From positions 55,304,001 through 55,368,000 of the forward strand of contig NC_043002.1 in the NCBI RefSeq assembly GCF_006345805.1: DNA of 64,000 nucleotides, written 5' to 3'. Positions within the stretch are counted from its first letter, which is position 1. The number at the start of each line of letters is the position of its first letter. The notes beneath the pieces were generated by a model. The model made no database searches and was not told the origin of the DNA. It saw nothing but the letters and a program-made list of their open reading frames with translations. This stretch comes from Octopus sinensis. Its lineage: Eukaryota. The position numbers and the translations under genes were made by a program. Below are positions 1-64,000 of this stretch, in pieces.

Positions 1-64
1 ATCAGGTGTCTTGGGGAAATTTCGAACCTGGGTTCTCATTCCAAAGGTATTTTTCGATGTTATT

Positions 65-163
<99 letters not shown>

Positions 164-240
164 GTTATTGTTCAGGTCACTGCTTGGAATCGAACTCGGA
201 ATCTTGGGGCTAGTAAACCATGCTCTTAACCACTACCCCA
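1..240 (-). mobile_element. tRNA-headed SINE-like element with internal (AAT)n, truncated by the window edge
   Basis: Reverse complement matches the copy at 62170-62352 (GAGTTCGATTCC B box; ends in ACACCTGAT, the start of the hammerhead core). Confidence 0.75.
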
Positions 241-318
241 TGTGCACATATTCTTGGTCTTGCTTATACGCAAAACTCTCACAACACACTCACACACACA
301 CACACATACACACACACA

Positions 319-364
<46 letters not shown>

Positions 365-468
365 TCTTTGTTTTATCCTGTACTGTCCATAATGTTTTTC
401 TTAATGTAGACCCTTGTGGTTAAAATTTCTATTATTATTATTTTATTTATTATTATTATTATTATTAT

Positions 469-499
<31 letters not shown>

Positions 500-582
500 T
501 TATATTATATTATTTTTATTATTATTATTATTATTATATTATTATTGTTATTATTTATTATTATTATTATTATTATTAATAA

Positions 583-617
<35 letters not shown>

Positions 618-654
618 TTATTATTATTATTATTATATTATTATTATTGTTATT

Positions 655-1000
655 CACGTCATAGAAAGTACGATTATAAGCTTTTGGAGACAACTTCCAA
701 TCTGTAAGTGTACGATTCTGGTTGAACTGCTTCACTTCATTTTGGTAAAACCAGAATCTCCCAGCTCACCAAAATTCCAACTGATAATTAAGAGAGACTG
801 CTTTGAAAAATACGGTAAATCCTCGTTTCTGTTGCTATAGGAGAGTTAAAACTGCTGCCATATCAAGTTCATGGTCAGATTTAAACATTCATCAATTTTC
901 ATTTAAACTTAATTCCTTTAGTACCCAGCACAAGATTACAAGTTAGCGATGGATTCTCTCAGAACTCATTCGGCATGATGGAAAAACAGGTAAATCGCTT
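655..1000 (-). mobile_element. Possible R4/Dong-type LINE fragment (region upstream of RT)
   Basis: Minus frame RFWFYQNEVKQFNQNR resembles the pre-RT motif of this clade; adjoins (TTA)n. Weak. Confidence 0.3.
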
Positions 1001-1506
1001 TCAACTCGCACCTAAAGTCTAAAAAAAAGGGACACATTGGTTATGGCTAGACCGTCTGATTGACTGGGGTCGACTTCGGGTTAAACAATGAGAGCTCCCG
1101 AGAAAGTCTCCGACATCACAGCTGTTTATGTAAATATGACATTTTGTGTCTGATTGTCGTTGAGTGTTTGTTTACCAAAGCAGTCCACCACTCACTCCCC
1201 CACCCCTCACACATGGAACAACAAATACACGCACCTCCTCCTCCCTTCCCTCTCCTCCTTCCCATCAAGAAGAAATTTCAAGAATTTATGTTTATCATGT
1301 TTGATGTCGCTTATATTGCTAGCTTTCTTCTCTCGCACTTTGCTCTGTCTGTCTCTTCCATTTGCTCTGCTATTGGCACAAATAAACATACAAATGAATC
1401 GAGGAATTGATAGACGGAACACACACATTTATACATTCTTTTATTCTTTTATTTGTTTCAACCATTTGACTGCGGTCATGCTGGAGCACCGCCTTTAGTC
1501 GAGCAA

Positions 1507-1592
1507 TGATTATTGGTGTAATTGTAAATTTATAATCAGGGTTGAGGAGCTGCAAGTTTCGAAGCAGTTCTCCACCGAGATTCTCCGTTTTG
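1507..1592 (-). mobile_element. Short fragment of the same RLE-LINE family as 6400-7590
   Basis: Encodes LRNLQLLNPDYKF, shared with ORF 6546..7040. Confidence 0.65.
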
Positions 1593-1713
1593 CCAGTTTG
1601 GGATCTTCACGTGTTCACATCCGCAGGGTAGCTGGCCTTTTCGTCTCTATATGTATCAATACATTTGATGGGTTTGCTCTACACCTTTGTAGAGTTCAGA
1701 CTTATTGTTTTAT

Positions 1714-1761
1714 TTACAGTGACGAAGGCTTAACTGGCCGAAACTTCGAAGTCACTGTGAA
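1714..1761 (+). ncRNA. Degenerate minimal hammerhead-like motif (Penelope-type remnant)
   Basis: ACAGT GACGA AGGC-TTAACTG-GCC GAAAC TTCGAA GTC ACTGT: palindromic stem III and a GUC site, but the CU of CUGANGA is missing. Confidence 0.45.
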
Positions 1762-1879
1762 TAATATTCTTAAGAATAATAAACATGTGGCACCTTGGGC
1801 AGGTGTCTTCTACTATAGCCTCGGGACTACCAAAGCCTTGTGAGTGGATTTGATAGACGGAAACTTAAAGAAGCCCGTC

Positions 1880-1940
<61 letters not shown>

Positions 1941-2105
1941 GTGAATGGAAGAAATGGAGCTGAACGAAGATTCTACAGAATTCCTTTTATTACATTCTAG
2001 GTATCGGTTAAACTTTTGAATAATCCGTAACAAGATAATTCATCTTTCCATTTCAACAAACATATATATATATATATATATACATATACACACACACATA
2101 TATAT

Positions 2106-2156
<51 letters not shown>

Positions 2157-2179
2157 TATATATGTATGTATGTATATAC

Positions 2180-2246
<67 letters not shown>

Positions 2247-3019
2247 CATATATATGCATATATGTGTGTATATGTATGTATGTGTGTATATGTTTGTGTG
2301 TCTGTGATTGTCCACCATCATGGATTGACAACCATGTCGGTGTGTTTACATCCCTATAAGCTAGCGGTTTGGCGAAAGAGACCGATAGAATAAGTACTAG
2401 GCTTACAAAGAGTAAGCCTAGTACTTATTCTATCTTGGATGGATTTGAGTACCTTGGCGGAGTGCGAACTCAGAACCCAAGGGGCTGTGGTTCTAACAAC
2501 AGCGAAACTGATTGAAATTCAACAATCTTCAAATCGAGTGCCTTCAGTTTTGTGACCCCTGGTTGAGATGTAACCTAACAATTATTTAAGTGCTAGATTA
2601 AACAGATGCTAGGGGATTTGTTGTTAGCAGGGTTCATTCAATGTTCAGGAATCTTGAAGAAGTAGCGAAGAAAAGATGTTGCCAAAAAACTGTTGTCAGC
2701 CTCCGAGGGAGCTAGTCGTTACATCTAGCTTAGGAAAGGGAGGACGAGCAAGATGGCGCATGGGAGATAAGAGAAATATCTGGCCAAGAGTCACAACATC
2801 TGACTCAGCAAAGCTCATACTGTTGTGTGAGTGGACCCCACAGCTCTGGAGTTGCAGTGGCTGAGGCCGGAACACCTACAGAGCTGCTTCACCGTTTGCT
2901 GCGAGATCGACTCCTGCCTTCAGAGACGGAATTCAGCAGCGCCCTCTGCACATAAATGTTTTTCCTAAAAGATACAGAAAGAAATACAAATATGCAAATA
3001 AGAATATAATAGTTTACTC

Positions 3020-4150
3020 AGAAGTAGCCGCCCTGAGCTTCCACCACCATGGCCTCAAGACGGCACCGGAACCTGGTGCATGCGCTCCTCACTGTATCCC
3101 TGGAAAGACCGTTGAGCTTCCACCACCATGGCCTCAAAGCGGCTCCGGAACCTGGTGCATGCGTTCTTCACTGTGTCCCTGGAAACATCTTCGAACGCCT
3201 CCTCGATCTTGGTCACCATCGCAGCCTTGGTATTGCAGGTAGAGTTCCAGTTGATCTGATCAACGGAACAGCCATCTCGTGAAATTAACATGCAAGTGGC
3301 TGAGCACTCCATAGGCGCATGTACCCTTAACGCAGTTCTCGGGGAGATTCAGCATGACACAAAACGTAAGAAAGCTGGCCCTTTGAATTACAGATACAAC
3401 TCATTTTTTGCCAGATGAGTGGACTGGGGCAACGTGAAATAAAGTGATTTGCTAAAAGACAGAACGTACCGCCGGAAATCGAAATCACAATTTTATGATA
3501 ATGAGTCGAATACCGTAACAACCAGGCCATGTGCTTTCCTTACAGGCCGAGTGGTTAGTGCCTTTCTCAACATTGTGCCACACAGAATAAACCATGGGAT
3601 TACAATGAGGAGGATTAGGAAGACGGAAACTGGAGCTGATAATGTAGAAATTCTCCAGCAACCAGTTCTGACTGTTTTCGGAGGTATGACAAGGAGACGA
3701 ACCCTGCTTCCAGACATATGGCTTTCCAGCAGCAATCTTCTCCAGCCAGGGTTTGATTACAGTCTCCAACAGCTTCACATAACCGTCTGAATTGGGCCTA
3801 AGGCCCTGTTTCTGCAAATTTTGGATGGATCCAGGTGTGAAGATGCGGTCAGGACGCCTGCTGTGATCCTTCTTGCTTGTCACGGTTTCGTAGTCTCTGT
3901 TGCAGCTGTCTCTAGGTCACATCTTTCAGCCTTTACAGGTTTTACAGAGCATTGAGTAGCAGCCATGATGTCAGCATTTTGGTAATCGGCGCGAATCCTC
4001 AAGATACGGGCAACTCTTTTCCAATGTTCAAATGGCCAATATTCAGCTTGTTCTCAACCACAACTTTAATCATTATGCTCTCCAACTCTTCACAAATACA
4101 TCAAGCTGTTCGTCAAAGAGAGGAGACAAAAAGAATCTTCAACTTGAGCT
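3020..4150 (-). mobile_element. Decayed, internally deleted Tc1/mariner-superfamily transposon interrupted by a SINE
   Basis: Transposase-like pieces YVKLLETVIKPWLEKIAAGKPYVWKQGSSPCHTS, PNPPHCNPMVYSVW and DTVKNACTRFRSRFEAMV; about 84-bp tandem duplication of the C-terminal piece. Confidence 0.7.
3245..3465 (-). mobile_element. SINE, family S1 (other copies near 12230-12440, 30350-30660, 34855-35055, 38820-38930, 56795-57065)
   Basis: Shared core CTCAGCCACTTGCATGTTAATTTCACGAG..GGCTGTTCCGTTGATC.GATCAACTGGAA; tRNA-like head in fuller copies. Confidence 0.75.
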
Positions 4151-5083
4151 CTTTAGCTCGAACACTGTGTGTGTATGTATGTGTAATTGTGAGTATGTGT
4201 GTGTGTGAGTAATTGTGTGTGTGTGTGTGTGCGTGTGTAAGATCATATACCAGGGAACATTCCCACACCCAGATCTCATTCAAGCGTCTTTTAATCTGTA
4301 CCGTTAGAACAATCCTAAACTAATCAGTGTTGTACAAATATTTACTCACACGCACACACACACATACACTCACATATTTGTACAGCATTGATTATATATA
4401 TATATATATGTATATATGCGTGTGTTTGTGTATGTGTATTCATATATATACCTATATATGTACATATATACATACATACACGCGTATATGCTTACATGCA
4501 TTAATACAAGTACATACATCAACACATTCATACATACACACTCATACATTCATACATACATACATACATACATAAACGCATACATACATACACACATGTA
4601 TATATAAGAGAAAGAAAAGATGTCTGAGTTGCACTGAATGACTTGCAAGACATTAGGCCGTGTGTTTGTATTAATCCTCTTATCGTGATCTATTATTTGG
4701 ATCACTTCTATGATCTTAACAAAGTTTTCTGTTCCCTACATTGAAATCGAAACAAACGTAAATCTCTCGCCATTGTCTCGTGTATGTGTGGCCGTTTGCT
4801 AAGTAATGACTCAATGATAAATGTTTATGAAATGTCTCGGAGTAAATTACTGTAATTTACGAAACATGACTTCATTCATATTGAATTGAAATACAAGAAG
4901 CAGAACAAAAAATGATATCGAAACAATAAGAAAAAGATTATTTACAAAAAAATAATAATAATAAGATGAGGTAAGTAACGTGCAAATATGGCTGAAATAA
5001 CTCAATCCGTTGGTGAATAGATAACTGAAGGCCTAATGGAACACGCACATACGCACACACGCACACACGCACACGCGCACACG

Positions 5084-5135
<52 letters not shown>

Positions 5136-5225
5136 GTGTATAATAATATATACAAAGACACGTAGCGTATTATATGTGTGTATATATATATATAGATTGA
5201 TGGATAGGTTGGTAGATAGATAGGT

Positions 5226-5258
<33 letters not shown>

Positions 5259-5310
5259 TTCATACATACATACATACATACATACATGCATACACACATA
5301 TGTATGTATG

Positions 5311-5392
<82 letters not shown>

Positions 5393-5430
5393 TATATGTA
5401 TGTATGTATGGATAGCTAGATAGGTAGATG

Positions 5431-5500
<70 letters not shown>

Positions 5501-5639
5501 CAGACAGACTGACAGAACAGATAAACTTATCGTCTTTTAGTGCATAATCTAAAATCCAAAAGTTCAATAAAATTTTAGAGATTTCCTGGCCATATCATTA
5601 TTTGTACAAGGACACATACATGTCCTCAACGCTACAGAT

Positions 5640-6100
5640 TACTCGCAAGTACACACACATCCCTACATATGCACACATACACATACACACACATCCCTAC
5701 ATATACACACATACACATACACACACATCCCTACATATACACACATACACATACACACACATCCCTACATATACACACATACATATACACACACTATTGT
5801 ACATACAGACATATACACACGCACATACACAGTAACGTACACACATCCACACATCCACACACATACACACACATACGCACATACACACACACTCCCACGC
5901 ACACACACATAGACACACACAAACACATAGATACATACACACACTCACACATACATCCACACATACACTAACACTTTTGCGCATACACATTTCCACACAC
6001 ATCCACACATACACACACATTCACACACATAAACACACACACTCACACACACACATACACACACATACACATACACTCACACACACACGCGCACACACAG
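5640..6100. repeat. CA-rich minisatellite (ACACACATCCCTACATAT units)
   Basis: The CATCCCTACATAT unit recurs four times within (CA)/(TA) repeats. Confidence 0.8.
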
Positions 6101-6399
6101 CTCATCCACCTACAACAGTCTGGCTATGGATTCTCCTCCAGCGTATATTTACACAAGTGATTGTCTATCGGATTCACTTTCCCGTTGTACTTAAGTGTCT
6201 CGTGTTTCCTCATCTAAACATTTGTACAACCACGCACACAAGCAGGCCTGTTTAAAGAGTCTCTTGAAATGAATGCAATACCACAACTATATACACATTT
6301 CGGGGAGCATAGCCCTCTGTATATGTGTATATGTGTGTGTGCGCGCGCTTGTGCGTGCTTGTGTGTCAGTGAAGCTGTATGTATGTATATATGTATGTA

Positions 6400-7590
6400 T
6401 ATACGTACGTTCACTTCTATATTTAATTACTTAAATTCTTCTTCTGAATAAGGAACTGGTTTCTAAGAAAGATACAAAGCTCCATCTTTAATTTGTAATG
6501 TGCCAATCAGTTGGTTGGTTTCTTTTTCTGAAAATCCAAGCTCATCTAGACTGACAAACATTTACTTACGTAACCAAATGCTCCAATCATTATCGATATA
6601 AATATAAATTTGTAATCCGGATTTAGAAGCTGGAGGTTTCGAAGCAGTTGTCCATAGTTATCTTCTTTCTCTTTGATTTCCAAAGAGATATTCATATCAG
6701 CACGACAGCTGACCTCTATGATTGTACATACTTTTTCTGGTCTGTCCCAAATAACAATATCCGGCATCTTATGCTTACACTTGACATATGTTTTGATAGG
6801 AATATTCCACCAGTTTTCTTTGAGATAATATTTGTGCACGTATTCAATAACAGGAGGATTCTCTTTATTTATTACAGGACAGTCTTTTTCCCGAATGTCA
6901 TTGTCCATTGTTTTTGCAACATCATATCGCATAAGGAGGTCGTCCCTCCACGACATTTTTGGGCAGCTACTAATCACGTGTGATGTCTTCCTCAGAAATA
7001 TGACATAGTCTACATTTACGCTTGCATCTTGGAATTCCAAAGGCTTCGCTGTCTCTTTTGATATTTAGTAGCAATCTCCTGTTCTTGGATTGCAAATGCA
7101 CAGCTTTCGAATTGTAATGTGATGTTGTGGTCACGAGTTCAAGATAGGCTTTGCTTCATGTCAATGTTACTATCTTCTTTAAGTCTACGGGAAACATACC
7201 CATACATTTTTTTGTATGCTGAGCGTTTCACTTCCAGATCTTCTTTGAGGTATGCTAGTCTGGCTAATATGGGTTCGTATTGGAGGTCATCAGGAAGAGA
7301 GTACTTCTTGAGGAGCTCACTTCCAGCACGAGACAATGCGACATGCGAAGGCTGTCTGACCTGATCTCAAAGCCTCTACCTCCTTAATCTCTTCTTAGCT
7401 AGGGCCTGTCGTTATCACTAATTTTGTGGAGATTTCCAGTTAATGTTAGAATCTTACGGGTTTTCTTGTCTATGGAGTGGATTTTTTCTACAGACCAGTT
7501 AAGTATCTCAAATGTTGGGATCAGGACTGGTACTGCAAATGCATTGTGGGATATTGTCTTGTAAGAGGAGTGTGCAGACTGCCATATTGT
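6400..7590 (-). mobile_element. 5'-truncated R4/Dong-like non-LTR retrotransposon (RLE domain), flanked by (TATG)n
   Basis: SHVISSCPK, NIPIKT..KCKHKMPDIVIWD, IIEVSC, KEDNY: Zn-knuckle remnant plus PD-(D/E)xK-type endonuclease; frameshifted. Confidence 0.8.
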
Positions 7591-8220
7591 ATGTATGTGT
7601 GCATGTATGTATGTATGTATGTATGTATGTATGTATGTATGTATGTATGTATGTATGTATGCATGCATGTAAGTATGTATGTATATATGTATGTATGCAT
7701 GTAAGTATGTATGTATATATGTATGCATGTATTTGTCTGTGTGCATGTATGTATGTATTTATGTACGTATGTGCGTACGTACGTATGTATGCATATCATT
7801 ATTCAGGTTAATTTCAAGATTTCTTGCCAATAGAGAAAGAGCCGGTTTTTAACTTAGATCCAAGGCTCCTTCATTGGCATTTCAACATCAACAGGGTATG
7901 TATGTATGTATGTATGTATGTATGTATGTATAGAATAGATATTTACAAGAACACTACAGTTTTACAAATAAGATGCAGCACGGATTTTTGCCAGTGAACA
8001 GGTCGCGGTCTTAAAGCGACGAAAATATTTTGACAAATTAAACTTAAATGTTGAAGTGAATCGAACGGCTTTTGTGTGTTCTTAAATGACTTACAAACAC
8101 CTTCCACGCTGCAATTGTTTTCGTTTCAGCACACGATCTCAGATCAAATCACTTGCTATGCAAGTACATCTCCGTAATTTTTTTTTAAAGTTTAATTCTT
8201 TAATGGAAAGAGAAAGTGTC

Positions 8221-8258
8221 TTAACGCTTCAGACGTTCGTCCTTCATCAGAAGAAAGA
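8221..8258 (-). ncRNA. Degenerate minimal hammerhead motif
   Basis: Minus strand CTT CTGATGA AGGAC GAAC GTCT GAAGC GTT AAG (GAAA changed to GAAG). Confidence 0.55.
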
Positions 8259-8454
8259 AATGGAAGAGTGAAAATCAACTATTATTTTGATGAGATTAAA
8301 GACAAAATGAAATACTAAAAATGAAATAAAAAAACATCGCAACTCATACACCTCCAGTGCAGGATAGTAAATAAATGCTTTATTATAAATTAGTCAGGAA
8401 GAAAAGACAGAAAACAAATTCTTTAAAATTAAAAATATAAGAAAAACATTTTTA

Positions 8455-8890
8455 TATAGGTTGCATGGTTAAGAAACTTGTTTTGCAACCACCTTCTCAC
8501 GGGTTCTGTTCCACTGCGTGGCACGTTGGGCATCTGTGTTCTATTCTAAACCTGAGCCGGCCAATACCTTAGGAGTGAATTTGATAAATAGAAACTACGT
8601 GGAAGCCCGTAATTTACACACACACACACATATATATATATGTATGCATATATATATATATGTATGTATATATGAATGTATATATGTATATATATATATA
8701 TATACGTATGTGTGCATATGCGTGTGTATTCGTGTCTGTATTTGTCCCTCCCCACCCACCGTTTGACGACTGGTGCAGGTTTGTTTACGTCCCCTAAACT
8801 TAGCGGTTCGGCAAAAGACTCCGATAGAATAAGTACCAGGTTTTAAAAAAAGTAGTGGGGTCGATTCATTCGACTAAAAATTCTTCAAGT
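8455..8890 (+). mobile_element. Composite SINE, family S2, with internal microsatellite (other copies near 1790-2410, 28380-28540, 31915-32070, 34330-34490, 37580-37970, 55055-55430, 61858-61990)
   Basis: Shared GGCACCTTGGGCAAGTGTCTTCTACTATAGCC...GTGGATTTGGTAGACGGAAACTG and, after (TA)/(GT) tracts, TAGCGGTTCGGCAAAAGAGACCGATAGAATAAGTAC. Confidence 0.75.
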
Positions 8891-9998
8891 AAAAGATAAA
8901 AGATAGAAGATAATCCTCTAAATCCGTCTGTAAGAGCAATGGATTTAGTAAAACAATATAAAAAACAATATTTCACTCATATTTTGTGTTCAAGCTATAA
9001 AGGTGTTTTCATTAACTTAACACATATTTCCGATGACTTGGATAAACACATCTTTTGATTTAATTTAATTAAAATTATGTATCACAATTACGTAATTACA
9101 TATTTAATACGTTTATCCTAATGATATAGCTGTTGAAGACACAGTATAAATTATACGTAGAATTTATGCTTTTCTATTTTTATTTTGTTTCATAGAAGTA
9201 ACTTGGGTTTGAATAAAATAATAAAAGAATCACATCTACGTACATTTGGGATTTCCACAAAGATACCTTTCCAATTCTTTGTTTTCTCTCATCATCTTCA
9301 TTGGAAAATAATTGCTGCATCTCGATTTTCTGGATTAAACACTAGATCCATAATTTCCTGATCGGAAAAATCTTAGATTAATTAAATATGATTGACAACT
9401 GCTAATCATTGATATCTTTAACTTCGAGACTAAAACATGGATTTGTTTACGGACGATTTTTTTCCGTATTATTTGTATTATTATTTCTTTTGAGCCTTAC
9501 CTAACATTATAAACCAATAAACCATCAACATTTTTATTATCAGAAATTAAATCGTTAAACAGAATATATAAAAATTGTCGCCATATTCTCAAAAGAGTGA
9601 CAAGTTTAAAATAAAACACGTTGACCAATTATTGTAAGGGCGATAATCATTTCTAGATAAATCTTACAAGGATTAAAAGTTTCACTTTTTAATCGAAGAC
9701 CAGTCAAAAAGATGTGTAGCATATGCATATTTAATTTTTTCGAATTCAGTACAAGGATCTTAAAATATTTAGTCATAGGTAATCATGTATAGCACCATTT
9801 CATTCTTTTAGAAATCGCCAGAAACCGAAGGAAATGCAAAGAGCTAATTTTTAATAGTAAATTGACATTGAAAGTTAGGGATAGATGATGGAGACTTCTT
9901 TAGTCTTGAGCACAACTGTCCAACGAATGGAAACGTGAAACTCTGAGTAACAGTTTTCTGTGATGTTTTTGCAGCTTTAATAAAAGAAGTATATATAA

Positions 9999-10090
<92 letters not shown>

Positions 10091-10389
10091 GTAAAGAGTG
10101 AAAAAACGACAGAAGGCTTAAATGTAAAAAAATATATATATTTGCGTCAATATGTCTGAAGAATATTAGAAAATTAAAAAAAAAAATTTTTTTTTCTCTT
10201 ATAATGACATAATTTTTAAAGAAAAACCGGTTTCGCATTTAGCTTTTCAAATTTCTTGTGACGTTATGTTTATGTTGAATAGAGTTATCCTTGTGTTTAT
10301 GCTCCGGAGAGTTCTAAATAAGGGAAGGTAGTGGGTGATTTCTTCCGGTGTAAGGGAGATAATCGCTTAAAATTTTTTTTTCCTTTCCC

Positions 10390-10740
10390 TTAATGTGAAT
10401 TTCTCTGTATCAGTATGTTCGGATGGTTGAGTCTGGGCTTGTACTTTTCAATGAAGAATGTTTCCTTGTTTAGTCTAATTTGTGTTGATGATCCGAAAGC
10501 ACATTGGTAAAATGGAAAGATTAAAAATTGTGGTAGTAGTTGCTTTGCGCATTTCTCAATGTGCTGACTAAAAGGTATCATTCTATATTCTGGGAATGCA
10601 ATCTGTTGTCGATGCAGTGTGCATCTACGTCTGAGTGATAGTCCCGTGGAACCCACGTAGTCTTGGTGGCAGCCCGAGCATTTTATGACATAAATTATGT
10701 TTTCAGAGGCACAAGTAAAGTTAGATTTGATCTTGATATC
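10390..10740 (-). pseudogene. GIY-YIG endonuclease domain of a Penelope-like element (5'-truncated)
   Basis: FTCASENIIYVIKCSGCHQDYVGSTGLSLRRRCTLHRQQI...RLNKETFFIEKYKPRLN: PLE-type GIY-YIG with Cys/His Zn ligands, catalytic-type R and E, and terminal N. Confidence 0.85.
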
Positions 10741-11119
10741 ACTCAGACGTAGATGCACACTGCATCGACAACAGATTGCATTCCCAGAATATAGAATGAT
10801 ACCTTTTAGTGAGCACATTGAGAAATGCGCAAAGCAACTACTACCACAATTTTTAATCTTTCCATTTTACCAATGTGCTTTCGGATTATCAACACAAATT
10901 AGACTAAACAAGGAAACATTCTTCATTGAAAAGTACAAGCCCAGACTCAACCATCCGAACATACTGATACAGAGAAATTCACATTAAGGGAAAGGAAAAA
11001 AATTTTTAAGCGATTATCTCCCTTACACCGGAAGAAATCACCCACTACCTTCCCTTATTTAGAACTCTCCGGAGCATAAACACAAGGATAACTCTATTCA
11101 ACATAAACATAACGTCACA

Positions 11120-11156
11120 AGAAATTTGAAAAGCTAAATGCGAAACCGGTCTTTCT
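11120..11156 (+). ncRNA. Variant minimal hammerhead (U3-A8 type) in the PLE 3' region; mirror copy near 10218-10255 on the minus strand
   Basis: AGAAA T TTGAAAA GC-TAAAT-GC GAAAC CG GTC TTTCT: stem I agaaa/tttct, palindromic ACCGGT stem III, GUC site. Confidence 0.5.
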
Positions 11157-11330
11157 TTAAAAATTATGTCATTATAAGAGAAAAAAAATGTTTTTTTTAA
11201 TTTTCTAATATTCTTCAGACATATTGACGCCAATATATATATTTTTTAGCATTTAAGCCTTCTGTCGTTTTTTCACTCTTTACTATTTTTTATATATTCA
11301 CCCACGTGCTTTCACAAACCAACTTTCTTA

Positions 11331-11390
<60 letters not shown>

Positions 11391-11710
11391 TGTGTGCGTG
11401 TGTGTATGTATTCTGTATGCGTGTGTGCATACCAGGATGGTATCGTCAGCAACAGATGTGAATGTATAGAACAGCGTCCTGGTTTTTAAATATATCTAAC
11501 GTTGTGGATTGAACCTGAAAGGTTGTTTGAAGATGCATGCCAGTTTACCAGTCTAAGAAGCTATTAGTAGCTTTTTTCCCCACAATGCATTTACAGACAC
11601 TATTGGTGCCAACATTAAGTGACATTAAGAGGATGCTCATCTTGTCAAGAGTCTAAATCCGTTCCGTGTGTGTATATATATATATATATACACGCTCATA
11701 TACATAGATT

Positions 11711-11782
<72 letters not shown>

Positions 11783-12699
11783 TGTGCGTATATATATATA
11801 TATATATATATACATACACATGTATGTATGTATGTATGCATACCAGGATGGTATCGTCAGCAACAGACGTGAGGTTATAGAGGACTTGTGATTTTCTGTT
11901 TGGACATTTCCCTCTATAAAATTATGGCCATCTAATTCGGCTGAGATTAGTAACTGATATTTTTTCTGTTTCTATATATACAACGGGAAACATCTAATTT
12001 TAGGGCATTTGACTGGTCTATACAGAAAATCCGCTCCAGATTTGTAAACATTTCATTAGAAATAGTAATTTAAACCGGATTATAAAAACTGCTTTTCACA
12101 ATGTGACTCTATCTTCGACGACCCAAATTTACAACAAAACAACTGTATTTGTGAGATTTGTAGATCTAAGTATTTCCTTCGTTTCAGGGGATAAAAAAGG
12201 ATGCAGATCCTTGTGTAGTCAAATAGACTCATAGGACCCGTTTCCAGTTTCCGTGACGTATAAATCCCCCACCGGGAAAGGTCGCCGGTCTCTCGCAGGG
12301 TTACTCACCTTCGCCATCTGAGTGGACTGGGGCAACGTGAAATGAAGTGTTTTGCTCAAGAACACAACACCTCACCCGGTCCAGGAGTGGAAACCACAAT
12401 TTTACTATCCCTAACCACTAAGCCGTGCACCTCCACCGTCTCATTCGATCCTTTGATTAAAATCTAAATTCAAACCGGTACTGTCGTAAGATTCGTTAAA
12501 ATCCTTTTACCGTCTTTGTGAAGCGGTTAAAGAATTGAAGACACAAAATTCACCAAAATTCTCAGCAAAGCATTTTCGGCAACATGATATTTTGGTTTCC
12601 CATTAACTATCGATTAATAAATGTTTTTCAAAAGCCTGCGTTACCCACTTCTACTGTTGTGTGGAAAGTTATCGATGATATCATTACAGACGGAATAAA

Positions 12700-13950
12700 A
12701 ACATGTCATTACAAGTGTTACACAGCACAGACAAAATATATGTTGCAGAGTTCAATTTCAGCTTCAGTTCCTCCTGTGCCTCCGAGCTCACTGGGCAGCA
12801 AGTTGATGCTGCTGGTTTCTGTTGGCTGCAGTTTTCGCTGCACCCATCATACAAAACACATGATATTTGCCTCTCTCATGTCGGTTGTGAATGACCTGCG
12901 CCATGTTGTTTTCGGTCTTTCTCTCTTTTCTCCTCTGAAAGTGTTTTTGAAAGGTGTGTGGCAGATACGAAACCGAATCTTTGAATTTCCGAGTAAGAGT
13001 TACGACATACCCATAATCATTTCACGTGATCGGCCGATTAACTTACCAATCAGAATCAAACCATCACGCGATGCAGCTTTCCAGAATCTTCTAGAACCCC
13101 TCTGACAGGGATTATAAATATAGGAATTTTGGGCGATAAGACTTCAGAATATTGGAGACCTCCGCAAAGAAAACAGCTTTCTCATTTTTGCTTTCATTCT
13201 TCAACCGGAGCAGAAACGGTATAGCAACAATTGTTTTAATAACTACCTATTCAACCAAGCAGTTGACAACCACATATTTTTTTGTTTTCAAATTAACATA
13301 TTACTCCAAACGTGACAATGCAGTCATAGAGCATTAGTAACCAATTATTTTGTTTAAAGTTTGACTCACCCAGTGAGTATAAATTATTATTTGTATTCAT
13401 TTAAAGAACAGCATGGGAAATACTATGTGCAGTGAATAAAACTTCTACTAATTGTTCATGAGGTGTTGTTCATCATTTCCACGCAGCCACCAAACCAGCA
13501 CAGCCACCTTGCGATTCTATAAAATCACTTTCACGACATGTTTTAGAATATTGTGATTCCAGTAACCGGAGAACGTGATTTGTTCGTTTTTATCTTCGAA
13601 CTTGTGTTGGTTCCCTTTGAAATATCTTCATTTGTTATATGGTCTTGCCGCATAATCATTCTTAGAATGGAAGAGCGCTGTGACAATCGATAGAAAGCTA
13701 GATGTGTTCCACCAAAGGATGCTTGAGAAAAAACCAGTAGAACATAGTAATGAAATAATTTAACGGGTGCCAGGCAGGTGAATAAGAAAATCAAATAGCA
13801 ATACCAATAATCTGTATGAAGACTCTACATCCGAAACCAGTAAATCATTAACTAAAGAATTTGAATAAGATAAAATAGGTGCATCATTCACTGAAAACAA
13901 CAAAAGTAGCGAAGCAGTTCTACCCGAATGTTCTTGTGTTCTCAACATTT
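12700..13950 (-). mobile_element. Ancient RTE-like LINE 3' remnant
   Basis: Degenerate motifs in the expected order on the minus strand: RQDHITNEDI, RWLCWFG, RPKTTWRRS. Confidence 0.5.
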
Positions 13951-13971
13951 TAAACGATTTTAGCTTAAGAT

Positions 13972-14192
13972 ATAACGAGAAACATAAGACATCACAACTG
14001 AATTCATGTCCGAAAAGTATACACTAGCAACATTTATACAGAAAATAGCACTACTGGGTACCGCACACATCCTCCGTAAAACTCTTTCGATACAGTGAAA
14101 ATAAGAGAACCACAACAAGCCACAGGACATATCCAAGGCATACAGAGCTGTGCTCGGTAGTGCATGGAAAGCACGTGATAAAAATAAGGCTA

Positions 14193-14196
<4 letters not shown>
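13972..14196 (+). mobile_element. 3' tip of R4/Dong-like LINE (family A) ending in (AAT)n
   Basis: QKIALLGTAHILRKTLSIQ* plus a 3' UTR shared with the 15851-16793 copy. Confidence 0.8.
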
Positions 14197-14274
<78 letters not shown>

Positions 14275-14275
14275 T

Positions 14276-15640
14276 AAGTTGTTACTTATAGCTACAATGT
14301 GTTGAACTGGAATATGAGTGAAGTAAAGAATATAGATAGGAAAATACGCAAGCTGCTGAGTTGTAATAGGATGCACCACCCAAAGGCAGACGTAGATCGC
14401 CTTTAGCTTCCCAGAGCCCAAGGAGGTCGAGGCCTGATCCAATTTGAACTAGCTTACAAAACAACCACAATTGGACTGGCCAAATATCTCGAAATATCGA
14501 ATGACTGGATGCTAAAGCTCGTGGAAAATCACGAGAGGCGAAAGAAGCTTCATTCTATCATAAAGGAAAGCAAAAAATTTGCTATTGATCTCGTGCAGGA
14601 TACCCAAACTGAACAACCCGAGGGAAGTACGGCAACTATTGTTGCAAAGAAGGTGAAAATGATGGCAACGAAAAAAGCGCACGAACAATTGGCTGATAGG
14701 TGGGAGGAGAAACCTCTGCACGGCAAATATGTGACCCGCAGCAAACAAGCTGATGTTGACCAGAAGCAAACCCATCAGTGGCTACGGAGCTCAGGGCTAA
14801 AAGCAGAGAGCGAAGGTTTCATCCTGGCTGCTCAAGATCAAAGCCTATTAACCCGGAACTACCAGGCCAATGTGATGAAAAATGGAGCAGACCCAAAATG
14901 CCGATTCTGCAACGACATGATTGATACAGTGGACCATCTAATCTCTGGATGTAAAGTCTTAGCACCAGTGGAGTATAAATTAAGACATGACAGAGTTGGC
15001 CAATATCTACACTGGCTAATAAGTCGGCATTACAATATCAAAACTGCCGACAAGTGGTATAATCACCACCCTGAGGCTGTAACTGAAGGAGAAAAATGTA
15101 ACCATTCTGTGGGACTTTCCAGTACATACAGACCGAACCATCAAGGCCAATAAACCAGATATTGTTGTGAAAGACCAAAACAATAAAGTTTGCTTATTGA
15201 TCGACATGAGCATCCCCTGTGATCATAATATCACAGCGAAAGAGTTTGACAAGCTCAGAAAATATAAAGACCTACTCATTGAAATTGAGAAAATGTGGCA
15301 TCTCAAGGCGGTTACAATACCAGTGATCGTAGGAGCACTAGGAATGATCAAGAAGGGAACCGAAAATTATATGAGAATGATCCCTGGCTTACCATCCCTG
15401 CAAGAAGTGCAAAAGATTGTCTTAACTGGTACATCACATGTATTGAGAAGAGCATTGTCGTTGTGTGAATTGTTGCTGCTCATGTATTTTAATTTAACTT
15501 AAAAAAAAAATTTTAAAAATGAACGAACTATTGAGTTTGGTTTAATGGCCTACCAATGTATACTATGAGTTTCTTTGCCCTAGAAGTCGGGAAGACACTC
15601 GGCAAGAAATGGAAGCAAATTTGAAAGAAGAAAAAAAGAA
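14276..15640 (+). mobile_element. 5'-truncated R4/Dong-like LINE (family B) within (AAT)n
   Basis: KPLHGKY, AAQDQSLLTRNY, CRFC..DHLISGC (CCHC), RHD, NKPDIVV, LIDMS, KLRKYKDL; one frameshift near 15100. Confidence 0.92.
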
Positions 15641-15732
15641 GTAATAATAATAATAATAATAATAGTAATAATAATAATAATCAGTATTTAAGGAAGCTGA
15701 CAAATACAAACAAGAAATCATACCACCTAACA

Positions 15733-15803
<71 letters not shown>

Positions 15804-15806
15804 GAA

Positions 15807-15837
<31 letters not shown>

Positions 15838-15850
15838 AAGAAGAAGAAGA

Positions 15851-16793
15851 AAACACAACAAAAGATATAAAGCAATTGAAATCGAAACTAAAACTAGAAC
15901 AGTAACGGACCATGATAAAACGATGGCAAGAAAAGCCCCTTCATGGCAAGTACTGGACTAAACTAAATGCAAAAGAAATAGACAAAGAAAAATCCCAGCA
16001 GTGGTTGAGAAGCTCAGGACACAAAGCAGAGACAGGGATTTTTAATTGCAGCACAAGACCAAAGCCTCCCCACCAGAAATTACCAAAAACATGTAATGAA
16101 AAGAAATATAACAAGTAACTGCAGAATATGTGGAGATGGACAAGAAATAATAAATCATATTATCTCTGGCTGCCCAGTCCTGGCTAAGAAGGAATATATT
16201 CACAGACACGACAGAGTTGGGACCTACATACACTGGAAGCTATGCCAACGTTATGGAATAATAACAGAAAAAAGATGGTATAGGCACACACCAGAAAAGG
16301 TCACAGAAAACGAGAAAGCAACCATACTCTGGGATATGCCAATACACACAGATAGAGAACTTAAGGCTAACAGACCAGATATAGTTGTCAGAGATCATGA
16401 AGAAAAAAATGTTTTCTAATTGATGTATCAATACCAGCAGATGACAACGTTTCTCTAAAAGAAATGGAGAAACTTTCAAAATACAAAGACCTGGAAATAG
16501 AGGTAACTAGAATGTGGAATCTAAAAACAGAAACAATTCCTATCATAGGTGCATTAGGCATGATGAAAAAATATTCAGACAAATACATAACAAAACACCA
16601 GGACTTACAAACACACATAACATAGAGAAAATTGCACTACTAGGCACTGCACACATCCTACGCAGAACACTTTCAATACAGTAACCATCAGAGCATCACA
16701 ACAAATCACAGCACATACCCAAGGCACACAGAGCTGCGCTCGGTAGTGAAGTGAAAGCACGTTATAAAAATAAAACTACTGAATGATGATGAT
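15851..16793 (+). mobile_element. 5'-truncated R4/Dong-like LINE (family A)
   Basis: KPLHGKY, CRICG..NHIISGC, RHDRVG, WDMPIHTDRELKANRPDIVV; frameshifted; followed by (GAT)n(AAT)n. Confidence 0.92.
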
Positions 16794-16803
16794 GATGATG
16801 ATG

Positions 16804-16873
<70 letters not shown>

Positions 16874-16905
16874 CAACAACAACAACAACAACAATAATAA
16901 TAATA

Positions 16906-18305
16906 AACAGAGCTGAATGCAAGAAACAGGATCGAATGCAAGAACAGGATCGATGCTTTAACCATACCAGTCGTGACTTACAGTTTCAATAACATTAACT
17001 GGTCAATTACTGAAATATGTAATCTTGACAGAAAAATAAGAAAACTGTTGGCAATGCATAGAATGCACCACCCTAAGGCAGGTATAGAACGACTTTATAG
17101 CTGCCAAGAAAAGAGGGAGGCCGTCGACTTTTACAACTGGCAATAACAATGAAGATTGCCACATTTGGCCTAGACACCTACCTGAAAAACTCTGAGGAAA
17201 CAAGAAAGCATCATACTCAGTAACAAAACAGGCAAAGGAATATCTAAGTGAATTCCAAATATAGCAAATTCCGGAATTAGACATACTAGAAACTGGTGCA
17301 GAGAAAGCTAAGCGCATGAAAACCCATGCTAAAACTGCTGCCTTAGATATTCTGATTGATAAATGGCAAGAAAAACCTCTCGATGGCAAATACCCAGAGA
17401 GTGAATAATGCCTATGTTGACAAAGCCCTTATCTATCAATGGCTAATGGCTTCAGGCTTAAAATCTGAAACACAAGGGTTTATCATAGCAGCCCAAGATC
17501 AATGCCTACCTACAAGGAACTACCAGGCCAACATATTAAAGAACGGCAGCTTCCCAACATGTCATGTATGTCAACAACAAAATGAAACCCTTGATCATGT
17601 TGTCTCCATGTGCAGTCTTCTTGCGCCTACAGAGTATCTCAACAGGCATGATAGAGCTGCACAATATATATTCACTGGGTAATTTGTAAAAACTTGGACC
17701 TGCCCCATGATAAAAACTGGTGGGAACACAATCCACCTCCAGTGCTTGAAAATGACCACATCTCACTCCTCTGGAACTTCACCATTCAAACTGACAGAAA
17801 GATACATGCAAATAGGCCAGACATCATATTGAAAGACTTCAAAAAAAATCATGCCTCCTCATTGATATGACTGTCCCAATCGATATAAACGTATCTGTCA
17901 AGACCTACCAAAAACTAAGTAAACATAAAGATCTTGAAATAGAAATTAGCAAAATATGGAACCTGAAAACTAAAACACTACCTGTTGCTATAGGTACCCT
18001 AGGATTGATAGCAAAAGGGGCTGATTGCTACCTAGCTCAGATACCAGGAAACCTCAAATTGGCAGAAATTCAAAAGATAGTGCTCATGGGAACTGTCTAT
18101 ATCCTACGTAAAATACTTTCTATGTAATCTCAAGTTTAAAACAAACACAATTTTCCTATGGTTTCTTAACCATTCTCTAGAACAACACTATGTACAAAAC
18201 CAAATATATGGCACCAGCATGAACTTCTAACTTGTTGTCTCTTGAGGTCTCTGGGTGAGACTTAGAGCCAACTTGTACAAATGTAAAGCAAAAGTCAAAC
18301 ATAAA
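16906..18305 (+). mobile_element. 5'-truncated R4/Dong-like LINE (family C)
   Basis: AAQDQCLPTRNY, CHVC..DHVVSMC, RHD, QKIVLMGTVYILRKILSM; (AAT)n on both sides. Confidence 0.9.
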
Positions 18306-18353
18306 ATAATAATAATAATAATAATAACAATAATAATAATAGTAATAATAATA

Positions 18354-18414
<61 letters not shown>

Positions 18415-18498
18415 TAATAATAATAACACAATACTAATAACAATAATAATAATAATAACAACAACAACAACAACAATAATAATAATAATAATAATAAT

Positions 18499-18835
18499 GT
18501 GGTATCTTAAAGTGGGAACTGTTCCTGTTATTGTGGGTGCCCTAGGTATGATAAGAAAGATATGTCAGAAACATCTAGATAATATCTCAGGAGAACCATG
18601 TCTCAGAGAAATCCAAAAGATTGTGCTGACAGTTACTGCCCACATTCTTAGAAAAATCTTATCAATTTAAATGTCTGTGTTGTATTACATGAAGATATTT
18701 CGCTACTTCCCCCACCACTTCCTCTCCCCAAGCTTTCAATCATACTGTAACATCTCTTATCCTTCACTCGCCCTAGGATGCTGAGTGTGTCTCGGCAAGT
18801 GATTGTAACAAATATGCAGATTAAAAGTAAACAAC
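18499..18835 (+). mobile_element. 3' tip of R4/Dong-like LINE (family D)
   Basis: VPVIVGALGMIRK..EIQKIVL..AHILRKILSI plus UTR. Confidence 0.8.
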
Positions 18836-18855
18836 AACAATGATAATAATACAAA

Positions 18856-19360
18856 AAAGACATGCCGACTTAGGGATAGTAATCCACTCGGAGTTATGTA
18901 GAAAGCTAGAAGTTTGAACATATTAATAAATGGTATGAACATGAACCTAGTAAAGTACTACTAGAAAGTAAGAAATACAAGATGTTGTGAGACGGACAGA
19001 GTAATAGAAGCTAGATGGCTTAATTTAGTAGTAGTAGATAAAGGGAATAAAAATTGCTAAAATCAATACGAGAGGTACAGAAAAAATAGCAAAGTACCAA
19101 GACCTAACCATTGAATTACAGAGACTATGGAAAATGTGGGTAAAATATATCTCAGTCATTATAGGTGCATTATGAACTATCCCTAAAGATTTGAACAGAT
19201 GGACAGAGAAAATAGGCATAAAACCCAGTTTTGTACAGCTGCAGAAAACAGTGTTATTAGGGCCAGCTTGGAGGGTTCTTGGTATCTAAGGTTACATGTT
19301 GTAGCTCGATGTTTGGATTTCTTCTTTTCCAACAGTCTAATCTGTTATGTGTATATGAAA
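18856..19360 (+). mobile_element. Decayed R4/Dong-like 3' fragment (family E) ending in (GTA)n
   Basis: EKIAKYQDLTIELQRLW, IIGAL, LQKTVLLG. Confidence 0.65.
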
Positions 19361-19385
19361 GTAGTAGTAGTAGTAGTAGTAGTAA

Positions 19386-19815
19386 GTACAGAAGGAGTTA
19401 ACAAAAATGGACTTGAGAGTGCTCATGAATTCCGAACAAAAGCAGCCAACGAGAGAGAAAAAAACCCTACTCCATATGGAATTACATGGTCAGTTCCACC
19501 GTGAAACCAACAAATTAAAAGACCAGGGAGCATCATGGAGGTGACTCCATAAGGTTGACCTAAAAACGAATAATAAAAGCTTAGTCATCGCGGTCCAGGA
19601 CCAGGCATTGAATACCAAATCAGTGAAAAAGAATATATACCTCACGAGTGCATCGGACCTCTGCAGAATATGTGGGAAAAGTTTCGAAGGTGTGACCCAC
19701 GTTGTTAGTGCTTGTGAAAGTCTTGCGCAGAAAGACTACAGGCGTAGACACGACAAAGTAGCCCAAAACCTCCACTGGCTACTATGCCGTAAGTATGGAT
19801 ATGAGGTTACGGGTG
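19386..19815 (+). mobile_element. Internal R4/Dong-like fragment (family F)
   Basis: AVQDQALNTK, CRICGK..THVVSAC, RRHDKVAQNLHWLLC. Confidence 0.8.
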
Positions 19816-20952
19816 CTTCTTTCAGTTTCCGTTACCAAATCCACTCACAAGGCTTTGGTCAGCCCGAGTCTATAGTAGAAGACAATTGCATACATACATA
19901 CATACATACATACATACATACATACATACATACATACACACGCGCACACACACATACATACGTACATACATACATACATACACACGCATACACACTTGCA
20001 TACATACTTACGAACGTCCATACATACACCCACACAAATACATACATATATACATACATATACACGTACATACATATTTACACATGCACATATATGATAT
20101 ATACATACATACACACGTACATACATAGTACATATCTATGTACTTCAATACATGCGTACATGCAGATACACATATACACACACTCATACATGCATGCATG
20201 CATACATATAACGCGCACACACACACACACATGCAACTCGAAATCACATGGTCTCGAAAAATATAAATGTTTGTGCGAGAGAGAAAGCGAGAAAGAGAAA
20301 GAGAGACAGAGTGAGAGAGATTGTGCAGAAAGGAAAAGAAAGATAGAGTGTGTGTAAAAAGGAAGAGAGAGAAAGAAAGAAGGGGAAATAAGAAAGGTAA
20401 GTAAAACGGAACCAATTTTAAAAGCTGAAGCGAGCGAAATTTAGAGCGATGAAAACCTAAACGTCTCCATCAGTTTTGTGGAGAGATTTGTTATATTTGA
20501 AGTAATGAGGCAGACAGGATGTAATCAACTGGAGCCAGGCAGTTCTTCCGGTTACCCCCAAGATAAAGCAACAGTCTGCCGGAAGGTAGATAAGAAAGTG
20601 GCTTTCGTATGGTGCAGTGTGAGGTGTACAACGCGAGACGTCTGTAGAGGGCGGCTACTCATTATGGCTGGCTTTGTTTTGGTAGAAGAGAAAGGGCGGC
20701 CATTTTGGTTACTACAGAGATGGGTCGTCCGAAAACCAGTGTGTGTATGTGCATGCTTGGATATATAGCTACGTGTGTGTATGTGATTGCATGTACACAC
20801 ACACACACACACATACGCTCGCGCACACACATGTATTTGTGTGTATGTATATATCCATCCACGTGTGTTGTATGCATGTATGAGTGTGTGTGTATGTGTA
20901 TCTGCATGTACTTATGCATGTACTATGTACGTACGTGTGTATGTATGTATAT

Positions 20953-20992
<40 letters not shown>

Positions 20993-21348
20993 TGTATAGA
21001 TATTTACCCATGTATGTATGTGTATATGTATGTATATATGTATGTGTTTGTGTGGGTGTGTGCATGGACGTTCGTAAGTATGTATGTATATATATATGTG
21101 TACGAGCGTATGTATGCATGTTTGTATGTATGTAAATATGTTTGTGCGTGCGTGTGTGTATGTTTGTATGTATATGCGTGTGTGCGTGCGTGTGTGTATA
21201 TGTGTGTATGTGTGTGTATGTGTGTATGTATGTATGTATGTATGTATGTATGTATGTATGTATGCAGGTGCATCTTAGTGTCGGCAGGAAGAAACCGAGA
21301 GATGAAATACCAGACTTTACATAAATACATGGCAGGGTTAAATTTAAG

Positions 21349-21411
<63 letters not shown>

Positions 21412-21442
21412 AACACACACACACACACGCACACACACACAC

Positions 21443-21516
<74 letters not shown>

Positions 21517-21551
21517 ATGCATGTATACATCTATATGTGTGTGTTTGTGTG

Positions 21552-21858
21552 TGGAGGTGCAATGGCCAAGTGGTTAGAGCAGCAGACTCGCGGTCGTAGG
21601 ATCGCGGTTTCGATTCCCAGACCGGGCGTTGTGAGTGTTTATTTAGCGAAAATACCTAAAGCACTACAAGGCTCCGGCAAGGGGGTGGGGCGGCGATCCC
21701 TGGTGTACTCTTTCGCCACGACTTTCTCTCACTCTTTCTTCTGTTGGCCTGCTCGCTTGGCCAGCGGGGTGGCGTCATTTGAAGGCTAAAACAATGCGAA
21801 GCGCATTGAGACCAGCGATGTGTAGCAACATCTGATAGCCTGGTCGGTCACGGTCATA
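21552..21858 (+). mobile_element. tRNA-derived SINE, family S4 (5'-truncated copy at 54690-54926)
   Basis: A box TGGCCAAGTGG, B box GGTTTCGATTCCC; body shared with 54690-54926. Confidence 0.8.
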
Positions 21859-21871
21859 TATATATATATAT

Positions 21872-22090
21872 ATATTCAAAATGTGACCGCGTGAGTACCG
21901 TTGGCGATTTTTTTCCTCCGTCTTCCCTTCTCTGGATCTTTCCTTTTCCTATGTTTCTGACGAAGAGCTCCGCTCGAAACGTAAAGTCCTCTCCTTCCCT
22001 TCCTTCCTGAGCGTCCAATAATACTATATTTGTTCCACGTACTCGCGTTGTTGTGTTTTCTCTTTGTATTTTCATGTTTGGATTAACTTT
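21872..22090 (+). mobile_element. About 220-bp non-coding hammerhead-bearing repeat (Penelope pLTR or retrozyme-like); second copy 59175-59410 on the minus strand
   Basis: Two dispersed near-identical copies; TTT CTGACGA AGAGC-TCC-GCTC GAAAC GTA AAG at 21953-21987. Confidence 0.75.
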
Positions 22091-22099
22091 ATATATATA

Positions 22100-22820
22100 T
22101 CTTTATATATATAAAACTGAGAATGTGTGTGTGTCTGTCTGTGTGTTTCCCTAAAACCTGAGAACTACACAACCTATTTCATTCAAATTTTACACATGCC
22201 TTACTTAGGGTCCATGTAGTTTCATGGGCAAAAAAATGTTCAACTTCTTGCCTAGAGCGAGCCCATAGCAATATCATATCTTCTCCACTATTTCAGTATT
22301 ACGTGTTAAAAGTGAAACAAAAATATTTCTCTATTTTATGTCAGATGCTTTCACTTTAACAATAAAAATAATAATAACAATTGAATTATATGTAGTAAGT
22401 AATAATTAAAATCAAACTAAAGTATAATATAATCGTAACATAACAAAAGTAAAAATAGCAATTGGTATAAAATTGCATCAATGATTTGAACTTGAATAAG
22501 TGGTTTCATATGAATGGGAATAAATTAGAAATAAAATTTGCGTGCAGAAACGGAATAGTCCAGATGGATAATAAAAAATAAAATTAAAGAAAAGACTATT
22601 GCCTATAAAGTATACAATGTAGAGAAAAAAGAACTAACAATTCCAGTCTGTTATATATCTTGAGTATTGTTATCACTAGCGATATCAAGATATAACTTTG
22701 TATTTTGCATTTTATGTGTAGATGTATATATATAGATGTACATGTAATATGTACACATATATATACACATATATACATGCACTAGTACTATGACCCGGCA
22801 ACGACGGGTCTTTAATGCTA

Positions 22821-22821
<1 letters not shown>
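22100..22821 (+). mobile_element. Non-autonomous Helitron-like element
   Basis: A|TC 5' end; 3' hairpin GACCCG-GCAACGA-CGGGTC (22792-22810) followed by CTAG|T. Confidence 0.7.
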
Positions 22822-22873
<52 letters not shown>

Positions 22874-23609
22874 GGGGGGGTTGCGTTTGTGTATGTGTGT
22901 GTGTTTGTGGGTATCTATCTATGTATGTATAAGTTAATAGGAGTTTTCTTTTTTTTTTCTGCTGTCTACAATGAAGCATAAAAGCAATGAACAGACTTCG
23001 TCGTTGATTGATCAATCAATATGTTGAAGTGGAGTGGAAAGTTTGCTTGACTCTCAACATTTTCCTTCGTATGTATGTTTATATATACATAGTGTGTGTG
23101 TGTGCGTGTGTAATATGTGTGTGTAGCAATCAACTGTATTATTTTCATTTCTTTGAGTCAGACTAATCGTTCATCCATGTTAAAAGTACACACACTTCCC
23201 GCTCTACTCTCTCCCCTTCTCTCTTCTCTCTGTTCTTTCCCTCCATATTTCTCTCCCCATCCTTTCCCTCGCCCCCTCTCTCTCTCACTCTTCTATAGTT
23301 CAACCCTGGTTACACAAAGACCAGTTTCAAATGACTGATAAAAGATTTAAACTAACAAAACAATTCCCCATTATCTGCTGTCATAAACATCTCCGTTCGA
23401 CATAACCAATCAGCCGTTGTTAGACTAATACACTTCATATTATTGCATTGTTGTCTAACCTGGACTGCCACTACATTGGTCATCTATTATTTACCGTTTA
23501 TGACAACGTTTCTGTACTGCAATGATTAACATAGCAATGGATCCCACGTTCGATTTCTGTCTGCGATGACAAACGTGGTTATTTATTTATTTATTTATTT
23601 TTACTCTAG

Positions 23610-24800
23610 GCACACGGCCTGAAATTTTGGGGGAGGGGTCAGTCGATTACATGGACCCTCGTACGAAACTATTACTCAATTTATCGACCCCGAAAGGATT
23701 AAAGGTAAAGTCAAACTCGGCGCAATTTGAACTCAGAACGTAACGGCAGACGAAATACCTATTTCTTTACTACCCACAAGGGGCTAAACACAGAGGGGAC
23801 AAACAAAGACAGACACACGGATTAAGTCGATTACATCGACCCAGTGCGCAACTGGTGCTTAATTTATCGACCCCGAAAGGATGAAAGGCAAAGTCGACCT
23901 CGGCGGAGTTTGAACTCACAACGTCACGGCTGACAAAATACGGCTACGCATTTCGCCCGGCGTGCTAACGATTCTTGTTTCTTTTACTGCCCTCAAGGGG
24001 ATACAAAAAAAAGACAAGCGAATTAAGTCGATTATATTGACTCCAGTGCGTAACTGGTACTTATTTAATCGACCCCGAAAGGATAAATGGCAAAGTCAAC
24101 CTCGGCAGAATGTGAACTCAGAACGTAGCAGTAGACGAAATACCTATTTCTTTATTACCCACAAGGGGCTAAACATAGAGGGGACAAACAAAGGACAGAA
24201 AAAGGTATTAAGTCGATTACATCGACTTCAGTGCGTAACTGGTACTTAATTTATCGACCCCGAAAGTATGAAAGGCAAAGTTGACCTCGGCGGAATTTGA
24301 ACTGAGAACGTAACGCAGATGAAATACCTATTTCTTTACTACCTACAAGGGGCTAAACACAGAGAGGACAAACAAGGACAGACAAACGGATTAAGTCGAT
24401 TATATCGACCCCAGTGCGTAACTGGTACTTATTTCATCGACCCCGAAAGGATGAAAGGCAAAGTTGACCTCGGCGGAATTTGAACTCAGAACGTAGCGGC
24501 ACACGAAATACCGCTAAGCATTTCGCCCGGCGTGCTAACGTTTCTGCCAGCTCGCCGTCTAATATATATTTCTGTATTGCCCACAATGGGCTAAACACAG
24601 AGGAGTTAAACAAGGACAGGCAAAGGAATTAAGTCGATTACATCGACTCCAGTGCGTAACTGGTACTTATTTAATCGACCTCGAAAGGAGGAAAGGCAAA
24701 GTCGACTTCGGTGGAATTTGAACTCAAAGTGTAAAGACAGACGAAATACCGCTAAGCATTTCGCCCGGCGTACTAACGTTTCTACCAGCTCACTGCCTTA
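23610..24800 (-). repeat. Tandem array of about six SINE (family S3)-derived units
   Basis: The GAACTCAGAACG core recurs at about 23729, 23912, 24114, 24299, 24482 and 24720. Confidence 0.85.
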
Positions 24801-27800
24801 TGGTAACGTCATATAGTAAGGTCATACGCCGACACGACTCTTCCTCGTCTCTAGTTTAAATAGGATTCCTTTCAAAAACTTGAGTGTCCACAGTAGTAAC
24901 TCAAGAGCCCGACTGCATACAAAAGAACTGAGAAAGGACACACTTAATGGAACAAAGTCACGATCGGAGAAAGTTCTGATTAGTGATCATTTACTGTGAC
25001 TACCAACTACAGATTACTGCACATTAATTGGGCTCCAGCTTCTCAAAAACAGATTAGAAACAGGCTTCTTTTAGGATAGCTGCGAAGTAACTGTGCTCGA
25101 CGCAACCGAAAACAGACGAGTAGTCCAAGTTGATCAAAATCTGTCATAAAATCCCATCAAACGGTTTTTATTACTTCAATGACTTAGAGCACATACCCTA
25201 GCTCTGACAACGCCATTTTCGTGTTTCATTTTGAAGATATAAAAGAGGGCCATTCTCACTGCTAGCACGTTGTTCACAATACCTTTCTTAACCGCCTCTC
25301 CTAATTTACTCACTAACTAACCCTACTACTCACTACACGTCCTCTATCCCCTCTCTAACTCCTTTAGTTATCAATTTTTCTCTATCGTTATTTTATTTGC
25401 TAAAACTTACCATTTATTTTCTTATCACCTCCTTGAGAATTCACGAAAACCTGTTGATTACCTCTATAAACCCTTGCTGAACTAAAAGGTTTTTGACACC
25501 CCTCTCACCCATCAGCTAACACCAAACCCACAGAGTTGTTGCTCTTTGACAAGTTGTTGTTGGCATATCATTGCTATCATTACTGCTGTTATTACTGCTG
25601 CCAGTCGCAGTGATGATAGTGGTGGTGATAGTGGTGGCGGGAAAAGTATCTGTTCATGGAAAGAAAGAAGAGGGGGTTGCTTTGAGTGGTAAGGCGAAAT
25701 TTACTCTTAAAATCACCCCCACACCTACCTCTTGTTGACTGGTTGGTTGGTTGGTGAGGGTGATGCTTTCAATTAAATTTATGTAAGTTTTTTTTCAAAA
25801 TAAATTTTTTTTTCGAATTTTAGCCTTAACGGGCAAGAAACGAGACGACCAAACAGTCCCCCAGAGTCCTTTAACGAAAATTCAGAGCAACATTCCTTAA
25901 AAGCGCTTGCAAACTAAAATAACACTGGGAATGATGTGTACAACTTCCAGTACGTGTTTTTCCTGTCCAGGTTAGCCCTGTAGATCACACTTTTGTGAGT
26001 CGTGTAACCAACTCGTCGGAAATGTAAGCATCCTGCACGATCTCTATTCACAGATCTTATAAACGTTCCTCTTGGAAACGATGTAGATGATGTGATGCAG
26101 GTTTTCGTACGAGTATATTTCTGAAGTGTAAGGTTGGCAAGTCTTTTACTCGCCGTCTCTTATTACCTTATCCCAGCATGTATCTAAAATGATATTTCAG
26201 TCTCCCATCCGTATTCGTGAGCGAGGTTTTTAGCACGTAGGCTCCCGAGCCTCATTTTACATTTTATCCCAGAGTCCCAATTGTGACATGAACGGTGTAA
26301 TATTTTTACACTATGCCATATGTGAGGCAAGGGTCACATAGGTAGTGTTAGATACCCACGTCCCACCGGAGGGTCGTGTGGTACCCTACTTCATATCACA
26401 TCCTATATACCACACGACCTACCCGTGGTCAATTAAAAATTTGGGGTATTTTCTAGTGGAAGATCTTGACTTTTTTCGAAAAGAACTATTTTGATTTCCA
26501 TGGCAAGTACGATAATTTTGATTTCCTTGTTTCTACTGGAAAATCGCCCGATTTTTTTCAAAAAGAACCATTTTTGTTTCAATGGCAAATAAAATTTTCT
26601 CAACACTCAATCTTTTATTTCACCTCATTACATGGTGAAATGAGAAGGAAATCGAAAAGAAAATAGAAGAAATCTATTTTAAAAAATTGTTGCTTTGATT
26701 TGTGCTTTTGCACAAATCAAAGCAATCGAGCTATCCGGCTCTCAGAAAGCCCTTAGGAAAGAAATTAAGAAACGACCCGCTGGTGGGTCGGGCGGGACTC
26801 GCTAACGTACCACTACGACTCACCGGCAGGACGCATGGGAACCATTGTATTAAGATGCCTGAAGATATCTGACTGCCCTTCCCCGGTTGGGGTCCATCAA
26901 TTTTAATAACAAATGATCATCGATTCGAGATTTACATTGTTACTTTTTTTCTTTCATCATGGGTTAATTAATGAATGCCGCTAATTATTGAAAAATGTCA
27001 ATGGTGGGGACGGTGCTGGGTGGTGGTGGCTGTGAGGATTATGAGAAATTGGTTTGAACAGAACAGCGGATGCATTAATTCATGAACTGTGTGTACAAGA
27101 CAACAATCTCAGATTATTCAGGTATTCCCAGAATTGTTTCAAATATATTGAATGCGAAAAACGACAAAGTGAGGCAGAAATCATCATTTACACACACACA
27201 CATACACACGCACACAGAGGCTCAGTTCACACACACATACACACGTTAACTACACACACAGTGTGAGAGCGTCTGCAACATTTGGGTCTCTATTATCAGA
27301 CATTGTCGGTAAATTTTGTAAATGTTTCTGGTGGAAATGATACGGAGGACGGGTTGTGCTGAGGGGAGTGAGTAGCTACGATATCAATAACAATGGTATC
27401 TGCTGGTTGGTCGTAGCATTGAAAGTAGTGATAATAGTGGTAGTTGCGCTGGTGATAACAGTACCAATGATAGCAGTAACTGTGGTGGTTATGGTGGTGG
27501 TGGTGGTGGTGCCTACATGTTCGGTCGTTGCGGTGGGAAATGCATTTATGATACATTTTGAGGTTAGAAATCAATACTACTTAACGTTTCTTAAGTAAAC
27601 ATCAACCTCTTCAATGATTGTTGTTTTAACGTTTCGAGATAAGCCAGTTTAAAATGAGTTGTTATCACTATTGTCATTTGTATCAACTTTTATTTACCAA
27701 ACGCAGCTCGAATCACGTACGTATGTATGTATGTATGTATGTATGTATGTATGTATGTATGTATGTATGTATGTATGTATGTATGTATCTATGTATGTAT

Positions 27801-29509
27801 GTATGTATGTATATACGCACACTTGTCTACGTGCATAGGCACGCCATAATCTATGCACACACAGATAAGGGTCGATTCATATGAAAAAGAAAGTGAACAA
27901 AATAATATGACCACTTGCTTATCGCGAAATTTGTAAGTTCGATTAAAAAAAATTTTTAATATAATCAAGCTAAATATTCATCATTTCGAGCCACTCACCC
28001 AGTGAGTTTTTCTGCCGAATGTGGTAAAAGGAGAAGGCTTCGAACCGAATGAAAAATGGGAAAATATTTGTGCTAATCTGCAACTATATCTTAAGATGGC
28101 AAGTTGGCAGAATCGTTTGCATGCTGGACAAATGCTTAGCGACATTTCTTCCGGACCATTACATTCTGAGTTCAAATCCCACCGAGGTCAGCTTTACCGT
28201 CGTCCCTTCACGCTCAAATACTGGGGTCGATGTAAATTAGTTGACCCCCACCTAAAAATTTGGGGGCTTGGACCCTACAACGGTTTGTGGGGTAGAGAGA
28301 TGTTATGATCTCGGTCTCTCAAATTCCATGGAAACTGGGTAATTGACCTTAAACCTGCTGAGACACAAGAAAAGAAAAAGCGTGGCTGTGTAGTAACACG
28401 TTCGCTTCCCAACCAGATGATCCAGGTTCAGTTCTATGGCGTGGCACCTTCTGCAAGTGTCTCTTACTACAGCCCTGGGCCGACCTTGGCTTTGTGAGAG
28501 GATTTGGTAGATGAAAACTGAAAGAAGCCCGTCGTATAGGTATTATATTTATAGATTATCTCCCCTCTTCAAGTGGAGCTGGTTTTAACTGCTATTTGGA
28601 AATTATGATACGACCTCTAGCGGCGGCGATAATTTTGATAAATCATGAATTTATGTTGTATGGTATTTTATATACTTGTATTTGTCTATGAACAAGTGCT
28701 TTCCCTCAGAAATATCTCTGAATTTCGAATTTTCCATTCTCCAAGTAAAATCACTTGGAGAAGGGAGAATTTAAAATGAAAATCACCACGTGACTTGTCG
28801 AGATACTTTTATTGGAAAGCTCTCACGTGAAAAGTGTTACTGAATTACTTTCCGGGCTTCTTCTGTTTCTAACTTGATATTAACTCTGGATACGTTGAGA
28901 GTGGCATCCGTGTAGTGGAATGGCTATTAGCTGCCAAGTTGAAGTAATTATCATAATTTATATGCAATTATCATAATTTTTATGTATATATAATTTATAT
29001 ATATATATATATATATATATATGCATGCGTGTAAGCATGCACATACGATGTATGCATATATGTATGCCATTATTCTAGTTTATTTCAAGATTTCTTGCCA
29101 ATAGAGAAAGAGCCGGTTTCTAACCTAGATCCAAGGCCCCTTCATTGGAATTTAAACAACATCAGCAGGGTATTTTATGTATGTATGTATGCATGTATGT
29201 ATATATGTGTGTAGATAGATGGCTGGATGGCTGGATGGCTGGATGTATGCATGTATGTATGTATGTATGTATGTATGTATAAGTCTACTCATGCCTGCAT
29301 ATATACGTGTATAGGGAATTGACAGATGCAAAAAGCAGTAAAGCAGTTAAGTGGGTGGCTAGAGAGAGAATAGGAAAAAATGGTAAGCGGATAGAAGAAT
29401 TTTATTCTAAGAAATTCTAAATCCTTCAAAAGATTTGTAAGTCCGTTGCTAGACTCAACTGAATATAAAATAGTTATGTCCGATGCTAGAAGCAGACGTG
29501 GTTTTCCTA

Positions 29510-29790
29510 CTTCTAAATTTATTACCCTGTGCGCGTAAGCGAAAACAGGGCTTTGTAATTACTCGTCTTTGTCTGTTTGTCTGCGTGTTAGCAAAATTAC
29601 TGGAAAACGGCTGAATGGATTCTTACCACATTCGGCAGAAAAACTCACTGGCTGAGTGGCTCGAAATGCTGAATATTTTGCTTGATTATCTTTAACATAA
29701 AAATGTTTTTAATCGAACTTACAAATTTCCCGATAAGCAAGTGATCATGTGATTTTGTTCAGTTTCTTTTTCATATGAATCGACCCTCAT
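29510..29790 (+). mobile_element. DINE/HINE-like short repeat; partial inverted copy at about 27860-28035
   Basis: Shared CACATTCGGCAGAAAAACTCACTGG.TGAGTGGCTCGAAATG..GAATATTT segment; TACCC...GGG 5' hairpin and GTCT repeats. Confidence 0.45.
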
Positions 29791-29873
29791 CTCTGTGTGT
29801 ATAGACCATGGCGTACCTATGATCGTAGACAAGTGTACGTACATGCATACATACATACATACATACATATGCG

Positions 29874-29925
<52 letters not shown>

Positions 29926-30739
29926 CGTGCGAATACACTGATGCATTCGAAGATTTCGTTTATTTACGAGTTGATTTCTTAACCTATAATGATGATACTT
30001 AAAAAGATTATTAATTCAGTTCAATTAAAAAGCATGCGTAAGCAACGCATTCTAAGCCACACTAGAATTTGCGAAACAATTTAACTGTGCACAGGGAATA
30101 CATCACCCCCGATGCCTTTTTTTTTCATTATTAATTTTGCACCATATTTTTGATGAATTATGAGTCTGTTACCTTCTTAAAGGAATTCTTTAGCTGAAAC
30201 CCAGTCTCAGCTATATCCATGTGTTTAAGGAATTCCTTTCCTTGAACCTAATTCTATTCTACTGAATGGTACCTTCTGCCTGGATCTTCTAATGGGTTTT
30301 CAGATAAAGTCCTTCGTTTCTTTCCAACGTTATTTGATTTGACAGTGAAGGCGCGTGGCTTAGTGGTTAGATGTATTTAGTTCACGACCGTACGGTCGTG
30401 AGTTCGATTACAAGCGGCGCGATGTGTCCTTCAGCAAAACATTTTATTTCACATTGCTCCAGATCAACTCAGCTGACAAAACTGAGTTGTACCTGTAATT
30501 TAAAGGGCCGACCTTGTCGCGTTCCGTGCTACTCCGGATTTCCCTGGGAACAACATTAAGGGTGCTTGTGTCTGCGGAGTACTCAGCCATTTACTTGTTA
30601 ATTTCACGAGCAGGCTGATCTGCTGATCGAATCAACTGGAACACTCGTCGCCGTAACCATGGTGTTTTATGGGGTCTTTATGGGTTTTTGTTTTTCCAAG
30701 TTCTGTTCTTCGTCCACAATTTTTTTTTGGTTTTTTGAA

Positions 30740-31290
30740 ATTTGAATAAATTTAATCTCTTTTCAGACACAAAACGATGAAAAACCAAGTAGTAAAAGAT
30801 AAGCACCGTGGACACCTGCTTCTCTTCGCTTTCAGTCAAGGTTCCAACGTTGCCAAAGCCATTCGAGACATTTGTGCTGTGTATGGAGAAGGCGTTCTGA
30901 GTGAAAGAACTGCACAGAAATGGTTTTCACGCTTCAAAGAAGGAAAATTTGAACTCAGACTTTCCATGTTCCGGCCGACATGTTCAGTTCGATGATAATC
31001 AATTGAACTTGCTCATCCATGATTATCGGTGGGGAATTGGCCCCAAAATTTGGTGCATGGGTGTCATATGCTCTGAGCAAACGCCAGAGCTCCTCTATGG
31101 CAGCCAGTCGCTCGCTCGCCACCAGGTTACTCGTGGACTTCTTTGCCACATCGTGATCAGCACTGAAAAATTGCGTCTATGTCAGTATGAAACAGAAAAA
31201 AGATTAGCTGACTTCTGACAAATAAGCAACGCCTCCTGCCCAGCCAGAGCTACATCCAAGCAAGACAATGACCAAACCTGGCCACCAAAC
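30740..31290 (+). mobile_element. Decayed mariner transposase 5' fragment
   Basis: HLLLFAF..GSNVAKAIRDICAVYGEGVLSERTAQKWFSRFKEG (mariner HTH), later HIVISTEK (degenerate IVTGDEKW). Confidence 0.8.
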
Positions 31291-32120
31291 CGCTAATTCA
31301 TTAATCGTTAATTAATGATTTAACTTTTAAATTTACTTTGGAAATCATTATTGGGCTAATTAACTTCCATTACATTTAACTTTCGTTAACTCAAGTCAAC
31401 TTCTATTAACTTCCATGGCATTGAAGTTAACGGATTTTGTAGTTTTGGTACTTTTTAAAGGTGTTTTAAGTGGTTTTACAGCAAAAAGTGATTTTTTTGT
31501 TTTATTCTATTATAAAAATTAATGTTAACGTTTTATCAATAATTTCCGTTACATTTTTAAAGAATTAACTGATTAAAGAATTAACTGATTAACGGTTGTC
31601 GAAGTTAACTTTTTGGTTAACGGTGTCCACCTTTGACAATGACCTGCTTTTGATGGTACTGGGAAGGACTAATCCACGATGAAATCACGGTCTACGCAGT
31701 GTTTTACGTTCAGCAAATGTACTCAGCTGTTTCCACTTTCAGTAATAAAATGACGATCAAGAAACTCTACCACCTGTTCAATAAATATCGCTTCCTACTG
31801 TGATTACCTTCTTGGAAAATAATTTACTTGGTAGGTGATGCTCGTCCCAATATATTTTCATTCTATTGACAAAATTGTTTTATAGTAAACAGGTTTTATT
31901 CTTGTGTTCAGATATGGCTGTGTGGTAAGAACTTTGCTTCCCAAGCACGTGGGTCTGGATTTAATCCCTCTCCATGGCATCTTGGGCAAGTTTCTTCTAC
32001 TATAGCCTCGGGCCGACCAAAGCCTTGTCAGTGGATTTGTTACGCTGACATTGAAAGAGTCCCATCGTATATATATATATACACTTGGAAATGGATGCAT
32101 CGTGTTCAATTAAATAATAA

Positions 32121-32175
<55 letters not shown>

Positions 32176-32669
32176 ATGATGATGATAAGAATGATAATGA
32201 TGACATCCTTTATCGAGCCAGATGTTGCCCATTCTGCTCTACTTTGTTTTCATGCGGTCCATTTTAAAACCTACTCCCATATGCGTTCAGCTTCGTCAAT
32301 AATGGTCTGCAGCTGGTCACAGCTTTCATGTCACGTGCGAATCGGAGATGTGTTAGGTGCACGCCATTACTCGCCATTGATGTTCACGCTGTACACACAT
32401 ACACACATACATACATACATACATACATACATACATACATACATACATACATACGTACGTACACACACACACACATACATACATCATACATACATACATA
32501 TATTCTTTGTGTGTGTGTGTGTGTGTGTGTATAACGTGAACATCAATGACCAGCAATATGTATAAAGATCTGTTGATTCACTTGAAGCGATAAAATACAG
32601 GAGTCTTTAAAAACAGAAATAGAATATAATTTATCACACATACACGCATGCACACACACACACACACAC

Positions 32670-32754
<85 letters not shown>

Positions 32755-33012
32755 CATATATATATTTATATGCATATATATATATTCTTTTATTCTTTTA
32801 TTTTTTAGCTTGTTTCAGCCATGTGACTGCTGCCATACTGGAGCACCGTCTTTAGTCGAACAAATCGACCCCAGGACTTATTCTTTGTAAGCCTATAACT
32901 TATTCTATCAGTCTCCTTTGCCGAACCGGTAAGTTACGAAGACATAAACACACCAACGTCGGTTGTCGAGTGATGGCGGGTGACAAACACACACACACAC
33001 TCAAACACACAC

Positions 33013-33063
<51 letters not shown>

Positions 33064-33067
<4 letters not shown>

Positions 33068-34325
33068 GTCGTCAAGTATGAAATTTGTAGTAAGGTATAT
33101 GGTAAACTTTGACAGCTGCTCATTTTGCGCCAATATAATATTTAGACAATCTTTATTTTTTGTTAGAAAGCTGACACATCTATTTCTTTGTTGTAACTCA
33201 TTTTGCGCTTTATAAAGTATTTATAAATCGTTTTTTGCTATTTTTGTTTAGAGATGGATATGTCGGAAATTCATGCAGTTTTGAAATATGAGTTCTTTCT
33301 TGGAAATACTGCATCACAGGCAGCTCGGAATATTAATGGAATGTTATTACACAGCAGACAGTATCAAATTGGTTTGCAAAATTTCGTTCAGGTAACTTTG
33401 ACCTCACAAATGAACAACGCGGTCGACCAGAAACAAAGGTGGATAATGACGAACTGAAAGCCACCGTCAAGTTAGATCTATCTCAAAGCGCCGTGAATTA
33501 TCGTTGTTATTTGGTGTTAGCAAGCAAATAATATTGACTCACCTAGGTCAAATCGGCAAAGTGAAAAAGTTGGGTAAGTGGGTTCTACATGAACTCAATG
33601 AAAATCAGAAACAGCAACGTTTGGAAGCCTGCATTATGCTACTGCATTATGCATTTTTGAATCGAATTGTAACGTGATGAGAAATGGATCCAATACAACA
33701 ACCGTAAATGTTCAGCACGATGGTTGGACAAAGACGAGCCACCAAAACACAGTCCAAAAAGCAAAATTCTTCAAAAGAAGCTGATGGTATGTGTTTGGTG
33801 ATCTAGCGCAGGTGTGATCCGTTATGATTTCATTAAACCTAACTGATCAATCACGGGCGAATTATACTGCAGTCAACTGGACTAAATGATGTTGAAACTT
33901 ACAAAAGAAAAAAAACAGCCTAAATTAGTCAATAGATCCACTCCTATTTTATTGCAAGACAATGCCAGACTACACATCGTAAAAATGACATTGGCAAAAC
34001 TACAGGAGTTGGTGTTGGAAGTTCTCCATCATCCACCAAACTCACCTGATCTTGACCCCACTGACTACCACTTCTTCCAGAATTTGGATAACTTTTTGAT
34101 AGGAAGAAAATTTAATCCCGACGATGCTGTAAACAGGATTTCCAAGATTTTATTGACTCTAGATTGCCAGACTTTTACAGTTCCGGGCTGGACAAGCTAC
34201 CGCTGAAATGGCAAGAGTGTATTGACGATACGGGTGCATACATTGATGAATAAAACGATACCTTGTATTTATAAAACATTAGCAAACTTTTTTCTTTTCT
34301 ACAAATTTCATACTTGACGACCTAA
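33064..34325 (+). mobile_element. Full-length but decayed mariner (DD34D) transposon
   Basis: Perfect 27-bp TIRs TTAGGTCGTCAAGTATGAAATTTGTAG, TA on both flanks. Transposase remnants MDMSEIHAVLKYEF, GKWVLHEL, LLQDNARLH, HPPNSPDLDPTDYHFF, with stops and frameshifts. Confidence 0.93.
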
Positions 34326-35129
34326 TAAAACGGGCTTCTGTCAGTTTTCGTCTACCAAATCTACTTACAAAGGTCTTGGTCAGCCCTAGGCTATAGTAGA
34401 AGACACTCGCCCAAAGTGCCCCGCAGTGGGACCGAACCCGGAACAATGTGGTTGGGAAGTAAGCCTCTCACCACACAGTCTCGCCCACGTCTATATATAT
34501 ATATATATATATATGTATATTATAAATTATATGTATATTTCTCCGTTCTTATTTTTAATGTCATATATATGTGCAATGCCTTTCTGTGTGTGTATGTGTA
34601 TTTGTTTCTGTGTTCCCACCACCACCACCACCACCACCATCACCGCTTGACAACCAGTGTTGGTGTGATTTCGTCCCCATACTCTTGCGGTTCGGCAAAA
34701 GAGACTGATAGAATAAGTACCAGGCTTTCTTCAGAGAAAAAATGCACTGGGGTCGATTCGTTCGACTAAAATCCTCCAGGGCAATGCTCCAGCATGACCA
34801 GTCTGATGATCGAACAGGAAAGGGATAAAAGACATGTGTGTAGGTGTGTATGTGTCTTGATGTGGCTTAGTGGTCAGTGTATTCACCTAACAATCCTGAA
34901 GTCGTGAGTTCGACTCCCAGCAACGCGTCGCGTCTTTGAGTAAAAGTACGCGTATCTGTGGAGTACTCAGCCACATGCGCGTTAATTTCACGAAGTGGCT
35001 GTTCCGTTGATCAGATCAACTGGAAGCCTCTTCGTCGTCAATGACGGAGTGCCGGGTCTTATTTTAAGCTTGCAGAGACGTACGTACATACATACATACA
35101 TACATACATACATACATGTATGTATATTT

Positions 35130-35542
<413 letters not shown>

Positions 35543-35590
35543 TTCACGATGTCGTGCAGCTACTGTTTATACCTTGCTCAGAGATTTAGC

Positions 35591-35635
<45 letters not shown>

Positions 35636-35663
35636 TTTTATATATTTCAGTCCACTGACTGTG

Positions 35664-35697
<34 letters not shown>

Positions 35698-36579
35698 AGC
35701 ATATGCTTTTATAATAATGAATGTACAGGCTGCGGCAGAGAGAGTGCCTCGATTTTAAAGGTTAATAAAAAGCAAACACATGAAGATATATGAACAAATT
35801 TCGTATTTCTATGAAGTTCATTAAATGCCATTTCTTCTTTTTATTTCATGTAGCGCCTATCTTGGCCTGGAGTGGAGAGCATCGTTTTTTCTTGTATCTT
35901 CATGTGTTTGTATTTTATCAACCCTTTGAAATCGGGAAAACTTTCTGCCGCATCCTGTACAGTGTGTGCGGTTGTGTGTGTGTGTGTGTGTGTGTGCGTA
36001 CGTGCGCGCGCGTGCGTATATGTGTGGGGTGTATTGTGAAGGGATGCGAAATGCATGCAAAGCCAATAGAAATGCATTGAACTCGGTGAAAAGGAATCAG
36101 TGATTAGAGAGACAGGAATTGAAAGTGTTACACTTTTCAACAATTAAAAAAAATTTTTCCCAGAAATTTAAATCGTTTGAATCCGTCATTAAATTCAATT
36201 GAATTGAAACTGGTTCAGTCTTTCACTTTGCATGTTTTCCATTCTAAATTTAGTACTACATTTTGCCCGTCACTATGTAATGAGTTCAAATCCCACCCAG
36301 ATCTACCTTGCCATTCCCCATTTTAGGGTCGATCAAATAAGCAGCAATTGATTATTTCTGGGTTCCATCTAATCGACTATATTGCTCACCTTTTGCCAAA
36401 TTTTGAAACTTAGTTTAAGGGGGCGAGTTTAGCAGAATCGTTAGCACGTCGAATAAAAGGCTTTGCGACATTTTTAACGTATCATTACGCTTTGTATTCC
36501 ATTTCCACTTGTCTTTTGTCCTTTTTGGAGTCAATTACATAATCTCTTACGCATATATACAAGTACATTCATAAATACA

Positions 36580-36662
<83 letters not shown>

Positions 36663-36914
36663 CAGACAGAGAGAGAGAGAGGGGGGAGGGGGAGAGAGAG
36701 AGAGTGAATAGAGAACAACAGGAAATATAACAAGAGTGAATTATGTATGCGAGTGAACACATTAAGCTGACGCTCAATGAAAGATTTAGATTGAAAAATA
36801 GGAGTGGAAATGACGTTTGAGCACACACACACACACACATATATATATGTATGTATGTATGTATGTATATAAATATATATACATATATCTATATATGTAT
36901 ATCTACATACATCC

Positions 36915-36966
<52 letters not shown>

Positions 36967-37158
36967 CATACACACACACACACCACATATATATATATAT
37001 ATAAATATATATATATATTAATGTAGGCGAATCAAAAATTATTAAAAAAAACACAGGCAACAAAAGTCAATTGTATTGTACGTACACAAATTGCGGCTTA
37101 GTGCCAGTTTTAGACCGAAAAATAGATGTCGAAATGACGCTTCGGATATATATATATA

Positions 37159-37231
<73 letters not shown>

Positions 37232-37361
37232 GTATATATATATACATATATATCCGAAAGGTCATTTCGACATATATTTTTCGATCTAAATCTGTCGCTA
37301 TGTATACTTGGAAATGGATGCGTGGCGTTCAATCAAATAATAATATACGATATATATATGC

Positions 37362-37394
<33 letters not shown>

Positions 37395-37762
37395 CCAAAA
37401 ATCCTCGAGTATAGTCCTCCCTTGAGTATAATACGCAGGGGATTTTTATGGGGCTGTACCTCTGAAAAACCTAAACTTTGTGTATAATCTTCTGATTCAG
37501 AGAACCCAATTATTTCTTTGTTTTCATCATTGTCTTCATTAACAATGCCATCTTTTGCTTTTTTACCACTCCCAGTTATTAGACAGCGGTCATGCTGGAG
37601 CACCCCCTTGAACAATTTTGTTTTTCTTTTTAGTCGAATGAATCCAACGAAGTACTTATTTGTGATTTCTTTTTAAAATGGGCACTTCTGTCGGTCTATT
37701 TTGCCGAGCTGCTAGATTACGTGGACGTAAACACAGTTACACCGGCTGTCAATCGGTGGTGG

Positions 37763-37807
<45 letters not shown>

Positions 37808-38184
37808 GACGGACTTTTTTCAGTTTCTGCCAACCACATCCACTCAGAAAGCTTTGGTCGACTCGAGGCTATAGTAGAAGACACTTGTCCAAGGTGCCAC
37901 TCAATGTCGCTGAATCCATAACCGTGTGATTGGGAAGCAAACTTCTTCTCACTCACCCTGCACCTGTGACGTCCATAAACGTTCCAGGTATTCCTTATGT
38001 TATAGAATTTCGTCCACGTAGTCCTGGTTCGCTTTTAGTCGGTTTTGCTTTCTGTAGAGTTTCGATGCTTTCTTTAAATTCTCTTTTTACACATCTTTGG
38101 TTTGTCCACTTTGCTTTCATCTTAGATCTTTCTTCCTGCTTTACTTAGTCGATGCTTTTATTTTTACTATATTTCGTTTTCCTA

Positions 38185-38545
38185 AGGCGGCGAGCTGCCA
38201 GAAACGTTAGCACGCCGGGCGAAATGCGTAGCCGTATTTCGTCTGCCGTTACGTTCTGAGTTCAAATTCTGCCGAGGTCGACTTTACCTTTCATCCTTTC
38301 GGGGTCAATAAATTAAGAACCAGTTGCGCACTGGGGTCGATGTAATCGAATTAATCCGTTTGTCTGTCCTTGTTTGTCCTCTCTGTGTTTAGCCCCTTGT
38401 GGGTAGTAAAGAAATAGGTATTTCTCCCGTCATTACGTTCTGAGTTCAAATTCCGCCGAGGTCGACTTTGCCTTTCATCCTTTTGAGGTCGAATAAATAA
38501 GAACCAGTTACACCATAGGGTCGATATAATCGACTTAATCCCTTC
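38185..38545 (+). mobile_element. SINE family S3, two-unit tandem (other copies near 28130, 36280-36480, 39145, 39880-40060, 45129-45252, 45511-45648, 57670)
   Basis: GGCGGCGAGCTG.CAGAAACGTTAGCACGCCGGGCGAAATGC head and GTTCTGAGTTCAAATTC B-box-like region. Confidence 0.8.
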
Positions 38546-39314
38546 CTCCAAACTGCCCTTGTGGTAAAACGTTGAAACCCTTATTTTGCTGTTTGTTCTT
38601 TGTTTTCATTAAGTATCCTTTCCTTTGAACTTCCATTTCTGATTTGTTGCAGACTTTGAGAAAGTATCTTCTAGCTTTGCTAATCGTCTGGGATCGGAAG
38701 TTCCGTTTGGATGAGGGCGATTTTCTCTTCAAATTTTTTCCTTGTGCATTGTTATAGTTACGTTTATTTAAATTTTTATCCGGTGCATTCTGTGTCACAC
38801 TAAATCTCTCTGAGAACAACGTTAACGGCATGCGTGTCTGTGGAGTGCTCAGCCCCTTGCATGTAAATTTCACGAGCATGCTGTTCCGTTGATCGGATCA
38901 ACTGGAATACATATCGTCGTAACCGACCAGATGATTCAGGGTATGAGTCTGCACAACTGTTTTTGGCGTCGCTGATTCGATATTGACTTATTTGACATTA
39001 GACACTTTACGATTTCTCTCGTTCTCTTCCTCCTCCTATCTGTCTCTGTTTTATGTAAACACATTTCTTCTTCTTCTTCTCTTCTTCTCTTCTTCTTCTT
39101 CTTCTCTTCTTCTTCTTCTTCTTCTTCTTCTTCTTCTTCTTCTTCGACGGGCGAAATACCGCTAAGCATTTCGTCCAGTGTGCTAACAATTCTGCCAGCT
39201 CACCGCCTTAATAACAACAACAACAACAACAACAACAACAATAATAATAATAATAATAATAATAACAATAATAATAATAATAACAATAATAATAATAATA
39301 ATAACAATAATAAC

Positions 39315-39384
<70 letters not shown>

Positions 39385-39385
<1 letters not shown>

Positions 39386-39860
39386 GACATCAGACAAAAA
39401 TCATGCCTCCTCATTGATATGACTGTCCCAATCGATATAAACGTATCTGTCAAGTAAACATAAAGATCTTGAAATAGAAATTAGCAAAATGTGGAACCTG
39501 AAGACTAAAACACTACCTGTTGTCATAGTTACCCTAGGAATGATAGCAAAAGGGGCTGATTGCTACCTAGCTCAGATACCACGAAACCTCAAAATGGCAG
39601 AAATTCAAAAGATAGTGCTCATGGAAACTGCCCATATCTTACGTAAAATACTGTCTATGTAATCTCAAATTTTAAAACAAACACATGATTTTCTTATGGT
39701 TTCTTAAACATTCTCTAGAACAATACTATGTACAAAACCAAATATATGGCACCCGAGGCATAACATCAAATTGAACTTCTAACTTGTTGTCTCTTGAAGT
39801 CTCTGGGTGAGACTTGAAGCCAACTTGTACAAATGCAAAGCAAAAGTCAAACATAAAATA
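39385..39860 (+). mobile_element. 3' fragment of R4/Dong-like family C within (AAT)n
   Basis: Near-identical to about 17820-18305, with the same 3' end GCAAAAGTCAAACATAAAATAATAAT. Confidence 0.85.
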
Positions 39861-40059
39861 ATAATAATAATAATAATTTTTGTCACAAGGGCAGCTTGGG
39901 CGAGGTGGGAATGAGTCGATTACACCGACCCCAGTATTCAACTGGTACTTATTTTATTGACCTCTAAATGATGAAAAGCAAAGTCAACCTCGGCGGAATT
40001 CGAACTCACAACGCTAAGCATTTCGTCCAACGCGCTAAAGATTCTGCCAGTTCGCCGCC

Positions 40060-40134
<75 letters not shown>

Positions 40135-40136
40135 TA

Positions 40137-40199
<63 letters not shown>

Positions 40200-40203
<4 letters not shown>

Positions 40204-41095
40204 CCCTGATGCAGTACCAGGCAGTGGCTCTCATGGCTTCTGATCTTAACTGATTGGAAGTGTTATCATGTACATTGTTTTGTCTTGGTATAAAAGATGG
40301 GATACAACAAATATTCTGCTCAATACCAGAGGTTTACTTGTCAGTTGTTTGACCTTAACCAGTTGACCATGTCCATTAGTGGCTGACGAAATGTGCATCT
40401 CTGATCACGAGCAGAAGTAGTGGGGGAGCATCATAGCCATATGTTGAGGGGGATTCTTTGGGGTTTGAATAATACACCCCTGGAAACATGGGTGTTTCGT
40501 TCAACATCCTTAAACAACCCTTATTCAGGGACTTTTTGAGCGGGATGGGTTACTCGACCAGAAGAAAATTCTGACTGGGCCCCACCTGCAAGGTCATACG
40601 TCTTGATATGAGATCACCATCTCGCATACATATGGTTATGATGCATGTGCCTAGTGTACCCTCATCAGACGGGTAGTCATGATTGGTATACTGGGTTCAT
40701 ATATTTTACCCCAGTGTCACATTGATGGCATGCACTGCTCTCTCACTCAATAATAATAATGATGATGATGATGATGATGATGATAAAATGCCCTGATGCG
40801 ATACCAGATATTGGCTGTCGTGACTTCTGACCTTAACTGATTGGAAGTGTTATCATGTACATTGCTTTGTCTTGGTGGATGGGTTACAGCAAATATTCTG
40901 CACAATACCACAGATTTGCTTGTCAGTTGTTTGACCATAACCAGCTGAACATGTTTCTTAGTGGCTGACGATATGTGTATCTCTGATCATGAGCAGAAGT
41001 AGTGGGGGAGCATTGAGAGGAATTCTTTGGGGTCTGGATAATTCAACTCTGGAAACATGGGTGTTTTGTTCATCAACCTTCATTTAGGGACATTT
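40200..41095 (+). repeat. Two tandem copies of an unclassified repeat bounded by (AAT)/(GAT) tracts
   Basis: ATGCCCTGATGC...CTTAACTGATTGGAAGTGTTATCATGTACATTG begins at about 40201 and again at about 40788. Confidence 0.7.
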
Positions 41096-41099
41096 TGAG

Positions 41100-41600
41100 A
41101 AAGAAATTACTAAAGACAGTGAAAAAGGAACAGGTGATCAAGTGTGGAACAGGAGAAAAGGACTAGAATGAAATTTAAAGAGAGCACGTTAGAAAGAATG
41201 AAGAGAAACCTCGGCATAATCAGGTAAATCCACTGAGGCTGGGTTTTAAAAAAGGGTAATTAAAAAAAAAGAAACATAAAGCCTAATTGTAGAAGCCCAG
41301 AATCAAGCGATAAAAACAAAAAACTTAAGCAGAAATGCATATGGGGAGAATGTGTCAGAAAAATGTAGAATCTGTGGAATTTGAAAGGAGCAGTGGCGCA
41401 CATTGTAACAGAATGTCCTAAGTTGGCACAAGAAGAATATGAGAAATGGCGGCATGACCAAGTTGTAAAAAATTTTACACTGGAAGCGTTGTTAGAAATG
41501 GGGATTTAAAGGTGGAAACACATGGTATGATAATCGGGTCGAAGGAGTGTTGGAGTCGGAGAAATGCAACATTCTTTGGGACTTTCCTAGTCAAACGGAT
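41100..41600 (+). mobile_element. Decayed R4/Dong-like fragment
   Basis: LIVEAQNQAIKTK, CRICG..AHIVTECPKLAQEEY..RHDQV, WDFP. Confidence 0.75.
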
Positions 41601-41659
41601 AAGAAGACAGATGGGAATGACTTCCCCCTCCCTCAAAATTTCTGGCTTTGTGCCTTTAG

Positions 41660-42065
41660 TAGAAAGGATTATTATTGTTATATGAAAACTCACAGCTTAT
41701 TTTGCTGGTCATGATGGAAAGTGTCAGCAGTCCACAGCCAGCAGACTAAGGTGACACTTGTTTACTAGTCATGCTTCAAGTACCCTGCAAAGAACTCTTG
41801 CAGTTCCAAGCAATGCTGTTTTTTTGTAGGCGTTCTACCTTCACACTTGCGCCGATCTTTTTCAGCCATGCTGGTACTTGAATCCAAATGCACCAATTAC
41901 TATTGGTATCCTGTCTACTCTCCTCCTTGACCACAACCTTCGTATTTCCCACTTCAAATCGTCATAGTTGTTTATTTTTCTTTCTCTCTCACTTTGATCC
42001 TGTTGCCACCGGAACATGCTATGTCGATTATCATGCACGTTCTTTCATTTTATTCACATGTATTG
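41660..42065 (-). mobile_element. R4/Dong-like 3' fragment between (AAT) tracts
   Basis: CMIIDIAC, YDDLKWEIRRLW, IPIVIGAFG, KTALLGTARVLCRVLEA*. Confidence 0.75.
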
Positions 42066-42139
42066 TTATTACTATTACTGTTATTACTGTTATTATTATT
42101 ATTATTATTATTATTGTTGTTGTTGTTGTTGTTGTTGTT

Positions 42140-42883
42140 GTTATTCAACTGCCGGAATCCGTTAACGGGAAAACAACCAAAATTAGGGGGCTAGTTGAGG
42201 GTATGAGTGATGATGGCCTAGGATTGAATATAGGCATCGACGAGAATAGTCTGAGTAGTCTCTTTCAGAGGACCTTCGGGTCGAAGATTATGGACAATTT
42301 CCAAAAGACTCTGGCTTGGCAGTGTTACAGAGGGGCGTTGCCCGTTCAAGACAAGCTCTTCAAGCATTGAAGTGCCAACAGCCGAACCTGCCCAAGGTAC
42401 TTGCAGGGGGACGAAACCGTCCTGCATTCAATAATTCAGTGTCCGTGCTTTAAAGAGTTGTGGAATTGTGTGGAGCAGCTGTTGTCACGAGGAATAAGAC
42501 GAATTTAGCTGCCAGCCAAGTGTATAGTGAAGATCGATGCACCCCAACCTTCTTTTAGCAGAGAAGGAGGGCAGATCTTTCTGTGCTTAGTGGTTGTGGC
42601 AAAAGAGGCTGTGTGGTGGACCCGTCTAAAAGGTTTGATGGCAGGCACATACCCATCTGGTCAAGGCCTCATCAATTTCTACAAATATCATGCGTTTATC
42701 CATAGGTGGTCAACGGTGACAAGACTGGTGAGACTGAATGGATCTACTCTGAATATGCTTTTCTAAGTCGGAAGAAAGTATCTGGAAGAGGGCGCTTTTC
42801 CATGCCTTGAGTTATCCGGGATTTTTGTGTGGGGTTTGCTCTGGATTACTGTAAGTGGACTGCCCCACTATTGGAGATTCTGT

Positions 42884-42934
<51 letters not shown>

Positions 42935-43110
42935 TTATTTCTCCCCTTCCTATTACATGTTCTCTATTATATCCTTCAATGTGGTAGTATATCTTGCTGA
43001 TCAATATTAACTCCACATGTTTTTGTAAGCTTTTGTATTTTTTGTGTGCTGTAACTCATCCTTCAATATCGTTCTCCGTGTCTTGGGCCCTTGTGGTCAA
43101 TAAAATAATT
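42140..43110 (+). mobile_element. Tx1/L1-like LINE 3' fragment
   Basis: KTLAWQCYRGALPV, TCPR..DETVLH..IQCP (zf-RVT-like), LCLVVVAKEAVWWTRLKG; UTR ends CCCTTGTGG..AATAAA. Confidence 0.75.
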
Positions 43111-43135
43111 TTTTTTATTATTGTTGTTGTTGTTG

Positions 43136-43204
<69 letters not shown>

Positions 43205-43810
43205 AACCTGTTGGCTACCATCCATTATTTAACAGATGAATGAATTGTAACGCTTAAGTCAATTAAAAATAAGAGCGATAAAAGACGAATCTATTTCCGG
43301 AAATTTATTTCACCTCCTCGTTGATTAAAATGAAGGAGAATTACAAAGAAACTGAACAACTTTCGTTTCTTTACGTCTATTGATTGAAAGATCTAAGAAA
43401 TTCTGATAGAAAAAAATAAAAGTTACAATTTCAAGTGAAGGAACATATTTCATAATAAACCTTTGGCACAAACCTCTATCATCTTTCCTATTTAACTTCC
43501 TAAAGTTATTTCTACGAGTTTCTTTGTAAACTAAACGGAACACTTTGATTCACTTTGATCCACTAAACAACCCCAGCTACATTGTCTCGATGTACGATTG
43601 TGAAACAAAGTCACACACACACACACATGCGCTCTCATCAACATTCGCACCCACACATCAACATTTGGCGACCTACTATATATGGCTATTCTTTGTAACT
43701 AAATCCTAGACATCAGAATTCCTGGTTTAAGGGTTGAAATTGTTCCGTGTTGAAATGCAACGAAATCCAGTGAGGTACAAATTTCTCTTTAAAACTTAAA
43801 AGCTAGCTGC

Positions 43811-43817
43811 TATAAAA
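43811..43817 (+). promoter_or_regulatory. TATA box of the secreted-protein gene
   Basis: TATAAAA about 30 nt before a pyrimidine-rich TTTCACTCATCA Inr-like stretch and about 190 nt upstream of the ATG. Confidence 0.6.
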
Positions 43818-43998
43818 AAGGAGCTGTTATGGCTTTCACTCATCACAAACACAAAAGTTTGCATTTGGTCACCATCTCGCCTTGCTAACTATCTTGAAGC
43901 TTCAAATTTACGCCGACTTTACAACAAAACAGCTATCTTTCACACTAAGTAGACATAGCCAACTTTACACTTCACTGACAAAAGCACAAATATCCACA

Positions 43999-44002
43999 AT
44001 GG
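43999..44002 (+). CDS. Coding part of exon 1 (ATG G), phase-1 donor
   Basis: ACAATGG|GTAAGA. The G joins TT of exon 2 to make GTT (Val). Confidence 0.75.
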
Positions 44003-44092
44003 GTAAGATCAGATTTTTCGCTTTCTGTACATTATTTTCTTCTCAGCAAGTAACAATGATTTTTCTTTCTGCTGTTTGTTTTTCTTTTTAGT

Positions 44093-44169
<77 letters not shown>

Positions 44170-45858
44170 ACATACACTTATACAGACACATATCGAAGTA
44201 AAAATAATCTTTGCATTATGCTTGTATCGTTCCAGTTTGCCGTTTCATCACCGTCGTATTGCTATGCAGTTATGCTTTACAAGTCCTTGGTTCACCAATT
44301 CCTTCTGAAACTAATTCTTCGTGGTCCTCAGATGCACTTTTCCATATTGTGCAAGAAACCTCTCATACTACAAAAATTGTAGTTGGAAACGTATTGCAGT
44401 ATTATGTAAGTAATAATTATATGTTAAAATAATAATAATAATTATGGAATGGCGGTTGAGGGACCAACGAAATACCTTGTGGTATTTTGATTTAATTCAT
44501 TTTCTAAGTTCAAATCTCACCAGATTTGACCTTTGTCATTAATCCTTTCTGGGCGATAAGTCAGTAAGTAGGGCTTTATCCTTCCGTGAACGATTGACCA
44601 GTCACTAGTAATATACTGGGGAACAATTTAATCGATTGTGTATGATCGATGGCAATATCGGAAATTACTATGCTGGATGATTCGATTGTTTGTCAGGAAT
44701 AGCAAAATACTGAACCAATTACCTCATCGTATTTTGTTAAGTTTTCAGGTTACGAGATCGAACGACACCAAAGTCAAAGGCATCATTTTTCATCCCTCTA
44801 CGACCATGTCCTGTCTTCTACAACTTTCTAATTTACCAATTGCTAAGACTTTTTCAAATCAATAATTATATCTTGATAAAAATTCTTATAAAAACAACTC
44901 CTAATTATTGAGAGATAAAATACATGAAACACCTCTAATCTATTTTTACCTTGTTTAGCTAATTATGATGTAATTATTATTATGCAATTAACTGAGGTTT
45001 TACCTGTTGTACGATAGATAACTTTGGAAGTATAGTTTTGCCACTAACTTGATAAAAACCTTACTTAATAACTATGATATGTCTGCCATATTTCTTCATA
45101 TCATCCATGGTATGGATGATATGAAGAAAGCTGGCAGAGACGTTAGCAAGCCGGGCAAAATGATTAGTGGTATTTCGTCTGTCTTTATGTTCTGAGTTCA
45201 AATTCCGCTGAGATCGACTTTGCCTTTCATCCTTTCGGGGTCTATAAAATAAATAGAATGTAATCGACTCGCTTCCCCCGCCCCACCCGCTCCCGAAATA
45301 GCTGGCCTTGTGCTAAAATTTGAAACCAATATAATCGTAGCAATTTTAGTGATAAATTCATTTGCAACACATTGCTATAAATTCTTAACTTTGCAAATAC
45401 CAGCGTGCTTTGAAGCGTATCTTCGGAATATATATTCACTACTATAAATATAATTTTCTACGAAAAACGCAGGGCCTGAAATTTTGCGGGATGGAGATAA
45501 TCGATTAATACAACTGGTGCTTATTTCATCGACCCCGAAAGGATGAAAGACAAAATCGATCTCAGGGGAATTTAAACTCAGAACGTAAAAACGGACGACA
45601 TACCGCTAAGCATTTCGCTCGACGTGCTAACGTTTCCGCCAGCTCGCCGTCTTCATTACGATAAATATTGACTATTTTAGAATCTTTTTTTCACTAACAG
45701 TCAACTACTTCGTCATTTATTCCCCTTCCTCTATGATTCTTTTTCATTTTATATGTGTATGTGACGTTCCTTTACTCATTGCCTTCCACCAAGCCTGATA
45801 TGTGCACTTAACTCTGCACCTGTTACGTTAATCCTGTCTGTCTGTCTATCTGTCTGTC

Positions 45859-45956
<98 letters not shown>

Positions 45957-46916
45957 TCTTTCTCCCTCTCTCTCCCTCTTCTTCTTCCATGCCATGTAAA
46001 GTGGAAATGGAGAAATCAACCAACCAACATTTATTCTGTTGCTATTATTATGTAATTAAATATTACATATTATATATTATGTATATTATATTTTCTAGTG
46101 TGACAACATGTGGTACTTTCCCGGTGTTGAATGTAAAGATTTTATCGAGCACCTAACCAATTTAACGAATAAAACTTTTCCCGAATTACACCTGAGAGAA
46201 GATTTGAATTTCACAAACTACGACGATTTCGAGGTATGTTTTTAATGAATATTTCAGTATTTTTACAACTAGCGATTGTTTCATTAGGTCGACGCCTCTA
46301 ACACTCAATATTTTCTTCATCATTGGGGTTGATTTGAAGAAGAAAAGAAGCGGTCATTTTCCCGCAACTCTATAACTCTGGTGGGTTTCATCTGGGATTG
46401 GAAAAGTCCCAATGATTCGGTGGCCTTAGAGTGGGAAACACCATAATGAAATTTTTGTTTTTTAAGTGGGTAACAAGCAAATCGAAAGACTAAGTTTTCG
46501 AAGGATCAACCAAGCTAATGATAACTTTTAACACAAAGAGGATAATCTGATTTAATTCTCTAATCCCGTCTCTTCACGGCAGAGTTAGGCCACCCATTTT
46601 AGGGTCTTGTGCTGTAGCAAAGCAAGAGTTTTGTGCGTCTGAGTATACCTCAGTGACAAGACAATGTTTATAGGAAACGGTAATAAATTGGGAGAACCGG
46701 TAATGGGCTGCAGTAAAAAACATTGCGCTATTCTGTGAATATAAATATGGATTTACATCATTTTGTCCAAGAATGGTGAGGGAGTGTCAGGGTTGCAACA
46801 TTAGCAGACTAAATGTTGGGGTAATATACTGTAATCAAATCAGTCGATTATAAACCAGGCTAAATATATATGGAGAAGTCAGCATGGTCACTAACGAGTT
46901 GTGATATAATAACCAC

Positions 46917-46968
<52 letters not shown>

Positions 46969-47711
46969 TGAATATATGTAAATTTGTGTGACTGCATACA
47001 AACATATATGTATATATTTATACACATACAAGTGTATAAGTATGTATGTGTATGTATGTGTGTGTGTTTTTATTTGTCAAACGTTGGAAAGAAAACGAAT
47101 TCTTGCTTATTTTCCGTTCCATTTACAAGAATGTATCCATTTAGATATACAAGTGTCTGTGACTTATGTATTCTTCAACGCTTCATGCCTTTTTATATAT
47201 ATATATTTTTTATATATTTTATATATCGAAACATGTCTTTATTTCACAATTTCAACTACAGCAGCAATTTCTCGTTATTTCTTCCTCAATCTAGATGGCT
47301 TTAGTAAACATGACCGCCGTAATTTCACAATACAACACCAGTATCGAAAGCCAACTAAACAGAGAACTCAGCTATCTTTGTGCTCCTGCAAAGGAACTCG
47401 GAGTTCCCTGCTATTATCCAAATGCTTGTTTTCAAGGAACTTTCAGTAATGATGCCACATTTTTCTGTCATTTGCGGAATGCCAATTCACTCTTGAAAGA
47501 TCTGAAGCTACTTTTAACGCAGATGGTAAGTATTTCAATGTTAATGGCGACTATATATTTTAACTATTTTGTATCCTTTTGTCTCTCTATTTATTTATCC
47601 GCTTATCTCTCTATAATCGGTCTATTCTATGTATCCATGTATATACATGTATGCATACATAAATACATATATATATATATATATGTATGTAAGTATGTAT
47701 GTATGTATGTA

Positions 47712-47750
<39 letters not shown>

Positions 47751-48034
47751 TCATGTTGGACCGCTGAACTTTACAGTTTTTCTCTCTCCATTTTCCCCCT
47801 TCTTCCTCTCTGTCGAAGAGCATAGGCTCGAAACGTAAAAGACTTTTCCATTTTCCCCGAGCGTTAAACTAATACACCTACTTGTTTTTCCTACACCTGT
47901 CTTCGTCCTTTGTTTTTCTATAAGGTTGAACAATATATATATTTAAATTGATGTAATGATTGCATTGTTCAATTAAATGGAGTTGCTTGAAACGATCGTA
48001 CTACATTACCTCTAGATATCGTTGTTGATTATTT

Positions 48035-48089
<55 letters not shown>

Positions 48090-48714
48090 CATACATACAT
48101 ACATACATACATACATACATACATACATACATACTATTTTCTTACTTGCCTACCTATCGATTTAACCCACCCACTCACCTACCCAGCAATTTCGAGGGAG
48201 GGTCTAAGCTGGTTATATTGACCCCAGGGCACAACTGGTACTTATTTTATCGTCCTCGAAAAAATATTAAAGATATTAACGAAGTAAACGGAAATGTTTT
48301 TGATGAAGCCATGATACGGGATTGGATTTCCCGGAACGCTCTTGCCACACACACACACACACACACATACACACATTACACGTCTTTTCATGTACTCTCT
48401 GTTTCTCCCTCTCTCTCACTCATGCACACACACACATACGCACACTTTTTTCTCTCTTTCCTTCTTCCTTCTCCCACCCCTCGCCAACCAATATATCTAA
48501 CTAAATACCCGATCTTTACATCCGGTTATACCAACTTTAACAAGTAAACCCAATTACTTTATCGTTCTTCTTCTTCTTCTTCTTCTCAAACTTTTTCTGA
48601 CGTTCGTCTCTTTTTATCTCCCGTTCATTAAACTCTATTGACCCCTTATTCTACCTCAAAACACTACAAGTGTGAATGTTCACTTCCTTCTGATCAATAC
48701 CATACCTTATGTGT

Positions 48715-48766
<52 letters not shown>

Positions 48767-49878
48767 GTACGTATATATATATATATATATATATAACGAA
48801 ACCGTTTCATTCAGACTCCTTTGTACTCAGAGTTTCAAGTGTGTGGCTAGTCTTCAGCCATTGTGGTCAGACCCCAATGGTCGAAGACTAGCCACACGTT
48901 TGAAACTCAGAGTAGCAAGGAGTCTGAATCAAACTGTTTTGCTCGATACATGTAACTCCCAATAAATCAATAAATATGTTGGGTGCCCTTCTTTCGTTTG
49001 TCCACAGACTGGTGTAAATTTGTTAAATATTTCTATACATTACACACACACGTGTGTGTATATACATGTATATATCTTTGTGTGTATGTGTGTGTGTTTA
49101 TATGCAATTATATACAATCCATAATATGTCGCCTGCATTAGATTTGAACATACAAACTAATAATCTAGTTATCTTTCAACAGTTAAATAAGATGGGATTT
49201 TATCTTGACCATTCTTTATCATTACGTTTCTCAAAGAAAGTCCGAGCTAATACCAGTTCCATTAACTTTAATCCAAGGAACGTTCTACAAACATCATCCG
49301 TTGTAAAAGATTTCTTTAATCCATTCCTAACACCTCTTGGATGGTTTCAGTTTCTTTAAGAGAATGACAAAATAGAAATTATTTCGGGATTTTGTTGCAG
49401 TGATAAGTGGGAGCAGAGTAAAACTGCTAAGAGTTTCATTGGCTTGTAATATTGAGTTCGAATCGGTAACAGGGAGACAGAAGACATTCTGCAGGACAGC
49501 TGGCTCTACATACATAGATGTAGACGGCGGCGACTCTTCATCAGTATCAATATGCCGTAATGATGATTGTTACAAAACACTTTCCTGTTAAATCGATCTT
49601 CAGAGTTGTTTCGATTGATCAAAATATTTATGGAGAAGCGATTTCAGATGACTTATTATAAACTTCAATCAAATTAATTAAATGATTCACATGTTTTTCT
49701 TTTTTTTTTACTATTTTAGGTAACAACTTACAGTTTTGAAAACACCACCGTTGACAACGATTTATTGGTCAAGTCAGATACCCCTTTGGTATGGAGCCGA
49801 TGGTTTTCAATGGTCACTCTCCATCATCTACAAAATCTACTTAATCAAGTGGATGACAAGCTTCGATTAGAATTTTAA
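43999..49878 (+). CDS. Spliced 5-exon gene for a 232-aa secreted protein; candidate long-chain four-helix (IL-6/G-CSF-like) cytokine
   Basis: Join 43999-44002, 44236-44405, 46099-46233, 47295-47525, 49720-49878 = 699 nt, open frame, all GT-AG introns. Protein: [232 protein letters not shown]. Signal-peptide-like N-terminus, 6 Cys in the mature part, 7 N-X-S/T sequons. The confidence value is for the gene model; the family call is less certain (about 0.6). Confidence 0.85.
44236..44405 (+). CDS. Exon 2: signal peptide and predicted helix A
   Basis: Acceptor TTCCAG|, donor |GTAAGT. Encodes hydrophobic [18 protein letters not shown] followed by SPIP. Confidence 0.85.
46099..46233 (+). CDS. Exon 3 (45 codons): predicted A-B loop
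   Basis: Acceptor TTTTCTAG|, donor |GTATGT, 135 nt open in phase 0. Confidence 0.85.
47295..47525 (+). CDS. Exon 4 (77 codons): predicted helix B, Cys-rich insert and helix C
   Basis: Acceptor CTTCCTCAATCTAG|, donor |GTAAGT, 231 nt open in phase 0. Matches the start of track ORF 47295..47825. Confidence 0.85.
47812..47848 (+). ncRNA. Variant hammerhead-like motif in intron 4, within a short repeat at about 47750-47935
   Basis: CTGTCGA AGAGC-ATAG-GCTC GAAAC GTA: A6 replaced by U and stem I is poor. Confidence 0.45.
48795..48943. repeat. About 150-bp hairpin (MITE-like) in intron 4
   Basis: TTCAGACTCC..CTCAGAGTTTCAAGTGTGTGGCTAGTCTTC / GAAGACTAGCCACACGTTTGAAACTCAGAG..GGAGTCTGAA. Confidence 0.8.
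49720..49878 (+). CDS. Exon 5 coding part (52 aa + TAA): predicted C-D loop and helix D
   Basis: Long poly-T tract then TTTTAG|, open in phase 0 to TAA at 49876-49878, amphipathic C-terminal helix. Confidence 0.85.
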   Translation, partial: VTTYSFENTTVDNDLLVKSDTPLVWSRWFSMVTLHHLQNLLNQVDDKLRLEF

Positions 49879-50238
49879 TCAAATATTTCAGATGTGTGAG
49901 CGCGCGCGTGTGTATGCGCATGTGTGTATTGTTTGAAAATTATGTATTTATCATTTTAAATTAATATTTATATATAACTTATAGCGAGCACCGTAAAAGA
50001 GGGAAGAAATGGCCAATCATTTCCGCGATACGGAATTAATAGTCTATACTCTGTCACTTCACCTACGCTGCTAATACCCCTGGGAAAGGTATGAACGCTA
50101 CCGTTTCCACATCAGATTTCTTCTGAAAACATATAGGGCATATGTTTGTCATTGAACGTCGAGAAAAAAGATCAATATTTATATAAACTACATTATGAAT
50201 GAAAAGATATATTTTTGTAAATCAATTTTTTAAATAAT

Positions 50239-50244
50239 AATAAA
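50239..50244 (+). terminator. Likely polyadenylation signal
   Basis: AATAAA 360 nt after the stop codon, followed by a GT-rich TTGTTTGTTTGTTT downstream element. Confidence 0.5.
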
Positions 50245-51629
50245 TTTACGTAAATCAATTCACTTGTTTGTTTGTTTCGTTATTCTTTTGGTTTTCTCAG
50301 ATTATTGGAGTCGAAATTAATTCCTTATAGAAATAAGCAGAAGAAAAGGCTCAAAGAGCCACGTAGAGGCTGAAAGCCTCTATAGATAGCTCTCGCTGAA
50401 AAGATGGGCTCAGTAAAGTGTCGCTTGAATACAGGTCTAAGTTTAATCGACCCAGGTCGGGTCACCTGGACGAGGTTTATGTTGTAAGACTCCGACTGCG
50501 TTCGCTGCCGGAATCCATCTTCACATCTTTGAATTGGACCTTAGTCTCAATTCAGGTGGCGCTTATGTGACGCTGCTGGAGACTGTGGTCAAACCATGAA
50601 TGGAGAAGCTTGTTGCTAGAAAGCTATATGTGTGGCAAAGAGTGAGAAGTGGTTAGATTCTTCAAGCTAACGCCTTACAGGGGATCCTTGCTGTAGAGAT
50701 ATAACTGTGACTTTGAGAGGTGTACACTATTTGTACTTGAGTGATTTTCTGTGGTAAAGGTGGCAACAAAACCTGTAACAATACAACCATAATTAGCAAC
50801 AGCAACATCAACGGATCCAACGAGTCTACCTCAACGCTTCTAGTACATCCTACAAGATATACTAACCAAAGATCCCTCGAAACACACGTTTCTGTCTTTA
50901 ATGTAAAAACACATTGTTATAGAAATATAAAAAAACAGCAGAAGAATACATAGTCACTCGATTCTATCTGTCGCCAAAGTATGCTTAATGCCACATCTCT
51001 CATGGACATAGCATCAGAAAGTTTCTATCCGGCTAACTTACAACAGGAATGGTGCACCAAGGACTTAGACATATTTGGTGTCTTGAATTTTGAGAAAATC
51101 TAATATGTTTAATCATCTTGAGAAAAAACATTCAGGTGGTGCTATTAAGTTAGACATGGCCTGGACCAATCTTTGGTCGAAACATATCTAAGTTTATCTA
51201 ATTAAGTTATAAACAAATATAAACAAATATAATTAACAAAGCAACGCATGGACTGGTTTCCTTTATCTTTGCGACTATTTTCTTTTGTTTTATCAGTTTT
51301 CATGAGAAATTTAATATTTTAATTCTATTTTCATACGAAGAGCGTCAGTAATTTTCTTTTCTCGATGTTCAGTCTCTCCTGGAATGTTTGAGGACCACTT
51401 GAAGAGGCAGTTATATCTACTCAAACAGTTAAGATTGTAATTTGTACCATTAGCTTGCCTGTGAACACTGCGTCCTTAAAAAATCACATGCTTTTTGACT
51501 TTATATTCCTAGCATCGCCCATTCACCCTTTCATTTTTATGGTTCTTTGAATTTTCACTTTTCTGTTTTCGTTTTTCCTGTATACTATACATGTGCTTTT
51601 AGCTATTATTGCTATCATTCTTTACTTCA

Positions 51630-52534
51630 CTTATATGTTTGCTTTCTGTGTCTTTTTACCCTTTTTCAACAAGTTGAAGTGCACCTGAACACTGTATACA
51701 GTGTTCACAGCCCTCAACCAATCGGGCACTGCGATAGGAGGAAAGTCCACTTTAGCGTTCTATAGGAGATTAGTGGCAGGGAAGTGCGATGACGTTCTTG
51801 GGGAGTCTCTGGGCGTCGAAGACGATCAACCCGCCGTTCACTTCTGATTAACTTACGTCCCATGGTCGATGGAAAGCTTCCACAAATTCATGGCCTGGCA
51901 GTGCTAACAGGGAGCATTTCTTGCCCGAGATAAATTCTACAGGCACAGAAGTACCATCAGTCAAGCATGTCCGAGACGCTTGCTGACTGACGAAACCGTC
52001 CAGTGCTCGAGTATTGTTGACCTGTGGGTTTATGTCACGTGAGGGACGTATCCAGCTATCAACTGAATTCATCGTGAAAATCGCCCTGCCACCTTCTTTT
52101 AACCGGGAAGAGCAGGCAGTTTTTATATGCCTGGTGGCCATAGTGAAAGAGGTTGTATGGTGGACGAGATTGAAGGGGCTGAAGATAACCACTTTTCACT
52201 TTAGTCAGTCCCTCATCAACTTCTTCAAGTGAAACTTGAAGACGAGAATAAGGGTGGCGAAGAAAGTGTTACCTTCTTGCCATTTTGTTGAAGGGTGGAT
52301 GAGCGTGATGAGCATGGTACAAGGGAACGGACCTACCCTGAGCATTCGCCTGTAAATCGGAAATAAGGAACCAAGAGAAGGAACCCGCCCCAGAAGTCAG
52401 GGAACCCGTGCTTTTATGTTTTTTCCATGAACAATCTTCGAATGTCTCCTCCCTACCGAGGAATACTCATTGCAAAAATGTTTTCGTTTCCTTACGTTAA
52501 ATCTGTTTCCATGCAAAACCCCCACAACAATACG

Positions 52535-52595
<61 letters not shown>

Positions 52596-52795
52596 TCAAT
52601 GGTTTGTCCTGTGCCGCCCTTGATTTTTTCTTAATGTAAACCCTTTGTGGTTAATAAAGAAATCCTCCTCTTCCTCGTTCCTCCTCTTCCTCGTTCCTCC
52701 TCTTCCTCGTTTCTCTTCTTCCTCGTTCCTCCTCCTCCTCCTCCTCCTCCTCATTATCATCATCGGCGTCGTCGTCGTCGTCGTTATCGCCATTG

Positions 52796-52839
<44 letters not shown>

Positions 52840-52867
52840 GTTGTTGTTGTTGTTGTTGTTGTTATCG

Positions 52868-52901
<34 letters not shown>

Positions 52902-53330
52902 TATTGAAAAGGAAATTGAGAGCGGAGAAGGAAGTCGTCGAGTGAATTTATTGAAAGGCAGGTGGAAGTTGCGAAAATGGCAAGAGTGGATGGTACCTCT
53001 CTAAGTGTAGACCTGTGAGTCAGTGAGAAGGAATTGGAGAGGGCACTTGCTCCTGGGGTTTCAAAGAAATCTCGGACAGTGGGGTTCCTCGATTATCCCT
53101 AGAGGCCTTCCTGTATCAGAAGAGCCACATCTCTCTCATACTCCACACCACATTTTTTAAAAATCTTTCTTTGCTAAGCATTTGTGTCCCTTCTTTTTCG
53201 GTGTATACCCTGTATACTTTCTTTCATTTGTTTTTTTTATTTCATTATATGTAAACCCCTACACGTTATGTCTGTCTTCGTATTGTCCCACTCATCCATC
53301 GCCCTTGTGGCAAATAAATGAAATCATCAT
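51630..53330 (+). mobile_element. Tx1/L1-like LINE 3' fragments interrupted by microsatellites (a related decayed piece may lie near 50330-50720)
   Basis: FICLVAIVKEVVWWTRLKGL matches 42560-42640; 3' ends CCCTT(T)GTGG..AATAAA at about 52640 and about 53300. Confidence 0.7.
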
Positions 53331-53464
53331 CATCATCATCATTATTATGAAACAATTGTAAACAGTGGAATAAACGTAATACCATATATCCATTCTTCAT
53401 ATATCATACACACATTCATATACATGTGTGTATATATATAATGCAAAAGAAATTATTATTATTA

Positions 53465-53541
<77 letters not shown>

Positions 53542-53679
53542 CGTAGTAGTCGTAGTAGTCGTAGTAGTAGTATATAGCAGGAAATCATGTAAAACAGTAT
53601 ATATATATATATATATATATATGCATATATATATATATGTATATATATATCTATATGTATATATGTATATATATATATC

Positions 53680-53761
<82 letters not shown>

Positions 53762-54617
53762 GAAAGCAGCGTCAAACTGATTGGGTAGCATTCTATTGAA
53801 AATAAATCAACGTCTCACCAAACCTGTGAAAATGAAGAGATGTCGGAAGGGGTAAGTCCGGGTCGTTTGACGACCAGTCTACAGAACGTTATTCTCTGCA
53901 GCTTTGAAAGACGATATAAGTATAGAGATACACCAATAAGAATTGTTAATCTTATCTATCAGAACACTTGAGGTATGCGCTTACATTCTGTTGTTTAAAA
54001 GTCGTTGAATTTAATAGATTACAAAACCTGAGAGTTCACAGACGTGAGATATGTTTTATTCGTTTTTTGTTGTTGTTTATCTGTTGCTGTTTTTTATTGT
54101 TTAGTGTTACACCGTTGCGTCAAAAGTATTGTGATGAACAAAAAAAGGGACTTCTTGCTATGTACAAAATGTTAAGCCATATAACATTTTGAAAAGAACA
54201 GATGTACTGTCACCTACAAGAAACATGGAGTTGTTGAGAGCAGCTTTTGGCCAAGGAATAGAAACGGAAAACTGCTGTAAAATATGCGAAGTGATAAAGA
54301 ATATCTAAGAGGACAAAAAATCATGTTCACTATCCAGAACTGGTAGAAGAACGGTCCGAAGGGATCAGAAAGGAATGGCTTTGCGGTTGAGAAAAGAGTT
54401 AAACTAAACAAGGTACGAAACTTTAAACCAAAATTAGAACATTGGCGTGGGACCTGCTTGGTGCTAACATTACTGAGCCAGTGAAATGTTTTTAAAAATT
54501 ATAAAAACTCATTATGCTGCAATCTGTTGTGATTTGACAAGAGTTCTTCACCCTTTTCATGGCGGTGGTCCAGCATGGCCGCAGTCAAATGACTGAAACA
54601 AGTAAAAGAGTAAAAGA

Positions 54618-54689
<72 letters not shown>

Positions 54690-54925
54690 TCCCAGACCGG
54701 GCGTTGTGAGTGTTTATTGAGCGAAAACACCTAAAGCTCCAAGTGGCTCCGGCAGGGGGGCGGGGCGATCCTTGCTATACGCTTTCGCCACAACTTTCTC
54801 ACTCTTTCTTGTTGGCCTGCTCGCTGTTGGCCAGCGGAGTGGCGTCATTTGAAGGCTAAAACAATGCCAAGCGCATTGTGACCAGCGATGTGTAACAACA
54901 TCTGATACCCTGGTCGATCACGGTG

Positions 54926-54956
<31 letters not shown>

Positions 54957-55000
54957 ACATACATACATATACATATATACATATATACATATATATATAT

Positions 55001-55058
<58 letters not shown>

Positions 55059-55919
55059 GCTGTGTGGTAAGTAGCTTGCTTACCAACAACACGGTTCTGG
55101 GTTCAGTACCACAGCGTGGCACCTTGGGCGAGTGTCTTCTACTATAGCCTCCGGCAGACCAAAGTCCTGTTAGTGGATTTGGTAGACGGAAACTGAAAGA
55201 AGCCCATCGTATATATGTATATATAAATATGTGTGTGTGTGTGTTTATCCCCCCACATCGCTTGACAACCGATGCTGGTGTTTTTACGTCCTCGTAACAT
55301 AGCGGTTCGGCAAGAGAGACCGATAGAATAAGTACTAGGCTTACAAAGAATAAGTCCTGGGGTCGATTTCTTCGACTAAAGGCTGTTCCCCCTTGGCCAC
55401 AATCAAATGACTGAAACAAGTAAAAGAGTAATCTGCGCGAAAAGATAACAGCTAAACTAATAGTAAGAGGGCATCAAAGTTATGACTAGATATGGGCAAA
55501 CATTTTCAAAATGCGGGCCGCATGAGACATGGCTCATCATCGAAGGTGATTTTTTTGTTAGACATGCCATTTTGTTAGACGGACCGCAGTTTCCCCATGA
55601 AACAGAGCGACTTTCAAATGGTAAGGGAGACAACTCTGGATATGTTTTGGAATGAAATATTCACCGAGATTTTACTGCTGTTGCCGAAGAAATGCCGAAA
55701 GAATTAGTTAGTAGAAATGAATATAGATTTGTTGAGGCTGAAAGAAAAAAAGAAAAACAGTAATCGAATGAATTTACTGTTATATTTCTTAATTTGAGTG
55801 TCAACGCAGATCTGGGCATTTTTATGTAGTCCAAGGGAAGTAACTCTATATTACCGTTTGTTATTTTTTTGTTATCGTGTGGTAGTTCTATAAACTACAA
55901 GACGATCAATTACACCCAC

Positions 55920-56420
55920 GTACGCACACACACACACACTCTCATACACGCACGCACACACATGCGCACTCATGCGCGCGCACACACACACACTGGGATA
56001 AACACACGCTGATATAACCTCACACACACACTGAGATAAACAAATACACATACATACATACATACACTCACATACACATACACGCGGATATAAACACATA
56101 CACACACACACACACAAACACTGAAATAAACACACACACACATTGAGATAAACATACACACACACGCACACACTGAGATAAACACACACACACACACACA
56201 CAAACACACAAACACTGAGGCAAACACTCATACACACACACATTGAGATAAACACACACACACTCTAAGATAAACATGCACACACACACACACACTGAGA
56301 TAAACAAATACACATGCACACACACACACTGAGATAAACAAACACGCGCACGCACACACACACACTGAGATAAACACACACACACATACACACATACACA
56401 CACAGTAGCACACACATTTG
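55920..56420. repeat. Minisatellite (CA)n-CTGAGATAAA
   Basis: (C/T)TGAGATAAAC recurs about 10 times between (CA) runs. Confidence 0.85.
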
Positions 56421-58435
56421 CATTTACATCTGTGTACCAAGTTCTAAGGCTGCATTCCAACCACCCCCTCCACTCACCATCACACATATAAACCATTTTC
56501 TGTAGCAAATTCAAAACAACAGTGTTTCACAATGAAAACTCACCATAATTATCACATTATTTTGTTTGTTTCTTTATCATCCATTGCCATGTTTTGGTCA
56601 CCCCATTTTTATTCAACACCCCTTAGATCTTTCCACCGACCCTAGGAGTCGGGACAGTACCGTCCACTTTAGGAACCACTGTATTAGAAGAACCGTCCTG
56701 TTCTTCAAAAATCTCTAAACAAATTCATCTCATCTTTTGAGTTATCGATAGAAACTGATGTTCAGCGATACTATCAGGTAATTTCATGAAGACGTGTGGC
56801 TCATCGGTTAGCGAATTCGGCTCACAATCATAAGGTCAAGAGTTCGATTCCCGGTAAGTTGGAACGTTGTGATCTTAAGAAACATATTTTATTCCTCGTT
56901 GCTCCAGTCCATTGAGCTGCCAAAAATGAGGTGTACCTGTAATTCAAAAGGGCCAGCTGAGAAATATATTAAGGGTACACGTGTCTGTGGAGTACTCAGT
57001 CACTTGCACGTTAATTTCACGAGTAAACTGTTCCATTGATTGGATCAACTGGAACCCTTGGAAATCCGACGGTGAACCAGTGAGAAGAAACCTCATGACT
57101 TGGAAATAACATCACCATTATAAACAGTTGAAATTTGTTTGATTCTTCCACCCAATTCTTTGGCAACCCAACATCCTCCTCATCCTCCTCATCATCATCA
57201 TCATCACCACCACCACCACCACCACCACCACCACCATCATTGTTTAACGTCAACCTCCGATGATAGCATGGATGGGACAATAGCACAAGAGCCGGTCAGG
57301 CAGAAGGTTGCACCAGACTTCTGTGACTGTTTTGGCAGGATTTTTTACAGCTGGATGCCCTTCCAGCTACTCATCAGTTTGGACTTAATGCGTTTTACGT
57401 AGCATAAGCACAGGCAAGGTCTGTTTTGGCGGGGTTTTTTTACAGCTGGATGCCCTTCCAAACGCCAACCACTTTACAGTGTGCACTGAATGCTTTTCTA
57501 AGTCGCACCTGCAATAACATGGTCACCAAGTAACCTGCAAGACAAAAAAGAAGAAGCTCTTGTTAAACTGTTTAGAGCAGCTCTGACTCAGTCCATCTCC
57601 AACTTTTACGAATGCGGGGGTGGATCTGTGGAGCCTTATATGGTTTCACATTTGATACAAACCCAAACATTTTAAGGGCGGGATTTAATTGATTACATCG
57701 ACCTCAGCACATGACTGGTACATATTTTGCTTATTTTATCGACCCCGAAATGATAAAAAGCGAAATCGACCTTGGCAAGTAGATATAAACTAACATAAGA
57801 CAAACACTCGGCTACAACGGACAGCCTTCTTGTTATTAGGACACTTTAATGAGAGTTCACTGCAATTAGACTTGAAATTCAACATATGACAAAACAGTTT
57901 TCTTATCACATGCATAAATGTTGCTTGGGTATTTACGTATGTCAGAAATATGTTTAGTAGAAGCCGGAGAAGGCCAGTAACTCTGAAAGTATGTGAGATA
58001 GTTTGCAACTAGTTTGGGAATTACCCCTAACGCCGCTTATTTCTATTTTTTTACTAAAAGAAACAATAACTGTTACGGAATTTTGCTATTTGGTGGTGGT
58101 GGGGTGATAGCGCGCATGTGCGCGTGCACATATGTGTGTTCATCCACTGTGTATAAATAGAAATACGTTACTTGTATATTTCATGCCATCCGAGCTGTTA
58201 TCCATACTTTGCTTAATTTACTATAACAACATTGATGTACGGGAATAAATATAACAGAGATGTATAACAAGGTAAAACAAGACATGGCGACCAAAGGACA
58301 GGTGCCGGCGATCAATAACAGAAGGTCTTAAAAGCAGAGAGTTTAACAGTGGAACAAACTGTCAAGGACGCTCTCAGTGTTAGAAGGTGAAATGATCTTG
58401 CTGTATACAATTATGTATGTATATGTATATATATG

Positions 58436-58620
58436 TATTAAAAATGGGGAAGGACGGTTTATGGGATTGCCTTAGGTTTCCCGCTCATAAAGAGTTTAGC
58501 CTTATGGAGTATCGTCTGGGCCTGCCGGTTTTGGGATCTGAGGATAAGCCATACAGCGAATTCCTTTAAGGGCGAGAAGCCTAAGGTAAGCCTCTACACC
58601 GGCCTTCCTCATTTTCAATA
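58436..58620. mobile_element. Short MITE with imperfect TIRs of about 40 bp
   Basis: TATTAAAAATGGGGAAGGACGGTTTATGGGATTGCCTTAGG versus CCTAAGGTAAGCCTCTACACCGGCCTTCCTCATTTTCAATA. Confidence 0.6.
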
Positions 58621-58733
58621 TATACTGTCCTATATCTCAGAGTGTGCTTCTGCTTTCGGATTTATGTTTTTTATAAACGATATATTATATATATATATAT
58701 AATATATATATATCGTGCGCTCAGAGATTTATG

Positions 58734-58785
<52 letters not shown>

Positions 58786-58840
58786 TGTATGTATGTATGT
58801 ATGTATGTATGTATGTATGTGTGTGTGTGTATATATATAT

Positions 58841-58909
<69 letters not shown>

Positions 58910-59306
58910 AGTAAACACAGAGAAAGAACCTTCATAAGTTTTCGGCTATCTATCTGCTCCTCATTTCGAGAATTCAACGACGATATGAGCCTTCAACGAC
59001 GATATGAGCCTTCAAAGACAGTTGCTGCCATAACTTCTAAAATAAAATTTAGGGTTCAATGAGGGTCAAAGTTGGGAATAAAAAAATGACAGTGGACACA
59101 TACAAGGAAACCGAACGAATAAAAAACATGGAGGGAGGGCCGTTAGACTAAAACAGGAGAAAAATAGTGAACGCTGGGAATATATATAGATATACAGTTA
59201 ATCCAAACATGAAAACACAAAGAGAAAACACAACAACGCGAGGACGTGGAACAAATATAGTATTATTGGACGCTCAGGAAAGAAGGAAAGAAGGAAAGAA
59301 GGAGGA

Positions 59307-59340
59307 TTTAACGTTTCGAACAGAGCTCTTCGTCAGAAAC
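59307..59340 (-). ncRNA. Minimal hammerhead motif
   Basis: Minus strand TTT CTGACGA AGAGC-TCT-GTTC GAAAC GTT AAA. Confidence 0.65.
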
Positions 59341-59414
59341 ATAGGAAAAGGAAAGATCCTAAGAAGGGAAGACGGAGGAAAAAAATCGCCAACGGTACAC
59401 ACGCGGAGACAGAC

Positions 59415-59513
<99 letters not shown>

Positions 59514-59946
59514 CTTCACTCCGTTTCTCCACACTTAAGAGAACAAGAAAGAAAAAATAACAGAAGAAAAACGGATCGATCGTATAGAGTTGTTCTTAAG
59601 TGTCTCAAATGAACATAGACCAACTAGTATCATGAATCCAAATTACGTTATATTGATAAACTCCAATAAGAAGAAATGACGTTATCTGCAGCTACTAGGA
59701 GACCCAAAATGAGAAAAATAAAACGAATTACAAGGAAACATTATTTCGTATCGTTTGACACTCAGAAGACGACCTTGCATAACAATCCTAGAGAAAAATA
59801 AATAATAATATAAGCCCTGAGCAGTTCTCTCCCCTGGGGGAAAAATTCTTCCTCCCTTCTATTTCTTAACAAACTCTCTTTCTCTGTGTCTCTTACTCCG
59901 ACAGCAACCATAGATGGCTGCACCAACACCCGCTAGTCAAAATTGC

Positions 59947-60027
<81 letters not shown>

Positions 60028-60072
60028 ATGCGTGTGTGTGTGTGTGTTTGTGTGTATGTGTGTGTGTGCGTG

Positions 60073-60108
<36 letters not shown>

Positions 60109-61258
60109 CACACATACACATAAATTATATTATATTAGAGGAAAAAATCAAACCAAGGCAGAACGAGTACCTCAAGTCATTTAAAATCATTTAATTAGGA
60201 TAATGTGAATATGAAGTCTTACTGTTGTTTCTGGGATAACCCAAGTGGTTGGTTAGCATGTCTGTGCACTGGGTATTTACAAGGTATAAATATTTTTGAC
60301 GGGGAAAATTTACAGTTTACCAGGAATAAAATTTACGGTTTATAAAGAATAAAACAGGCGAATGAAGTAGTAAAATTAGTTAGAAGAGTAAAAGTAGTTA
60401 GAAGAATATCGGCAGGGGAATAATGTTCACAGTTCTTCTAATTTTACTCTTTATTCTTCGATTTTATTCCTTACAAACTGTGACACAAGCTGGAAGAAAA
60501 GAAAGATGATCAAGTGAGGAAAATAAAGATGGCCGATGGTCATTTGTGAGCAACGAGAGAGTAAAGGAGGAAGAGTGAGAGAGAGAGAGAGAGATAAACA
60601 GAAAACGGTGAAGGGGGAAAAGAATTAGAGAAAGAATGAGAGAGAAAAAACGAAAGGGGGAGAAGGGGAGAAAAAAATTAGAGAAAGGAAGAGAGAGAAA
60701 ACGAAAAAGGAGAGAGAGAAAAAGAACAGTACAGGTTAGAGTCACATAGAAATTATTAAGATAAACATACTTGGAAATGGATGCGTGGCGTTCAATCATA
60801 AAATAATATAAATAATATAGACCATCGGCCATCTTTCTTTTCCTCACTTGATCCGACGCATTCCGTCACAGATCAGACGCATTCTTGTCTGTCTCCTCTC
60901 CTATCTTTTCTTCTGTCAAAGCTTGTTCCTCCAGCGTTCGCCACCTTACCTCGAATGGCTCAGCAGCCCACAATGTTTGTTTTCACTGTCCAGTTTTCGT
61001 TACCAACATTAACACTCTGCAAATCCCAAATTTTATTTTGGTTTGCTGGAACAACTGTTTTCTCGAAGGCAAATCTTGTCGTGAACTGCTCAAAATATGG
61101 AGCAGAAAAAGAGCCGACAACTGATGAAGGGTCATTCTTTATGTTACTTGTCTTGATTTCCATTTGTTTCTTTCGTTGTTCGCATAAAAATAATTCGTAT
61201 TCCATGTTTTCGCACTTCATATTTCATGTTGTTTAGGTTTTGTGACATCCTGTACCCG

Positions 61259-61286
<28 letters not shown>

Positions 61287-61290
<4 letters not shown>

Positions 61291-61833
61291 AAGTATAGAA
61301 GCCATCTTATCATGGCTAACCACATTGGGGAGGGGGTGTTTCTGTAGCTTTATAGCCCCAAGAGATCTTCGTCTCAAGCTGGCTTTAGACACAATATCTG
61401 TGTCCTTGGAGTATTTGCAAAGGGAGGCCATCCCTTCCTCGCAAGCCTGAGTGATACGCTCGAACTAGTTTCGGGATTGTTGTCCCTCGTCAACGGGCAG
61501 TAACCACTAGGTAGCGATGAAAGAGAAGGGTCCTTTGCAAATAGATATAAGTTTTTCTAATGGCGTCTGCCACTGATGTCGAAAAACGAACAGTAAGCAT
61601 AATTAAATCTCAGAATGAGATTGAAACAGTAATCGCTCGATAATGTAAAGTATAGAAGCCATCTTATCATGGCTAACCACATTGGGGAGGGGTGTTACTG
61701 TAGCTTTATAGCTTGGGCTATAAAGCTACAGTAACACCCCCTCCCCAATGTGGTTAGCCATGATAAGATGGCTTCTATACTTTACATTATCGAGCGATTA
61801 CTGTTTCAATCTCATTCTGAGATTTAATTATGC
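61287..61833. mobile_element. MITE-like element ending in a near-perfect 237-bp palindrome
   Basis: The segment GTAAAGTATAGAAGCC...CTGTAGCTTTATAGC occurs at 61287 (+), 61646 (+) and 61717-61783 (-). Palindrome arms 61597-61712 and 61717-61833. Confidence 0.85.
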
Positions 61834-62113
61834 CTATATATATATATATATATATGCAGGAGTGGCTGTGTGGTAAGTAGCTTGCTTACCAACCACATCA
61901 TTCCGGTTTCAGTCCCACTGCGTTGCACCTTGGGCAAGTGTCTTCTACTATAGCCACGGGCGGGCCAAAGCCTTGTGAGTGGATTTACCATTTTGATGAC
62001 TATTTTAGCAATCAGTTTAGAAAATTGAAAGAACAGGTTTTCCCAGTCACTTGATAAAAACAAATACACATTTCTCCCACACTTAAAAACATCACTTTAC
62101 ATATAGTTCTATA

Positions 62114-62437
62114 TTTAAGAGATGAAGAATTATGTACATTATTTATATTTGACGGATATTTGTCCTATATATGTCGTAGTGGTTATGAGCGTGGGCTACT
62201 AACCCCAAGATCCGAGTTCGATTCCAGGCAGTGACCTGAATAATAATAATAATAATAATAATTATAATTATAATAATAATAATAATAATAATAATATCGA
62301 AAAATACCTTAGGAATGAGAACCCAGGTTCGAAATTTCCTCAAGATACCTGATGAAGGCTGGAAGGTATATCAGCCGAAACGTTGTGTTAACAACAAGCA
62401 AGATGAGGGCAAATATCCGTCAAATGTAAATAGTGTA
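62114..62437 (+). mobile_element. tRNA-headed SINE-like element with internal (AAT)n, a hammerhead motif and an inverted copy of its 3' end at the 5' side
   Basis: B box GAGTTCGATTCC at about 62214; hammerhead 62344-62389; 32-bp inverted repeat 62135-62166 / 62406-62437 with 3 mismatches. Confidence 0.8.
62344..62389 (+). ncRNA. Minimal type I hammerhead ribozyme motif
   Basis: GATAC CTGATGA A GGCTG-GAAGGTATAT-CAGCC GAAAC GTT GTGTT: intact CUGAUGA/GAAA core, 5-bp stem II, ACGU stem III. Confidence 0.75.
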
Positions 62438-62659
62438 AATAAGGATCACTTATTTCTACTAAATCAAGTTTGTGTTTATTAAGAGTTTCTAAGATGGGTG
62501 TATTCTGACTGGTAAATCATCGATCAGGGACTCAGATAGTTAAGAACGATTCCAGACGGATTCTTTTACAGCAATGATTTGCACACATATTTCCCAATAA
62601 CAAATGCTAATGGTAAAGATATTCTTGGGACAAAACATCGATAGGAGAATTGCGATATA

Positions 62660-62879
62660 GCAAGGATATTTCAAACATATTGTAACGAAGTTGTAATCCA
62701 CTCATATAGCAAAATAAAATATAACACAAACAATAAAATATTGGCAGTCTGATAAATTATTAGCAATTTATTGTTTCCATACAAAAATACAAATATTTCT
62801 CATTTATATAATTGAATAATAAAAATGATGTCGCCGTATATATATATATATACATGAAAGTACTACAGTGAGTACATCG

Positions 62880-62947
<68 letters not shown>

Positions 62948-62981
62948 ATGTGTGTGTGGTGTGTATACATACATATTTATA

Positions 62982-63041
<60 letters not shown>

Positions 63042-63158
63042 TTTCAAACAATTGAGGGTAAAATTAATTAGTTATTAATCAATTTCACCAAGTATTCAGT
63101 ATGTAAAAGGACCATTTAAGGCGAATTCAAAATATTACATTATGTATGTATGTATGTA

Positions 63159-63198
<40 letters not shown>

Positions 63199-63199
63199 A

Positions 63200-63256
<57 letters not shown>

Positions 63257-63870
63257 TTAAGGATCAAAAAATTATCAAATGGAATAGAAAAATAAATTAT
63301 TTCTAAAATGAACAAAATAACCTAGATATAGGTATGTATATATACAATATATATATATATAGAATGATATGTCAGTCCAAATGGTGTAATACCAAAAACA
63401 TCGACGTAACACAATATTAAATATTTATTTCATAAAGGAGAAATATATATTGTTTTCGATTATAAATGTGATAAGAAAATATAGTCAATATAGTAAGGAT
63501 ATTGTAACGAAGTTGTAATCCACTCATATAACAAAGTATAAAAATAACTGAGTATAAAATAGAATTTAATGTTTCCATACAAAAACATATTTCTAATTTA
63601 TATAATAAATAATAGAAATGATGTTAGCGCGTATATACATACATACATACATACATACATACATACATACATACATACACGCACGCACGCGCACACACAC
63701 ACACACATATATATGCATACATGAAAGTACTATTGGTGTAATGTATTGTAATATGATATATATATATATATATATATATGCATAAAAGATAAAAATATTA
63801 TCAAATGGAATAGAAAAACGAATTATTTATAAAATGAATAAAATAACGCAGATAAATGTATATATATATA
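62660..63870 (+). repeat. Diverged tandem duplication of an AT-rich unit
   Basis: TATTGTAACGAAGTTGTAATCCACTCATAT, TACATGAAAGTACTA and TTATCAAATGGAATAGAAAAA each occur twice, in the same order. Confidence 0.75.
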
Positions 63871-64000
63871 TGGCAGCCGTCTTTTTGATATTAGCTGGAC
63901 AATTTGGGAAAAAGAAGCACCATATAAATTGATACGCCACATTCTCACTGGCGTAATACGAAGAACATCGTTGTGATACGATATTAAATATAGATATTTA

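Follow-up and report, generated by a model that had tools for sequence, protein, structure and literature searches.

Molluscs possess an IL6R/Domeless-like receptor together with JAK and STAT; the ligand of this pathway is not known, and ligands of the IL-6 family have been found by sequence search in vertebrates only (PMC13203501). A preliminary description of the window (the whole 64,000-nucleotide stretch of octopus DNA considered here) proposed that a gene hidden in it encodes a secreted four-helix cytokine of the IL-6/G-CSF type, and we questioned whether gene structure, predicted fold and sequence comparison bear this out. The reading we favour, with a probability of roughly 0.55, is that the gene belongs to a coleoid cephalopod family of class I helical-cytokine-type ligands acting via a Domeless/gp130-type receptor and JAK/STAT.

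Gene structure and conservation

The proposed gene model was confirmed directly on the sequence: on the + strand, five exons joined at GT-AG sites form a 699-nt frame of 232 codons plus TAA, with coding exon lengths of 4/170/135/231/159 nt (the last including the stop). All four introns run from GT to AG, with GTAAG or GTATG donors and pyrimidine-rich acceptors, and their phases are 1-0-0-0. Positions below are those of the window.

43999-44002, + strand: exon 1, coding part (ATGG, i.e. the ATG and one nucleotide, followed by the phase 1 intron)
44003-44235, + strand: intron 1, phase 1, for the most part a (CA)n microsatellite
44236-44405, + strand: exon 2, 170 nt; remaining signal peptide (cleavage at about G20/S21), N-terminal tail and helix A
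44406-46098, + strand: intron 2, phase 0
46099-46233, + strand: exon 3, 135 nt; C59-x10-C70, AB-loop mini-helix, (F/L)PxL motif and three sequons
46234-47294, + strand: intron 3, phase 0
47295-47525, + strand: exon 4, 231 nt; helix B, four-Cys BC-loop motif and helix C
47526-49719, + strand: intron 4, phase 0, with many microsatellites
49720-49878, + strand: exon 5, coding part, 159 nt with TAA; CD loop and helix D

Set against the predicted structure, intron 1 interrupts the signal peptide, intron 2 falls where helix A ends, intron 3 where helix B begins and intron 4 where helix C ends. Intron 2 holds SINE-like repeats arranged as an inverted pair (45129-45252 and 45521-45644).

The gene is intact, real and of an expressed type, and the pattern of matches to it lies far beyond chance. 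The O. sinensis RefSeq orthologue LOC115212847, a protein of 228 aa with 63% identity, aligns collinearly all the way from MVCRFI to its C-terminus and has a matching five-exon model, in which the ATGG first coding exon and the three other junctions are shared; the exon 1 junction, CCACAATGG joined to GTAAGATC, is identical there, the RefSeq model begins at the same ATG, and the borders of exon 2 are common to both. The locus is syntenic with two octopus genomes at 85-90% DNA identity, the reading frame is open in three species, and orthologous and paralogous cephalopod proteins match the exon blocks precisely at the exon borders. The gene is hidden in the raw sequence, but not in public annotation, where its orthologues are already predicted; as had been guessed, they are named "uncharacterized protein".

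Transcript evidence for the splicing comes from the cuttlefish Sepia pharaonis, in which a contig derived from RNA and representing a member of the family has introns 3 and 4 spliced out at the homologous positions. The corresponding Sepia exons measure 132 and 231 nt, so that these two exons keep sizes of 132-135 nt and 231 nt, and exon 4 is 231 nt in paralogue P0004 as well. Exon 3 opens with the codon for Cys59; in P0004 and in Sepia pharaonis, too, this exon starts at the first Cys codon. P0004 keeps the five-exon, 1-0-0-0 design with a first coding exon of 10 nt, and these phases, together with a first coding exon of a few nucleotides, are conserved across the family. The best-conserved portion of the gene is exon 4, with its BC-loop motif LCAPAxxxGVxCxYPxACxxxTxxxDAxFYCxLR and a dN/dS of 0.34 against O. 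sinensis, compared with values of at least 1 in exons 3 and 5. In exon 5, a conserved RWF(S/T)M-TL lies at the start of the helix D/CD-loop coding part. The family is rapidly evolving and multigenic, with four or more genes in each octopus genome, and all members are "uncharacterized". A profile search of 1.84 billion representative proteins detected it in coleoid cephalopods only; no arthropod relative is therefore detectable by HMMER.

The encoded protein and its predicted fold

The product is best explained as a protein of about 212 residues that, as predicted from its sequence, is secreted and carries many N-linked glycans. The N-terminus reads M-V-C-R, continues into a hydrophobic core and ends in a cleavage site between VLG and SP that satisfies the -3/-1 rule; the motif at this site (G or V before the cut, xPI after it) is kept in paralogues. 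Seven sequons (N28, N79, N82, N95, N108, N117 and N188) and eight cysteines were found, two of the latter in the signal peptide and six in the mature chain (C59, C70, C132, C142, C148 and C161), which follow a conserved C-x10-C ... C-x9-C-x5-C-x12-C pattern. Signal peptide, sequons and mature cysteines are all as first described, and a signal peptide with seven sequons and six conserved cysteines is in keeping with secretion as a long-chain class I cytokine.

AlphaFold2 predicted a four-helix bundle (pLDDT 81.1, pTM 0.77) with helices at residues 33-61, 99-138, 155-180 and 203-230 (29, 40, 26 and 28 residues), and with AB, BC and CD loops of 37, 16 and 22 residues, the long-short-long arrangement that an up-up-down-down bundle needs. 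The same layout was obtained for a paralogue only 26% identical to the focal protein (pLDDT 75, pTM 0.74), although both models share one shallow alignment (19 sequences, Neff about 3), and pLDDT varied between 59 and 81 among the five models from the first run. The predicted helices nearly coincide with the amphipathic stretches noted earlier (about 34-58, 101-131, 158-181 and 204-232), and the long-chain bundle anticipated in the preliminary description was thus recovered for two family members. Full-length sequential alignments to cytokine structures suggest that the helices run up-up-down-down. Four predicted helices of at least about 25 residues, linked in this way, correspond to the layout of long-chain class I four-helical cytokines.

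Structural neighbours and sequence comparison

Foldseek searches of the PDB placed both models among the long-chain class I cytokines. For the focal protein, ranks 1-37 were all members of this group, with G-CSF as the top match (ranks 1-5; probability 1.00, TM per target 0.74-0.77, approximately 205 aligned columns). For the paralogue, G-CSF held ranks 1-9, and most of the top 28 matches were long-chain cytokines or hormones. The other neighbours of both members were LIF, IL-6, IL-11, IL-27p28, CNTF, CLCF1, PRL and GH (probability 0.9-1.0). Best matches reached TM values of 0.70-0.77, but with E-values of just 0.04-1; in the PDB search with the two family members, none was as low as 0.001, and the best was 0.04. 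The IL-6/G-CSF/LIF matches that had been expected were therefore seen for two divergent members, with marginal E-values, and the nearest neighbours lie in the long-chain class I superfamily, again without an E-value reaching 0.001. In a library of viral structures, the sole confident match was HHV-8 K2 (vIL-6; probability 0.96), and every other match had a probability of 0.60 or less, mostly below 0.25.

Sequence searches gave a different result. Pfam returned no family for the focal protein at E-values up to 10, and cytokine families were absent for all 19 family members; the Pfam IL6 model, named as a check in the preliminary description, was not matched. The PDB sequence search returned nothing, by single sequence or by profile, and when the family profile was aligned by hhalign with human G-CSF and IL-6 (query sequences 100% identical to PDB chains), the probabilities were 0.2% and 0.1%. 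The IL-6/G-CSF signature is C-x(9)-C-x(6)-G-L-x(2)-[FY]-x(3)-L (PMC5716431). It is absent from the focal protein, in which helix B opens without a Cys pair; the sole comparable pair, C59-x10-C70, is followed by KDFIEHLT, with no G-L. By Pfam, signature and profile, the octopus protein does not match the IL-6/G-CSF/MGF family proper (PF00489). Neither the Pfam nor the PDB searches gave a clear match to an unrelated known family.

Comparison with known helical ligands

The coding exons of human IL-6 (19/191/114/147/168 nt) add up to 639 nt, with intron phases of 1-0-0-0, and this sum fits the 212-aa precursor, the length of which was verified by sequence. The same phase pattern is common to the IL-6, G-CSF, GH and EPO genes. 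Five coding exons, 1-0-0-0 phases and a tiny first coding exon are shared with the octopus gene, where they were measured. G-CSF genes have five exons (PMC6389648).

Octopus and IL-6/G-CSF proteins are alike in being secreted and glycosylated, in a mature length of about 180-210 residues and in having four long helices with long AB and CD loops. They also share a disulfide, a probable one in the octopus protein, that follows directly on helix A and is encoded just after intron 2, and ATTTA pentamers in the 3'UTR. However, two probable disulfides of the octopus protein lie in the B-C connection, whereas the second disulfide of IL-6/G-CSF links the AB loop to helix B; the octopus helix B (about 40 residues) is also longer, and sequence similarity is undetectable.

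The Upd proteins of Drosophila, whose function is established genetically, are larger and matrix-associated, unlike the compact, G-CSF-sized octopus family. In other respects Upd1-3, the ligands of Domeless, offer a parallel: they are secreted, glycosylated invertebrate proteins, seen as helical-cytokine-like ligands of a gp130-like receptor and JAK/STAT, and their sequences do not reveal a relation to vertebrate cytokines (PMC13203501). [quoted passage not shown] However, the class II fold comprises six or seven helices, in contrast to the four-helix bundle of the octopus protein, and class II members were near-absent from the confident matches (grass carp IFNa, probability 0.07; poxvirus IL-10 homologue, 0.18).

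Proposed function and alternative explanations

The predicted structures support the IL-6/G-CSF-type candidate reading, and the octopus gene is a credible candidate for the missing ligand of the mollusc JAK/STAT pathway. Under this proposal, cleavage of the signal peptide would release the protein, and faces of its helix bundle would bind the two-FnIII cytokine-binding module of a Domeless/gp130-type class I receptor; the bound receptor would dimerise and switch on JAK, which would in turn activate STAT. The bundle would be braced by three disulfides peculiar to the family: a C-x10-C pair that joins the end of helix A and the AB loop, and two pairs in the link between helices B and C. The gene model, its conservation, the secretory features, the predicted fold with its nearest structural neighbours and the gene structure come from the analysis itself; that the family is homologous to vertebrate cytokines, binds a receptor, signals through JAK/STAT or has a role in immunity is what we infer. 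More tentatively, and at somewhat less than even odds, the cephalopod family may be a true IL-6/G-CSF homologue that has kept an ancestral bilaterian five-exon, 1-0-0-0 design and comprises the natural ligands for the Domeless/gp130-like receptor of molluscs. If true, long-chain class I helical cytokines would predate the protostome-deuterostome split, and the lophotrochozoan JAK/STAT pathway would gain its missing ligand.

Because the family is seen in cephalopods only, it may instead have arisen within this lineage and reached its fold by convergence, as a helical secreted protein with a role outside class I signalling; it might, for instance, serve as a pheromone or in contact signalling, belong to saliva or venom, carry other molecules or act against microbes. 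We consider this unlikely, albeit the strongest competitor to a cytokine-type ligand. The coleoid-only distribution, the lack of any sequence link to cytokines and the family's own three-disulfide pattern would all fit, as would the fast evolution of exons 3 and 5, which is also typical of reproductive, venom and lineage-specific secreted proteins; however, cytokines as a rule evolve fast too. Moreover, the up-up-down-down long-chain bundle is rare outside helical cytokines and hormones, which make up nearly all neighbours of two divergent members, and convergence of fold does not predict an independent likeness in gene structure (five exons, 1-0-0-0, with introns similarly placed relative to the helices).

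The predicted fold is equally compatible with GH/PRL-like hormone roles, and the protein could be a hormone or neurotrophic class I ligand (GH/PRL-, leptin-, EPO- or CNTF-like) acting through JAK/STAT in growth, metabolism, reproduction or the nervous system. GH/PRL/EPO-type genes have five exons, the first with only a few coding nucleotides, and phases of 1-0-0-0, a design that P0004, with its 10-nt first coding exon, also shares; the structures matched with confidence include prolactin, growth hormone, placental lactogen, CNTF and CLCF1; and nothing in the data ties the gene to immunity. Nevertheless, we regard a hormone role as quite improbable: GH, prolactin and placental lactogen matched with TM per target of 0.55-0.65, below G-CSF, which was best for both models, and members of the IL-6 family outnumber hormones among the matches. 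These hormones also differ from the octopus protein in the positions of their disulfides and show no sequence similarity to it.

That AlphaFold2 merely packed the helices of a real helical protein into the nearest known fold is very improbable: the shared shallow alignment, the pLDDT range of the first run and Foldseek E-values short of the usual cut-off leave room for it, but pTM was 0.77 and 0.74 for two members only 26% identical, helix lengths and loop pattern follow from the sequence and were also predicted independently from amphipathicity, and the conserved Cys pairs are placed so as to staple neighbouring elements.

Putative regulatory sequences

The TATA box and AATAAA reported in the preliminary description were both located, and flank the coding region together with two further features.

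43710-43764, + strand: 55-bp promoter block, invariant across three octopus species
43811-43817, + strand: TATA box, TATAAAA, conserved in O. sinensis and O. bimaculoides
49879-50265, + strand: putative 3'UTR with four ATTTA pentamers and AATAAA; poly(A) site predicted

The AATAAA (50239-50244) is the sole AATAAA/ATTAAA within about 1.1 kb past the stop (to 51000). The four ATTTA pentamers in the putative 3'UTR compare with approximately 1.0 expected from their density in the window, and the two orthologues have 7 and 6 in the 400 nt past the stop, such that enrichment is seen in all three. As ATTTA is more typical of inducible cytokine mRNAs, it argues weakly against a hormone role. Upstream, the 5'UTR probably extends from 43999 back to about 43840, with the transcription start placed solely by the position of the TATA box. 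The 55-bp block, identified by a run-length count in the three-species alignment, sits approximately 50-100 bp upstream of the TATA box in syntenic DNA that is otherwise 85-90% identical, and is possibly a regulatory element.

A five-exon gene for a secreted protein

We rebuilt the gene model by script on window positions 43000-51000. The exons, junctions, 232-aa frame, TATA box and AATAAA signal claimed in the preliminary description were all present at their coordinates:

43811 (+): TATAAAA, upstream of the gene
43999-44002 (+): coding exon 1
44236-44405 (+): coding exon 2
46099-46233 (+): coding exon 3
47295-47525 (+): coding exon 4
49720-49878 (+): coding exon 5
50239 (+): AATAAA, the sole such signal in the ~1.1 kb after the stop (to 51000)

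Four GT-AG introns, in phases 1-0-0-0 (introns 1-4 in order), separate the exons, and the spliced frame of 699 nt comprises 232 codons and a TAA stop. The rebuilt protein also carries the secretory features previously attributed to it, namely a typical signal peptide (predicted cleavage before SPIPS), seven N-x-S/T sequons and six cysteines in the mature chain (at 59, 70, 132, 142, 148 and 161), and it ends in KLRLEF. The exons do stand out as islands of unique sequence, with very dense microsatellites in and around the gene, of the types (ATT)n, (CA)n, (CTGT)n/(CT)n/(TA)n, (TGTA)n, (TA)n and (CATA)n:

43120-43200: microsatellite
44090-44170: microsatellite
45830-45960: microsatellite
46920-46970: microsatellite
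47640-47750: microsatellite
48040-48130: microsatellite
48340-48375: microsatellite
48710-48800: microsatellite

Upstream of the TATA box, 55 bp (43710-43764) are invariant across the window and the loci of the O. sinensis and O. bimaculoides orthologues (L001 and L002, respectively), the adjoining DNA being ~85-90% identical. Putative motifs recognised by eye in this block are a GAATTCC core (a kappaB-like half site) and TTGAAATGCAAC (C/EBP-like). Past the stop codon, ATTTA pentamers number four in the window (49879-50265), seven in L001 (18409-18808) and six in L002 (13907-14306), where about one is expected from local density. By analogy, this enrichment recalls the AU-rich elements that destabilise cytokine mRNAs; AT-rich UTRs alone could also produce it. 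Intron 2 holds an inverted repeat pair (45129-45252 and 45521-45644; 124 nt each, 85% complementary, 268 nt apart) that resembles a SINE-like element at ~44440-44560, and the loci of O. sinensis and O. bimaculoides carry similar copies too.

Orthologues, selection and transcript evidence

The closest relatives in database searches were O. sinensis LOC115212847 (228 aa, 63% identical and collinear from MVCRFI to the end) and, second, O. bimaculoides LOC128248029 (171 aa, 91% identical). The window is syntenic with both orthologous loci for more than 15 kb, with 85-90% identity at the DNA level, from which its source was deduced to be a third octopus species. The RefSeq model of LOC115212847 has an ATGG first coding exon and three other junctions identical to those of the window gene. 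The 171-aa model of LOC128248029 begins at a Met within exon 3 because a run of N (L002 7883-8296, O. bimaculoides CM046606.1) covers the expected place of exons 1-2. A truly shorter O. bimaculoides protein was rejected, since this locus retains both the exon 3 acceptor and the CDN codons; the true protein is probably full length.

The dN/dS of the window gene was 0.37 against O. bimaculoides and 0.75 overall against O. sinensis, the latter comprising 1.36 in exon 3, 0.34 in exon 4 and 1.14 in exon 5. High values in exons 3 and 5 but a low one in exon 4 indicate that this coding gene evolves fast around a constrained core. A pseudogene is ruled out by the frame, which is kept open at all three orthologous loci (window, O. 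sinensis and O. bimaculoides), by purifying selection on exon 4 and by the full-length RefSeq model in O. sinensis. Compared with O. sinensis, the exon of the AB loop and that of the CD loop and helix D evolve fast and the helix B-C exon slowly (A-D being the four predicted bundle helices). Fast exons 3 and 5 presumably match the parts of vertebrate IL-6-type cytokines that make up receptor sites I and III.

Transcript evidence comes from a cuttlefish family member, not from the window gene: a contig assembled from run SRR6517992 aligns with a genomic locus of Sepia pharaonis in three blocks of 99-100% identity, and two GT-AG introns, homologous in position to window-gene introns 3 and 4, have been spliced out. 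In this S. pharaonis-like transcript (L004, Logan contig SRR6517992_39294), a 121-nt upstream segment (positions 1-121) is joined to the exon beginning with the first Cys codon. This segment is not found in the 10 kb genomic flank and has stops in all frames, with TGA immediately before the junction, so the transcript is without signal peptide and helix A; the segment may represent an alternative 5' exon or an isoform that is not productive, or the contig may be a chimera of the assembly.

A family of coleoid cephalopod proteins

When 1.84 billion representative proteins were searched exhaustively with the family profile, 18 clusters were returned; a word-indexed search that used the family alignment recovered fewer members. 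The named members are all from coleoid cephalopods (Octopus bimaculoides, O. sinensis, O. vulgaris, Argonauta hians and Sepia pharaonis) and are annotated as uncharacterized or hypothetical throughout, as had been anticipated for this protein. At least four members are present per octopus genome, and they are dispersed; the O. sinensis paralogue LOC118763924 lies ~51 Mb from the orthologue on the same chromosome. A tandem cluster was rejected on that distance and on the single copy within the 64-kb window.

The family alignment has six conserved cysteines, an (F/L)PxL motif in the AB loop and, in most members, a sequon in helix B. Its best-conserved block reads LCAPAxxxGVxCxYPxACxxxTxxxDAxFYCxLR, and helix D starts with RWF(S/T)M-TL. 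In the O. vulgaris 'hypothetical protein' CAI9724409.1 (335 aa), the exon 3-4 part of the family is present twice, apparently because two LOC118763924-type copies, adjacent or duplicated, were fused into one model.

Classification by sequence and by predicted fold

At the sequence level, no cytokine family was found in a Pfam scan of the window protein and all 19 family members. Searches of PDB sequences with phmmer and profile hmmsearch gave noise only (GGA3, natrin and a prenyltransferase, E >0.3), and hhalign of the family profile with human G-CSF and IL-6 (both sequences 100% identical to PDB chains) detected no similarity, with probabilities below 1%. In the weak IL-6 alignment (P=0.5, not evidence), octopus intron 3 falls one residue off IL-6 intron 3. 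The IL-6/G-CSF signature C-x(9)-C-x(6)-G-L-x(2)-[FY]-x(3)-L is absent from the window protein. Because Pfam, PDB, hhalign and signature comparisons were all negative, the protein should not be filed under Pfam IL6, and it can be classified only at the fold or superfamily level.

AlphaFold2 modelled the window protein with a pLDDT of 81.1 and a pTM of 0.77, predicting helices at 33-61, 99-138, 155-180 and 203-230. Further short helices were predicted within the AB and BC connections. The predicted loops of 37, 16 and 22 residues give the long-short-long pattern needed by an up-up-down-down bundle. The same helix layout was predicted (pLDDT 75.0, pTM 0.74) for the O. bimaculoides paralogue LOC106873702, which is 26% identical; both models rest on one shallow alignment of 19 sequences. 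The long-chain four-helix bundle proposed in the preliminary description is therefore predicted in two divergent members.

Foldseek ranked long-chain class I helical cytokines and hormones exclusively at positions 1-37 of the PDB matches to the window protein, although none of its E-values reaches 0.001. G-CSF came first (E 0.04, probability 1.00, TM per target 0.74-0.77, ~205 aligned columns), followed by LIF, prolactin, IL-27 p28, GH, IL-6, IL-11, CLCF1, CNTF and IL-23 p19, so that the IL-6/G-CSF/LIF matches expected beforehand were obtained. For LOC106873702, G-CSF occupied ranks 1-9, ahead of the same cytokine/hormone set. A viral structure library provided a specificity control for the structural match: its sole confident hit was HHV-8 K2 (viral IL-6; probability 0.96), and the rest was noise.

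Gene structure compared with vertebrate cytokines

G-CSF genes have five exons (PMC6389648). The first coding exon of the window gene measures 4 nt, and that of P0004, an octopus paralogue with the same 1-0-0-0 phases, 10 nt (later exons 135, 231 and 159 nt). In the cuttlefish gene, two exons measure 132 and 231 nt, and exon 3, as in the octopus gene, opens at the first Cys codon of a C-x10-C pair. Being common to these three genes, the exon design goes back to the ancestor of the family. Mapped onto the predicted structure, intron 1 interrupts the signal peptide, intron 2 lies where helix A ends, intron 3 where helix B begins and intron 4 where helix C ends.

The coding exons of human IL-6 measure 19/191/114/147/168 nt (the sum, 639, fits the 212-aa precursor), with phases 1-0-0-0, introns positioned alike with respect to the helices and intron 2 just ahead of the first Cys; CSF3, GH1 and EPO have the same exon design and phases. 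Five coding exons are thus shared with IL-6/G-CSF genes, the octopus side being measured here; the vertebrate half of the phase comparison serves as a lead, not a test. By a rough estimate, a random five-exon gene for a secreted protein would show 1-0-0-0 in about 4-5% of cases. Gene structure looks like a second, independent cytokine-like resemblance beside the fold.

Signalling context and interpretation

To our knowledge, helical cytokines of invertebrates other than insects (Upd) are essentially unknown. A 2026 sequence survey found IL-6-family ligands in vertebrates only, and molluscs have an IL6R/Domeless-like receptor, JAK and STAT together, with the ligand not known (PMC13203501). Our literature searches found no paper that mentions any of six family locus identifiers and none that links octopus with Domeless; in the literature on invertebrate and mollusc helical cytokines, the family is not reported and a cephalopod helical cytokine is not described. 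The family is sequence-orphan and cephalopod-restricted; it is annotated 'uncharacterized' and, as far as we found, had not been recognised before.

The models support a product that is a secreted, glycosylated long-chain four-helix protein and a cytokine-like candidate. The earlier proposal of an IL-6/G-CSF-type cytokine holds as a candidate, supported by the secretory features, the structural neighbours and the cytokine-like gene design. As the most likely mechanism, to which we assign a rough probability of 0.55, the secreted protein would bind a class I (Domeless/gp130-like) receptor, and this binding would activate JAK/STAT. For the octopus family, we infer homology, receptor, signalling and biological role alike.

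A secreted protein that is specific to cephalopods, convergent in fold and different in role is appreciably less probable; the coleoid membership and the sequence comparisons are compatible with it, and the gene design adds a cytokine-like resemblance beyond the fold. A class I ligand of hormone or neurotrophic type, not immune, seems unlikely; prolactin and GH are among the structural neighbours, with G-CSF ahead of both. That the fold is a prediction artefact of the shallow alignment is very improbable.

As class I receptor ligands, the family members would be concrete candidates for the mollusc pathway, with at least four genes per octopus, the size and predicted fold of G-CSF and a cytokine-like gene structure. 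If homology is true, the origin of long-chain class I cytokines moves back to the bilaterian ancestor, and cephalopod immunology, haematopoiesis and regeneration gain a handle on a signalling axis currently without a ligand. If the fold is convergent, the family still exemplifies how secreted proteins of a single lineage can evolve a cytokine-type bundle.

Other features of the window

An Rfam scan of the window found nothing, and its other long ORFs had no convincing Pfam match. The 214-aa ORF at 14509-15153 (+) has a weak match to zf-RVT (reverse-transcriptase zinc-binding; E 0.001, below the Pfam cut-off) and is probably a decayed LINE-type retroelement.

What the first reader, a model, noticed from the sequence alone, without database searches (positions are those of the whole stretch)
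43999..49878. Exon/intron architecture (5 exons, phases 1-0-0-0, tiny first exon) mirrors IL-6 and GH/PRL-type genes
Seen: coding exon sizes of 4, 170, 135, 231 and 159 nt with intron phases 1,0,0,0. Exon 2 carries the signal peptide and helix A, exon 3 starts at a Cys and covers the A-B loop, exon 4 covers helices B and C, and exon 5 the C-D loop and helix D. Known, recalled from memory and to be verified: IL6, CSF3 and GH/PRL genes have five exons with a short phase-1 first exon, then phase-0 introns and the same exon-to-helix layout (human IL6 about 19/191/114/147/168 nt). Inference: this is evidence of homology independent of protein similarity and would push the gene architecture back to the bilaterian ancestor.
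Basis: partly seen in the sequence, partly recalled or inferred. Interest (0 to 1): 0.8.

Follow-up and report, generated by a model that had tools for sequence, protein, structure and literature searches.

The report
Octopus cytokine-like gene, IL-6/G-CSF-type introns
This is a real five-exon octopus gene for a secreted four-helix-bundle protein whose predicted fold and intron positions both match vertebrate IL-6, G-CSF and growth hormone, which makes it a candidate for the "missing" helical cytokine ligand of molluscs.

Summary
Exons at 43999-44002, 44236-44405, 46099-46233, 47295-47525 and 49720-49878 (4/170/135/231/159 nt) all have GT..AG borders and phases 1-0-0-0. They give a 232-aa secreted protein.

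The same layout is annotated independently in the Octopus sinensis orthologue. It also sits in identical alignment columns in three octopus paralogues that are only 26-32% identical. A cuttlefish RNA contig confirms introns 3 and 4.

The protein belongs to an unnamed family of 18 cluster representatives, found only in coleoid cephalopods, with no Pfam or PDB sequence match. AlphaFold2 with the family alignment (pLDDT 81, pTM 0.77) gives four long helices. The top 45 Foldseek PDB hits are all long-chain class-I cytokines (G-CSF, GH, PRL, IL-6, LIF, IL-11 and others), although no E-value is significant.

The introns fall 3 residues before the end of helix A, 5 residues into helix B and at the end of helix C. 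IL6, CSF3 and GH1 have theirs within 5 residues of the same sites. Exon 3 starts at a Cys, as in CSF3. Chance is roughly 10^-4 to 4x10^-3.

Deep homology is likely but not proven: the IL-6/G-CSF signature is absent and no receptor was tested. The bilaterian-ancestor claim remains an extrapolation.

The parts
43811..43818 (+). TATA box (TATAAAAA), about 188 nt upstream of the ATG; putative promoter
   Evidence: This is sequence inspection only; the transcription start was not mapped.
43999..44002 (+). Coding part of exon 1 (ATG G), in Kozak-like context CCACAATGG; the donor GTAAG follows; phase 1
   Evidence: An identical ATGG|GTAAGATCAGA is present in the O. sinensis RefSeq model.
44003..44235 (+). 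Intron 1 (233 nt, phase 1, inside codon 2 of the signal peptide); contains an (AC)42 microsatellite
44236..44405 (+). Exon 2 (170 nt): rest of the signal peptide (cleavage about G20|S21) and helix A up to residue 58
   Evidence: tblastn to O. sinensis L001:10172-10327.
44406..46098 (+). Intron 2 (1693 nt, phase 0); lies 3 residues before the C-terminal end of helix A and immediately before Cys59
   Evidence: It falls in the same alignment column in all octopus paralogues. It contains a 124-nt inverted repeat pair.
46099..46233 (+). Exon 3 (135 nt): starts with the Cys59 codon; C-x10-C loop, mini-helix 70-81, A-B loop and the first 5 residues of helix B. Fastest-evolving exon (dN/dS 1.36 against O. 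sinensis)
   Evidence: Exon 3 starts with a Cys codon in every paralogue and in the cuttlefish transcript.
46234..47294 (+). Intron 3 (1061 nt, phase 0); falls 5 residues into helix B
   Evidence: The equivalent junction is spliced in cuttlefish RNA.
47295..47525 (+). Exon 4 (231 nt): helix B, Cys-rich B-C loop (C132, C142, C148, C161; family motif LCAPA...C.YP.AC...D..FYC.LR) and helix C. Most conserved exon (dN/dS 0.34); 231 nt in nearly all members
47526..49719 (+). Intron 4 (2194 nt, phase 0); falls exactly at the C-terminal end of helix C
   Evidence: The equivalent junction is spliced in cuttlefish RNA. It contains microsatellites and an 82-nt-arm hairpin at 48787-48951.
49720..49878 (+). 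Exon 5, coding part (159 nt including TAA): C-D loop and helix D; dN/dS 1.14
49879..50262 (+). Putative 3'UTR with four ATTTA motifs and an AATAAA at 50239
   Evidence: Four ATTTA in 384 nt against a window mean of 1.0; only 2.4% of equal-sized windows reach 4. The UTR end is inferred from the poly(A) signal only.

Best explanation
The interval holds one intact, expressed-type gene with a TATA box, five coding exons and a poly(A) signal. It encodes a 232-aa secreted glycoprotein with a signal peptide, 7 N-glycosylation sequons and 6 Cys in the mature chain. The protein folds as a long-chain, IL-6/G-CSF/GH-like four-helix bundle.

It belongs to a fast-evolving multigene family so far seen only in coleoid cephalopods (octopuses, argonaut, cuttlefish). 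All octopus members with full gene models share the 5-exon, phase 1-0-0-0 layout.

I read the family as a divergent protostome branch of the class-I long-chain helical cytokines. It has kept the ancestral gene structure: an intron early in the signal peptide, then phase-0 introns just before the end of helix A, at the start of helix B and at the end of helix C.

By inference it acts as an extracellular ligand. It would bridge cytokine-binding modules of a gp130/Domeless/IL6R-like receptor and so activate JAK-STAT. The conserved exon 4 (helices B and C plus the disulphide-rich B-C loop) would form the core. The fast-evolving exons 3 and 5 (A-B loop, C-D loop, helix D) would carry the receptor-contact surfaces.

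Shown here: the gene model, its conservation, the family, the predicted fold, and the intron-to-helix mapping. Inferred: common ancestry with vertebrate cytokines, the receptor, the signalling, and inducible expression.
For: Gene model:
- Exact GT-AG model.
- Same layout in the O. sinensis RefSeq orthologue and three paralogues of 26-32% identity, with introns in identical alignment columns.
- The cuttlefish RNA contig L008 splices onto genomic L003 at the exon 3/4 and 4/5 junctions, and its exon 3 starts at the Cys codon.

Family:
- 18 cluster representatives at E<=0.001; every one that carries a source name is cephalopod and 'uncharacterized' or an equivalent placeholder.

Fold:
- AF2 with 18 sequences gives pLDDT 81.1 and pTM 0.77, with helices at 33-61, 99-131, 155-180 and 203-230.
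- Foldseek PDB ranks 1-45 are all long-chain class-I cytokines: G-CSF TM(target) 0.69-0.80, IL-6 0.68, PRL 0.62, LIF 0.71, IL-11 0.68, with prob up to 1.00.
- The viral library acts as a control. At similar E-values it gives only TM 0.1-0.3 and prob <0.25.

Intron sites:
- Octopus: 3 residues before the end of helix A, 5 residues into helix B, at the end of helix C.
- GH1: 31|32 with helix 1 ending at 34; 71|72 with helix 2 starting at 72; 126|127 with helix 3 ending at 128. Exon 3 = aa 32-71 = the helix 1-2 loop; the helix limits are from established knowledge.
- CSF3: 35|36, shown by the VSE isoform insert.
- IL6: E70|T71-C72, E108|E109, K157|A158 on the verified sequence, using recalled exon sizes that sum correctly.

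Chance: 0.16-0.43% for positions within +-5 codons, and 6x10^-5 to 1.6x10^-4 with phases. In secreted proteins phase 1, not phase 0, is the commonest phase (PMC1626468).

Other cytokine-like traits:
- dN/dS 0.75 overall and >1 in exons 3 and 5.
- ATTTA-rich 3'UTR.
- Molluscs have IL6R-like receptors, JAK and STAT but no known IL-6-type ligand (PMC13203501).
Against: - No sequence-level link to any cytokine: Pfam none, PDB profile search none, hhalign against human G-CSF and IL-6 prob <1%.
- The IL-6/G-CSF/MGF signature C-x9-C-x6-G-L-x2-[FY]-x3-L is absent from all members.
- The disulphide pattern differs. There is a C-x10-C after helix A and four Cys in a 23-residue B-C loop, which is much longer than the recalled 4-8 residues in IL-6 and G-CSF.
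- No Foldseek E-value reaches 0.001 (best 0.1).
- The model rests on a shallow alignment (Neff about 3); two of the five AF2 models had pLDDT of only 55-57, and the 3-sequence run failed (pLDDT 41).
- The family was not found outside coleoid cephalopods.
- No expression, receptor or signalling data exist.
- The vertebrate helix limits, and the IL6 and CSF3 exon sizes, are from memory and only partly checked.
Confidence: 0.6

Rival explanations
1. This is a cephalopod invention that converged on the fold. A lineage-specific secreted helical protein happens to fold as an up-up-down-down bundle, and its introns coincide with those of IL-6, G-CSF and GH by chance, or because of a general tendency for exon borders to fall at helix ends. 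There is no common ancestry with vertebrate cytokines.
For: No sequence or profile similarity. The signature is absent and the Cys pattern differs. The taxonomic range is limited to coleoids. Foldseek E-values are not significant. The phase pattern alone has a 2-3% chance. With realistic exon-length spacing, the positional match alone reaches 0.4%.
Against: Position plus phase is about 10^-4 by simulation. Phase 0 is not the favoured phase in secreted proteins. Exon 3 starts at the first Cys of a small loop at the end of helix A, as in CSF3, and IL6 has it one residue later. The fold hits are exclusively long-chain cytokines, not generic bundles. The very high evolutionary rate (62% identity between congeners) explains the loss of sequence signal.
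Confidence: 0.25
2. The fold and ancestry are as above, but the protein is not an immune cytokine. It could be an endocrine or neuroendocrine hormone of GH/PRL/leptin type, or a secreted reproductive, salivary or other exocrine protein that evolves fast for other reasons.
For: GH, PRL and leptin are among the fold hits. GH1 shares the gene layout as closely as IL6 does. dN/dS >1 in two exons is also typical of reproductive and venom proteins. No expression data were available here.
Against: The best TM scores are to G-CSF, IL-6 and LIF rather than GH or PRL. The GH/PRL C-terminal disulphides are absent. The ATTTA-rich 3'UTR is more typical of inducible cytokine mRNAs, but this is weak evidence in an AT-rich genome.
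Confidence: 0.2
3. This is a gene-model artefact or a pseudogene. The five pieces are unrelated ORF fragments, or a dead copy.
For: No RNA from this species was examined. The O. bimaculoides model is truncated (171 aa) and the cuttlefish transcript carries an in-frame TGA in its 5' exon.
Against: The reading frame is intact with consensus splice sites. All exons are conserved in frame in two other octopus genomes. Exon 4 has dN/dS 0.34. The O. bimaculoides truncation is explained by an assembly gap over exons 1-2 (L002:7883-8296). The family alignment supports a confident fold.
Confidence: 0.03

Closest known systems
Granulocyte colony-stimulating factor (CSF3), IL-6/G-CSF/MGF family (Pfam IL6, PF00489)
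   Same: Best structural matches, TM(target) 0.69-0.80. Secreted long-chain four-helix bundle. Five coding exons with phases 1-0-0-0 (own knowledge). Exon 3 starts at the first Cys of a small disulphide loop at the C-terminal end of helix A (L35|C36). Exon 4 carries helices B and C; exon 5 carries the C-D loop and helix D.
   Different: No detectable sequence similarity. The PROSITE signature is absent. The loop is C-x10-C instead of C-x5-C. There is no C-x9-C disulphide at the start of helix B. The B-C loop is 23 residues long with four Cys. The first coding exon is 4-10 nt against about 40 nt. There are 7 N-glycosylation sequons.
Interleukin-6 (IL6), including the lamprey and hagfish IL-6-like genes found by the same structure-plus-gene-structure logic (PMC13081863)
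   Same: Fold match TM(target) 0.68. [quoted passage not shown] Intron 2 lies one residue before Cys72 at the end of helix A, intron 3 at the start of helix B and intron 4 at the end of helix C (recalled exon sizes). AU-rich 3'UTR. Fast sequence evolution.
   Different: No Pfam IL6 hit. hhalign prob 0.09%. The signature is absent. No synteny evidence. Octopus lies outside the vertebrates, where IL-6 is so far exclusively reported.
Growth hormone / prolactin (somatotropin family, Pfam Hormone_1)
   Same: Fold hits to 1bp3, 1rw5 and 3n06 with TM(target) 0.5-0.62. Same five-exon 1-0-0-0 layout. The paralogues have a 10-nt first coding exon, as in GH1 (GH1 value from own knowledge). Exon 3 is the loop between helices 1 and 2.
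   Different: Lower TM than G-CSF or IL-6. The GH/PRL disulphides (large loop plus small C-terminal loop) are absent, and there is no Cys in helix D or the C-terminus. No sequence similarity.
Drosophila Unpaired (Upd1-3), the only accepted protostome helical JAK-STAT ligands
   Same: Secreted, glycosylated, predicted helical ligands in a protostome that act on a gp130-like receptor (Domeless). This is the functional analogy proposed here.
   Different: No similarity was detected in any search. The Upd gene structure and fold were not compared here. Upd proteins are larger, about 400 aa (own knowledge).

Membership tests
IL-6/G-CSF/MGF family (Pfam PF00489; PROSITE signature) | Significant match to the family HMM | tested here: not met
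   No Pfam hit at E<=10 for the window protein or any of the 18 aligned members. hhalign against human G-CSF and IL-6 gives prob <1%.
IL-6/G-CSF/MGF family (Pfam PF00489; PROSITE signature) | Signature C-x(9)-C-x(6)-G-L-x(2)-[FY]-x(3)-L (quoted in PMC5716431) | tested here: not met
   A regex search of the window protein and all fetched family members found no hit. The human IL-6 positive control hit at residue 101.
IL-6/G-CSF/MGF family (Pfam PF00489; PROSITE signature) | [quoted passage not shown] | tested here: met
   for the octopus family. (PMC13081863) for IL-6.
IL-6/G-CSF/MGF family (Pfam PF00489; PROSITE signature) | Two conserved disulphides: a small loop after helix A, and an A-B loop to helix B link | tested here: inconclusive
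   A Cys pair (C59, C70; C-x10-C) sits at the equivalent place after helix A, at the exon 3 start. There is no counterpart of the second pair. Instead there are four Cys in the B-C loop.
Long-chain class-I helical cytokines (structural superfamily: G-CSF, IL-6, LIF, IL-11, CNTF, GH, PRL, leptin) | Secreted protein of about 150-280 aa with an N-terminal signal peptide | tested here: met
   232 aa with a hydrophobic N-terminus, VLG|SPIP. A signal-peptide predictor was not available, so this is by inspection.
Long-chain class-I helical cytokines (structural superfamily: G-CSF, IL-6, LIF, IL-11, CNTF, GH, PRL, leptin) | Four long helices in an up-up-down-down bundle with long A-B and C-D crossover loops | tested here: met
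   Predicted only. AF2 gives pLDDT 81 and pTM 0.77 with four helices of 26-33 residues, an A-B loop of 37 aa and a C-D loop of 22 aa. Foldseek ranks 1-45 are all members of this superfamily, with TM(target) up to 0.80. The viral-library control gives TM <=0.3. E-values are not significant.
Long-chain class-I helical cytokines (structural superfamily: G-CSF, IL-6, LIF, IL-11, CNTF, GH, PRL, leptin) | Binds the cytokine-binding homology module of a class-I receptor and activates JAK-STAT | not testable with these tools
   Only the literature context is available: molluscs have IL6R-like, JAK and STAT genes but no known ligand (PMC13203501).
Somatotropin/prolactin family (Pfam PF00103) | HMM match and the conserved GH/PRL disulphides, including the small C-terminal loop | tested here: not met
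   No Pfam hit. There is no Cys beyond residue 161. The fold and gene layout do match.

The most novel reading that the evidence does not exclude
Coleoid cephalopods have true homologues of the vertebrate IL-6/G-CSF/GH-type long-chain cytokines, and these retain the ancestral 5-exon 1-0-0-0 gene structure. If so, both the fold and this gene architecture predate the protostome-deuterostome split, and this family is the long-sought endogenous ligand set for the orphan gp130/IL6R-like receptors and JAK-STAT module of molluscs.
Probability: 0.5. Interest if true: 0.9.

Novelty: new variant of a known kind. Interest (0 to 1): 0.75.

Why it matters
Class-I helical cytokines of the IL-6/G-CSF/GH type are regarded as a vertebrate feature. 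A 2026 survey still reports IL-6-family ligands only in vertebrates, while molluscs have IL6R-like receptors, JAK and STAT with no known ligand (PMC13203501). Only in 2026 were lamprey IL-6 genes found, by the same combination of predicted fold and gene structure (PMC13081863).

A cephalopod family with the same fold and the same intron sites would move the origin of this cytokine class, or at least of its gene architecture, to before the bilaterian split. It would also give comparative immunology and endocrinology concrete ligands to test on octopus receptors and cells.

Even if the match is convergent, it is a clean and unusual case: an unannotated, fast-evolving secreted four-helix-bundle family in animals whose immune signalling is poorly known.

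Tried and rejected
- Sequence routes to a known family all failed: Pfam on the protein and on all 18 members, phmmer and profile searches of PDB sequences, and hhalign of the family profile against human G-CSF and IL-6. The insignificant IL-6 alignment happens to place octopus intron 3 one residue from IL6 intron 3. I treat that as anecdote only.
- The first AF2 run with 3 sequences was useless (pLDDT 41). Only the 18-sequence alignment gave a usable model.
- A second family copy in the window was looked for and not found.
- An alternative start codon in or before exon 2 was considered. None is in frame, so exon 1 is required.
- The truncated O. bimaculoides model looked like evidence against exons 1-2. 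It is explained by an N-gap.
- Foldseek against viral structures gave only noise and serves as a negative control.
- I looked for a citable table of IL6 and CSF3 exon sizes and phases in the held library. Only qualitative statements were found. The old EMBO J G-CSF gene paper is not held under the PMC id I tried from memory.
- My first recalled CSF3 exon sizes were inconsistent with the VSE position. I corrected them to 40/155(164)/108/147/165.
- Other long ORFs in the window gave nothing relevant.
- Literature searches for a described cephalopod or mollusc helical cytokine found none. The library is incomplete, so prior description cannot be excluded.

Full report
**1. The observation**

- 43999-44002 (4 nt)
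- 44236-44405 (170 nt)
- 46099-46233 (135 nt)
- 47295-47525 (231 nt)
- 49720-49878 (159 nt including TAA)

All four introns start with GTAAG or GTATG and end with a pyrimidine tract plus AG. The cumulative lengths give phases 1, 0, 0, 0. The product is 232 aa, MVCRF...RLEF.

Exon 2 has no in-frame ATG, so the 4-nt coding exon is needed. It sits in the context CCACAATGG|GTAAG. A TATAAAAA box lies at 43811 and an AATAAA at 50239. The putative 384-nt 3'UTR has four ATTTA motifs; only 2.4% of equal-sized windows reach four.

**2. Independent support for the exon set**

Only two proteins in the 5.8-billion-sequence collection match directly:
- O. sinensis LOC115212847: 228 aa, 62% identity, full length.
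- O. bimaculoides LOC128248029: 171 aa, 91% identity.

The window is collinear with both loci at about 85-88% nucleotide identity in introns. It therefore comes from a third octopus, closer to O. bimaculoides (dS 0.11).

The O. sinensis RefSeq model has exons of 4/155/135/231/162 nt, with ATGG|GTAAGA as exon 1 and phases 1-0-0-0. The O. bimaculoides model is short only because exons 1-2 fall in an assembly gap (L002:7883-8296).

**3. The family**

A profile search of 1.84 billion representatives found 18 proteins at E<=0.001. All those that carry a source name are cephalopod 'uncharacterized' or similar placeholder entries: O. sinensis, O. vulgaris, O. bimaculoides, Argonauta hians and the cuttlefish Acanthosepion pharaonis. 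They share the motif LCAPA....C.YP.AC....D..FYC.LR.

Three octopus paralogues are only 26-32% identical to the window protein. They have exons of 10/158/135/231/159, 10/170/126/219/156 and 10/146/132/231/168 nt, all with phases 1-0-0-0. Their introns fall in the same alignment columns, and exon 3 always begins with a Cys codon.

A Logan RNA contig (L008) is 99-100% identical to the cuttlefish genome. It splices onto genomic L003 as 11525-11656 / 12874-13104 / 13587 onwards. This is RNA-level evidence for introns 3 and 4 and for an exon 3 that starts at TGT.

No second copy lies in the window. In O. sinensis the copies are dispersed along one chromosome, at about 3.8, 55.5 and 58.3 Mb.

**4. 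What the protein is**

There is no Pfam family and no PDB sequence relative. The mature chain has 7 N-glycosylation sequons and Cys at 59, 70, 132, 142, 148 and 161.

AlphaFold2 failed with 3 sequences (pLDDT 41). With the 18-sequence family alignment it gave pLDDT 81.1 and pTM 0.77. The helices are A 33-61, a mini-helix 70-81, B 99-131, C 155-180 and D 203-230. The A-B and C-D connections are long.

Foldseek against the PDB returned long-chain class-I helical cytokines at ranks 1-45 and nothing else. They include G-CSF (TM normalised to target 0.69-0.80), GH, IL-6 (0.68), PRL, LIF, IL-27p28, IL-11, CLCF1, CNTF, IL-23p19 and leptin. From rank 46 on, TM drops to 0.2-0.3. E-values are 0.1-2, so none is formally significant.

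The same query against viral structures gave, at similar E-values, only unrelated proteins with TM 0.1-0.3 and prob <0.25. The cytokine hits are therefore not generic helical noise.

**5. Introns against helices**

| Gene | Intron 2 | Intron 3 | Intron 4 | Basis |
|---|---|---|---|---|
| Octopus | 58\|59, 3 residues before the end of helix A and immediately before Cys59 | 103\|104, 5 residues into helix B | 180\|181, at the end of helix C | |
| CSF3 | L35\|C36 | about 71\|72 | about 120\|121 | the two isoforms differ by VSE inserted exactly between L35 and C36 (1GNC against 1RHG), which I know to arise from alternative donors at the end of exon 2; recalled exon sizes 40/155(164)/108/147/165 place introns 3 and 4 against helices B 71-91 and C 100-123 |
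| IL6 | E70\|T71-C72 | E108\|E109 | K157\|A158 | recalled sizes 19/191/114/147/168 sum to the verified 212-codon precursor; that is near the end of helix A, at the start of helix B and at the end of helix C |

All three domain introns therefore agree with the vertebrate sites to within about 5 residues and in phase. The 'exon 3 opens with the first Cys of a small loop at the end of helix A' detail is shared with CSF3, and with IL6 at one residue's distance.

**6. Chance**

- The pattern 1-0-0-0 alone is expected in about 2-3% of four-intron genes.
- In secreted proteins phase 1 is the commonest phase, and the phase-1 excess lies near the cleavage site rather than at codons 2-4 (PMC1626468).
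- Simulated placement of three introns gave 0.16% (uniform placement) to 0.43% (realistic exon lengths) for landing within +-5 codons of the vertebrate ranges.
- With phase 0 required at each intron, the figure is 6x10^-5 to 1.6x10^-4.

These figures depend on helix limits that are partly recalled. They do not include the freedom of having chosen the comparison after seeing the data. I take about 10^-3 as a fair order of magnitude.

**7. What does not fit**

- hhalign of the family profile against human G-CSF and IL-6 gives prob <1%.
- The IL-6/G-CSF/MGF signature (PMC5716431) is absent from every member.
- The Cys loop is C-x10-C rather than C-x5-C. The second IL-6/G-CSF disulphide has no counterpart. 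The B-C loop is 23 residues with four Cys.
- The model rests on Neff of about 3, and two of the five AF2 models had pLDDT 55-57.
- The family is not detected outside coleoids.

The rate of change can explain the last point and the lack of sequence signal. Window against O. sinensis gives dS 0.32, dN 0.24 and dN/dS 0.75. By exon, dN/dS is 1.36 in exon 3 and 1.14 in exon 5, but 0.34 in exon 4. Two congeners are only 62% identical.

**8. Mechanism (inference)**

I read this as a secreted glycoprotein ligand. Its conserved core is helices B and C plus the disulphide-rich loop (exon 4). Its fast-evolving A-B loop, C-D loop and helix D (exons 3 and 5) form the receptor-contact surfaces. It would engage a gp130/Domeless/IL6R-like class-I receptor and activate JAK-STAT. 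The AU-rich 3'UTR suggests a short-lived, inducible mRNA.

Molluscs are reported to have IL6R-like, JAK and STAT genes 'in the absence of a canonical IL6 ligand' (PMC13203501). An endocrine GH/PRL-like role, or another exocrine role, cannot be excluded without expression data.

**9. Novelty**

Six literature searches found no description of a cephalopod or mollusc long-chain helical cytokine. All database names are 'uncharacterized' or equivalent placeholders. The held library is incomplete, so this is absence of evidence.

I class the finding as a new variant of a known kind: a new, sequence-orphan family with the long-chain class-I cytokine fold and gene structure. It is not a member of the IL-6/G-CSF Pfam family, whose sequence criteria it fails.

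**10.

The claim that the architecture mirrors IL6, CSF3 and GH1 and is sequence-independent evidence for homology is supported. Homology itself is probable, at about 0.5-0.6. The bilaterian-ancestor conclusion is an extrapolation that needs non-cephalopod relatives.

Noticed in passing
L002:7883-8296 (O. bimaculoides CM046606.1), equivalent to window 43957-44487: An N-run in the O. bimaculoides assembly covers exons 1 and 2 of the orthologue. This is why RefSeq LOC128248029 is a 171-aa model starting at an internal Met of exon 3.
   Followed up: yes
L008:1-121 and L003 (cuttlefish Acanthosepion pharaonis): The cuttlefish RNA contig has a 5' exon that ends ...TTG TGA immediately before the exon 3 Cys codon, and it does not map within 10 kb upstream. 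It could be an exon-2-skipped or non-productive isoform, or a degenerating copy. The Logan gene call (P0010) reads TGA as Trp. The deposited model P0012 mis-splices the 3' end, whereas the transcript shows a normal exon 5 ending ...FFQKVMKS*.
   Followed up: partly
P0003 (O. vulgaris CAI9724409, 335 aa): This model contains the exon 3 and exon 4 sequence twice in tandem (three matched stretches). It is either a local exon or gene duplication, or a fused annotation of two neighbouring paralogues.
   Followed up: no
window 46099-46233 and 49720-49878: Exons 3 and 5 have dN/dS of 1.36 and 1.14 against O. sinensis, while exon 4 has 0.34. Amino-acid divergence (38%) exceeds intron nucleotide divergence (about 15%). 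This may reflect positive selection on the loop and helix D surfaces.
   Followed up: partly
window 45129-45252 and 45521-45644 (intron 2): A pair of 124-nt inverted repeats, 85% complementary and 268 nt apart. Copies of the unit occur at several other places in the O. bimaculoides and O. sinensis loci, so it looks like a SINE/MITE-type element.
   Followed up: partly
window 48787-48951 (intron 4): A near-perfect hairpin: two 82-nt arms, 82% complementary, separated by 1 nt. It looks like a foldback or MITE-like insertion and is flanked by (TG)n and (TA)n arrays.
   Followed up: partly
window 44094-44177, 45834-45952, 46918-46980, 47640-47748, 48039-48134, 48710-48768: Every intron carries long microsatellites: (AC)42, (CTGT)21, (TA)18, (TATG)15, (TATA)27, (ATAC)24 and (TG)29. 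Several of them are complementary to each other across introns.
   Followed up: no
window 40600-40680 (- strand): The first 26 aa of an old O. bimaculoides UniRef model of a paralogue (P0019) match here at 78% identity. This is probably a repeat-derived spurious first exon in that model and not part of this gene.
   Followed up: no
window 14509-15153 (+): A 214-aa ORF with a weak zf-RVT (reverse-transcriptase zinc-binding) hit at E 0.001, below the Pfam cutoff. It is probably a retroelement remnant. The other long ORFs tested in the window gave no hit above the Pfam cutoff.
   Followed up: partly
L004 (O. sinensis CM016864.1: 55.53 Mb): The paralogue LOC118763924 lies inside the span (apparently an intron) of a minus-strand gene that runs over the whole 23.6-kb locus. 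The family copies on this chromosome are tens of Mb apart rather than in tandem.
   Followed up: no
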